Positions 1-64,000 of a stretch of 64,000 bases of DNA are shown here, piece after piece. The notes below the pieces were generated by a model. It made no database searches. It saw only the letters and a program-made list of their open reading frames with translations, and had not been told where the DNA came from. Every line of letters starts with the position of its first letter. Within the stretch, counting starts at the first letter, position 1. The stretch is from Epiperipatus broadwayi (Eukaryota; Animalia; Onychophora): positions 2,232,001-2,296,000 of the forward strand of contig JAQFVV010000002.1 in the NCBI GenBank assembly GCA_028023455.1, in the 5' to 3' direction. Both the position numbers and the translations under genes were made by a program.

Positions 1-3000
1 GAGAAGTTTTAAGTAAAACAAAAGATAATTATTCTAAATAATTTGATAATTAAATGGAATTAATTATTTTTGTTTTTAGAATGTCTAGACAAGTTTCAAG
101 GTTAAATTTATTTTTAGATGACCTGATTATAAAAGGTTAAGATCATATCAGTTAATTAAAAACTCTGCCCCTATATTAATTGCAGATTCATTAATTGAAA
201 TTACATGATCAACTTAATCAGGATTCACACAAGTGTGCACACATTTAAAAGGAGAAAAATAAATCACTTCTATAACCTCACTTTTGAAGAAATCCACTTC
301 AATCAAACAATTTTATTTTTTTATTTGATAATGTACAGACTGAAATCTTAACATCATTTGAGTAGTCTATACTCAATGCCATGCCATGCTATTGCTATGT
401 ATAATATCATCATTTAGAAATGTACAACAAACACCCTTTATTGTTAATTGAAAGTTTCCAAAGCATCAGTAAATATGAAGAAATATGATAAAATGCCAAG
501 CTGGAGAAATTATTATATATGTTGTTTACCATTCTATTAAATTTTAATTAATTCTAGTCATTATTTTAAAAGTTTATTAACATTTCATTTCAACATTTTA
601 AAAGTTATATGACTTATATATAAAAACTACTGTGATTATTCTTATGCTTTACATATTTGAATTATTTAAAAAAAGCTGTTTACTGCAAAAAACTATTATA
701 AAGATACTTTAATTATTAATTATTGAAATATTATTATATAAAATTGTCAAAAACTTATTGTCATTTAACTTGCTAAAATAAATGCTAAAACAAATTATTT
801 AAAAATTCTCACAGAACAAAAAGAGGAAATGAAGTATATTTATTTCAGAAGTCATTTGTTTAACATAAATGACAATATTATTAATGCTTATATTATACTG
901 TCTTAATAAGGGATTTCATATAATTGTGTTTTACATAATGTAAATATTATATTGGAATTCCATTAGTTTATCTCTCTAAAGTATTTTTTCTTGTTCTGGA
1001 AATGAAATGACTTAAAATTGACATTGTTTATTAATCCTGTTAAACTGCAATATAAACTTTTAGTATAGAAGCTTCACTCTGATTTATAAAAAACTTGTGT
1101 AAATTTGTTCTGCTCTTTATTTAAAAAAATAAAATGTTTTTAATACTTTGATGAGATTTCTTCTCTGATTTATTTGCTATCTATTTTAATAAAATTGTGC
1201 TATACTTTACCTTCAATGAACAATGGTCAAACTCATAAGCCCAGAGAGGTATTTTTTTGATATTTAAAAAGAAAGAACTCATAAACTCTCAGCGTTTTTA
1301 AAGTGGGATAATGCAAAATATAGTGTTATTAAAATATTATTATTAGTATTACCATCATCATCATAGTTACTATTGTATTATTAACTTATTCCTATATCTT
1401 ATATTTTAATGGGTATATGAATGAGATTATGTGTTTTATAATTGAGATTTACACTAGTAAATATCCATGTAATAGAATTTTAAATATAAATATTTTAAGG
1501 GTTCTCAAAATTTATATGCCAGTGGTATACAAGTATGTTAAATATGCACACAGGGTAAAATAGTTATTTCATGAATTGTATGCAAATGAATGTATTATTT
1601 AACATTGGTGTGTGGTTTAATGTAATTTTAATTCCTACTTTATGATATTGTTTTGCAATTATGTTTGTAGTGATTTTCATATTTCTTTAAGTAGAGTATG
1701 TTTGTTTATGTGTATATGCATGTAAATGCAAGATAAACTTTCCATGTATTATTTTATAATTTGCCTTATTTTTCACTTCATTGGTATTGTGCCCATTGTC
1801 ATGTAATAAATGTGACAATAATTTTGATGGTTTCTATTACTTTAGATTTTATTAAGCCCTTCCAGAGTAAAGATTGAAGCTTATGTGACACTTTCATGTC
1901 ATGTAATTGGATGTTGATATATTCTTTATCATCATTTGCCTTTAAATTTTGTTAGTATGTATTTTTATATATGCACATTAAAGGCATATATGCGTGAAAG
2001 TATATAGATCGATTTTAGGTCTTTTTTAAAAGTATATTGAATTATTGATAGTATTAAGTTTCATTAATATTCTGCTCATGTATGCATAAACAGGTAAAAC
2101 TTATTTATATAAATTATATTTGTTTTGTATTTGACTTATATTAGCAATATCAAAGGAATAGATTATGCACTGATTTTGAATTGAGTCAGTATTATCATTT
2201 CATTATCAACCTTTAGTAGCCTATGTTAAGGCAAAATGCTTGCCACTCTGTATGTATAAATGCTGGTTGGTTGGTTTTAAATGAGAAGGAGATCTTCTTA
2301 AATGCAGTCTTAATATAAGTGTTAGTTCTAAAATTTATTTGAGTGGTGTATTAATTAATGTTATCTAAATGCTCATTGCAGTAATAATTAATACTGCAAT
2401 GTATATTATTTATTATTTTATTTTATTGTGATTATCATATTAAATCTGTGTCATAATTTATATACATATTTATTATTCTTTAAATATGTTTATGTTTCCA
2501 TTGTCATCATCATTATCACATCAATTTGCTCAGAAAATCTAAATAATAAAGCTATATTAAATAATGTTGAACATAAGAGCTCATTTCAAAGTCAGATTGA
2601 AGTTATTATTCAATCTGTTTTTCCTATATCTGTTAGTAAAATTATTATTTTATTTTACTTTTTATTATAAGTGTCTGGAATGGTATAGTGGGTAGCATAA
2701 AAGTACTCATTACCCATTGCAATGTATTATTTTGTTTATTACAAGATTAGACATTAAAGTATTCTAATAAAACATACACTAATCATATTGACATTATTAT
2801 TATTTATAAGACAAGAATATTAAATATTTTAAAGCAGTTTCTATTTCTAGCCAAAGATTATTAAAAGTACTTTGAGACTTGAATACTTACAATTTCACCT
2901 TGTATTTTAAAATGATATATACGTTTATAATATTAGAAAGAGAAAATAAGACTATCTTGTACATAAAGAACCAAGTTATTATTTCATTTAAATGTGTTTT

Positions 3001-3595
3001 CATCATTAATCGAAGTAATTATTCATTATATTGAATAAAATAAGAACCTGGAATTTATATTAGTTATATTTTTGTTGTTATATACTTTGTCTATGAGAGA
3101 ACTCATATTCATACACAATTCATATTTATTTTATTATACCTGCTTGTTTGGTATTGGCTTGGCAATCCACCTTTGATTCATCTATGCTTTTGAAGGTTAG
3201 GATATATAAAATATTATTATTAAATTTATTATAAATATTATTTATAATTCATTTGTTATCAATTAATAAGACTCTAAAACCTATTTAAATAACATATGGA
3301 CTTAATAGTTAATTAGCTTAGTGATATATACCATCTTTAATACCTTTATAAGAATATGAATAATTTCATGAACACACATATTTTTTTAAATATTGCAGTT
3401 TTAATGCATAATATCACGTTTTTAAACATGATTACTATTCATAATTGCCAACAAAAAACTTCAGGCCCTCTTCCCCTTTATATTGGCATTGATCATTTAA
3501 TCAACCAATCAATACATATGTTAGATATCTGGCAAATGAATTATCACTTTTATAGTTTACTAGTATATTTCATTTTTATCTTTATTTTTTTTCCC

Positions 3596-3696
3596 TCTCA
3601 TATGTCATAGCATCGGCCGGGACATGAACCCACAACCGTCTGCAACCAACTACTTGCTTGCAAGGTGGTTGCGATGACCTCTCGGCTACCAACGCT
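3596..3696 (-). mobile_element. tRNA-Gly(TCC)-derived short SINE, divergent copy
   Basis: The minus strand reads GCGTTGGTAGCCGAGAGGTCATCGC...GGGTTCATGTCCCGGCCGATGCTATGACATATGAGAGGGAAAAA. It has a tRNA-Gly-like acceptor and T-arm plus the trailer shared with eight other copies. Confidence 0.8.
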
Positions 3697-5262
3697 TTAT
3701 TTATTGCATGATTTTATTTTTCTAATCTCAATGCCCATTTTTATATGCTAAGTGAACAGAGTTAATTTTTTTTATATATTTTTAAATAATATATACCTAA
3801 TATAATGATTATATATATACCTATAAATAATATAGCAACAAATGTTTTTACAAAAGTCAAATTTGACTGAAAAATAACAAAGGCTACTTTTTCAATTCAA
3901 ATTTCTTTCTAACAACTTTAGCAGCTATGTATCAAACTCATTTTCAATTCAATAACTCACCAAACATTATACACAGTGAAAAATGTTTTTGTCCTAAATG
4001 TATTAGAAGATTAGTGTGGATGCTATGAATATATTTGTTTCAACAGTATTTAGATTTATGAATTTTTTAAAGAGATCTTTTAACATAATGATTTCTTTGA
4101 AAGCAACAATGGTTGGTAGTGATAGTAACAAAGAAATTTCCATTTATCAGAACTAATTTTAGTTAATATTTTGTGAGACATAATTTTTTTTAAAAAAAGT
4201 TTATTGAAAATATTTATAATTCTATATATAAGCATTGTTAAATGTTTTGCAAGAAAAGATTAATTATGTTCTATTATAGAGAACCTCCAAGTTACTGAAC
4301 ATGCTGCATTCTTGTAGCAAGACCTGCCATATTTGTATATTGTTATGTAAATGTATAAATTAAAATATTCCATTTTTTAGATAGCACAATACTGGAGTCT
4401 TTTTTACTGATAGTGTGATAGTTATTAGTGATAGGTCATGCCACTTTAATCATATGCTTTCTACTGTTTCACTCTTCTGAATATAAACATAGTAAGTTTG
4501 GAATATGATGATAGAAAGTGTACAATTAAAGAGATATAGCATATTACTAATAACTTCCATGCTATCAGAAAAAATTCCAGTGTTGCACTCTTTAAAAAAT
4601 GGAATATTTTAATTTATAGATTTACATAATGATATTCAAATATGGAAGTTCCTGCTACTAAACAAGAAAGCTATAAATCTGATGACACAGATCGAGAGCA
4701 TGTTCAGCAACTCAGAAGTTCCCTATAATAGAACATTGAATTTATGTGTTAATTAATCTTTTTTGATAAATATTTGTAAATGCATATATATAGAATTACA
4801 AGTCGAATAAGAAAATAATAAATACACTTCAAATAATATTTATGTATTTTGGGAGGAGTGAAGTATTCACAGTAAGTTTATTGTATATAGTGTATATTTC
4901 ATATATATAATATTTTTCATTATTTTACTCTTCATTAACTTCATTTTTTCATACCTGTTATTAAATAATTTTGGAAACACAGGTGAATAAAACTCTGCTG
5001 CATATGTTTTTTTCTTATTGCAGTATCTCAAATAAGAACTCATTGTCATAATATAATACATATTCACTGATTACAATCTTTTATATGTATTATTATAACT
5101 AATCTAAATATAAAAATATATTTTATAAAAATGGCTTCATTATCATTTTAAATGTAATTAGAAGGGATTTGAATTCAGACTTCCAAGCCCTCTACAGCTA
5201 TCCACTTTATCCTATACAACTGTTTACACATGACCACATACATGTAAAAAAATAAATGATCT

Positions 5263-5304
5263 CCAATATATGTATTTCATGCTGGATCAACACTTATCAG
5301 TTGG
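5263..5304 (-). ncRNA. Degenerate type-I hammerhead ribozyme (family B; G8A)
   Basis: Minus strand: CCAA CTGATAA GTGTT GATCC AGCAT GAAA TACATATA TTGG. Stem I is CCAA/TTGG, and the core CUGAUGA is mutated to CUGAUAA. Confidence 0.7.
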
Positions 5305-5380
5305 TCCAGATCATCATCTTCCTCATATATATATATATAATCAGTGTTCAGTTTATATTAATATAACAAATCTTCAATGG

Positions 5381-5424
5381 CAGGCTGATGAATTGTGGCT
5401 CAGCACTAAATATATGTATATTGG
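5381..5424 (+). ncRNA. Degenerate type-I hammerhead ribozyme (family B; GAAA changed to TAAA)
   Basis: CAGG CTGATGA ATTGTGGCTCAGCAC TAAA TATATGTATA TTGG. It sits at the position homologous to the intact copies. Confidence 0.6.
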
Positions 5425-6861
5425 AGATCATTTATCTTTTTCACATGTATGTGGTCATGTGTATTGGTTGTATAAGATAGAATGGATAGCTGTAGAGAGC
5501 TTGAAAGTCTTATTAGAAGTCCCTTCTAATTACATTAGATTCAATGTAGACAATATACTTGTATTTAAATAATACATTTTAAATGTCTAAAAAATTCATG
5601 ATAACAGGCAGAGCTAAATAAAAATATTTTTTTTTACAATTACTGATTTTTTGTTGTAAAATAATTGTATTAAATGTAATATTATCTAAAAATTATTAAA
5701 ATATTATTTTATGCATGCATATCTCTTTCCTCTACTTTACAGCCATTTTTTGTATGTTAGAGTAAGCAGTGGCCATCAAATGAGTTTCATTAATAAAGAC
5801 AAAATTCAAAAACCAAACTGCAAGGGGGGATTTGTATCATCATACCATCATAGTGCTCATTGATTCCTCATGTATAAAGAAAATGGCTTTAGAGTAGCAT
5901 GAATATAATTGTTTTTGTAATAATATACATGAGATTATTGTTGATATATGCTTATATTTAAAAAAAATTAATTATAAGCTTTAAAATCATTATTGTAGTA
6001 AAATAATTTATATTTTATGAGTTCTTTATGATTTCTAGCAGCAATTGAATGGATATAATTTATTAGTTGAAGTGATATGTATTTATTCTTGTCTTTTTTA
6101 ATAACAATAATCAAGCTCTTGGGATCATATAATGCCATCTGTGAATTTTGACTGACTCACTGAAAAATTAAAAATCCATGAAATCTAATATTTTTGTTTG
6201 AAATAAATAATCATTAGAATTTTTAATAAAAATATTTTTTCTGGATCACTTGTAAGAATGATCTAGCAAATCGCACAAGACAAATTAGTACATACAATAA
6301 TGAAGCTGATGAGAGTTTTCAAGAAATGGTAAGACATGTTATAAATACTACTATTACTACTACTGATAATAATAATAATAAATATTTTAAAACAAACATA
6401 TAAACAAACAGAAATACTGTTGACAAATATATGAAATATTTACATGATGATTGAACACCAGGTTATTCGAATAATACAATATTGATATTGCTTTTTAAGA
6501 ACAGCAGAAAAAAACATAATTATGAAATTATACTTAACAATTTATTAATGATTGTATTCAGTGTTACTAAGACTCTTATAAATTGTCTATGGAAAACATT
6601 AGAGTAAACCTAAACTGCAAGCTGGATTTTACCATGGTTAAAATGCTATAATGCAAACCAAGAATTAAATGAAAATACATTGATAAGTCTAAAATGATAT
6701 CTGTATATATAATCATTAAAAATGGCTTTCCTTGCATTGTCTTGATTGTGAATAAAGTATATTTTGAAATGAAATTATTGATAGCTGAAGGCTAATTTTT
6801 TATTTAATTTTGAAAATTTGTGGTCACAATTTTATCATTATTTTTTTTACACGTTTGTTTT

Positions 6862-6955
6862 TCTCTCATGTGTCATAGCGTCCGCCGGGGAGCGAACCCG
6901 CTAACCCGGGACAACTGCTTATAAGGCAGCTGTGCTGACCTCTCGACCACCAACG
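6862..6955 (-). mobile_element. tRNA-Gly(TCC)-derived SINE (T-arm duplication subfamily)
   Basis: Minus strand: GCGTTGGTGGTCGAGAGGTCAGCACAGCTGCCTTATAAGCAGTTGTCCCGGGTTAGCGGGTTCGCTCCCCGGCGGACGCTATGACACATGAGAG. The flanking near-direct repeat CACGTTTG(T/A)TTTT lies at 6850 and 6956. Confidence 0.9.
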
Positions 6956-7575
6956 CACGTTTGATTTTCATTACATTTAATTTACAAATATGCGAGAGCA
7001 TACAAACTTATATAGGTAATACTTACAGCTACATATTTCTTATTAAAATTTAACATAAATAAATTTATTGAGTAAACTATACAAATAATTTTGTTACAAA
7101 ATATTATTATTACAAATGATAATGGTTTTGCGCCTGATGATTTTATTTTAAATGTAATTTACCCTCCCGCAAAGCCAGCTGGGTGGCGACATGATTTCAT
7201 CTCAATTTGTATTTCGAGGTCATTGTAAATTTATAATTGAATTCGACTTAAAGACATGTAGCTTAAATTGTTTCGTTTTGATTTTCTTTCTCAGCAATAT
7301 TAATTTCTTCAATAATAATAATACAGATTTAACTTTGAATAAATGAATTGTGTTATAGAAGTAAATAAATTATTTTCGGATGAGAGACCAGAGAAGATTC
7401 ACAAAAGCGAGCAAATTCACTTAAATCTTTTTTTTTTTTTAAATTCTTTACAAAAACATTTTTCAACTTCATTGTTTTATGTTAATTAAGAAATGAATAA
7501 TAAATATTTTAGTAATTTGTTATTATAAATTTTGTAATTATTATTTCAAAATTTGTCTATATATATATAGCTTTT

Positions 7576-7679
7576 TTTTTAAGTGACATAGCATCGGCCG
7601 GGACGCGAACCCGCAACCCGGGCAACTGCCTGCTAGTGGAAGGAAGTCGCGCTGACCTCTCGACCACCAATGCAAGACA
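7576..7679 (-). mobile_element. tRNA-Gly(TCC)-derived SINE, young CpG-rich copy with poly(A) tail and 15-bp TSD
   Basis: It is nearly identical to 56472-56582. The TSD ATATATATAGCTTTT lies at 7561-7575 and 7680-7694, with a T-run (minus-strand A tail) next to the left copy. Confidence 0.93.
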
Positions 7680-8936
7680 ATATATATAGCTTTTAAAAGA
7701 AATATGAATAAAAATGCATTATTTGTCTATATAAAAATTATATTCCACGTTTAATATGCCGATTACAAATAAAGATTTTTAACATAGATAAAATACAAAA
7801 ATATCTTTATTTAACACAGTTTAAACGCATTGCATAACATATTAGTATTTCTATTAATTTAATTCTTAATACAAAACATTTTTGTTACTATTAGATAAGG
7901 AATAAAAATATAATAGACAATAAGTTAGAAGTGTAAAGAGTATATTATCTTAAATGTGGAGAATCTTAATTAAAGAAATAAAAATAAACACACCACTGCA
8001 TTTTCGGTTGTTTGGTAGCATTAGGATATGAGTTCCATTCCTCATAGGTAAATGATTACCATTATATTTTCATACAACAATTTGTGGTTATTCTGTTTAT
8101 GAAACTTTTTTCTGAAAATGTATCACTTATTGATTTAATAACATCAATATTTTGACTTTTTTCTAAGAGGTGTATGTATTTGACAACTTGTGCTCATGTA
8201 TAATTAGTTTTTTTCGATTGATTTCACGACTCTTTTAATTGCCAACTTTAACCCATCCATCATTTAAATTACTTTGCTTATCTGTAAAAGCAGATGCCTG
8301 AATACTGCATGTTTTTTTCTGATAAATTAATAATGTGATTAATTATTTAATGCCAATTCTATTTATTCATTTCTGATACTAATTTGATTTATTATTTTTA
8401 AAACACTTTAATTATGAAAATATGGTTATATTTTTATAAAATTGAGTCAGTTTCTAAGTTGTATAGATAAAAGAGAACTTTATTCAATGATTTATATTCA
8501 AATTTTACATTGGTTAGATATTAAGTTTCTAACCAAAATGAAGAAGAGTGAATTTATCAGCTATGCATTTAATAACAATAAGTTGTTTCAACCTTTTAGT
8601 GTCACAGCAATTGTAAACTTAATGTTTAATTGATATTTTTTTAAAAAACTAATGCATTGTAAATCTAACACAATTTGGTAAAGACTATTATGATTTAGTA
8701 CCTTCTACAAATCATCTTCTGAAAATTTCATTTTAAGATTTTAAATACAGTTTGTTTAAGCCACAAGTGTCATAATATACAAAAAAAATTTTTAAAAATG
8801 TCCTTTTTAAAATTTAATATAAAATAATAATTAATATTATTTCAATTATTTTTGCAAATTTTGATGATTTTTGATTGAGAAATTTAAAAACAAATGAACA
8901 GATGAAAAAGTCGGTACGTTAAGAAGTTTTATTATT

Positions 8937-9050
8937 AAACAAGGCAAAACTCTTCATACAATAGTGCCACCCTGTGCCAACCAAATAATCAATGGATGCC
9001 AGAAGGCTTGTGCATATAAGAGATAGTAATCATGTGATGTTTAGTGGTTT
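8937..9050. mobile_element. Short two-ended insertion of HHR repeat family C
   Basis: 8937-9016 matches 61090-61170 on the same strand, and 9030-9050 is the reverse complement of 61039-61059. It is flanked by AAGTTT(T/G)ATTATT at 8924-8936 and 9051-9063. Confidence 0.85.
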
Positions 9051-9104
9051 AAGTTTGATTATTCTGGTTCAATAGTACAGATTATTCAAACTGAAGATTT
9101 GCCT

Positions 9105-9432
9105 CTTATTTTCCACTAGGATGGCCATGTCAATACACATGCGCAGTATACATACAATGTGCAGTGCTTTTGCAGTTGATCTGGTTAATTTCAATGTTGT
9201 CTTTGCATTAGCAAATATATACATTTCCAACTTTAGTGAAACCTTGAACCCTCCGAAAAAATGCAAAATCGGTGATAAATGTCGTGTGTTTAATGAAGAA
9301 TGGTCAAACAAATATTTCTTTGGTAAAACAGGAAATAAAGCTGTGTGTTTATTGTGTCATAAAAAAAGATATGGCCCTCTGCTAAAGTGGCCCCTGATGC
9401 GGCTTTTGAGCCAAAACACTTGCCCACCCCTG
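9105..9432 (+). mobile_element. 5'-truncated non-autonomous hAT (Charlie/SPIN-like) derivative with a transposase N-terminal fragment
   Basis: It encodes PPKKCKIGDKCRVFNEEWSNKYFFGKTGNKAVCLLCH, which resembles the N-terminus of SPIN/GTF2IRD2-type hAT transposases. The 3' TIR TTGCCCACCCCTG (9420-9432) is followed by ATCTAGAC, matching the NTCTAGAN-type Charlie target. A paralog lies at 46867-47331. Confidence 0.8.
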
Positions 9433-10661
9433 ATCTAGACTATAACTGATACATGATACCACAAAAATAGAAAGAAAGGCATAAAATTTAAATGATGGAA
9501 TCTAAATTTCAAACTAATTTGATTTTTGCAAACTAGAGACATATTTAGAAAGATATCAAGACAGATAGATACCTGTTTAATTAAAAAAACATGAAATGAA
9601 GGCATTTGAATATGTATACTGGTATGTGATACTAATTGTCACCATTGTGGATCAATGTCAGTATTTGTGATCATGTGACTGACTTGTTTTTGTTCAGCTA
9701 TTCTTGATTTTAACAGGCTTATCTGATGGTTCATTTGCTTTTAGAAACAGAAATTAATTCTAATTATCTCATTTCACAGACAGAAATTATAAGCATGCAT
9801 ATCAATGGATACTGGATATTTGCATTCCCATTTAGTTTATGATTTGTGGTCTTTTCAGTGAAAATCTCTGGAATTAATGCACATTCATATCCAGGAAATA
9901 ATTTTTAAAACTACAGAGCAAACCGTGTGGAAAGCATGAATTCCAAAACATGCTTAGGTTCTGAAACTAACTCAACTTGTTTGTTTAATAATATAGCACT
10001 GGCACAATTGCATTTATGTTATTAAAAAGATCAAATATCTACTGGAAATATTGGGTCATTAGATCCAAACATCTTATTGAAGAAAGTTACATCAGAAACT
10101 ATTTTGGGTTATAAATAAAATAACTCAATCTTCTAGAATTCATTGATTAAGCAAGCTTACAATGGCTTTAAAATTATGTAAATAGGGCAAATTACTTCAA
10201 CTAAAAGCATAATTTAAATGCAAGCAGTACAAATTATGCAGAATATTTAATTGTTGGTGATGATGGTTGATAAAAAATCAATTAAGATCTTTAGTTGTTG
10301 GTTTTATTCCAACTATTTTTATCAATTGAAGAAATGTTTTTTGAGATTAGTTTAGTATTTTTTTTTTTTTTGCAATGTTTTCAACTTAAAAGGATTTTTA
10401 TTTTCATTGCCAAATAATTTTTTACAAAAAAAATAAAAATGTATATTTTAAATTTTATTGTTAAATGCTTGATATTTTTAAAGTTTATATATAGTAATAT
10501 ATAACTTTAAACATAACATTTATTGCCTTCAGAATTATGTGAAAACATATTTTACTATCAAAAATTAAATGCTCTTTTATTCTTGATCTTTCTTAAAACC
10601 AGGTCTCTTTCATTTAATTTTTTAGATATTTTATTATTTATCACTTACTTACCTATAAATT

Positions 10662-10931
10662 TATGTAAATAAATCATTTTTTATAGCGCGATGTTTGTAA
10701 ACTGTAATATTTAACACACCATTACACTGTTGCACATGCGCTTTGAAGATTTTAAATATAAATGAATGAATACTAACACTCAACCACATGATATTACGCT
10801 GTTGCACATGCGCTTTGAAGATTTTAAATATAAATGAATGAATACTAACACTCAACCACATGATAGTATTCATTCATTTATATTTAAAATCTTCAAAGCG
10901 CATGTGCAACAGCGTAATGCTGTGTTAAATA
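10662..10931. repeat. 270-bp insertion: two 72-bp tandem units plus an inverted copy, with a 13-bp TSD
   Basis: The units are 10721-10792 and 10793-10864, and 10865-10918 is the exact reverse complement of 10793-10846. TTACCTATAAATT lies at 10649-10661 and 10932-10944. Confidence 0.85.
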
Positions 10932-11467
10932 TTACCTATAAATTATTATTTTAGTTGCAAAATTATTTCTCATATTTTGTAAATTATCTGAAAATGCTAA
11001 AGCAAGTTGGAAACACATACATATATGCCTATATGTATGTGTGTTTTTATGATTATCTAATCCCAAATAGAATATAATAAATAATAAAAATAATACAATA
11101 GCTTCTCTTTAGATGTGATATGTTAGACTATTTCCATCATCTATGAGTGAATGTTGAATGTATAGAAAATTTTAAACTTTATTTAAACTTTTCAAATACA
11201 TAGAGCTTGTTAGTAATAACACACAATTAGACAACACATTCTCCATTCTTGTTAAGTGTTGCTGGCCTGATATGCACAGTGAAAGAATTTGCATAGAAGT
11301 TAAACTCACACCATTAAACTCTTGAATATGGAATTTATGGCAAATGCTCTAACCAACTGAGCTATTCTGTCAAAGGCAACAGATAGTAGAAATTGGATAT
11401 ATTTATATATGAGGGTTGATTCAAATCCTCCTGAGTGCTTTAATTTTTTCCCCTAAGCCCTTTAATT

Positions 11468-11469
11468 TA

Positions 11470-11535
<66 letters not shown>

Positions 11536-11590
11536 CATCATCATCATTATTATTATCATCATCATTATTATTGTTATTATTATTTTATTT
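11468..11590. repeat. Compound (TAT)n/(CAT)n microsatellite inside the left PLE arm
   Basis: The trinucleotide run is directly visible. It explains the poly-Tyr/His ORF at 11416-11628. Confidence 0.97.
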
Positions 11591-11620
11591 TTATAATATT
11601 ATTTTTTCCTAAGAGCACAA

Positions 11621-12560
11621 TTAATTAGAGGCTTCCATACATTGTGTATTGCCACACTGGGTTGACTTATAGGATTTTTTACACATTTCCCCCCTCTTTA
11701 TCCAATATTTTTGTATTTTCCCAATTAAGCATACATACATGGTCAGCTATGGTAGACACTTCTGTTTTTTTTTCTTTTTTAACCATTAGCTTGTGTGCTT
11801 TCAATTGCTGTTCAACAGGGCAAAAGGTCTGACCAATATACTTCCTTCCACATTCATAGGGTATTTCACAGATGCAGTTTTTGTTCTTCAGCATTTCCAG
11901 TTAAAGTATAGCAGAAGTAAAAATTCCTTGATGTTCTGTGTGGCTTTGGAAAGCTGTTCTAATGTTATATTGACTGCAGATTTTTTTTAATTTGTCTGCC
12001 ATTCCTGGCATGTATGGATACACTACAACACCAATAATTGTTTTTTTTTGTGTCTCATTGTGTTGTCTATTAAAGGTTTTCTTGAGGACCACTGATGGGT
12101 AACCATTCTTTATAAGAATTTGTTCTATGTGAATCTTTTTTTTCCAAATCATTGGTTTCTGAACAAATATCCTTTGCTCTGTTCCATAGTGGTAGTAAAA
12201 TTCCCATGTTTAGTGCTTCTGGTATGATTGGATGTTATGCCAAGTATTTGCCAGTGCATGTTGGTTTCTTATACACTGTTATTTTTACTCTGCCCTGAAG
12301 GAGTCTTGTCACAAGAACATCCAGGAATGCCAATTTTTGTTCTCATTCAGATTCCATTGTGAATTTAATTGAATGAGAAATGTTAACATGCATCCAAAGA
12401 TGACTGTAATTGCACCTTACCATGTGGCAATAGCACAAATGTAATATTAATATACCAAAGCCATACTTTTGGTGGACATGGAGTAGTATTTCTGGCCATG
12501 TTTCAGGTTCTTCTTTGTAAATTTTGTTCAGAAAGGGTGATAGTGATGATCCCATGGTCA
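11621..12560 (-). pseudogene. PLE RT (C-terminal part) plus GIY-YIG endonuclease, frameshifted
   Basis: Motifs in order: MGSSLSP (MGSPLSP-like), KLAFLDVLVTR...ITVYKKPTCTGKYL, NCICEIPYECGRKYIGQT...QQLKAH...STIADHV...NWENTKILDKE. Confidence 0.88.
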
Positions 12561-12586
12561 TCTTTTGATTTTGTTGGAAGAATTCT

Positions 12587-13237
12587 AAGCACTAAACATG
12601 GAATTGTACTATCACTATGAAATAGAGCAAAGGAGTTTTGTTCAGAAACCAGTGATTTGGAAAAAGAAAGATTCACAAAGAACAAACATTTATAAAGAAT
12701 GGTTATTCATCGGTGGTCATCAAAAAAAACCTTTATTAGACAACACAAAGAGACACAAAAAGGAAAAACAATTATTTGGTACTGTAGTGTATCCATACAT
12801 ATCAGGAATGGCAGACAAATTATGAAAATTCTGCAGTCAATATAACATTATAACAGCTTTCCAAAGCCATACAACACTTCAAGGAATTCTTACTTCTGCT
12901 AATCCTAAACTGGAAATGCTGAAGAACAAAAACTGCATCTATGAAATACCATGTGAATGTGGAAGGAAAGTATATTGGTGAAACCTGTTGCCTTGTTGAA
13001 CAGCGATTGAAAGAACACAAGCTAATGGTTAAAAGAGAAAAAACAGATGTGTCTATCATAGCAGACAATGTATGTACTAATTACCATATATTTAATTGGG
13101 AAAATACAAAAATATTGGATAAAGAGGGGGGGAAATGCATAGAAGAAAATTCAAGGAAGCTGCTCATATGATAATGGTAAAAAATTCTATAAGTCAACCC
13201 AGTGTGCAATACCCAATGTATTGAAGCCTCTAAATAA
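12587..13237 (+). pseudogene. PLE GIY-YIG endonuclease region, frameshifted (right arm)
   Basis: KNCIYEIPCECG [frameshift] KYIGETCCLVEQRLKEHKLMVKREKTDVSIIADNVCTNYHIFNWENTKILDKE. Confidence 0.85.
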
Positions 13238-13480
13238 TTGTGCTCTTAGGAAACATTAATATTATAAAAATAAAATAAAAATAAATTTAAGAGCTTAGGG
13301 GAAAAAATGAAGGACTCAGGAGGATTTGAACCAACCCTCATATATAAATATATCAAATTTCTACTATCTGTTGCCTTTGACATAATAGCTCAGTTAGAGC
13401 ATTTTCATTAAATTTGATATTCAAGAATCTAAAGGTGCAAGTTCAACCATGTGAATGCTGTCACTGTGCATATCAGGCCA

Positions 13481-13531
13481 GTAACACCTGAAGAAGAGTG
13501 GAAAATATGATTCAAAATATTGTGTAATTAC
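13481..13531 (+). ncRNA. Degenerate type-I hammerhead in the PLE 3' tail (G12A)
   Basis: GTAACAC CTGAAGA AGAGTGGAAAATATGATTC AAAA TATT GTGTAATTAC. Stem I is ACAC/GTGT extended by GTAA/TTAC. CGAAA appears as CAAAA, consistent with CpG decay. Confidence 0.5.
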
Positions 13532-16313
13532 TAACCTGTGTTGTCTAATTGTGTGTTATTGCTAACAAGTTGTTTGTATTTGAAAAGTTTAAATAAAGTT
13601 TAAAATTTTCTATACATTCAACATTCACTCATAGATGATGGAAATAGTCTAACATATCACATCTAATAATATACCATCATCACAAACTTTCAGGCAAATA
13701 GCTTCTGTTTAATATAGAATCTTAAACACACATTTAATTTTACAAGCAGCTACATCAAATAATAGGATTCTTACATGTTTTATATAATTAAACAACCATT
13801 TCATCAGCTGCACTAAAAGAATTAAAAGGCATTTTACACCATTTTGTAGCAAAATCAATTTAATATATATAAACATACAAAATGATTTTTATAAAATAAA
13901 GGAATGAAAAAAATATTATATTAAACTTGGTGTCATAAAAAATATTTTAATATCCAAATTAGGACTTAAATTTAACAAATATTAATTACTATAATTTTGT
14001 TAACACATATACAGGGTTAAATGTATTAAACAATGGAATTACATATATCAATATCTATTGTAAAGACAAATAAATGCTTATAATAACATCACAAAAAAAA
14101 TCTCATTTATATAAATTGGACAATCCATTCTTAATCTTTTGCCTTGTTTATATTTTTAATAGATATAAACAAATAAATGTTTTTATGACACAATTTTTCT
14201 AGGAATAATAAAATCATGAAGTTTTTTTTTTTTTAATTTCTCCAAGAAAATAGTAAATAAAATAAAAAAACATAGCTGACAAGTAAATTATGCTGTAGAG
14301 TTTTAGAATTTTAATACTAAAGCAAAAACAACAAATATTTAATTTTTGAAGTCTAATTTCGTAATCACCTCCATAGTCACTCTAGTGCTTTGTGGATGAA
14401 GTCTAGTTGAAGGAATTTTATGTACTATAAACATGTGTTATTGGAAATAATTCTAGTTTTTTTTTTCAAATAATTGCTCAAATTAGAATATGTGATTATA
14501 AGTTGTTGTTTTTGTTTTTTTACATTTTAGAAACATCAGAAGAATTCTACCAAATTTATATATATTATTACAATTTGATCTACAAATATCATACATCCTG
14601 CACTCATCATCCATTTTAGACAAATGCATTAATGATTATTATTAATCATTCATTAAGCTAGAAATTATCGTACTATTTGTCAACTAAATATAACTTTTAA
14701 ACAAATATGCATGCTTTAATGCAATAATAGAATAGTATTGAACATGAAGGTCAAGGTTCATGGATCATGGCTCCATCTCTGGTATTTTCAACACACTTAT
14801 TTCTTATAAATTTCTGAGCAATAAACTTAAACCATTTGACCTTATATATTATAAGTTTAGAAAGATAACTTGATTTATACACTTTTAAAGTGGGAAGTGA
14901 AATAGAAGCCTTATATAGTCATTTAATAAATTTAAAATCCTGTTATAGTCTGTACTTGATATTAACTGCTAGTGTGGTGACAATAGAATCATGTATTCTC
15001 AAATGGGACATTTTTCTTTCTTAAATTACTTTCAGATATATTTTAAAAATCTTGCAAACATCAAATAATATGTTTGGCAATGTATAATATTTCTGCTTGT
15101 GTTAAAAGTGGATAGAAAACATTCCCTTACTTTGCTTGAGAATAGTGTAATAAAAATAATATTACGGAAATATTATTATTTATTAGACAATATTAGTCTA
15201 ATGAGTGACTATAAATTTTTTTTAATGAATTTGGCAGTTTGATTGTAAATGTCACTAAACGAATGAACATTCCTCAAATCATTTGCTCAATAAAAATGTA
15301 ATTCAGAACTTTAACAAAATTAAAATGTTTAATAAAATTTATTAGATTATGGTTTTCTACTAGATCAATTTTAGATAATTTTAAACAAATAGAACAATTG
15401 TTAGAATCATTGACTTTGTTTTTTCATTAACAATATATGTTGACTTTTCTGTTTGAAGTCGAATTCTGAAACTAACAATTTTGAAACTAGCAATAATAAT
15501 AATAATCTAAATAAACAATAGAACTTAATAAATATTATTTTCTAAATCTTCTTTAAGTAAAAAAAAGAAAGAGCAATAAACATCTATTTCTACATTTCAC
15601 TTGTTTTCTTAAAATTTCTATATATAATAGATACGAATAAAAATACAAAATATAACTCTATATTTCATTTTAAAAAACCGCACGTCAAAGTATAAAGCTA
15701 GTTTTTTCTCTCTCCTATGTTTCTCTAAAGCTCAATCATAATAAATTCCTCTCCCTTACAAATTAATGAATGATGTTGCAAAAATTAGACACATTTTGTT
15801 TTCAGAATTTTACATATCAACTTATATGCACACACACGCACAAAAATCTGATTTTACTGTTAGCTTTAATATAAACAGTTGAACTTACTGCTTTTAAAAT
15901 ATAAAGAAGACAACAACTATTTTGGGTTTTTCTATAACTATGTAATCTTCTATCAGTTTATAAATCTTTTTGATTTAACAATTTTGGAGTTTTCCATTAT
16001 AAAACCTATTTTACATATTTAGTAACAAATTTATAATATGATGTTTACAATTGATGCTTTATATACCATTCTGTTTTATTTCTCTTAATTATAATTTACA
16101 ATAATATAAAGTTTATTGTGAAATCTGAACCTAATACACATATATATTAAAATGAAATTTTGATGGGCTACAGATACAAATGTGATATTATTATGGTTCA
16201 TCTCTGAGTAATTTATTTTATCAAAAATCTATACCTATGTTTCAGCTGAATCATACTGGCCATCAACTGGATAATAAAAATTGTAAAAACAATATGCTAA
16301 AAAAAAACAAAGT

Positions 16314-16327
16314 CCACTAGAGGGAGC
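16314..16327 (+). promoter_or_regulatory. CTCF-like motif (alternatively a hairpin plus CTAG element end)
   Basis: CCACTAGAGGGAGC matches 13/14 positions of CCASYAGRKGGCRS. It overlaps a 9-bp stem GGGAGCCAG/CTGGCTCCC. Confidence 0.3.
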
Positions 16328-16399
16328 CAGGGACTCCAGTTTACTCTGTTGCTGGCTCCCCGTTTTAGTTACGTAAATTATATTTTAGAGAATTTTTTT

Positions 16400-18420
16400 T
16401 CTCTAAAAAGTTTCCAATTGACCAGAATAACCTTTTAGGTTCCTTTGTACACAAGAATTATGGAACCATCTGACAACAAGTAAGCGTGATTAAAATTTTT
16501 CTTTGGAGCACCGTTAAAAATAACTGACAGCCATGTAAATTTCTAGAGATTTCTATTGAAAGACTTAATTTTCAGGGAATATTTTGATTCAAGGCAGCTT
16601 TGCTGACTGGGTGAGAGTGTCTGACTGTTGGGAGGACCCCTGAGGGCCTGAATCCTAGTTTTTATATGGGGCGAAGCTGGGGAAAAGGTGCTCTGGGTAT
16701 CGTTACTATAATTGGATAGCTCATTTATTTGTTAGCAATAGTAGCATTATTCATTTAGACTTTAATGCTTGCTTTTTAAACCTAAGATTTTACATAAGAA
16801 TTTTTCCACAATAATACCTGATCATTTATTTCAAGTGTTGCTTTATCTTTTATCCATGTATTTGATGCTGGATCACTGACTATGTCTCTTAAAACATTTT
16901 TACCAGATTTGGATGGCTCATTCATTTGTTAAAAATGACGTTATTCATTGCAGTTTTGTGCTTGCATTTTAGACCTGAAATTTGACTTGTGAAAAAGATT
17001 TTATATACTATAGTGAATTGTTTTAGACTGTATCTGAACATTTGATTTCAAGGGTTGCTTGATTATTCAAACTTACATTCTATATTAAACATTTTTTTTT
17101 CTATCTTGAATGCTGAACTGACAAATTGATAATTTTAACATTTGACTATATGGATTAGTGCTTCCGGTTTTCATAGGTTATCAGAGTGCTGAAACATGAC
17201 GGACACTATTCAATATGCGATTTTAATGGATACATTACTCATGCACATCTTTGATTGCTCTATAGATCTAGAATTATATTGTGGTATAACACATAATGCA
17301 AGCATCTGGTTACTACATATACATTAAAGTTCTTGATTTTGGAAAGTAATGATAAATTTTTTTATGCAAGGCATTGGAAATCCTGGAGATTTGCAATATG
17401 ATTTTAAATTTAGCAATTATTATGACATTGGATTGTTAACAGTTGCACCTCATCATATGGATTGTGCTTCTAGTTTTGTCATTTGATTTTTACCAATAGT
17501 TTAAGGACCTCACGGATTAAGGCTTCTAGTTTTTTATAAGTTGTCTGGAAGCTGAAATATGATGGACAAAACTCAAGTTCCCAAAGAGTTCAACTGTGAT
17601 TTGAACATTGGATTGGGGCTACTGTGTCACTCATCTTTGCAATCTTGGGGACTGAGTCTGTTTCTTGGAGAGTTCCCAGGGCTTGGAGGGGGCTGGGATA
17701 TGGGTGTATTGGGTTCTAGTATGGGCTTCAGATGAGAGAGTCTGGAATTTGGGAAGATTCCTGGGGCCTGAACTCTGGTTCTTACGGGGGGCTGGGATGT
17801 GAGTGCTATGGGGATTATTATGGGTTTCATCTTTCTCATCTTCAGGGCAGTGGAGATGTTGTGATGCATTGTGGTTTTAATCTCTTTGTGATTCATAGGT
17901 TGGTTATTAGACTATGTGATAATCTGTAGATGGCAAATGATGTAAGCATGTGAGATTTATATTTTTGATTAGTGCTGCAGCATTGCTTGTCTTGACTGTG
18001 AAGATGAGAGAATCTCATGCTTGGATGACTCAGGCCAGAGAGTTCTACCATGGTTTAAACTTAAAATCAGGGCTGCTGTGTCACTCATCTCTGCCATCTG
18101 GATGGCAGGGTCTGCTCCTTGGAAGGTCTCACAAGCCTGTGTTTTGGAGGGGATCTGTGTGCTGTGGGGATTAGTAAGTGCATTGGATGAGAGAGTCTGA
18201 GCTTTGTAAATACCCCAAGGCCTGGTTCCAAGTCCTTAGCAGGGAGGCTGGGATGTGGGTGCTGTGGGGATTAGTACAGGTTTTCACTTTCTCATCTTCT
18301 GGATGGTGGGGATGATGTGATTATTGGTAGTGTGATCTATCTACTTGCCATTAAGGTCAGGGGTTACTTAGTAAACTATGAGAGAAGTTATGAATGGCAA
18401 GATATATGCATATACAATTC
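16400..18420 (-). repeat. GC-richer decayed element with ~455-bp diverged tandem units, Pro/Ser-rich coding potential and possible zinc-knuckle relics (LINE ORF1/gag-like)
   Basis: CTGTGTCACTCATCT starts units at 17622 and 18076. The module GATGAGAG...CCTGAA/GG...GCTGGGATG..GTGCT recurs at ~16600, ~17730 and ~18185. The minus strand near 17430-17300 gives IQCHNNC*I*NHIANL and PCIK..YHYFPKS. Confidence 0.45.
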
Positions 18421-18554
18421 AAGGTTTTTCTGTTCACTTGGTAAATCAAGTTCTGCATTGTAAATCATGGTTTGAATCTTGTATATCACTACATATAACA
18501 TGTAAATTCAAAGATTAATATTATCTTAATAAATCATATTTTGAGAAAAAAAAC

Positions 18555-19815
18555 AATATGCTAAAAACATTGTTATATATCAATATTGAAAATTAAAGTA
18601 ATAGAAAACAAGTAGAAATAATAAAATCATAAATTATTTAGATTGTTTGTAATAAAAATTTACCAAATAGAAAGTAATGTGCTTGTATTTTCACCATTCT
18701 CTGATCTGATATTGTTGGAGAATGACACATATAAATAGGATTCTGGTATTCAAGAAATTAATACTATGATCTGTATCCATAACATGAAATAAGGGTGTTG
18801 ATAATGATGAGTGTTACTTAACAGCATTAACATGTTCATCTCATCTAGAAGTAATTTTATATAGTAAATACCACTAGCAACTTGGAAATAATAAATTATA
18901 CAATTTTTTGCACATGTAAATAATATACATCTTGTATTAAATTTACAATGGAAACAGAGGCTGATTAAAAACTTCTCTTTCTTGTTGCACATGTCACTAA
19001 AGAAGCAGAATCTTTTATTTTCTTCCATTTCTAGAAAATCTGCAGACACAAACAGATACCTACAATTTTATCCATCATTATTCAGCTCAAATTTTCTCTG
19101 TGCTCAAAACTATTTTTACTAGAGCAATTAAATTTCAGCCGAATAATATTTAGAAAAAGAAATGAATCATGTAAGTAATGTCTTGTTAACTAATGGTTAT
19201 AATAATAGGCCTATACATCAAGCCTTAATTCAAACCTTAAACAAGCAAAATAAGAAAAAGAAACTAGTACTGGGGTTTGTAATTCTTATATAAAAGAAAC
19301 TACATACAATATTTAATGTATTTTAAAAATATCATTATATAAAAACAGCATATGCTACTTTTCAAAAAATTAGTAACATTCTGTTCAATCCTGAAGATTC
19401 AATTCCTCTTAAAGCTTTGAAACTTTATATGAAATCTGTAAACATTTTTATATAGGTATGAGCAATCATTACATCAATATTGGAAGAGATGAATATGCTA
19501 ATGCAGTTAAACAACAATGATCATCATCAACAACATTCTCACTCAATGCTATGGATAAAAATAATAGTATTGATTTCTCTAACATCAGAATCCTATTCAG
19601 ATGTGACATTCTCCAACAATGTCAGATCAAAGAAGCTATTGAAATCTTTAAAAAATGCAATTGTATCAGCAATGTAAATTACATGCAAATTACCTTCTAC
19701 CTAGAATTTTTTTTTTTTTTAAAATATTTAATCTAAATAATTTGTTTTTTACTGTTTTTATTTGTTTTCCATTGGTAGAAATTTCAATATTGTTATACAT
19801 CAATGTTTAGAGCTT
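18555..19815. mobile_element. Older fold-back pair of PLE GIY-YIG 3' fragments (tails outward)
   Basis: The plus strand at 19445-19680 gives FYIGMSN...AMDKNNSIDFSNIRILFRCDILQQCQIKEAIEIFKK. The minus strand at 18880-18690 gives SGIYYI and DEHVNAVK..VMDTDHSINFLNTRILF. The flanks 18555-18690 and 19680-19815 are also inverted homologs. Confidence 0.72.
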
Positions 19816-22800
19816 CCTCCACAACTGTTTTACAATATTATTATCCAGTTGATAGCTGGTATGTCCCAGATGAAACATTGGTATATATATTTTTTTGATA
19901 TAATAAATTATATGCAGATAATCTCAGATAATATATCATTTATATGCATATTGCAATGGTATGAATGGTTAAGTGCATGTAAGATGCCCAAAGAACAGAG
20001 ATTCTATTAAATATGAATTTAATCCAGATTTATATCATAAAGAATTTGAATAATCTGGTTGTCTAAGTCACTACTCTATACCACTACAAGTTCATATTGG
20101 ATAAAAAATAATAAGAATTCTAGTTCTGATATATAAATGAAAAAAATCTTATAAAGCAATATTCTTGCTTTATTTGAATTGAAATATATGTATAAATGGT
20201 AATGCTATCTGAATTGTGTACCTAAGTATAATTCTTCATTTATATTCCTTGACTAACTAAAATAAATAATGTTTATAAATTATAATGATGATTTATTTAT
20301 ATTAAATAATAATAATTCATAAATGCACTTGATAAAACAAAAGTGGATAAACCTAATATACAAAGCTTGGTGAATGGGTAAATCTAATTATGATGCCAAA
20401 TGAAAGACATAGGTGAAGAATCAGAGGGAAATTTATATTTATTTTCACTTGATAAATATACAAAGTTTATTAAGTCTTAGGACTTACAGATAATATAAAA
20501 CCTAAATAAGTTACATTAAATACGTAATTATTGTTTAATGGTAATTTTGACTATTGTGATTTTCCTTTGACTATATGTACATCTAAAACATTTACTTATA
20601 ACTAAATATGTTTATATGAAATTTTAAATAAATAGAGAATAGAACTTGAAATGGAGTTAACAGTTGATGGAATGATAAAAGACACAATGCCCATATATTT
20701 ATGAACATTTTAGAACCTACCACATTGTGGGTTATCCTAGATTCGTGAAAGGTTAATAAATCACGATATGATTTTGTTATCATTGTTTATTGTTTAAAAC
20801 CTATTTATCTAGTTTTCATAACTCAATGTTCTGTGACTTAAGTTTCTTAGAAACAGATATGTATATATGCCATAGGGCCTTGTTATGTATTATTCTTAGG
20901 TTCGTGGTAATATGTTCCATCATAGAGCAACATAATCCTTAGATATCAAGGTTTGCATAAACATCACACAATTTCATTGAAAGATTTTGGCATTATAAAT
21001 AAAATAATTCTATTATATATCTATATCATCTGATTCTAGCAATGAATGTTTAAAAAATTAAAATTTGATTTTTCTTTAAGGCGAAATATATCCAATTTTA
21101 TCTATCGATAATTTCATTTTGTTTTGTTTTTTGACAATTTTGTCATCATTATATATATATATAGGGTTATGTACGTATTCTATTTCAATAAACTCATATG
21201 TATTTTTATACTATTCAAATTTTATTGTATATGTTTGAAATGTCCATCAGAAATAAATAAAACGTTTGGGATCCGGAGTTAATCACATTCCAGTTGTTAC
21301 CAAGCCTTAATTTGGATTTAAACTTCTATTCAAAGCAGATTTTAACTCCCTTTTTTAGCTATACATTTTTAGGTTTTCTTTAAATGTATAAGTTTTGAAT
21401 AAATACATCTTTCATTGTTTTTTATAATACAAAAATCTTTATCGCTATGAAACTTTGCTTTTGCAGCGATATCTATATATGAAAAGAATGCACTCTTTAA
21501 AAAAAAAAAAAGAACGAAAAATATCACGTTTTTAATGATTTGCTTGTTGTCTCCTCTGTTTCTAAGTGATTTTCACTTTCTTTAATGATATGCTTGTTGT
21601 CTACTTTGTTTCTAAGTGATTTGCAAGGTTCAGTTGCTGTTATATTTGATTCCCTCAAGGTACTTTTTTTATGAAAATGTACTAAGTAATAACTGTTGTA
21701 ATGAAACTTATTTTAATATTATTTATAAGTACACACATACATAAATGCATTCATACACATATATATGTAATATATATTTATTGAAACCTATGAAATGTGT
21801 ATGTATAAAACATGTTTTATGGAATAAATTTATGTTATAGTAAAATGTTATTTTAATTTCTATTGCAGAGAAACATTTCTTTTAAAATTGAATAATGTTT
21901 TTGAAAATGTTAAATAAATAGCCCATGCCCTTATAGGATGATATAAATCACAATAAATCATTGCTATTTTAAGACTATCAAAAATCTATTGTCATTGTAT
22001 GGTGAGACAAAGATTAGTGAGACATCGACTATACATTTTAATAATCAGAGATTCTTTATAAAAAAAAAAATTATAGTTCATACATAGGATGTAAATTTGA
22101 AGTATATACAAATGACATATCCCACTAAAAAAATTTTTTTTTACAAATTAAATGCATTCTCAACTTTGTCTATGGGTGTTTTATGTTTATTAGTTAAGTC
22201 CTAAATGTATTTCTATTATGAAGTTTAATATTTAATATTTTGACTAAAGATAAATTCATATGAAAATAATATGCTCTCAGAATTATCATTACCATTTGCA
22301 TACTAGTCACTATAAATCCCAATAAAGGCTACATGTGAACATCTAATTTTATCAACAATTGCTAAATAGCATTAATTTAGAGATCAAAAATAATATAGTA
22401 CAATTATTACAAGTTCAATCTCATATCTAAGTGGTTTCTTTTCCAATAAGGGCTTCTAGACTATGCATCAGATATAAATATCATTTTTTCATTACTTTCT
22501 CCATGAATAGTGGTTGTATCATTATTCCTAGGAATTATTTGATCATCAAAAAGATTTGTTCATAATTGAACAAATGTTGGAGTAGAAGTTGAATGCGCTT
22601 TGCAAGAATATATTTGCACAATGGATGACTTCATCAAAAGAAAATACCTTTCTGCTAGTTTGATTAAGATGACATTATCTTCTTTCAAACTAAAAATAAT
22701 TGCAATATTCTAATTCTTTGCACTGTAAATATAACAGTGAGAAGCTGTAACAACAATAAAATGATTTGATGCCAAAGAAACTTTAATAACTCAATCCCTT

Positions 22801-23992
22801 GTTGATATTAATAATAAAATATATATATATATATAGATAATTTAAAATACAAACAATTTAAAATATATAAAAAATAAAAATATATATTTGTAAATCACAA
22901 ATCCTTTTTTATATTTTTTTATTTTACAAGAAAACAAATCCACATGTTTAGTTTTAACTCGTCATGTTATTAACACTATTTCTTATATACTTTTAATGTA
23001 AATCCTTTATCTACCATCTCTTTATTTATTATTATCATTGCCCTTTCAATAACCCTAAATAAATATTAACCTTAGCAGTGTGAAAAAATAATAATGTTAA
23101 AAATAAAGACATGTGAAAATTGAGAATTGAAACATTTTATACATATATATATTAAAAGATTGCAATGCACACCAAATGTTTAACTATATAAACAAACATA
23201 TGACTAATTGATCAAAAGATGTTTATTCTTTGATAATACATAATTCAGAATCTTACAAATACTGAAGAAAACATTGCCTTTTTCAACCTTTTTTTATATA
23301 TCATAATTAACAGTGAGGATTGAACCATCCAATCTTTACAATATAGATTGATAATTAAAACAAGATGTAATTTTAAACAATGCTCAATGAGAAAGTTAAT
23401 ATAAAAATATAAGACAATTAACAAATTTTTGCAGTTAAAATTAAGCATTAAAAAGTGGTAAAGTTATTAAAAAATAATTACAAATTTTGAATAAATTGAA
23501 ATATATATTATTTTATAATTAATAAATGAATGTTTAAAACTATAGTGGGATAATTAAAGTGATTGAAATAAATTAAATTATTAAAAAGTTTAAAAGTCAT
23601 ACAAATATAAAATAATATATATATATATTAAAAATATGAAACAGTTTATACAATAGACATTAAACAAAATAAGAGTACAATAAAAGATTAATATTTATAA
23701 AATTATTTAAAATGTAAAACAATATATAGTTACTGGATTAATTAAAAATGTGTATTTTTACAATATATAATACAGGATATTATATATATTATCTTTTATA
23801 ATTATATATAAATATGTATGTATAGATAAGCATTAATCGCATGGTTTTATATATATTTGAATATTGTAGCTCTGATGATGATGATGTGTAGACAGTTGAA
23901 ACTGTAAGCAAGAATGAGTAAATTTTATTTTTTAGATTGTATTGGAAAATATCCAATGAAGGATTATGTTATGTTATAATTTAAATATAGAA

Positions 23993-24630
23993 GTCATAAA
24001 TAAAATAATGTTAATGGATTACATATAACTGGTTTAATTAATTAATATTTCCATATTTAAATGTTTATTTGAAAGATTATTTAAAAATCAGTCAGATTAT
24101 AAACCCACGCAGGCATGTTAATTAACATTAAACTGATACAAAGAAGGCTTTAATTAATTTATCACCAAAATTTACATTCAAATATTAATATTAAACTGAG
24201 TAATGTGAGTTTATTTAAGTATAAATTGAGAATATATGTCCTGCAAGTTTGGTAAATATTTCATTAAACACTGCTGTATATAGAACTATAATTTACTATA
24301 AATTTCTATAGAAAGCATAAATAAAATAATATTAATAGATTACATATTTATTTGTTAATTAATTAATATTTACACATTTATTTGTTTATTTGATAGCAAG
24401 GTTATTTTAAAAATTATAGGGTTTATAAGCAGTGTTTCATTAATTAGCATTAAGAGTCTATTTAAATACAAATTAAGTTGCAAGTTTGACGTGATTTCTA
24501 TTGTTTTTGTGAGTGATATATAATTTCGGAGGATAATTGATATTTTATCAAATATTGCCTTGTATAACACTACAAGTTTCTATAAATTTCTACTTGGAGC
24601 ATAAATAATGTTAATATATTACATTACATA
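23993..24630. repeat. Diverged tandem duplication (~290-320 bp period)
   Basis: The anchor (G)CATAAATAA(AATAA)T(G/A)TTAAT..ATTACATA recurs at ~23993, ~24316 and ~24599, and CTATAAATTTCTA recurs in both units. Confidence 0.5.
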
Positions 24631-25392
24631 TATATTAAATTGAATGTAAAAAAAGATATTTTTTTCCTAATGAATTTAAAAAAATGAGGCAAATGATTCT
24701 GCATCAAAATAGCAATGCTATTTTTTGGTTGGATAGATCATCTCTAGACACTTTTCTAATTATTAGACAGATTTACCCATATATGTCTATTGTTTACACT
24801 CATTTATACACAAACACAAATAAATATACACACACAAATATATATATATATAAGTGCTGACTTTTGAGTTAGTATTTAGATCTAGTTTCTAGAGTCCCAG
24901 CGCTCTACAGAGGTGAGCCATAAGCTTGAAACCAATTGGTCTGGAGATAGGGACTTTCCGATAGAGATTTTGAATTCTCTCTCTTTCAGCACTTATAAAA
25001 TAAAGCTTGATTAGAGCTATTGGTAAGCTCCATCTAATGATCATATATATATAGACATACTTACACAAACAAATATGTTTAATTGCTAAAATCTGTAATG
25101 ACATTATTGCACTCTATATTTAGGAAGTCATAAACAAATCACAATCTTTATTTTTACAGTCATATTGCTCATATATTTTCCACATAAAAATACTTTATCA
25201 ATAACTTAAGATTTCTATATTTGAGAAAATATTAAAAAGAAATATGTCTGTAGTTTTCTGTCAACAGTAATTTTTGAACAGCTCTTTGGCGAATTGGATA
25301 TTTTGATGCTTTTTATTTTAAAAAATGTATCATTATTTGTCATCACATTTTAGTGTAAAAGTGAAAATTGTTTATAAAGCTATTATATAAAC

Positions 25393-25959
25393 TAGGGGTG
25401 GTCAAACTTTTAGATGTTGTGTGACTTTTTTGGTGAAAGTGTACCTGAGGGCAACCATGTTTTTTTCAGAGCTTCCAACTGGAAAGCAGAAAGAAAATGT
25501 TATTTTTGCTGGAATGGAAAGAATAATGTTTCAAAGTCCTGTTTTTTTTAGAATTTACTTATGAATTGTTTTTTTTTTTTTTGTAAGGGCCTTTTAAGTA
25601 TTCATAAATATTGGTGACATTTTTAGAAGATAATTACAAACTGATTTTTTTTCTAGAAGATATGAACTGTTGGAAGACATTTTACTAGGACTACTATTAA
25701 ATCACCTCAGCTTCCTCTAGTACTACAATTTGTCCATATCGCTTTATAAAATATTTATTAAATTACAATTTTAAATTACCTATAAATAATTATTTTCTAG
25801 AGCTGGCCCTGAATTTTAAAAAAAAATTCAAGAAAATGTAGAGAAGAAAAGAAGATTATTGTTTTAGAATTGTATTAAAATAAATTACATCCAAATTTTA
25901 CACAAAAAAATAATTTGTGGTCAACTGGTCAACCACAGTCAACATCTTGGCCTTCCCTG
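25393..25959. mobile_element. hAT-type MITE with a perfect 8-bp TSD
   Basis: The ends are TAGGGGTGGTCAAAC... and ...TTGGCCTTCCCTG. ATATAAAC lies at 25385-25392 and 25960-25967. Confidence 0.8.
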
Positions 25960-26299
25960 ATATAAACTTTACAAATATTAAAAAAAAACTGAAATATATA
26001 ATTATTACTGTTTTATATTTTGTCCTTAAACAATAAAAATATATTTTGAATAAAAGAAAAATCACTTAAATTCTATTTCTGTCTCTAAAATGAATTTTTA
26101 TAAAGAATAAATAAAATAACAAAATTATGCTTCACTGTTTAAAATTTGCACTTATAATTTTTTTTAAAAAATGAGAAAAAAGCCACTTCCTCTTTTATGT
26201 TATTACACATTCTTTGATTTGAAAATCAAATAAAATATTTTTCTAAAAACATCATATAGATATTAAAATATTGATTTAATTTTACAAAATAAATGAAAT

Positions 26300-27500
26300 A
26301 TCATAAAGACATAATTTTAAATTTCAAGATTTAAACAAAATCTGTTTATACAAGCATTTTTGTTGACAGCAATGAGCCTTCATTTGAAAACCCTCATTTC
26401 CTTTAAAAACATAAATGTTAGATGTTGTGACAAAAAATCTTAGAATTTACATATGTTAGATTAAGCTTAGCACTTTTATTTTGAAAATAGTGATTCCATA
26501 AGGAAATAAAATTTAAATTAAGTTACATCATAAATTTAATGTGAGAAAATATTATTTATTTGCACTGTTTATGGAGTCATCTAGATACTCCAAATGTTTT
26601 CTTTAATTTTAAGTCTTATAAAGACAACTTTCCTGTAAGTTGTATTTTTGGATTTACAGGTGAGGTAGTTGACAAAATTTCTACATTTTATTTAAGATTT
26701 TTACTAATTATGTTAGTGTTGGAATTATTTAAAGCTTTACAAGTATTTATGTATTTGATTTTGTTTTAGAAAAGAAAAATATTTTTGTTGCTAAATTAAT
26801 GTTATTCATGAATTGCTTTTATTATTGGAGATTTCAACATATTTTAAATAACAGGATGGTTTAAAAAATTATAAAAAGTTGGATAATTAAAAATGTCATT
26901 TCAACTTTAATGTACTCTGTATCTATTAACTTTTTAAAAGTTGTCAATCAATATTGTAATTTTTTAAGGGTATTTGTTAATTTGTTGATCTTTGTTTATT
27001 TGTTTTTGTTAAAAATAATTTGAAAGATGTTTATCAATTGAATTGCCTTTATTTCAATATTGAATTCATTATTGAGGGTAATACTTTGTATTTTAATAAA
27101 TTAACATTTTTATATTTATTATTATTAAAATAATGTTAATTGTACTTCATATTATTATCTTTTTTTAAAGGTAAAAATATTTAAGAAATATGACTGGACC
27201 TCTTAATTACCAGGCATTGGTTCATAAGAAGGCTACTTTGATGAGTTTCTTTTATAGTAATAAGAGGTTTAATAAATTCAATTTTAAAAAATCAATTTAC
27301 TAATAATTATATTGATCTGGTTATTGTCATAACTTTGATAAAGAGTATATTTATTAAGAATAATTATGAGTTTGCCTTTAAACGTCATGATATTAATGAG
27401 AAAAATGAATTTATTATTTTTAAGAAATCATCAATTTATACCTTTAATTATAAATCTATTTACTTGTTAAAGAATATGAGGATTGTTTGTAAAAAAAAAA
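26300..27500 (+). pseudogene. Heavily decayed LINE (ORF1 end plus APE endonuclease) relic
   Basis: IIGDFNI lies at ~26820, a (R)GNTL-like motif at ~27075 and KYDWTS*LPGI at ~27185, in the same order as in the 29.5-33.5 kb LINE. Confidence 0.45.
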
Positions 27501-27615
27501 AAAAACACATGATTTTATTTCATTATTAAATCATTTTAAACAGTTTATAAGTAATAAAAACATTTCAGAAGTATAGACATAATAAACACCTCCATACTTC
27601 CCAAATGCCCCCCCC

Positions 27616-27655
27616 CCAAGATGCATTTCATGCTGAACCAGCACTCATCAGTTGG
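27616..27655 (-). ncRNA. Intact minimal type-I hammerhead ribozyme (family B, solo copy)
   Basis: CCAA CTGATGA GTGCT GGTTC AGCAT GAAA TGCATC TTGG. Stem I is CCAA/TTGG, stem II is GUGCU/AGCAU, stem III is the palindrome AUGCAU, and the cleavage triplet is AUC (cut between 27620 and 27619). Confidence 0.85.
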
Positions 27656-28994
27656 CCCAGGTCATTATCTCTCATATATATATCTTTATTATATGAAAAG
27701 TATTTATCTAGAGTAAACTGTTACATTTTCATTTAACATTGTCAAACTTCTTCCACTCACAACTTTGCTGCCCCATGCATATGCCTTAAAATATAAATAT
27801 AATAGTGGTAACTTAATTAAGTCTTCAGGAAATGGTGTCTTAATTTAACCGTACACATTTATCAACTTAATACAGGTTATAAAATATTGTTTGATTTTAC
27901 AAAGATTGTCTTTGTTGAAAGCAATGAAATCAAAAGAGAGGTCAATGACACGCTTTTGATTAATAATTTTGGATCTGAAATCAACAATTTTATGACATCT
28001 TTGACGTTTTTTTTGAATTGTATGTAAATATATATGTTTATTCTTATGTATATTTTTGTTAATAGTTTATATTTGAAGAGATCTATTTTAAATAGATAAA
28101 ATTATGGTTCTGGAAAAAAAAATTGAATAATAAAAAATATAGTGTTGGTACTAACGTTACAGCTATATTTTTATTTGCTGTCTGTCTCGCTCTTTCTTTC
28201 TTTGCATCTCTCTGTGTTTATGTATATATATGAGAAGAAAGTATTGTTAAAGCAAAAAAATAAATACGTTAATAATTTAAACAATATAAAAGTTCTCCTG
28301 AGAGACATCATTTATTCTTTATAAATATATTATAAAATAGCTAAAATGTTATTTGAAAATGCGGCTTAACAAAATCGTTCCTAGCGTTTATATTTTCTCT
28401 ATTTTACAAACATTAAATGAAATTTCTAATGTAAAAATGTTACTGTTAATCTAATTATATTGGAAATAAAATACATTTTGATAGACTTTGGTCGTTCGTT
28501 GTTAAATTGAAATAAGCATAAAAGATTTATTCTGATTTTGTAAAACTATTCATTTTGTATATTTTGATGAGAGGCTATATTTTTAAAAGAAAAAAAAGAT
28601 TTAGTTGTCAAATTATTTTCGTAATATTTGTTTTGTTTTCTTATGTTTAATAGACTTATCAGTTTTAGATATCTATATAATCAATATGGAAAATATTGGC
28701 ATAAAATATGACCAATAATGTTACAATAAATTTAACAAAATTAAAATATTAAGTAAAGAAATAAAAAAATAGTAGGCAAATCTAGATTCCAAATATCTAA
28801 ATAACTGAGACATACCAGATAAGTGGCATTTGTTTTTAAGAATTATGAATAGAAAGATATTAGAATTTACATATCAAAATCTGTCAATTTTGCATAAGAT
28901 CTTTAATTAAGTCAGTATCAATTGTCTATAAAAAAAAATGTTGAACTTAAACCAACCTAAACAAGTTGGATTTAATAATCATTATAGCATGATA

Positions 28995-29182
28995 GACAAT
29001 TGAAATCTTAAACTGGATTCCAAGAGATTGTAAAAGACCCAGAAAAAGACCACATGTAAGATGGATGATATAAGAAAGTGTGTAGGGGTGATGTGGAGAA
29101 GAGAAGGTAAAGATCGGAGATGGATTGAACTTGGAGAGACCTTCATCCTGCAGTGGATTGATAATGGTTGATGATGATGATG
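28995..29182 (+). mobile_element. 5'-truncated RTE-clade LINE 3' end with (GAT)n tail and 11-bp TSD
   Basis: It matches 52737-52939 and ends GTGGATTGATAATGGTTGATGATGATGATG. ATAGCATGATA lies at 28984-28994 and 29183-29193. Confidence 0.88.
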
Positions 29183-29449
29183 ATAGCATGATAAATTACA
29201 TCACATATCAACGATTACAAAAACTATATTTTGATAAAAAAATTAAATTCTATAAATATTTTATCAGAATTTAACACTGAAACAGCTATAAATCCAGAGA
29301 ATTGTCAAATTCTAAACATTATTTATTAAAGTGCAATTAAAGGTGATAGAATGTAGGAGTGCATGATAGAAAATGTGTTTCTCATTAAAACGTTTTTATA
29401 ATTTTATGGATTATAATGGAATGCCAAAAAAAAAAACTTATGTTAATTA

Positions 29450-32400
29450 TATTTTGAAGGTGATGGGTTGTTTTTACAGTTTATTCTTCACAGCTTAAGA
29501 AATATTACAAGAGCTACAGAATGAAAACAAAAATATAGGATTCAAGAAAGACTAAATTAAAATTTAATGGATTCTCAAAAAAACATAAAAGTAAAACCTG
29601 AAAAATTGCATAATGTTAACAACTATAAGCATTATACAGATTTAGAGATATAAACATAAAAACATTATTGTTAATAAAATGTTAATATATTAAAAAGAGA
29701 AAATTATTATTTTAAAAGTTTATTCAATTCAATTAATAATGTTAATAAATCAGACTTGAAAGAGAACTTAAATTATGAATTAGATTTAACTACTGATAAG
29801 GAAGGATTTACTTTTCTAAAGAATAATAAAAGTATTTCTAGTCCCATGATTCTTTGCACTGGAAAAGTTGATTCTATTGAATTGGTTCAAGTTCCAAATG
29901 ATAATGTGTTGAATAGTAAAAATATAATTTTTTTTATGTGTCAAAGCGTTAACCGGGAAACGAACCTGGGCTTGCTGCTTGGAAGGCCACTATGCTAACC
30001 TTTAGGCCACCAATGCTTGACTAGTAAAAATATAATTAATCCTTTAATTACTGATGATAGTCAATGAGGGAAGTTTAATAGATGTAAGGAAAAAAAGAAA
30101 GCTATAGTTCTTTCTACTTCAAATATAATTAGAAATACATCTTTTTTCTTTGAAAAAATTAAAATAATGATAATAAAATTACTAAAAATATTTCTGCTGA
30201 AGTAAGGGATTCTAGTGCATCATCAACAAACATCATTATTTCATATGTTGAAAAATTATCTAAGAAAAATAATAGGTTTATTACTGTGTCTTATAAAAAG
30301 AAAATGAAAAGTAAAAGATTTGACAATGCTAATAGACAATCTGTAATTGGAACATTATCTAACCATACTTTTAAAGCTATTGCAACAAAAAGGACATTTT
30401 TAAAACTGTTTGTTATAATATTATGCCCAGATGTGTCTGAGGAGCAGATAATTAATCATTTAAAGGGAAAGTTGAATACATCAATAGTATGTTACAAACT
30501 GATATCTAAGGGAATAAAATATTCATCTTTTTATGTTTCAGTGTCTGACCGGTATTCTATTGGTATTAAGAATCCTAATTTTGGCCTGAACTTGCATTTA
30601 TTTTTCCATTTTATGGTGATATAAATCATCTTAAAATTGATAAATCTGTTGTCATCAAAAATAATACAGTAACTTCTTTATGTAAAATTGATGGTGTCTA
30701 AAATTGTATTGATATAATCATGCTGGTAATCACACAGTGTATCTGTCTAAGTTGACACCTATAATGTTGAAACAAATGATAATATTAAAATGTATGAAGA
30801 ATCTGATATTGGTTTATTTGAATCAGATTGTAGTACACTTATTGTCTGCTCTCATTAATCCCTATTGTAACTTTTAATGGATTGTTTTTGTAGTAGTTAT
30901 TAACAGAAAATTATGACACAATTTTTTTAACTGAAACTTGTTTGAATGATGAATATTCATCTAATTTGTGAGTTGGCAGAATTTTAATTGCAGTAAAGAA
31001 AAAATTTGTTTTAAGAGGTTGAGTTATTTGGAATCAAATAATGAGGGTATATGGATTGAAATTTCATTAAAAAATAACATAAAATTTCTTTTGGGAAATA
31101 TGTATATATGACCTGCAATATCCATTGATCAATTTGATAATCCATTAAATAGTATTAAATCTTTATTGTTGAATTTTTATAATGATATTCTATTAATTGT
31201 TGATTTTAATTGCCCTTTAAGTTTAAATATTTCTTCAATATAGATACTAAGTTTGTTTTTGAGGTTAATTGGCTTTATGAATTGCATGAACCTTACACGG
31301 AATAATGTTAATAGTTTAAATAAAGTTCTTGACCTTATATTATCTACTTGTAGTACTATTAGAGTGTGTGTGAACACTCTACTTGTGAGGTCTGATATGC
31401 TTCATCCAGCTTTTGAATTCTATATTTATGTTGCCTTGAATGAAAAGCAATTTTTTCATCAACAATTAGGGATTATAAAAGGGGGGTTATTTTAGCTTGT
31501 ACTTAGAATTAGCTAATACTTCTTAAAATGAAATATATAATTGTTTGGATCCAGATATTGCAGCTGTAAAATTTGATAAAATAATTACATTGGTGATATC
31601 TAAATTTATTTCTTTGAAAATGAATTGAATGAATAATTTTCCTATATGGTTTTCTAATAAACTTATAAAAATAATTATGGCTAAAAATAAATGTAAATTG
31701 TTTAAATCAAAAAATTCTTTATTATATTTTAATGTTTTTTTAAATCTTAGGTCTATTGCCAAAATTAGACCAAGAATGGATTTTAAAAACTACTTCTAAG
31801 AGTGGAAGGTAATATGCATAACGATTCCAAAAGTTTTTGGAAATTTATAAAACGAAATAAAAACTCAAATTGTGAATCTTCATTCAAAGTTAATGATGAT
31901 GTGATAACCAATCCTTTATTAATATCTAATTGCTTTGAGATTTTTTTCTTCATGCAGTAATATTTCATCAACTAATCATTCATATAATTTTTCTGGCTAT
32001 ACTATTTCTGATTTTTATCTTGTATAAAGTTTGATCTCCAACAAGTATTGTCAGCTTTTTGGAGACTAAAAAATAAATCTTCAGTTGATTTTGATGACAA
32101 CCACATTTATTTATAAAGGTTGCAATGATATTCTAGCTCCAGTACTTTTTATTTTTAATATTTTTATTCAAAAATTACTTTTTCCCAATAGATGGAAAAT
32201 CACTAAAGTAGTTTGTATATATAAGAATGGTCATAAAGATAGACTTGAAAATTATAGACCAGTTTTGATATTATCAGTTCCCAATAAATTATTTAAATTG
32301 GTTGTATATGAATCTGTTTATACATACTTAAAGAAATTCATTCCAGATTTTCGGCATGGATTTATGAGGAGCTGATCTACTACTACTAACATGATGCATT

Positions 32401-33450
32401 TTATTGGTGTTATGTCACATGCTATTGATAATCAAATCAAGTTGATCCAATTTTTTTTGATTTGTCTAAGGCATCTGATAAGATCTCCCATTCTATACTT
32501 ATTAGTAAGTTAGATTATCTGTGATCAATTAAGCTATGGTTATAATGGTTTGCATCTTTTTTGCATAAAAGACCATATTTTGTTAAATATTTAGATTTTC
32601 AATCAGATTATTATTTTAATAATTCTGGTGTTCTTCAGGAATCTGTTTTGGACCATTTCTGCTCAATGTATATATTTTTGACTTAAATTTTGTAATCTCT
32701 GAGTGCTGCAATTCATGCTTTGCTGATGATATTAAGATTTATAAATACATTAAATCATCTAATGGTTGTAATTATTTACAAAACTATATCAAAAGATTTG
32801 AATTATGATGTATTAAAAATTACATAAACATAAATGAGAATAAAACCAAAGTGATTACTTTTTCAATGAAAATAAATCCCTTACTATTTAATTATATATT
32901 AAAAAGAAATGATATTTTGAGGGTAAATGAATGTAAAGATTGAGATATAATTTTAGATTCTAAATTACTTTTCTCAAATTATGTACATTATTTATCTTCT
33001 AAAGCTTTTAAAGTTGTGGTTACATCTTTAGGGGAGTAAAATTCCTTAATAAAGAAACTTATGAACATCTTTTTATATCTTTAGTATTATCAATTTCAAA
33101 CTATGACAGTGTTGTTAGGAACAATCACTCTTTATAGTAAATATTTGGATGCACTACAAAGAAAATATATAAATTATTATAATGCAAAGTTTGAAACACT
33201 GTGTAACTCTCACTGTATTTCATTAAACCCATTAAAGAATCTTAATGATATTTTATTTTTGGAAAACATAGTGAAAGGACAAATAAGCATGGTAAACTGC
33301 ATTAGTGACATTTTTTACAGTCTTCCAGACATGCGTTTGAAACTTGGTAAGACTTTTTATTTTGTAAAATTTAGAAATAATTGTTTAAGAGAATCTACAT
33401 TATTTAGACTTCCAAAGTTGTTTAATTTATATTATTTTCATTTGATATTC
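29450..33450 (+). mobile_element. Decayed near-full-length non-LTR retrotransposon (CR1/Jockey-group-like: ORF1, APE, RT)
   Basis: ORF1-like LFVIILCPDVSEEQIINHLK...YSSFYVSVS lies at 30286-30624. APE motifs are LTETCLN (~30930) and LLIVDFN (~31190). RT motifs are WKITKVVCIYKNGHKDRLENYRP...HGF, DLSKA.DKI, SGV.Q.SVLGP and FADDIKIY (~32720). There are many stops and frameshifts. Confidence 0.85.
29930..30021 (-). mobile_element. tRNA-Gly(TCC)-derived SINE (canonical-length subfamily) nested in the LINE ORF1, with a 16-bp TSD
   Basis: Minus strand: GCATTGGTGGCCTAAAGGTTAGCATAGTGGCCTTCCAAGCAGCAAGCCCAGGTTCGTTTCCCGGTTAACGCTTTGACAC, which keeps the CT-TCC-AA anticodon loop. TAGTAAAAATATAATT lies at 29914-29929 and 30022-30037. 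Confidence 0.92.
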
Positions 33451-35033
33451 ATATATATGATATTTTGTTTTTGTTTTTTTTTTGTTTTTGTTTTATTCTG
33501 TCTGTAATCAGGCTTTTTTTAAAATATTTGCCTGTTGAATACATTTATTTAAATAAATTGAATTACATTGAATTATTATTATCATTATCAAATGGTTCAG
33601 GGTATTTTTGATAAAAATAATCTTAATATTAAAATTAAAAATGTCTTCATGATTAAAAAAGAAAATTTGCCAATGAATTTTATCAATACTTTTTTTTATA
33701 AATCTAAGACTTGATTGCTTAAAAGAAATATCGAAATTAAAACTCACAAGAATATATAGAGAACAACAGTCAAAAATTGAAAGTAAAAAATTGATTAAAA
33801 ACAAACAAACAGACATGACATGTCATTAGAACAGATATGAATGGATACTCAAATGAAGTTTAAATTATTAACAGACTGCAAATAATTTTTTTTTAAAAAA
33901 TCACGTGTATGATGTATAAATGAAACGAGAAAATTTAATAGAGTTATATAAAAAAAAGACTATGGATAAAAAAAATTAGAACATGGTTGAAAATGATGAT
34001 GAAAAATGATTGCTAAGATCAAAATAATTTATATATTGAAATAAGCAAAGAAATATAATAATAAGCTCAAATATGTAATAATATAGAACAAAATATTGAA
34101 AAATATATGTACACAGTTCTTAAATTGGGCAGTGATATAATTATATATAGTACCTGCTGAAGTTTGAGATGAGTTTCGGTATGTGATAATATGTCAATCA
34201 TTTTTTTCTCAAGAGTGATTTTGATGGGGATATTTTAATCTATTGCTCTGACAATGATAATATTAATATAAAAAATTGTTTAATTAATTGTATTGTCTAA
34301 GATTGTGAATTGACTTTGTTATTTTAAAATGGATATGTGAATAATAAAGCATATAGTTTGGATAAAATTATTTTCTTTATTATAAGTATTTTCATCATTG
34401 CATCCATGATAATAAAGTATGAACAATACAACTAAATGTCTAATATCTCTAATATATTTGTTGTTTTATTTGTATAATAGTATATTTCAAAGATAGACAT
34501 GTAAATATTTCTTTCAGTATCCTATAATGAGACTGTATTTTAAATTGTTTAATTTGTGTTAAAATGAAAAAATGGTATTTGTATTAAAAACATAAAAGTT
34601 TGTTATATGTAATAATTGTGATGTTTTTTGATTACCATCATTGTGTAATAAGACTTTTATTTATGGAATGCTATATATATAATTGATTAACGAGTAAATA
34701 AAAGGTATTACTACAGTTATTATGACGTAAATGGGAAAAATTATAAATAGAACAGAAGAGGTAAAAAAATCTCTCTTATTTCAGTTTCAACAGAAACACA
34801 TCTAAATTTCTTTACGTGATTTTCTTTTTACTTGTTTTAAAAATATATAGTTAATTGGACAAAATAATGTGGTGAAAAGCAACAATATTTGCTCAAAACT
34901 GTACAGTGTATCGAGGATTTGTGAAAGGTGACAATTTATTAAATACGAAAAGTAATCAAAATTTAATTCTTAGCATTGCAAAATCATTAGAATGTTTCTT
35001 CTTTTTTTAAAAAAAAGAATATTACCTGCTTTT

Positions 35034-35125
35034 TTTTAATGTGTCAAAGAGTTGGCTGGGAAGCGAATCCCAGGACAACTGCTTGTAAGGCAGCTGTACT
35101 AACCAATTGGCCACCAATGCTTGAC
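35034..35125 (-). mobile_element. tRNA-Gly-derived SINE (canonical-length subfamily), with a 15-bp TSD
   Basis: It folds into a cloverleaf-like layout with loop CTTACAA. ATATTACCTGCTTTT lies at 35019-35033 and 35126-35140. Confidence 0.9.
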
Positions 35126-36789
35126 ATATTACCTGCTTTTCAGTGATGAGATCTAAATGTTTGCAACAGAAAAATGTACACAAATATTACATTCTCCTGT
35201 TGATATAATTTTATAAGCCTAATGGATAATTTATATATAAGATAAAAATCAGTTTAATTTCCATAGTGGATGAAACTAGTGACTGTTCACTTGTAATATT
35301 TTATGAATTGATTAACTGATAAATAAAAAGATATCCACAAAGCATCAATGTATATATATTATATAAATTAGTGTTGCACATTTATAATATTATATAGATC
35401 AGAGATCTGTTGGATGAAAAGATAACTTGGATATTTGAAAAATATTGGAATTAACCAAATGTATTTGAAATATCATAGTTTTTCATGGTATTTCTCTCTT
35501 TTATGCAATAATAAAAACAGTATCAGATTGTGGTTTAAATAAATCTATAACTATGGTACTATTATAGAAAGGCCATATCTAAAGAGCATTACTCAGGTTA
35601 TTTGCTTACAGTTATCATTATTATTGCTATATTTTTGTTCTCTTCATTTAAAATGTATAGTATTATTAATATGAATAATTGTATAATTATAGGTTAAGTA
35701 ATAATCTATTTACATACCTAATTATGTAAGAGAGTTATGACTTTCTGAGTTTGAAGTTATATCTTGTAGCATAGTAATTATTTTAATTTAAAATATTCAA
35801 TTTTTTGTTTATTGATTATAAATTAACTTCAGATAAATCACTCATATTAGGAGTTCAAAAAGACTATATTGGAATAAGTATTTATTTTTTGTTCTCTTAA
35901 ATTTATATTAACAAATAAGATTTAATTTTGTATATATAATTTTTTCTTTTATATTTCAATTAACTGTATTTTTATAGGAAGTATAAAAAGAAAATATATC
36001 ATGAACTCTTATATTTTTGAAAATATAAATATTCTACTTTTTTGTGTGTGTTACATGAACATGTGTTTGTATTTACTATAAATCTGTGGAGATTAAGATG
36101 CCATCATCTTTTTAAATATGAAGTTAATGTCAATGGAAAAACTAGTGCTTATAGCTTAATCAGATTATATTTTAAAAAGCATTGCACAGAAACAAGTTCA
36201 GAACAACAGATCGGAAAAATTCTCTTGGCTAAAGATATTGTAAAAATGAATGGATAGAAATGAATCATATTCGAATTATTGCTTGTGCATAACAGCACGC
36301 ATTATTACTTGTTACGGCACATCAATGTTTCATTGTAGCATCTTAACATTAATAAAAAAAGCGTTGTTTTCTATTAAATGTGTGGTTTATTTTGTTTAGT
36401 TTTAAGAACAAAAACCTTTTGAAAATAACACAATAGCGAAAGAATAATTGAAAACGAAATATAATTTGTATTAGTTTTAAAAAAAAAAAGTTATACAAAC
36501 AATCACCTTTTAAAATAATGCAGTTTCGAAAATTAGCTTCTTTTTTTTTAAAAAAAGGCCCATTTTTAGTAGTATTGAAAGTCGTAAAAATTATTATTTT
36601 TAAAAACAACCCATTTTTTGAGAAAATAATTTTAAAAAAAGGTAGATTTTTAAAAAAAAATATTTTAAAATACATCGATTTACCTGAAGGTGAAAAAGAA
36701 TGTAACATTAGTACTGGTTAGAGTAAATTTAAATAGCTGTGCCTTCTACATTATTTAACACCTTCACATTATAAGTTATCTTTGTCATA

Positions 36790-37130
36790 AGTACGTGCAT
36801 AGACAGCGCCAAGTAAAAAGCAATATTCTTGTTTCTAGCTGTTAGCCAGCCGTCGTATGCTAAATTTGCTTCAATAGGGCATCCAATGTTTTTGGTAGCA
36901 CTGTTAGCAGACGATGTATGCAAAATTTGCGTACGCCTGGTTATCAGCGCCACCTGGTTTATTGTTCGCTTCTGGTAGCAGACGATGTAAGGTAAATGTA
37001 CTTACGCGGCATGATCAGCGCCTTCTAGCGGCAGTAATGAAAAAAGCTGCTTTTGGCCCTGTAACCTGAATGCTTCTGTGTGTTGACACAGAAACAGCAC
37101 CTCTTGCGGCCGCATTACAGGGTCAAAACA
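36790..37130. promoter_or_regulatory. CpG-retaining island with a 71-bp duplicated unit and CTCF-like motifs
   Basis: CpGs are dense here in a CpG-poor window. TAGCAGACGATGTA lies at 36905 and 36976. CAGCGCCACCTGGTT (~36946) and CAGCGCCTTCTAGCGG (~37017) resemble the reverse CTCF core. Confidence 0.45.
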
Positions 37131-38540
37131 AGAACCATAAATTGATTTGATAATTGATAAAGGTACAAATATAATTATTAAAAATGAGTAAAAGTAATTG
37201 CAATGAAAAATTCATGTATTTTATTTTAAGTTATTGATTAAAAATGAATGGTATACTGAGTTGGTATACAGTCACAAATATTGTAATCTTATTCAGTTAT
37301 AGAGCTGGTAATAGTAATATATTTTAAAAAAATACTTTTACAAATTAGAATGATTTGCTTTAATTATCTTAAAAGTTCCTTAGTGTAGATCATAAGTTTA
37401 GTTTAAATATTAGTTTAATATTAATATTTGATTATCGGAAATCTAACAATCTTTCACATGCTTTGACACTAATAGTCTAAAGTTTTAATAGTTTAGCTTT
37501 AATAAACTGAAGAGTACTTGGATGGATTTGTCAATTAATGGAATAAGTATCAAATAAAAATCTATAATTTATTTTATATAATGTTATGATTGGATATTAA
37601 AAAATCTTAAAGTTATTTAAAAGGATGATTTGATTTTATATATTAAACTGGTGAAAATGGAAAGATGTTGGGTTGAGTGATTTTGTATTATTAAGTATGT
37701 AATGTTATTATAAATGACTTAGTTAATAAGAGTATATTAACATTAGTGGAATAGCAAGATGAGTAAGCAGAACTTTTATTTTATTTAGTTGTAATTAGAA
37801 ATCAATTATTGATATATTTTGTTAGATATCATAATATTGTAAACTTATAAGGCAAATTAAGATTATTATTTCATCAATCTATGAATTATTTCATTTGAAT
37901 AGAAATAATGCTTGACTTTTAGTACAAGTTTGTATTATTATAAACAATCTGTTAATTCATAAGGAATATTAAAGTTTATCTGTGTAATTCTTTGACATTA
38001 TTTTCATTCTCTTATAAGGGATCTTATAGTATAGGCATATGCTATTATCCATAAGACACTGATATTTAGCTTTATTGCTTTATCTTTGGTTTATTGCAAT
38101 TAATGCTTATATGTAGTTTGAAGTAATGTTTTTTTTTCTGTTCTAAATGCTATTGGAATTTATGAAGGTATAACAAAGATTATTATCATTGTTTTATTAA
38201 CTTAATTGAATAAAACAAAATGTTTATTCATTGATTGCTATTCATTTTAGTTTAACTTATTATTTTCATTCTGTTACAAGAGATGTTACAATTCATGAGC
38301 ATTATTAAATTAGGATTGTTCCTCATTAGTTTATTAGTTTATTCTGTTATAAATGGTGATCAATAATTAGGCTATGACTTAGGATATAGCATGCCCCTCA
38401 TATTTAATCAGTTATAAATGCTTTTAAACCAGTGGAGCCATAAAGGAGATCATCATACCACCATATTTAATCAGTTGCAATATATATATAATTTAAATGA
38501 TCAAATTTCAATGTCAAAATTTGTCCAAAATGTTGCCTTT

Positions 38541-39867
38541 TATATATAAAATTAAAAATAATCAATTTAAAACAAAATTGAAATAGACAACTCACTATAA
38601 ATAAAAATATTATTTAATACAGCAATAAAGCTTTCATTCCTTAATGGAATCTTTTCAATATATTTTTTTTACACAATCACATGACCAATTGCCCTACAGT
38701 AAATCCCCCCAAGGGACATAATTTTCATTACAATAAATATAATTATTAAAATATATACATTAAATGTAATTAGTACACGATGTATATGTACATAAAAATA
38801 ATTAAACTTATGAGTCTTTTTTTACCCCCATATTATATATATGTAATTAATCTAAAAAAAAACCAATAATAATCCCGTCCTTTTATTTTTAAAATTATAT
38901 CTCTAAAGTTTCCAATAATCTAATGACCCACTAAATTCCCCTAATTGTGCTGATTTTTAACTGTGTTTACACATCTGTTTAAATTTTCTTGAATATACAG
39001 TCTCATAATTTTTTCTTTCCTTGTAATTTTTAACATATTTTATTACCTAAATATTTTTTCACAATTCATTTTATGTCCAAAAAGAATATAAGATCAGGGC
39101 CACATATACATTTTTTGGATACTGGATATAAAATAAATTGTGAAAATAATATTCAGGTAATAAAGTATGTTAAAAATTACAAGGAAAAAAAGATGTTATG
39201 AAACTATATATATTCAAAAAAATTTAAACAAATCTGCAAACATGGTTAAAGGTCCAGCACAATTAGGGGGGAAATGGTCATTGTTAGATTATGTGAAACT
39301 TTAGAGTTATAATTTTAAAAATAAAAGGGATTATTATTGTTGTTTTTTTTTAGATTATTTGTATATATATATTATGGGGAAAATGACTGTAATAATAAGT
39401 TTAATCATTTTATGTACATATATGTATTTTACTAATTATATTTAATGTATTTTAATAATTATATTTATTATAATGTAATGTAAATAATGTTCATTGGCGG
39501 GTAGTTGCTATAGAGTAATTGGTCATGTGTGTTGGATATAAAGGCATGGAGTTGACAAAGAATATGTTGTGAAAATGGGAAGGAGCATAATAGAGAAGAA
39601 TATGGGAAAAACTCAGAGTGGGGAACGGAAAGGGAAGGGAAGGTGGCTAACACATTTCTCTGAACATAGTGGCTGAGAGATTCCTGACTTTGAAAAAAGA
39701 GAAGCCACAGTGCATTGAATTGCATTGCATGTGATGTGTAACAAGAAACTTCTTGAATAGGTTCCATTAAGGAATGAAAGCCGGAATGATATATTAAATA
39801 ATATTTTTGTTTATAATGAATTATCTATTTCAATTTTGTTTTAAATTTATTTTAATTTTATATATAT
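38541..39867. repeat. ~1.3-kb AT-rich fold-back element with an asymmetric ~215-bp segment in the right arm
   Basis: 38678-~39085 is inverted relative to ~39125-39529, and 38541-38658 is inverted relative to 39747-39867. 39530-39745 has no partner. Identity is roughly 80% by eye. Confidence 0.8.
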
Positions 39868-40295
39868 ATATATATATATGTATTGCAATGATCAGCTTAT
39901 CTGAAGGTATGTCCAACATCCATCATAAGAGGGTGCTGTTAGATTTTACATTTGGAATTTCTTACTCCTACTTACTATTGTTAATCAATTTTCAATGAAT
40001 GATTGGCTGGTGATATCTATATAGAAAAATTAACAGGCATTCAACTATGGATTCATACAAAACCTTCATCTACTACTAGCAACTTCATCTATGTCTATTA
40101 AGTCATGAAGAACTTCAAGATTTCTTAATATTCATTTGGTCATAGCATATTATTGTATGACAATCTCAATAATATTTAATAAAAAACCATACTAAAATAA
40201 ACAAAAATCAAAAACTTATAAATTTAAGGTTGTATTATATTTATTCTAATGCAGATGTAATTTTGATTATATTGAATGTTTCTTATATATTTAGA

Positions 40296-40642
40296 TAGAG
40301 GAAATTGATCTCAGCATTTTTCAATCTATTCATTCTCCATTCTATTGCAAAGTATCAATACACATGACCACACCCATGAAAAATGATACATGATTTCCTA
40401 TATACATATTTTATGCAGATCTAGCACTTATCAGTTTTGGCCAGATCATAATCTCCCACACATACTGATTGTACATATGTGTGGAAGATTAATATCTAGT
40501 CCAACAGATGAATATTGTTTCTGCATGAAATACTTATATTGGGGATCATGTGTCTTTTTCTTGTGTGTGGTCATGTGTATTGATTGTTTGAGATTGAGTG
40601 GAGGATGAGTAAACTAAAAAATCCTGAGTTCAAATTCCTTTA
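40296..40642. mobile_element. Fold-back copy of HHR family B (both ribozymes degenerate)
   Basis: The inverted arms carry CACATGACCACAC/GTGTGGTCATGTG. The cores are CTGATAA...AAAA (minus, ~40398-40440) and CAGATGA...GAAA (plus, 40501-40542). Confidence 0.8.
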
Positions 40643-42596
40643 TTTATATATTTATTATAAGTATTATTAGCTATTATATTTTATAATTATCTTGAGTAGT
40701 ATAAAATCTATTCAATCTATTTATACTATACAATTATATCAATGGATTACAATTCCAAATCCTCATGACATTTATACAACTATATATAACATTTCCCCAT
40801 ATCTTTTTGAATACTATCATAGTCTAGAGTTAAATAGTTAATCAATAATATCAATCATATTTTTCATAAATTAATTTGTTATATATCTTAATGTAAATTC
40901 AGTATGTGTGCATATATGTTTTTGGAACTTATTATTTTAGCAAGTGACAATAGCTCAGACTCTAATCAAGCAAGCTTATAATAATTACTCATATGAATAT
41001 TACATAATTTAATCCTCCTAACAATACATATTCAATAAGGCATTGAACAATATTTGACATCCAAATAAATAATTAATTGCATAAATTTTGAATATTTGAA
41101 ATTTATATAAAAAATATAGTCATGCAATCACTACTAAATCTAATAAAACTTTAAAATCTAAAGACTAAGCATGTGAATCTTCAATAAACAGTAGATATGC
41201 TTCAAAATAAATCTGAAAGAATAAGGTAGATAAAATATTGCAAATACATTATTAGATTCTATAACTATGACAATAAGGTTACTGTATATGAGTGTGCAGG
41301 TTGTGCATGGCACAAAGGTGCTTCATCATGGGGGCACCAAGATATTAAGATAATTAATAAAATTTTATATGTAAATAAAATCACTTCATTGTTGTAAATA
41401 TGTTCTGAATATAAATATTTTTTATTTATGTATGAGAGTACTACTTGTTTACTTAATTTTACTGTGACATTTGTCCAAGCCTTGAATTTCAAGGCTTGAG
41501 TTTGAAATATACTACATTTATAATCATATTACTACATTAAACTGAACAGATCAATTCCATCTTTTGATAATTAATAAATCTTATAATGTAAATGTTTAGA
41601 TTTCTGAATCACTTTATTGTTAGGAATCCATTTCGATTGTAAATATTTTTTATGTAAATATGAGGAAAACTTCTTTACTTGAACATATTGTGACAATTGC
41701 CCGAGATTCAAAATATATTTCATATATTCTACCATTGCACAAAATGGAACAGGCTGACATCCTTTTGTCACTATATTTCATAAAAAAATTTATATAAATG
41801 AAAATGTTTAGATTTCCCAATCATTTTTATTTAAACATTCTAATTTATATGAAAAATGACATATTATTATTAAAAATTAATTTAAAAATAAACATTTAAA
41901 ATAATATCTCATAATAATTATGAATAATAGGCCATTTAGCTTATCAGTCATATTTTATAAGCTTTCTGTCATGTATTTGTATAGTCAAAGGCTTAGAGTA
42001 GATTACCAAAAGTCTCAGTCTGTGATTTGAAAGTTGAATCTAATGAAGATAAGTACTTTTTTAACAGTAATATTGTCTTTTACTTTACTTTTTAATACTA
42101 ATCTTATAATTTTTTATATTTTATTAATATGATTTTTATTGGATTTACACTGTAATGGAGTTCGTTATTTAGATAAAATTCATAATTGACCCATAAAATT
42201 ATTCAAATATATAAAGGTCTAAAATCTAAAGAAAACGGAGTTAGTAAAAATCATTTTTAAAAAAAAGATACTATTGTGGGCATTTCATTAAAATGTTATC
42301 GTTTTATATTCTTCTGATGTTTATAACAAGTAAGCAATTTCACTTGTAATCACTCTATTGGGAAAATGCCTACAAATTTTTTTTTATTGATTCCAATGGA
42401 AGAAACTAACTCTTTGATATTTTTTACTTATTATAATCTATCATTAAACAAAAAAAAGTGTAAGGTGTGGTATAATGGCTTCTAAAAAATTATTGAATAA
42501 ACAATGTAATTGTATTTTTTTTTTTTACTTTAAGTAAATGCAAAGTAAATTCTTAAAATTCCTATATAATTGATTATATAGCTTTACTAACTTTTT

Positions 42597-42699
42597 GTTT
42601 TCTCATGTGTCATAGCATCAGCCAAGAAGCGAACCCACGATCCTGGGATAACCGCTTGTAAAGCGGCCGTCGCTGACCTCTCGACCACCAATGCTTGAC
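42597..42699 (-). mobile_element. tRNA-Gly-derived SINE (T-arm duplication subfamily), with a 17-bp TSD
   Basis: AGCTT(T/G)ACTAACTTTTT lies at 42580-42596 and 42700-42716. The body and trailer match the other copies. Confidence 0.9.
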
Positions 42700-44208
42700 A
42701 GCTTGACTAACTTTTTAAGCTAAAACAACAAGCATACAAAAAATGATTCTATAATTGAAGGAATGTTTGAGATTGAAAATCTAACTTTGTTAATAGAAAA
42801 CATAAGTTATTCACAAAAGATTCTAAATGAAACAAAGTAAAATACAAGAATTATTTTGAATTAATATGTCGGTTAGAGTTGCCCTAATTAATAAAGATTA
42901 TTATTTATCACATTGCACCAGCAAAGTCAGGAAAGTTAATATGCAAATTAAAAGGCTAAAAGTGTAAATAATTATAATTTTTTAATATCTATTGGGTCTT
43001 TTGTTAAACTAAATCATATAGAATTTTCATTTTGTTTTAATAAAATTATTCTATTTTATGGATGGGATGGTGGGGTTTTTTTCACATGATAAAAAATATT
43101 TAGATAATTTTAAAAAATAAATTATCTTACTTGCAAATATAGATATATTAAAATTGCACATGTTGATACTTATAATATATAAATAATTACTTATTTATTA
43201 TAAATATGGTTTTGAATCAATATTTGAGAAAATAAAATATATATAATGCAAAAAAAATATATTTTATTTTCATCAATGTTTTATTGTGAATCCATTAATA
43301 ACATCAACCTAATTTAATTTGTTTTATTTTTTTTCTTGCAAATTCACATGAACATGACCAGAACTTTGAGAAACGTTTAGGTAAACAATGTAACTAAAAA
43401 ATTAGTGTTACCACATAATCAATGCTTCTATAATTATATTACTTCACATATAATATTCATTGTTGGGTTTCAAATTTCATAGTTTTAGTCAAAAAAGAAA
43501 TGTAGTTTCATTTAGCATGTGATAAAATATTTAATTTTATGATTTTCACTAAAGAGATAGATTATCAGTCTGGGGCCTTGATAAATGTGAGGCCTTCTGC
43601 CATTACATTTACACCCAGGCCAGTTTTTTCATGTGACTAGGGACACTGAAATTTAGTTTGCACAAAGGTGCCTCTTACCTATGCAATACCCCTGTATGAC
43701 AATATCTCCTTTACTATATAAAAGCATCTGTGATGCATATACGTCTTACTACAAGAATTCATTTGAAAACTTTAAATAAAAGTTAAGTCAAGCCTATTTT
43801 AAATTTAAAAAAAAAACAAAGGCACCTTTCAGTGTTAGATTCAGCAGGCTGCCAATAAATTCTTAGCCTTCTTTTCCTTTTTTAATATTAGCCTTAATAA
43901 ACTTTTTAAAATCTGATATTATTCATAGATATTAATTTTGATTAATAGTTTTCATTGACATATACATTTTACTTTAATTTTATTCAGTTTTATATTAAAA
44001 AAGATTAGCTTTAAATATAAAGAGAAGGAGGATTTCTGCAAACTATCTAGTGGTCTTTATTAAATGTTTTAAAATAAATAATTAGCCCTGGAGTTTAGCT
44101 CTCACAATTCAATCTCCCATTTCATACTCTTAAAATTAATATAGGGGATGTGAACACAGAATTTCAAGCACCCCATGATCACTCACATATGGAAAAGATA
44201 AATAATTA

Positions 44209-44250
44209 CCAATATATGTATTTGGTACTAAACCAGCACTCATCAGTTGG
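44209..44250 (-). ncRNA. Type-I hammerhead, family B, G12C variant (likely inactive)
   Basis: CCAA CTGATGA GTGCT GGTTT AGTAC CAAA TACATATA TTGG. Confidence 0.7.
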
Positions 44251-44569
44251 TTAAGATTATCATCTCCTACATACATATATAATCAATGCTTAGTTTATAT
44301 AAAGATATCAAATCTTCATACTTTAATGGACAGGCTTCAATTTACTCCAATCTCCAACACTTCAGCCATCCATTCTATTGAAAATCTGATGATGGAAAGC
44401 CCAAATCCCATGCTGATGCCAATATTATTGCCATGCCCATGTTGACCTCAAGTCCCTCTGACCCCTCATGTATAGGACCTTATCCATTTAAATACAGAAA
44501 AGAGAGATGGTCAGGATGTAGACTTACTGAGCACTGATTATATATATATGTGGGAGATGATAATCTAGA

Positions 44570-44611
44570 CCAACTGATGAGTGCTGGTTTAGCATGAAAT
44601 ACGGATATTGG
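44570..44611 (+). ncRNA. Intact minimal type-I hammerhead ribozyme (family B)
   Basis: CCAA CTGATGA GTGCT GGTTT AGCAT GAAA TACGGATA TTGG. Stem I extends as ATAATC-[TAG bulge]-ACCAA / TTGGT-GATTAT. The triplet is AUA, with the cut after 44607. Confidence 0.85.
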
Positions 44612-46866
44612 TGATTATTTATCTTTTCTATATGTGTGTGGTCATGTGTATCAATAATATGACATAGTGTGGATAGTTGAAGGGGGCTGGAAGTCTGTTT
44701 TCAAATCCCCTATATTTACAATTAACTTCCAGGTATATGAAGAATGCTTGCATTTCAAATCTTAAAATTAATATAAAAATAATATTATATGAATTTAACT
44801 TATTAAATGTACTTTACACCACAATATTAATTCAAAATGAATAATAAAAAACATGTTAACCAAAAAGTAGAGGGTGAAATAAATAATAATGTAAGCCTAG
44901 ATATAAAAAAAGAACATTTATTTTAGAATTTAAATAAAGTTCATAAAATATGTAGAAATTTAAAATGACTTAAATAAAATTACCTTGGATTAGTGGTCTT
45001 CAGCAATCAGTAAAACCTAGTGATAATAGTAAGATTATTTATTTCTTTTACATATATTTTTTTATTCATTTAAAAGAGCTCTGTGTTTAAAATTCAAACT
45101 TTTATGTTGAAGTTTAAGAATCCTATTTACTTTGTATTTGCCACAATTGCTTTTCCACACACATTTGACATATCTAGTTTGTCATCATCAGTTTCCCACA
45201 TATTTGAAATATTCATTATTGATAGTTATTAGTTGTAAATTTTCAATGCATGGAAAGGTTTTCTGTGCATGAAAGATATTTCTGATAATTGCATATTAAT
45301 TTGATCATAACTCCTTCTTGATAATCAGTACATCAAGAAAGAGAATCATAAATAAAAAGAGACCAATTGATTTCTCTTGCACACTATATTAAATTTTTTT
45401 TTAGAGAATTATAATCTTAAAATTGCAAAAGAAAAGTTATTGTAGGAATTTTTTTTCTTTTAAAACATACTTAAAATTTGTAATAAAGAAATAAGTTGTA
45501 AAAGACAATTATAGATCAAATATATAGAGTAATTAATTCTGATAATATAAAATATTATATGTATTTTATGTATGACTTTCAATCTATTTTTTGTTAAACC
45601 TTTATATTTTAATGCATTCTGTCTGAACTTAAAATCAGGTCTAGACAGTATTTGAATTATTTTTTATTTTACTAATACATTAAATGTTCATAAATAAAAA
45701 AACTGTCTTATGTTCTTTATTTTAAAATAAAATAAAAAGCTATTTTATTTAAACTTAAACAAAATTCTCTATATCTAACATCTGCATGCCTATATTTCTT
45801 TTAAATTTAAATATAATCTATTATGTAATATTTAACTAAATGTACTATCCTACAATCATGTAATTTGATATTTTAATCTTAAACTAATCTCCTCCAAACA
45901 CCTAAAATAAACATATAATGGGTAATTCCATTACAATATATATATATAATACAATTTTATTAACTTATAAATATATAAAACTGCAAATTTAAGTGTCCTT
46001 TTTAAAAATAATTATGAATATACACAATACAGAATACAATTATGTAAATGTTTAAATACAATTAAAATCTTGACATGATTTAAAAATTAGATTTTATCCT
46101 TTAATATGATGAAGTAACTGATTTAATGTTTATTTATTGGCCTCTGTGCTTAATGATTTTAGACTTACAAATACCGAAGTTTAAAAAAAATTTTTTTTTG
46201 AAAGGAAATAAAATATTTTAGACTTAATTAATTTAAAATTATAAAAATTTAATAATATTCACTTCATAAAAATATTTCCAGAAAATAATTCTAGTATCAA
46301 CCAAACAGAACTCAAGTTTTTGAGTGCATGTATCATTGTTCTTATTAAAAAAAATTTATGCATGTAATTCTCTTCATTAGATCCCTATAATATTTTTAAT
46401 TATTTTAGGCTTAAAAATAGGTGAATTAATTTTACTCATCTTTTTTAATTATCTAATATTTATAATATGAAAAAATGTTTTAAATTATAAAAATTTTGCC
46501 ATGTGGAATTGACAAAAAAAATCATGATACACACTGTGACAGTTTCTTTATTTATAAATTTTTACCTTATAGTAGTATTTTTCACTTTAATTTTTAAAAA
46601 TATTGAATTAATAGCTCAGATCAAATACTAACTTATATATCTATTAAAGATTAATGTTAAGACTTATATTCATTTTTTTTTCTATTAATAAAATGAAGTT
46701 CTGTTTAATGCATATGGTGCCATATCCCAAGATCTATATCTATTATTTATGCTATATTTTTCAAATATCTATCTAATGATAGATTTTAGTATATTATTAA
46801 ATAAATCTTAATTTGTTTCACTATTTTATTGTTTCTGTGTCTTAAAATTTGTTTTACTGCTTAGAA

Positions 46867-47331
46867 CAGGAATGGGAAAATAGCAGCCCACTAAGAGTTT
46901 TTATGTGGCCTGCCAAGACAATCAGAAAAATCTGCCTTGGACTAAGATTTTCTTCCTGTTACATGACCAAATATTCATCTTGTATTTTCCATTAGGATGA
47001 CCACATCAATACTCATGCATAGTGTAGATACAATGTGCAGTGCTTTTCCAATTGATCTGGTTAATTTCAATTTTGTCTTTGCATTAGTAAATATATACAT
47101 TTCCAACTTTAGTGAAACCATGAACCCTCTGAAAAATGTAAAATCAGTAATGAATGTCATGTGTTTAATGAAGAATGGACAAACAAATATTTCTTTGGTA
47201 ATACAGGGAATAAAGCAGTGTATTTATTGTGTCATGAAAAAAAGGTGCGACCCTCTGCTAACCTTCACTTCTACAAAGTGGCCCTCCACCGACCTATGTG
47301 GTCCCCAAGCCAAAACAATTACCCACTCCTG
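46867..47331 (+). mobile_element. Complete 465-bp non-autonomous hAT derivative
   Basis: The TIRs are CAGGAATGGGAAAA and TTACCCACTCCTG. The TSD is GCTTAGAA (46859-46866) / GCTTTGAA (47332-47339). It encodes CRVFNEEWTNKYFF..GNKAVYLLCH-like residues. Confidence 0.88.
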
Positions 47332-48091
47332 GCTTTGAAGGTTATAGAAGCTCTCAATCTTTGTAATTTCTCACAAAATCTATAATTGAATGATTCAAAA
47401 AATCATAATATATTTTATCACTATTATAATTTTTGATTGCAATACTATCTTACTTTATTTCTAGAACTTTTTTCAAAATAAATAGGTTCTTTGTGAAAAT
47501 TCATTGTCAAGTTTTTTAGTAAAACTCTTACCTTAGATCAAGTATTTGTTTTAAATATGTTTTGATAACTCACTATTTTTAATGTAATAATACTTCATCA
47601 TTAATGATAAAATGAAGATCTTTTTTCATTATCTGATAAGACATTATTAAATTGTATATTTTAAATCTTTACACTTCATTATCAACACCTTTTTATGTTT
47701 TATGGGAACTTTTATCAAAGAAAATGCTGCATCTTCATGTTTATTACTTATCCTTTTGTATTACCCTAATGATATGTAAAACTTGTAGATTATATTTAGT
47801 TCATTTTCAAACACCAGAATTCTATTATGTATAGCATTCGCCAATGTAAGGCTGGACAAGCCATTGAGATCTTTAAGAGGTCAGATTGCAACAGTAATGG
47901 TGATGACAGATATAAAAAAATTTTTAAAACCCATTGTTATGAATAGTTTCTGATTTTTTTTCTTTATTAAAATAAATAAATAGAGAATGAAAATAGGCTA
48001 CAGAGTGATCCTTAAAATATAATTCTATTAAAATAATATTTAATAATTTACACCAAACCTTATAATTTAACGTATATATATATTGTATTGT

Positions 48092-49562
48092 TTGCAAAGC
48101 AAGATACATAATTGACTACAAGAATAGTTAAGTGCTGGTTATCTTTGGGTAACAATTTTAATAAAAACAATAGTTAAAATAAACAGAACCCCCCCCCCCT
48201 ACAATATATGTTGTTTGTCTTATCTCTAAGATTAAAGTTCAAGGTTCAAAGGTCAATTATTCAAAACTTTAAATATAAATAAAAAAGATTTAATTTTGTT
48301 TTGTTAAATGTCAAATTTATAAAAATAATTTTTATATTGGAATGAATATTTTTATTGTAATTAATAAAATTCGTTTTAAAAAAATATGGTTAGAACCGTA
48401 ATAGAATATGATTTTTTATTTTAATCAGTGATAGTTTAATAAATGTGATTTAAAATTTTTATTGAAAGCTAGCATTCTTGCCAGTGTTTCCACTCTGAGT
48501 TTTGTTTTACAATTGTTATTAGCAGATTATAAAAACTTTAAATTTATTTTTTATTACCAGCCAAGTTATGAACAAAGATAAATATTGTAAAATGGATATT
48601 ATGGTTGACAGCAGCTAATTCCTCTATGTGCATCATTCACCCTGGATTAAGTAGCCTGGATTAATTATTTATCTTCAGCCTGATATGTGATCAAACTTGA
48701 ACTGCCATTTCTGAGGTCTTCTAAATCTACGGTAAAAGTTTATGTTAGCAAAGTGATTGTTAACTGAAAGTCCTCTCTTACAAAATATATATTTTAGAAA
48801 GGTGAAGAAATATGATTTAAGAAAATATGATCTGAATAAATTAAAACTTGAAGCAGCTAAAGGAATTGAAAAGTCATTGTTTCTACATTTTCAAGAATGA
48901 TGTACAACATCTTCAATGCTGAAATAGACTCCAGGATGAAAAGCAAACGAAGAAAAAAATGTTATGCTTAACATAAAAGGAATTTTAAACTGAAGACATT
49001 GAGAAAACTTTAGCGTTTAAAAGGATGATCGCTTGAAGGATGACAATGTGTAAATACTTATTATTTTAAAATTTAATGTAATGATGTTTTAAGCATGTTA
49101 TATGTCTTATTGTAAGACCACATGTGAGATGGATGGATGAAATAAGAAAGTGTGCAGGGGTGATGTGGAGAAGAGAAGCTAAAGATCGGAGAAGATGGAT
49201 TAAACTTGGAGAGACCTTCATCCTGCAGTGGATTGATAATGGTTGATAATGATGATAATAAATATTTTTTGTTCGTTATTAATCTGATCTTCTGTTCTAT
49301 CATTTAAATTATAAATTAAATTTCTAATAGCTTGGGAAATAAGAATTTATATTTTCCTGAATTAGTCATGGTAGTGTTTTAATAAGACTGATGGTATGGT
49401 ATATCCTCCTATAAATTTCTCAATTTAGGATGGAGCTCTGGAAATATAAATTTATAATCTATAGAGAATCTAATTTCCCTTCAGTCATTTAGGAGTGATT
49501 TATGGTCTGGAAATGTGATATAGATTTTAGTATTTTTATTATCTGTCTGACCATTAGTATGA
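48092..49562 (+). repeat. Copy 1 of a ~1.35-kb direct repeat (unclassified; carries an RTE insertion)
   Basis: It is colinear with 53124-54468 from TTGCAAAGCAA to TGTCTGACCATTAGTATGA, at ~85% identity by eye. Confidence 0.9.
49115..49255 (+). mobile_element. RTE LINE 3' fragment with (GAT/AAT) tail
   Basis: It matches 52788-52930 and is absent at the homologous site of the 53-54 kb duplicate (CTTATTGTA|TAATAAATATT). Confidence 0.88.
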
Positions 49563-49960
49563 AAAAGAAGCAGAAAATATTACCAGTGAAAAACAAATTA
49601 AAGATCAGATAGAAGACTCAAATAAAGATGAGCTTATGGCAATGATATGTAAAATATTAGAAATAATGACTATAATGCTTGAGAATCAAAATCAGTAGAT
49701 GACCATAATATTTAAAGAACAAAATGAAAAACTTAAAAATCAAAATAAAGAGATAGCCATAAGGTTTGAAAATCAAAGTAAAATATTAGAAAGAATAGTA
49801 AATCAAAATAAAGAGATAAGTGTAATACTTGATAATCATAAAAGAGAAATAATAGAAACAGGAAATCATAAGGTATTATAACAGGTTCCTTTAGAAATAA
49901 CTACTATTGTTGAAAAGATAGAAATAGAATGTTCTGGTGATGTAGTAGAAAAAAATGTAT
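49560..49960 (+). pseudogene. Coiled-coil-rich gag/ORF1-like retroelement relic
   Basis: There is a long purine-rich frame with one internal stop (KEQNEKLKNQNKEIAIRFENQSKILERIVNQNKEISVIL). The evidence is compositional only, with no diagnostic motif. Confidence 0.3.
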
Positions 49961-51540
49961 AAAAGGGCAGCAAAGCTTAACTATGAACCTTCCAAATATT
50001 GAACAGTTACAACTAAGTGAGGAATTAAAGACTAAAGATAATCAAGGAAATATGTGTGCTTTGAATATGAAATTATTTCCAAAGAAATGGAAATTTTATG
50101 GAAATTTTAGAGAGTAAAATTTATGATAATGTAGAAGGAATAAAGCCATACCTTGTAGAATAAGGGAAAGTAAAGATTAAAAGGGTCGCAGCTGTAATGG
50201 AAAAGAAAAGGGGAAATATAACTAATAGAAAAGTAACTAAATATTCACTCCAGTAGAAGATTTATAATAAGAATGACCATGTGATAAATTATTGTATAGA
50301 TAAAAAAAATTATTTTATTTCAAAATGCAGAGTATTTGAAAAATACATGGATAGAGGAAAAGCTTAAGTCCAGTTTAATATTGTGATAAATTTGGATGGC
50401 TCTATCTCCTTAAAAACCCATGATCTGAACCAGTTAATGAGGTTATATATGAATGAAGATAAAATATAACTTTACAGAAACATTTTTTTAAAAAAAAAAT
50501 GTATGCTCATTCTTTATTTCAACTGTTAAAAAACATAACAAGACAAATAATAATTTGAGATGTAAAGATTATAATTGTTAAAAAAATATGAGACAAATAA
50601 TAATTTTGAGATGTAAAGAAGAATTGCCAGTAAAAAAATTGTTTATAATTGTGATACTTTTGAATCATTAATTATATATTATGCAAATAATATTTGCTGT
50701 CACACCTTATGAAATTAAAAATCATGGTTCTCATAGAGGTGAAGTTATTGACTTATATGGCTTTATTCACAGAAAAAAATATTTTGCAGAAGATAATTTC
50801 TTTATTTATTGTTTTATTATAATTCTATATGAAGAGATAATGAGGTTTGAAAATGATGTTCTATGATGGTCATATGATACATTCAGTTTTGTAGATCATG
50901 TCAAAGCTAGACATAGATTAATGAAAACAGGAGATCTAAGAATAAATAAGCAGAAAACCTCTAATCAAACTTTTCAGTGGGGGGGGGGGTAAAGTTATGA
51001 TATAGATTAATCTCATAACTCACCCTGAAAAACATTTCTATAAAAAATTTCAAAAAATGTATGATGGCTCATTTACTATCATTTACCAACATAACTGGCT
51101 AATGAATAAATAGAAAAGGGAACATACAATGCCCACTTTTTGAAACTTGTAAGAGAACTTGAACTAGTGATTGTGAGTAGATGCTATAATAAGTTAGCAG
51201 TATAAAATGTAAGTTTTTAGTCTGCATGCTAATTGTGGATGGAAGATATTTGTATGATTCAGCCTTTACTTTGAATGTGTTGGTTGAATTGAGATGTATG
51301 CTTGTGATAAAAAAAACCCATGTAAGTTGATAGTGAAGCACCAGTTGAAAAATATCCTGGGCTCAATACAGAATAGATGGTAGAAAGGACTTTCCATTGA
51401 AATGATAATTATAAATGTTAAGTTAAACTGGATGTTCAGTAGAGTTTTCCTGATATTTGCAAATGCTTTCCAAACCAAGGGTCCCAGGTTAACAACCATA
51501 ATGTTGTGCAACATCCTTAAGAAATTGAAATTGGGTTTAG

Positions 51541-51779
51541 TTAACATTTGGTCAGTTTATTTTAGTGTTGGAAGTGATTTTAAATTTAATACTTATACTA
51601 TTTTCATCTCTAGCTCATTATCAAAATAATTAACATTTAGTTAGTTTAGTTTCATATGGAGAAGTGATTTTAAACTTAATACCTCTATCATTTTGAACTT
51701 TAGCTGATTATCCAGTTTAATTAACATTTAGTCACTTTACTTTTATTAGAAAAAGAGATTATTAATTTGGTACCTCTAT
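51541..51779. repeat. ~90-bp minisatellite interrupted by the RTE insertion (resumes at ~52940-53010)
   Basis: Units start TTAACATTT(G/A)G at 51541, 51631 and 51721. A similar unit follows the RTE tail. Confidence 0.7.
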
Positions 51780-52939
51780 GTTTATTCAATCTTTATTTTC
51801 ATATTTTGAGCAAATCGATTAAACATTACTTTAGTCTTTTTAACATTTATCTTTAGTCCTACTTTCCTACTTTCATCTGATAATTCCTGCAACATATCCT
51901 GCAGCTCTGAAGCATTATTTGCAAAAACAACTACATCATCTGCGAAATTTAAATGACTTAAATTCTCTCCATTTACTTTCACTCCTTTAGTTTCCCATTT
52001 TAATCCACAAAATACTTCTTGCAGCACTGCTGTAAAAAGTTTTGGAGATATGGAGTCACCTTGTCTTACACCTTTCTCAATGTTGACTTTCCCAGTATCA
52101 TTATGTAATCTAATTGTTGCTGTTGCATTTTTATAAATATTCTTCAAAATATGACATTATCCTGGATGATCCAATGCTTTAATCACTGAAGAAATGTTTA
52201 TAGAATCAAATGCCTTTTCATAATCTACAAATCCAAAACATAATGACAACTCATATTCATTTGACCTTTCTATAACTTCTCTCAACACCTGGATATGATC
52301 TACTGTACTAAAACCACTTTTAAATCCAGCTTATTCTCTTGGTTGGTGGATACCTTGGTCAGATTATTAATACAGATGGAAACATAATGGAATAAATTAA
52401 TCATAGAATTAAACTTGGTTGGAGTGCTTTTGGTAGAAATAACTTGATACTAAAAGGAAATATGCCTATGTGTTTGAAAAGGAAGGTTTTTAACAAATGT
52501 GTTTTACCAGTTCTTACTTATGGATCTGAGACTTGGACACTTAATAGAAGAGCAATACAAAGACTTCAGATCACTCAAAGAAGTATGGAGAGATGTATGT
52601 TGGGAGTAACAAGAAGAGATCAAAAACGCAATGTATGGGTTAGAGAACAAACGGGTGTTACTGACCTCATTGAAAAAATTAAAAGATTGAAGTAGAGTTG
52701 GGCTGGACATATTGCTAGAAGAGATGATAATAGATGGACAATTGAAATTTTAAACTGGATTCCAAGAGATTGTAAAAGACCCAGAAAGAGACCACATGTG
52801 AGATGGATGGATGAAATAAGAAAGTGTGCAGGGGTGATGTGAAGAAGAGAAGCTGAAGATTGGAGAAGATGGATTAAACTTGGAGAGACCTTCATTCTGC
52901 AGTGGATTGATAATGGTTGATAATGATGATGATGATGAT
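51772..52939. mobile_element. RTE-clade LINE with a 5' inversion (RT on minus 52350-51772; C-terminus on plus 52351-52939)
   Basis: Minus strand: AGFKSGFSTVDHI...VDYEKAFDS...KGVRQGDSISPKLF...HLNFADDVVV...GLKINVKKTKVM. Plus strand: YLGQ...RIKLGWSAFG...KRKVFNKCVLPVLTYGSETW...WAGHIAR...RWMD, followed by (GAT)n. Confidence 0.92.
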
Positions 52940-53123
52940 TCAGTTTACTTTACTATTGATGGTAATTTCAAATTTGCTGTCTCACTTAATTTCTATCTCA
53001 TTATTAAGGTTATATGTATGAATTAAATAATATTAATGTTTAAAGTAGAAATAAAATCATCCAATGTCAAAGATCTGAATTGACTTATTTTATTTCTAAC
53101 CTAATAGGAGGGCAATGTACCAG

Positions 53124-54468
53124 TTGCAAAGCAAAACACATAATTGACTACAAGAATAGATAAGTGTTGGTTATCTTTGGGTAACACTTTTAATAAAAAT
53201 GATAATTAAAAAAAGAGGGAGAGAAAGAATTATTTTTGTTTATAAATTTAAAGTTGCTTGTGTCATCTCTAAGATTAAAGTTCAAGGTTCAAAGGTCAAT
53301 TACTCATACTTTGAAATAAAATATAATTTTAAAAAAGATTTAATTTTGTTTTGTTAAATATCAAATTTATAAAAAGAATTTTTATATTGAAAGATATTTT
53401 TATTGTAATTAATCAAATTAGTTTTTAAAAAATGATCAGAAAATTAATAGAATATGATTTATTATTTTGATCAGTGACAGTTTAAGTAAATGTGATCTAA
53501 AATTTTTATTGAAAGCTAGTATTCTTGCCAGCATTTCCAGTCTGTCTTTTATTTTACAATTGTCATTAGTAGCTTGTAAAAAACCTTAAATTTATTTTTA
53601 TTAGCAGCCAAGATATGAACAAATATAAATATTATAAAAGAGTTAATTATGGTTCATGATGGCTAATTCCTGTATGTGTATCAGTTAATCAATTACCCTG
53701 GATCAATGTAACCTGGATTAATTATTTAACTTCATCCTGATATGTGATCAAATGTGAACTTCCATTTGTGAGTTTTGCTAAACCAATGTTAAAAATGTAG
53801 GTTTGCAAAATGTTTGTTAGCTGAAAGTCCTCTTTTACAAAATATTTGTTTTGGAGAGATGAAGAAATATGATTTAAGGAAATATGATCTGAATAAATTA
53901 AAACTTGCAGCAGTTAAAAGAATTGAAAAGAATTATTGTTTCTACATTTTCCAAGAATGTGCAGTACAGCATTTTCAATGCTAAAATAAACTCCATAATG
54001 AAAAGCAAACAAAGAAAAAAATGTTATGCTTAATATAAAAGAAATTTTAAACTGAAGACATTGATAAAACTTTAGGGTTTAAAAGGGTGATCACTTGAAG
54101 GATGGTAATGTTTAAATACTTATATTTTAAATATTTTATATCTCTTATTGTATAATAAATATTTTTGTTAGTTATTAATCTGACCTTCTGTTTCTTTTCT
54201 TATAAGTTCTATCATTTAAATTATAAATTCAATTTATAATAACTAGGGAGATAAGAGTTTGTATTCTCCTGAATTAGTCATGATAATGTTTTAATAAGAC
54301 TGATAGTATGGTTTATCCTCCTATGAATTTTCCAGTTTTGAATGGTCTCAGGTTTTTAACCAAATAAAAATATGAACCATAGAGGATCTAATTTCCTTCA
54401 ACAGTCTGGAACGATGACATAGTTTGTAATATTTTTATTATTATAACTATGTCTGACCATTAGTATGA
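53124..54468 (+). repeat. Copy 2 of the ~1.35-kb direct repeat (empty site for the RTE)
   Basis: It is colinear with 48092-49562 apart from the RTE fragment. Confidence 0.9.
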
Positions 54469-55632
54469 TTTATGAATGAAATAAACTATACTATACTCCT
54501 ATCTTGTTTCATTTATGTTATTTGGATTTGAGTGTGAAACCTCAAAGATTATTTTAATTATTAAACATTAACTTTTCATGTCTATATGATTATTATAATT
54601 TATGCTAAATTAACTTTGATGATTCATTTGACAAATGACAGCACTGTTACAATATTATAATGATCGGGCAGACATTTTCAAACCTATCTGCCATACCAGG
54701 GCACCACTAGGCTATTAGAACCTAAAACATTTAAACAGTAGGCAGATATGTACAGGTAAGATTCAACTTTTATTGACTGATGGTGAAGCTGAGCCTAAAA
54801 TATCACTGTCTATTTAAAAATTTTAACTCTTGATTTTTAAAAAATATATATTATCAATAAAAATATATAAAAATAAGTTACTGCCATAATTAATAAAAAA
54901 AACATTTTTATTATTATGCACACAATAAAAGAAAAAATTCTGGAAACTAAATGAATTTAATTTACGATATTTGCACAGATAGATGAATTTAAAATTCAAT
55001 ACAATTTCAATATTTTGTTAAATGCAAATATTCTATATAGATTACACATTTATATATTCAATTCTTTTAACGCCAGGCTACAAGTTCACATCCACACCAA
55101 TGCCAGCTTGTCGATATACTGTTGTGATCAATGGAAAATGAGGATGTTAGCATAAAAAACCATGCTGACAGAAATATCCATCTGTAGCAAGATACCATTT
55201 AAGAAAGAATGACTCTCATCCAGTACAGGAATGTGCATCTGTCTAACGAGGTGATTATTTGGAATATATATTAGACATGTTTCATAATGGGGGATTATAG
55301 TCTTTGCCATCTTACTATCACCAACCAGAATATAAAGAGTTCAGTGATATAGGACATACATCTATGTCCATTGGCAACATGATGGCTACACTTTTGGGCC
55401 ATGCATTCCTTTGGGTACTATGCCCTGTATGCTAATGCAGCACAAGGGAATGAGAACCCGAGGCGCCTTCCCCAGATTACATTGACATATAGCACCTGTA
55501 CACCCCTCCCCCAGCACCGATTAAACTATAAAATAAATAGTCTAAAATTAACCCACTTAAAACTAACATAATATTATGAATCTATGCAGCCATTTACAAT
55601 AATTTTTAAATTATTAATTTAAAAGAAATTAC

Positions 55633-55683
55633 GATAATAATAACAATAACAACAGCAGTAACAACAACAACAACAACAACAAC

Positions 55684-55727
<44 letters not shown>

Positions 55728-55750
55728 CAACAACAACAACAGCAGCAGCA
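55633..55750. repeat. Compound (AAT)n/(AAC)n/(AGC)n microsatellite
   Basis: The repeat is directly visible. Confidence 0.97.
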
Positions 55751-56471
55751 TCAAACATATTAAAAGAAAATAGAACAAATAATTTGCATTTCTGCTTAAT
55801 CAGATAAGAGACTATGAGTTAGGTACCAATTAGATATAGTATTTGAAAAGTTCTTTTTAAGATTATAAAATTCATACTTTCCATGGCTGTAGGTTTATTT
55901 GAAGTCCCTCTTGGGTCCATGATATGTCGCACAACTCCAATCGATGTCCACTTTTATTAATATTGTTTTCGGGAAGACCAGTCTTTGCTGCTTTTCAGGA
56001 ACCGTAGCTTTGGAGGTCACCTCAGCTGGTGCAAATATGGAAAAACTAATTTATTGCATGACCCTTACATTTTTGAGGCCCACAATACATGTAAATATGC
56101 TTAAATTATGCCATGAACAAGAGTAATATCAAAGAACAAAACTCTACTTAGCCAAAATTTTCTTTACTTCTCTTTTATATTGTTTTGAATTCCTTTATCA
56201 TCAAATTACAGAATCAATCTTGCCTGGCTTTGTGCTGATGTTATTGGTGATGATAATTTTCTCTGTGGATCATGTGTTCATTTGCATCATTTATTGGGCA
56301 GTTTAATTTTGAGCAGAAACATCAGATTTTATTACTAGAAATTTTTTTAATTAATCTCTTATCTGACTGATCGATTAAATGCCCTCAAGGGCCTGTCTGC
56401 TATTGAATCATTTCATTTAAATAAAAAAAAAATAATTTCTATTCTACTAAGATTTAACCATAATTTTTGAA

Positions 56472-56582
56472 GTCTTGCATTAGTGGTCGAGAGGTCAGCG
56501 CAACTGCCTTGCACTAGCAGGCAGTTGCCCGGGTTGCGGGTTCGCGTCCCGGCCGATGCTATGACACTTAAAAAAAAAAAAA
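56472..56582 (+). mobile_element. tRNA-Gly(TCC)-derived SINE, young copy with poly(A) tail and 13-bp TSD
   Basis: GTCTTGCATTAGTGGTCGAGAGGTCAGCGC...GGGTTCGCGTCCCGGCCGATGCTATGACACTT followed by a poly(A) run. CATAATTTTTGAA lies at 56459-56471 and 56583-56595. Confidence 0.93.
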
Positions 56583-57155
56583 CATAATTTTTGAATAGAA
56601 ACTAATTAAATATAATTTGTAAATGGAAAATAATTAACAGCTTTTATTTTCTTTTACATTACTTTAAAATAAACTTTTATCTTTAGATTTTAATTTTAAT
56701 TTACTTTTAAGTAATTGTTTAATAGTTTTCCATCTGTGCAATTTTATATCTTGCTTTAAATAAAGTTTTTATTAATATTTTTATAATTCTGCTTGAGAGT
56801 GATTTTATTTATCATTCTTTTTATCTTTTTATTGACAGTGATGTAACAGCATATATATATTCCATTACAATATATATATATATTCCATTATATATACACA
56901 AAATAATGATAAACTTAAGGTTAAAAAAGTCTTTAGAAATCTTACTAAAATTAGTGATGTTTTCCTTAGTGTATAGATATGCAAATAAATGTTGCATTGA
57001 AACTCAAGTATATCCCAGTTTATAACATTCAGAAGTATTATTCATTTTAACCAAGTTACATGTTATCACATAAAGTATTCCATAATAAAATATCAAGACT
57101 TTAACATTTTCTTTCTTTACTATTCTATTATTATAAAGCACTGTAAACTTTGAAA

Positions 57156-57392
57156 TTATTCAAACGGAAGTCAATCTCCGATAATGCGCTATTTCTTAAA
57201 TATTATAAATTTCCACACACTTGCCTGCCAGTAAGACTTTAAAAGACTTAAGTAAATCACTTAAGTTTAGAGCATACATTCTATATACACCAACTCTTAC
57301 AGATCATGCTTAAATCAGGACTTGAGTCTATTGTGTGGAAATTTATATTTAAGAAATAGCGCATTATCAGAGATTGACTTCCATTTGAATAA
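57156..57392. mobile_element. MITE-like element with ~62-bp TIRs
   Basis: 57156-57219 is inverted relative to 57332-57392, with 2 substitutions (both CpG-type) and a 3-bp indel. The termini contain TA. Confidence 0.75.
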
Positions 57393-58759
57393 ATATTTCC
57401 ATAAGTTTATATACATTATAACAGTAAAATTATATTCCATAATGAATTATACATTGTAGCACTTAAATTATATTTCCACGAGATGATTTTTATTATCCAA
57501 TTTTATATAGATTTCTCAAAAGACAAGTCTTTTGAGCCAATAGATTTATCTTCATAGCTACTCATGTCTATAGCAAAACACCAAAATACTATTAAAATAT
57601 ATAATGTATGAACTTTGTATAGTTTGTTTATTAAGATGCAGATTGAGAGAGTGATCAAACTTAAATTAAGGGGATAATTCTTTTTTTTCCTGATGATGTC
57701 ACATTTAGGTCACTATTCTTGATATTGTTTCTATGGCATAACTCAAATTCAAGTCATTGTTATGGTCTTTTTTTTAATAAGAGTTAAATATCACTCAATA
57801 AAAGTTCTTACGAATATATCAGCATTTGTAAAGTTAAAATGTTTTCTTATCTTTGTAATAAATAACATTTTAATGAATAATAAAAACAATAAATTTATCA
57901 ATTAAAATATAATTTAAAATCATATTTTCAAATAAAATATAAACATTCCTTATATATTTAGCTATTTAAATATACAATACATGATATTTTAAATACCTAT
58001 TTAAAAAATTTATATACAAAAAAAAATAATGTTTTAAATATGTATAATTTAATACTGTTTTAATCATATAAACATAAAATGTATACATGAATACACACAC
58101 TAAATAATAATTGACTATTTCGTTTGTCTACATTCAATGTATGCAGTTATAAAAATGTCAACAAATGAATCTACCTCACTTTATCAAGTTTTTTTTTTTT
58201 TAAAAAAAAAGGATTAAACTTTATTGGTACAAAATGTTTTACATGGTAAGCATTGATTTACATAGTATAATATGAAGATCTAAGATGATACACTGTATTT
58301 TTTGTCCATAGCTTTTCCAAAAGTTGATCAACCTGTGACAACTCAGAGCATTAGTCCATGAGATGATTAATTATTAAAGTAAACCTAGGTTGCAATTAGG
58401 AATTATTTGTTAAGTCTAGAGTTCAAATATGAATAACGTTTTAGGAGTTCAATATTGAAAAATCCAATTTGCAGCAGATAGTTGAAGTATAGGAAAACAC
58501 TCGAGATAATATAAAATACAGGCTAAGTAGGTCTACTGATCAGTTCTCCAGAATGGCCTCAAGTATCCGCAGAAGAGAGCAATTCAGTATACTTTGGAAG
58601 ACTTATGGAGAACTAGGAAAAAACTAAGCTTTGAAATGTCTCTGCTGAAAACCATTCTAATACATCACAAAGAGCCACATGAACAGCAAAGGGTCAACCC
58701 TATCAATAATCACATTGGAAATAATAGTAATAAATAAGGCAAATCACTTGTAATTAAAA

Positions 58760-59100
58760 CCATTAAGTCAAACTGCAGCTTAATTTGCAATAACACATGG
58801 ATAAAATCATTTATAAGAATAATGCTAAAAAAATAACGTTAGTTCTCCTTTCCTACGAATGAGAAAATCCATCAGAAATGATCCTCATAGCACCGTCATC
58901 CCAGCTATCATATTCAACAGAACTAGGATTTAGACTCCCGGAGCTCCTCCCGACCATCATACCCTCTCATCCATTCAGCAAAACTGAGTGAAACGAAAAA
59001 TTTTCATTAAAAGGCAAAGGAATAGAGCATCAAATTACATATTTATTGTTGTCCGTCTGTTAATAAAAATTAAAAATTATGAATATCAACTTACACTAAG
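58760..59100 (+). repeat. Less-decayed copy of the 16.4-18.4 kb GC-rich module (opposite orientation)
   Basis: The reverse complement of 58865-58985 (TTTGCTGAATGGATGAGAGGGTATGATGGTCGGGAGGAGCTCCGGGAGTCTAAATCCTAGTT) aligns with 16600-16705. Confidence 0.65.
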
Positions 59101-59279
59101 ACGTATTGTCAATCACTTCATTAATAAAATAAACTATTTAAATTTTTTTAAACCAATTGAGAATTAAAATAAAATAACCAAATTTTTTTTTACGAATATA
59201 ATATTTCCAGTTTTAAATTTACATTATTATGATATAATATTTATATACTGAAATTGATTAAGGTTATGGTATACTTTTT

Positions 59280-59379
59280 TTTGTCATGTGTCATAGCATC
59301 AGTCAGGAAGCAAACCTGCTAACCTGAGACAACTTCTTGTAAAGCAGCTGTGCTGACCTCTCGACCACCAACGCTTGAC
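59280..59379 (-). mobile_element. tRNA-Gly-derived SINE (T-arm duplication subfamily)
   Basis: It has the same body and TATGACACATGAC trailer as the 6862 and 42597 copies. Confidence 0.88.
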
Positions 59380-59822
59380 ATGAACTTTGAAAAACTGTTA
59401 GTAATAAGTACATGCCACACTTATCTATTATAGATCAGATTTGTAGAAGTAGAGAGGATTACCAATCTAAAATGAACAGAGTAATTGTGTGCGTGCAAGG
59501 ATACATCATGCATACATATATCTATAGCGATATAATAATATATTAAAAATAAAATAATGATAACAACAATTATAATACTTTTTCCACATGTAAAATTAAC
59601 TTTCACATTTCACATACATATCTAAACTCTGTTTGATTATTAACATTGTAAGGTTACTCGTGAGCAAGTGTTGAAAAAAAAAAAAAAAAGACTTCTTGTC
59701 AATTTTTTAAGGGGAGGGGGAGTAAGAAAAAATTTAAATTATTTTGTTTTCTTCTAAAAAAAAAAAAAAAACAAGATTTGATACAAAAGGAGAATTAGTT
59801 TGAGAAAAAATATATATATTTT

Positions 59823-59903
59823 CCTGTGTCAAAGCATCGATCAGGAAGTGAACCTGCGAACCCCGGATAACTGCTTATAAGCCAGCGATGCTGAGCTGAC
59901 CAC
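59823..59903 (-). mobile_element. tRNA-Gly-derived SINE, 5'-degenerate
   Basis: The minus strand reads ...CTTATAAGCAGTTATCCGGGGTTCGCAGGTTCACTTCCTGATCGATGCTTTGACAC. Confidence 0.8.
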
Positions 59904-61202
59904 TAATTAATTTCTTCTCCATGTTCTACATGTCCACGTGATAAAAGATATTACATCGAAACTATCATGGGAAATGGATTATAATTTTACATTGCAAAAG
60001 ATGAACCAAGAGTCAAAATAATTGATACTGTGGATTCATGTGAAGAGTTTGTCAGATCTTTATGGACTTCAGGATTCACATTTTTACCATCATCATGCTC
60101 ACAAAAATGAACAAAACAAAAATGGAAATCATGTTGAATGTCCTAATCATGTGCATAAGGTGATTTTAACATTTTCAGAAAGAATTATTTTTGTAAAAAT
60201 ACAAGTAATAGTAAACTTAAGAATGTTTAATAATTCATTTCTTCATCTTTGAATATAGTGATCATTTGGGTTCAATTTATTGAAAAGGAAGATCTTAAAA
60301 TAAGTTTATAAACTCTGAAAAACTCTATTTGAGCATATTTTATTTTGTTATTTTATAACATTGTTTTCTATAACATTAATGTTTACTCTTTATGTTGATA
60401 ATTACACACAAAGAGTATGGTTTTTTTGCATTATAATATCATATATCAATTCAAAGTCTATTGGTACAGTGTTAAGGAGTATTTCAAAAATACAAGGCAT
60501 TATCCATTGATATAATTACTGAGTCATGATGAAAAAATAAATAAATTAGCAATGCAAGTCCTATTCAGTTACCTTATCAATATAGAGAGAAGAAAGAGTA
60601 ACAATAACCAAAACATTAAAATGAAAAGTCATTAAAAACAGTCTTTTTATAACATCCCATTGGTAGTGATTAAAAAAAGAATGGAGTAAAATGACTATGC
60701 ATCAATACCCACTAAATAAATCACTATATCAAAAAGGGATACACTACCATCCACCCATGAATTGCTAACAAATAATCTTTCCAACAGTAGATTTTATATC
60801 AAGCTAATGAAGCATTGTATTACATCCATAAAATCATAAATACAGAGCTTTTAAGTGTGAAGGATACTCATGTGCCTTCAAGAGGATGCTCTTTGGATTA
60901 ATCATCATTGGATCCATATATATTGTGATGTTTAGATCATGTGTAGTCAGATGAGCTTAAATCAATTATTTTCTATGTTTATGTTGTAGTGACCACTTCT
61001 TATAATTTAAAGAAACATATAACACATCTCCAATTATTAAACCACTAAACATCACATGATCACCTTCTCTATACTAGCACAATTGTTGTAAACAAAGGCA
61101 AAACTCTCCATACAGTAGTGCCACCCTGTGCCAAACAGAGTAATCAATGGATGCCAGAAGGCTTGTGCATAAAATCCCTATCTAGTGCCTACTCATCTAA
61201 TA

Positions 61203-61244
61203 TCCCCAGACTAGTTTCTGGCTTGTGGCCATCATCAATGAGGA
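61203..61244 (-). ncRNA. Type-I hammerhead, family C, C3U variant
   Basis: TCCTCA TTGATGA TGGC CACAA GCCA GAAA CTAGTC TGGGGA. Confidence 0.78.
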
Positions 61245-61853
61245 GCCTTGGATCTGAGAGCACTGCACCTAGATCTTAGGATCTAATGCAACCCTCCAGT
61301 GGCCATCTTTTAACTCTATTTTACTACAAAACTATGAGAATGAAATTGAAAACATTGTTAATATCTTCAATCTAAGCTCAATAGCTTACATAGTCATATG
61401 GGTCTGAACTCAATTCAGCTCCCATACATTTTGGTGACTTTGGCTCTTAAACAACCATAGCCACCACTATCCTATTAGGCAGGATTAGTGTTAAAACACT
61501 AAACATCACACGATCACCTTCTCTATACTAGCACTACTGTATGGAGAGTTTTGCCTTTGTTTAGTGCTAGTATAGAGAAGGTGATCGTGTGATGTTTAGT
61601 GTTTTAACACTAATCCTGCCTAATAGGATAGTGGTGGCTATGGTTGTTTAAGAGCCAAAGTCACCAAAATGTATGGGAGCTGAATTGAGTTCAGACCCAT
61701 ATGACTATATAAGCTATTGAACTTAGATTGAAGATATTAACAATGTTTTCAATTTCATTCTCATAGTTTTGTAGTTAAGTAGAGTTAAAAGGTGGCTGCT
61801 GGAGGGTTGCATTAGATCCTAAGATCTAGGTGCAGTGCTCTCAGATCCAAGGC

Positions 61854-61895
61854 TCCTCACTGATGATGGCCACAAGCCAGAAACTAGTCTGGGGA
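61854..61895 (+). ncRNA. Intact minimal type-I hammerhead ribozyme (family C)
   Basis: TCCTCA CTGATGA TGGC CACAA GCCA GAAA CTAGTC TGGGGA. Stem I is UCCUCA/UGGGGA, stem II is UGGC/GCCA, stem III contains the palindrome ACUAGU, and the GUC triplet is cut after 61889. Confidence 0.9.
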
Positions 61896-63766
61896 TATTG
61901 GATGAGTAGGCACTAGATAGGGATTTTATGCACAAGCCTTCTGGCATCCATTGATTACTCTGTTTGGCACAGGGTGGCACTACTGTATGGAGAGTTTTGC
62001 CTTCATCTCCAATTATTGCTCAAGAAATATCTAGATAAAAACATTAAAGTTAATTTACATCAACATACTTTCATGATAGAAGAGGTATGATAGAACAGGT
62101 AATCCTTCTGTTTATATAATAAGCAAATGTAGAATTAAACCACACACCATTATTATTGATGCAATCCAAATATTTTTAAAAGACATCAACAAAAAGCATT
62201 TAAAGACATTTCTTGATCAATTCATCATAGGTTCTATAAAAACTTTGTCAAGGAAATGAATCATTATTAAAATAACTTAAGAAAAAATAATAATGGGTCT
62301 GTACAAATAGGCAAGATTAGGCAAGAAAAAATAATAATGGGTGTGTACAAAGAGGCAAGATTAGGCTTTTAAGAAAAATGTCTTGGAGAGCATTGTATTA
62401 GCATATCCTGGTTTTTTCAGGTCATTCAAGGTGCATATTGCTAGTAATGATATGATCTAGGAACAAAGCTATTTCAATTAACTGATATTGAACAATTATA
62501 AGTAATATATTTTCTTAATATGTTGCTTAGCAGAGCAGAACTTAATTATCCTGTAACAGGGAAGTGAGATTTAGCTAATGTATGGATTTTCAGAAAATTC
62601 AAACATTTTCTATTAAGATTAAAGGTTACAGTAAAAACCAATCATAAATACTCACAATTTTAAACTATAATTATTTCACCAATGACATATTAATATGCTG
62701 GAGCCTGTTATTTTAGAAATTTTAATATAACCTTACATATTGTACTGCATCTAAAAATATAATTATTGATATTCTTAATCAAAATTCTATCTCATCTTCT
62801 TAACAGCACTGAAAAATAGAAACTACAATTATTCCTACAATAATATTTATTAGTACAATATAATCTTCAAAATCAGTTTGAATTGATAAATCTATCCTTT
62901 CATATTCTAATGCCAAAAATCATTAGTGGTAGATTAATCATTTATTTCCACTATTATGACACCAAATGGGTGGAGGAACAAATACTTCACAGGTTGGTCA
63001 ACTGACCTGTAATGTACTTTTTTTAGCCTGGTAACATTAAAAATGTGAAGTTTTTTTTTTTTTTTCCAAATTAAAAACTTGCAAATGAGAAGTGTGCAGG
63101 CAAAACTAATACTATCATACCAACAGATCAAACAAAATTTCATCTATTGAATTTTGTGTGCTTTTACCAGAATTCAGACAATATAGGTCCAGGTAGTATG
63201 AATGATGTAGTTTCTAAATATATTAGTAAATATACCACAAGAAATGCTGATGCTAAAACAACAATTTTATTAACATAAAAAACATTCCCCAACTTATGAA
63301 AGTTTATATACAATCATAATGGTAATGTATATCTTGTAACAGACCATGGATTAATCAGGGGACCTATAATAATTGATTATTGAAAGCAAAAAGCAATGAA
63401 ATAAATTGAAAAGATGCATATGATAATTGGTGCAGATGAGCTGAAAATTATAAAATACAGAAATTATGATAATAACAACATTACAAGATATGTCTTATTA
63501 ATTGAATTTGATAATGAACATGACTGTTACTTTTTTTATCCAAAGTAAATGAATATAAAATGTATTAAAGTTTAAGATCTAATTTAATCTGCATTTATGA
63601 TGATGAAAAAAAGTTAGTAGTCTGTCGATTATGGTTTTCCAGTTGTAGGGCACGTGTGGAATTAGAAAAAATTATCAACCTATCTAAAATGAAAAAGCCA
63701 GAGTGAATGTCTTCATGCATAAGTACATCATTCTTACAGATATATGTAAAGACATAATAAATATAA

Positions 63767-63797
<31 letters not shown>
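63767..63797. repeat. (AAT)n microsatellite
   Basis: The repeat is directly visible. Confidence 0.95.
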
Positions 63798-64000
63798 GTT
63801 AGAACAATTTATTTATATGTAAAATTAACTTTCTATGTTTACATTGATTTTACATTTTGAGATCACTCACGCATGAACAAGCATAGAAAAGAAACCAACA
63901 ATAAAAAGACTTTTTTTGCTGAGAAGTTTAAAATTCTTAGTTTCTCCTAAAAAATGAGTGAAAAAAATAGAATTTGTTTTGAGAAAATTATATTTTGCTA

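Follow-up and report, generated by a model that had tools for sequence, protein, structure and literature searches.

The 965-bp palindrome at positions 61039-62003 of the window, the 64,000-nt stretch of the Epiperipatus broadwayi genome analyzed here, is probably (roughly three chances in four) the product of one Penelope-like element (PLE)-type retrotransposition of a high-copy hammerhead element of ~456 bp. The element belongs to the animal non-LTR retrozymes, which are non-autonomous and either derive from PLEs or parasitize them. Judging from the anatomy of the insertion, a PLE reverse transcriptase with a GIY-YIG endonuclease most likely carried it out in trans. The shape of the palindrome is a known PLE insertion signature and gives no sign of a new kind of element; the repeat itself is a lineage-specific, very abundant and ordinary retrozyme family. 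An initial annotation of the locus had proposed a single insertion of a non-coding hammerhead retroelement from the retrozyme/PLE world, and the anatomy of the family supports this proposal. It also stated that the family was not recognized, which is simply due to the repeat being lineage-specific. The architecture has already been described for PLEs (PMC8557442).

Structure of the palindromic insertion

The palindrome is made of two inverted arms, 441 bp long as first annotated. They differ by nine mismatches and surround a centre of 25 nt. The repeat search returned an untrimmed inverted repeat (61080-61536 vs. 61562-62018, 97% complementary, 25 nt between), and trimming it to the element leaves 61096-61536 and 61562-62002. 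A 14-bp target-site duplication, CATCTCCAATTATT, flanks the element as an exact direct repeat, with its left copy at 61025-61038 and its right copy at 62004-62017, again as previously reported.

The left arm (61039..61534, antisense), delimited by BLAST of the unit against the locus and by the inverted repeats, contains unit positions 34-446 followed by 1-75 (~1.09 units); its 5' truncation falls at position 34. The right arm (61531..62003, sense), delimited by the unit alignment and the end alignment, contains unit positions 1-446 followed by 1-27 (~1.06 units). We call the outer end of the right arm, at unit position 27, the short end and that of the left arm, at unit position 75, the tail end. 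The tail itself spans ~50 nt on the minus strand (61039..61088), as defined by the end alignment of 17 insertions, and is unit sequence running on beyond the point where the right arm and all single-arm copies stop. The arms meet in a head-to-head junction (61531..61561), where they overlap by GCAC (61531-61534). The unpaired 25-nt centre (61537-61561) is assigned to the right arm, since it reads unit positions 7-31 in sense orientation.

Both halves are terminally redundant. In the right half, 61531-61557 and 61977-62003 are identical (27/27) with a period of 446, in agreement with the initial annotation. For the left half, the proposed period of 454 was confirmed, but the blocks at 61039-61080 and 61493-61534, reported as the same, are identical at 40 of 42 positions, with mismatches at 61042 and 61057. 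The gap of 8 nt between the two periods corresponds to the AATTGTTG stretch (61081-61088), missing from the right arm, which does not have the 8-10 nt found in the family between unit positions 33 and 34. Both arms come from one source, because they have three family-rare variants in common. At 61042 and 61057, the outer copy in the left arm carries the family-majority bases, whereas both inner copies, one per arm, carry the same rare derived bases.

Strong Rfam miRNA 'hits' at 61455-61643 were artefacts of the palindrome centre.

Regarding the host flanks, the reading frame is continuous across the reconstructed empty site. The restored frame had been attributed to a Gypsy RT; its continuity stands, while the identity of the flanking element as Gypsy RT is plausible. 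The flanks are a badly decayed element with many stops. The sole database support for a retroviral-type pol in them is a sub-threshold RT_RNaseH match at 62568-62660 (E 0.0036, 17.9 bits vs. a cut-off of 24.8), from Pfam on stop-free flank pieces. A search for the empty site in paralogues of the host element did not find it; relatives of the left flank were 69-79% alike, and the right flank had none.

Hammerhead motifs

A type-I hammerhead had been annotated in each arm, the right one as fully canonical. Our hammerhead call is based on core and helices read directly from the sequence, and it agrees: the right core is intact and the left one carries a single damaging change. The right-arm motif (61854..61895, sense) presents CUGAUGA at 61860-61866, GAAA at 61880-61883, U61888, and C61889, which corresponds to the type-I core (C3 U4 G5 A6 N7 G8 A9, G12 A13 A14, A15.1-U16.1, H17). 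Helix I pairs 61854-61859 with 61890-61895 (6 bp, one G.U among them), and helix II lies at 61867-61879 (4 bp, 61867-61870 with 61876-61879). Helix III, C-UA-G at 61884-61887, has 1 bp (C61884-G61887) and the loop UA, where ACUAGU is self-complementary. These helices have the canonical metazoan type-I lengths (I open-ended and ~6 bp, II ~4 bp, III 1-2 bp, palindromic loop of 2-4 nt); the published description gives 6 bp for helix I, 4 bp for helix II, 1-2 bp for helix III, and a palindromic loop of 2-4 nt, with the ribozymes acting as dimers (PMC4209133). Cleavage is predicted after C61889. The left-arm motif (61203..61244, antisense; core 61209-61238) reads UUGAUGA, and its C3->U change at 61238 departs from the type-I core. 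The change is private to this arm, with C in 38/38 family copies.

The initial annotation suggested a check with Rfam hammerhead models, and no hammerhead family matched, whether 3 kb were scanned at E<=1 or a 101-nt slice at E<=10; the 1-bp helix III is the likely explanation. The ribozyme sequence was not found in a literature search.

Among exact copies, the helix II pair 10.2/11.2 is G-C in 36,416, A-U in 3,191, A.C in 991, and G.U in 667. The 3,191 A-U doubles compare with ~390 expected if the changes were independent. By these counts, the hammerhead core is conserved and the pair is kept by compensatory change, in one evolutionary event that many copies inherited. When the monomer motif was folded, the hammerhead-compatible structure reached -10.5 kcal/mol vs. 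-13.8 for the MFE, and the folding gain of the motif dimer was no better than that of shuffles. Given its 1-bp helix III and self-complementary ACUAGU, the hammerhead is predicted to cleave in dimeric form, within multimeric transcripts. The window copy would be unable to release a monomer, since it has only one motif per strand.

The repeat family

The repeat unit is ~456 bp long (period 446-456 bp), has a GC content of 40.8%, and is non-coding: stop-free stretches in a unit dimer reach at most 76 codons. A genome search with the unit, proposed earlier to determine copy number and tandem arrays, retrieved at least 3,560 first-look candidates with 94-96% identity. The sampled loci contain tandems of two to three units, and ribozymes on the same strand are spaced by 456 bp. 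Genome-wide (5.6 Gb), the 35-nt ribozyme has 36,416 exact matches, with 0 for reversed controls. These comprise 5,900 matches to the 35-mer of the window copy (U-A at 10.1/11.1) and 30,516 to the variant with A at position 10.1, so an A.A mismatch at 10.1/11.1 characterizes the majority subfamily.

Folded as a circle, the monomer (ribozyme to ribozyme) reached -154.9 kcal/mol vs. -120.5 +/- 5.8 for dinucleotide shuffles (z = -6.0), and 0/100 shuffles were equally stable. The ribozyme-bearing core, 61787-61962, is common to many subfamilies and to several organism labels among Logan contigs of uncertain RNA or DNA status. These contigs are assembled sequences whose RNA status is a guess, and they display neither molecule ends nor usable junctions.

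Insertion anatomy across the family

We sampled 52 insertions for their anatomy. The arms were invariably minus-then-plus, that is, head-to-head. Among the ribozyme matches listed in genome order, opposite-strand pairs at most 2 kb apart were 24 -/+ and 0 +/-. Exact target duplications of at least 12 bp flanked 24 of the 52 insertions, compared to 2/400 mismatched-flank controls, and ranged from 12 to 19 bp (mode 13).

The outer ends are fixed throughout the family, with the short end at unit positions ~26-35 and the tail end at ~62-84. All two-arm insertions with a clear duplication (20/20) carry one short end and one tail end, and the single-arm insertions with a duplication (4/4) end at the short end. 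The tail measures 40-50 nt, and tail arms can be as short as the tail itself. Most sampled insertions combine partial tandems with a head-to-head 5'-truncated inverted copy. Arms measure anything between ~40 nt and 2.9 units, each insertion has its own inner junction, and the two arms of an insertion mostly start at unequal unit positions (e.g., 34 vs. 299, or 187 vs. 132). The same structural plan is found in a mini-copy of 117 bp at 8936-9052 of the window.

These data modify the initial annotation in two respects. It read the halves as two different circular permutations of one unit; the fixed outer ends of the 20 two-arm insertions contradict arbitrary permutation points. It also took each half to be slightly longer than one monomer, which fails as a rule given the range of arm lengths; it is an accident of the window copy, because only the inner junction varies between insertions. 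Its proposal that both target ends were primed fits the data: both outer ends of the insertion are unit 3' ends, as dual priming would yield.

Mechanism and alternative explanations

Under PLE-type retrotransposition, staggered nicks ~13 bp apart would expose two 3'-OH ends. One of them would prime on a retrozyme transcript longer than one unit, ~45 nt short of its 3' end, generating the short end, and the other would prime on the remaining 3' tail of the RNA, generating the tail end. Both antisense cDNAs would then extend for variable distances towards the 5' end of the RNA, meet head-to-head, join at a microhomology of a few bases (GCAC in the window copy), and be filled in. Both the sequence of the priming events and the nature of the template are suggestions on our part. 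This scheme does not predict the three or four insertions (L068, L077, and L084) that present two short ends and no detectable duplication.

The strict short-plus-tail rule and the existence of tail arms no longer than the tail suggest a tentative reading of the PLE 'tail' itself. If the first strand is primed internally, the tail could be the part of the template RNA that overhangs this site on the 3' side. The inverted copy could then arise when the second target nick primes on that overhang. If true, twin priming on a longer-than-unit RNA would explain the tandem and inverted structures specific to PLEs.

It is rather unlikely that the template was a circular monomer RNA, cleaved and ligated, with the reverse transcriptase circling it more than once from each target end to leave permuted and terminally redundant halves. 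Arms of more than one unit and tandem units within arms are what rolling-circle copying is expected to give, the circular fold of the monomer is very stable, and other animals have documented circular retrozyme RNAs (PMC7229834). Fixed ends, too, could result from a circle if copying started at a specific site. However, the outer ends do not show permutation and are fixed across the family. The arm 5' ends of the sampled insertions show no pile-up at the ribozyme cleavage site (unit position 359/360). Tandem units inside one arm often resemble each other no more closely (median 96.2%) than units from different insertions do (94.8%), although later decay is too heavy for this comparison to separate a circular from a multimeric template. 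Finally, a uniform circle would need extra events, such as arm-to-arm gene conversion, because the bases at 61042 and 61057 differ between the outer and the inner copies. A uniform circular monomer template is thus disfavoured; the initial annotation had proposed a circular or tandem one.

Three further explanations were rejected. In a snap-back, a single cDNA would fold on the internal inverted repeat GCACTA/TAGTGC and self-copy the second arm. The window arms have a suitable geometry, since beyond unit position 34 they mirror each other across a 25-nt loop with a 6-bp closing stem, and the right arm would be the original, since the loop has its orientation. But the left arm has an outer end ~56 nt longer, and because this sequence is absent from the right arm, the left arm is not a copy of it. 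As most other insertions also have arms with unequal starts, we consider a snap-back very improbable. Even less credible, and already contradicted, is a cut-and-paste DNA element with long terminal inverted repeats (foldback/MITE type): it would account for long inverted arms inside a target duplication and for a high copy number, but not for variable arm lengths, an inner junction that is different in every copy, non-equivalent termini (short vs. tail), single-arm 5'-truncated copies, or duplications of variable length. An assembly artefact, or an inverted duplication arising after a simple insertion, has almost nothing left to recommend it: assemblies are prone to palindrome errors and PLE structures are troublesome for short-read assembly (PMC8557442), but dozens of independent loci repeat the head-to-head plan, each whole structure with its own duplication, and the opposite-strand ribozyme pairs among the matches listed lie in one orientation.

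For PLE-type retrotransposition, we also searched for the mobilizer. PLE genes are abundant in the genome: GIY-YIG endonuclease had 10,240 first-look candidates, with open frames of up to 901 aa. Two PLE open frames have visible RT and GIY-YIG motifs, and Pfam returned no match on them. Among 30 GIY-YIG loci, a tiny share of the candidates, taken with 1.5 kb on each side, neither similarity to the unit nor a minimal hammerhead (CUGANGA or AUGANUA) was present. Since none of these loci held an autonomous PLE with the unit sequence, we infer the mobilizer from the anatomy alone.

Comparison with known systems

PLE insertions are known for partial tandems (pLTRs), frequently next to an inverted copy that is 5'-truncated; a tail of 30-40 bp is restricted to one end, and the length of the target duplication varies (Craig et al. 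2021, PMC8557442). By this definition, all the features of a PLE-type insertion are found in the 20 two-arm insertions with a duplication and in the window copy. The family is like the PLEs Penelope, Poseidon, and Neptune in its pLTR-like partial tandems, adjacent inverted 5'-truncated copy, one-sided tail, variable-length target duplication, and hammerhead in the repeated part. Unlike them, it has no ORF, its tail is 40-50 nt vs. 30-40 nt and visibly continues the unit sequence, and none of the 30 loci examined links it by sequence to an autonomous PLE.

Animal retrozymes are described as tandem repeats of 150-450 bp with type-I hammerheads, low GC, and duplications >4 bp (Cervera & de la Pena 2020, PMC7229834), and have been proposed as PLE derivatives (Li, Clavereau & Pollet 2026 preprint, bioRxiv 10.64898/2026.07.22.740005). 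Our family presents the corresponding traits: a hammerhead in short non-coding tandems without LTR, PBS, or PPT, GC below 45-50%, and duplications >4 bp. It resembles animal non-LTR retrozymes in being non-coding, with a type-I hammerhead in every unit and tandem units of a few hundred bp. The GC of 41%, duplications far above 4 bp, tens of thousands of copies, highly self-paired monomer RNA, and co-occurrence with PLEs are further similarities. In contrast, the unit of 446-456 bp is at or just over the quoted size range, and copies are mostly short dispersed insertions (at most three units plus an inverted arm) instead of long arrays. [quoted passage not shown] The inverted-arm-plus-tail anatomy is not mentioned in either work (PMC7229834; 10.64898/2026.07.22.740005).

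The hammerhead is similar to those of amphibian satellite 2, axolotl, and Schistosoma, with a helix I of 6 bp, a helix II of 4 bp, a one-pair helix III, and a palindromic loop, for which two copies are expected to be necessary for cleavage (PMC4209133, PMC7229834). It differs in its loop 3 of only 2 nt (UA), with the 6-nt palindrome ACUAGU, and in the A.A at 10.1/11.1 of the majority subfamily, where the window copy has U-A.

Overall, no new category is opened by this ordinary lineage-specific retrozyme family. Thousands of short, alignable insertions display the full PLE anatomy on a 456-bp non-coding unit, and this anatomy gives independent structural support to the recent proposal that animal retrozymes are mobilized by PLEs.

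L1 twin priming offers another comparison. As reportedly proposed by Ostertag & Kazazian in 2001, two target 3'-OH ends prime the L1 RNA and the cDNAs are joined by microhomology. The inverted segments within one duplication are said to be different parts of one RNA, with no segment duplication and no tail. The family here likewise has inverted segments inside one target duplication, for which microhomology joining is proposed. Unlike in L1, both arms are the same unit, and the second priming site would be 3' of the first.

The family could be mined for testing models of the PLE integration mechanism, and its ~36,000 copies may be a natural record of PLE integration. Moreover, head-to-head insertions would give long hairpin RNAs if transcribed through, which may matter for silencing.

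Structure of the insertion

The palindromic insertion at 61039-62003 is one unexceptional member of a very large hammerhead-bearing family, and its palindromic shape is a known signature of Penelope-like element (PLE) insertion. Its two 441-bp arms, 61096-61536 and 61562-62002, lie on either side of a 25-nt centre and are reverse-complementary to each other at all but 9 positions. An exact 14-bp direct repeat, CATCTCCAATTATT, bounds the palindrome at 61025-61038 and 62004-62017. The inverted arms and the target duplication described in the initial annotation were thus both borne out. When the repeat unit is numbered with u1 at 61531 and u446 at 61976, the right arm reads, in the sense (+) orientation, u1-u446 then u1-u27, and the 27-nt redundancy is exact, as had been proposed. 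The order in the left arm (minus strand) is u34-u446, u1-u33, 8 extra nt, and u34-u75. Its 42-nt repeat had been taken as identical; the repeat itself stands, at 40/42 identity, with the mismatches at 61042 and 61057. Left and right arms overlap at GCAC (61531-61534).

The flanks are AT-rich and decayed (window GC 26%), and none of the ORFs anywhere in the window reaches 180 aa. The reading frame continues across the empty site, so the earlier claim that removing the insertion restores it holds. A sub-threshold RT_RNaseH match lies 560 bp downstream of the insertion. A decayed LTR-retroelement pol is a plausible host, and Gypsy RT is a putative label for it. The empty site was not demonstrable in paralogues, which are too diverged. 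The right flank also carries a 44-bp tandem duplication with 95% identity (62279-62366).

The hammerhead motif

In the right arm, direct reading of the sequence places all the conserved core positions of a hammerhead: CUGAUGA at 61860-61866, GAAA at 61880-61883, and UC at 61888-61889. Helix I has 6 bp (61854-61859 paired with 61890-61895) and helix II has 4 bp, whereas helix III is cut down to a single C-G around a UA loop, which makes ACUAGU a 6-nt palindrome. This corresponds to the canonical metazoan type-I hammerhead of Cervera & de la Peña, where a second copy is required for an extended helix III (PMC4209133). Of the two type-I hammerheads initially annotated, the right one is canonical, and the left one lacks an intact core: C3 is changed to U at 61238. 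This change is private to that arm, since the position is C in 38/38 family copies. Rfam reported no hammerhead at the motif, even at E<=10 on a 101-nt slice, and the assignment is therefore based on the sequence as read directly and on family evidence; thermodynamic folding of the motif was uninformative. On that basis, the motif is a type-I hammerhead and a putative ribozyme. The window copy has only one such motif per strand, which makes monomer release impossible, and its read-through transcript would be a predicted 440-bp hairpin.

Family size and sequence variation

The 5.6-Gb genome holds at least 3,560 first-look candidates for the unit, the best matches showing 94-96% identity and a 456-bp period. 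Exact matches to the 35-nt ribozyme number 30,516 for the form with A at position 10.1 and 5,900 for the window's variant, with U at 10.1 (reversed-pattern controls: 0 matches). Helix II is closed at 10.1/11.1 by an A.A mismatch in the majority subfamily and by U-A in the window's. At the next pair, 10.2/11.2, 36,416 copies have G-C, and a further subfamily of 3,191 copies has A-U; single changes number 991 and 667, and about 390 doubles would be expected under independence. This covariation is one compensated change spread by an amplified subfamily, and gives modest but real support for helix II having been important to a master copy.

The element is also found in public contigs carrying several organism labels. 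There, sharing is by far the widest for the ribozyme-bearing core (61787-61962), whose depth is 10-100x that of the remaining unit, and 61786 and 61962 are the exact points at which many contigs diverge. The pattern suggests that 61787-61962 is a conserved module common to several repeat families.

Insertion anatomy across the family

We compared 52 insertions from 60 fetched loci, 30 picked by unit similarity and 30 from ribozyme matches in genome order. Arm order was always minus-then-plus, placing 3' ends outward, and in the genome-ordered match lists opposite-strand ribozyme pairs within 2 kb were -/+ in 24 cases and +/- in 0. In 24/52 the two flanks repeat each other exactly over 12-19 bp (mode 13); of the controls with mismatched flanks, only 2/400 reach 12 bp. 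Twenty of these 24 had two arms, always with one short end (...GCCTTTGTT, u26-u35) and one tail end, whose arm continues for another 40-50 nt of unit sequence before stopping at u62-u84. The remaining four had a single 5'-truncated arm carrying the short end. The palindromic shape is therefore the rule among these insertions, not the exception.

The inner junction is unlike in every insertion, and the arms are between about 40 nt and 2.9 units long. One 117-bp miniature in the window (8936-9052, flanks AAGTTT[T/G]ATTAT) follows the same plan: an 84-nt minus arm with the short end lies head-to-head with a plus arm of about 35-40 nt, essentially the tail alone. The predicted cleavage site (u359/360) is not a point where arm 5' ends gather; these form loose clusters at u321-324, u336-352, u34, and u1-8. 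About 9/90 fall within the 4 nt of the u321-324 cluster, just upstream of hammerhead helix I (loci L061, L062, L068, L075, L081, L083, L086, and L090). This cluster may mark where a transcript begins or where reverse transcriptase stops; the sample was partly chosen for the ribozyme and may be biased.

Comparison with PLEs and animal retrozymes

Craig et al. described PLE insertions as 5'-truncated partial tandems that make up pseudo-LTRs (pLTRs), often directly adjoined by an inverted 5'-truncated copy, with a 30-40-bp tail at one end only, target duplications of varying length, and hammerheads within the pLTR (PMC8557442). Every one of these insertion traits is present in our family, on a non-coding 456-bp unit, which bears out the initial placement among retrozymes and PLEs. 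Animal non-LTR retrozymes are low-GC tandem repeats of 150-450 bp with type-I hammerheads and duplications >4 bp (PMC7229834), and an origin from PLE pLTRs has been argued from Xenopus sequence phylogeny (2026 preprint, 10.64898/2026.07.22.740005); neither source mentions the inverted-arm or tail anatomy. In line with published descriptions of retrozyme RNAs as "highly self-paired", one ribozyme-to-ribozyme monomer (L002:1414-1869) folded as a circle has a predicted stability of -154.9 kcal/mol with 69% paired, against -120.5 +/- 5.8 kcal/mol for dinucleotide shuffles (z = -6.0).

The genome is rich in PLE machinery, with 10,240 first-look candidates for the PLE endonuclease domain GIY-YIG and open frames to 901 aa. 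No similarity of the unit to 30 GIY-YIG endonuclease loci was found. One very K/N-rich frame (L050:91-1776, +) scored 40 bits for GIY-YIG in the six-frame genome search and matched no family in Pfam hmmscan.

Template and mechanism

Both outer ends of the palindrome are unit 3' ends, compatible with reverse transcription primed from both target 3'-OH ends, and consistent with the priming first proposed. The arms share three family-rare variants and thus come from one source; seven of the nine positions at which they differ carry changes private to the left arm. The outer (tail) copy carries the family-majority bases at 61042 and 61057, where the two inner copies have the same derived ones. A longer-than-unit transcript with non-identical units would give this pattern. 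A uniform monomer circle would not without extra events, and together with the fixed short and tail ends this leaves the arbitrary circular permutations initially suggested unsupported. A snap-back copy is ruled out at this locus, where the centre is right-arm-oriented and the outer end of the left arm reaches about 56 nt beyond that of the right arm.

For the longer transcript, we infer that the first strand would be primed at a point about 45 nt in from the 3' end of the RNA, that the second nick would prime on the leftover 3' tail, and that the two cDNAs would be joined by microhomology. Three or four insertions (L068, L077, L084) have two short ends and lack a detectable target duplication; they break the one-short-plus-one-tail rule and are not predicted by this scheme. 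As a data set, the family is of some use for studying how PLEs integrate.

Other elements in the window

An unrelated minimal hammerhead motif lies at 27620-27651 (-), with CUGAUGA, a 6-bp helix II, GAAA-UGCA-UC, and the palindrome AUGCAU; it is the only copy of its type passing a strict descriptor. A borderline tRNA at 6877-6956 (-), with 32.1 bits against a gathering score of 29, is the only above-gathering Rfam match in the window.
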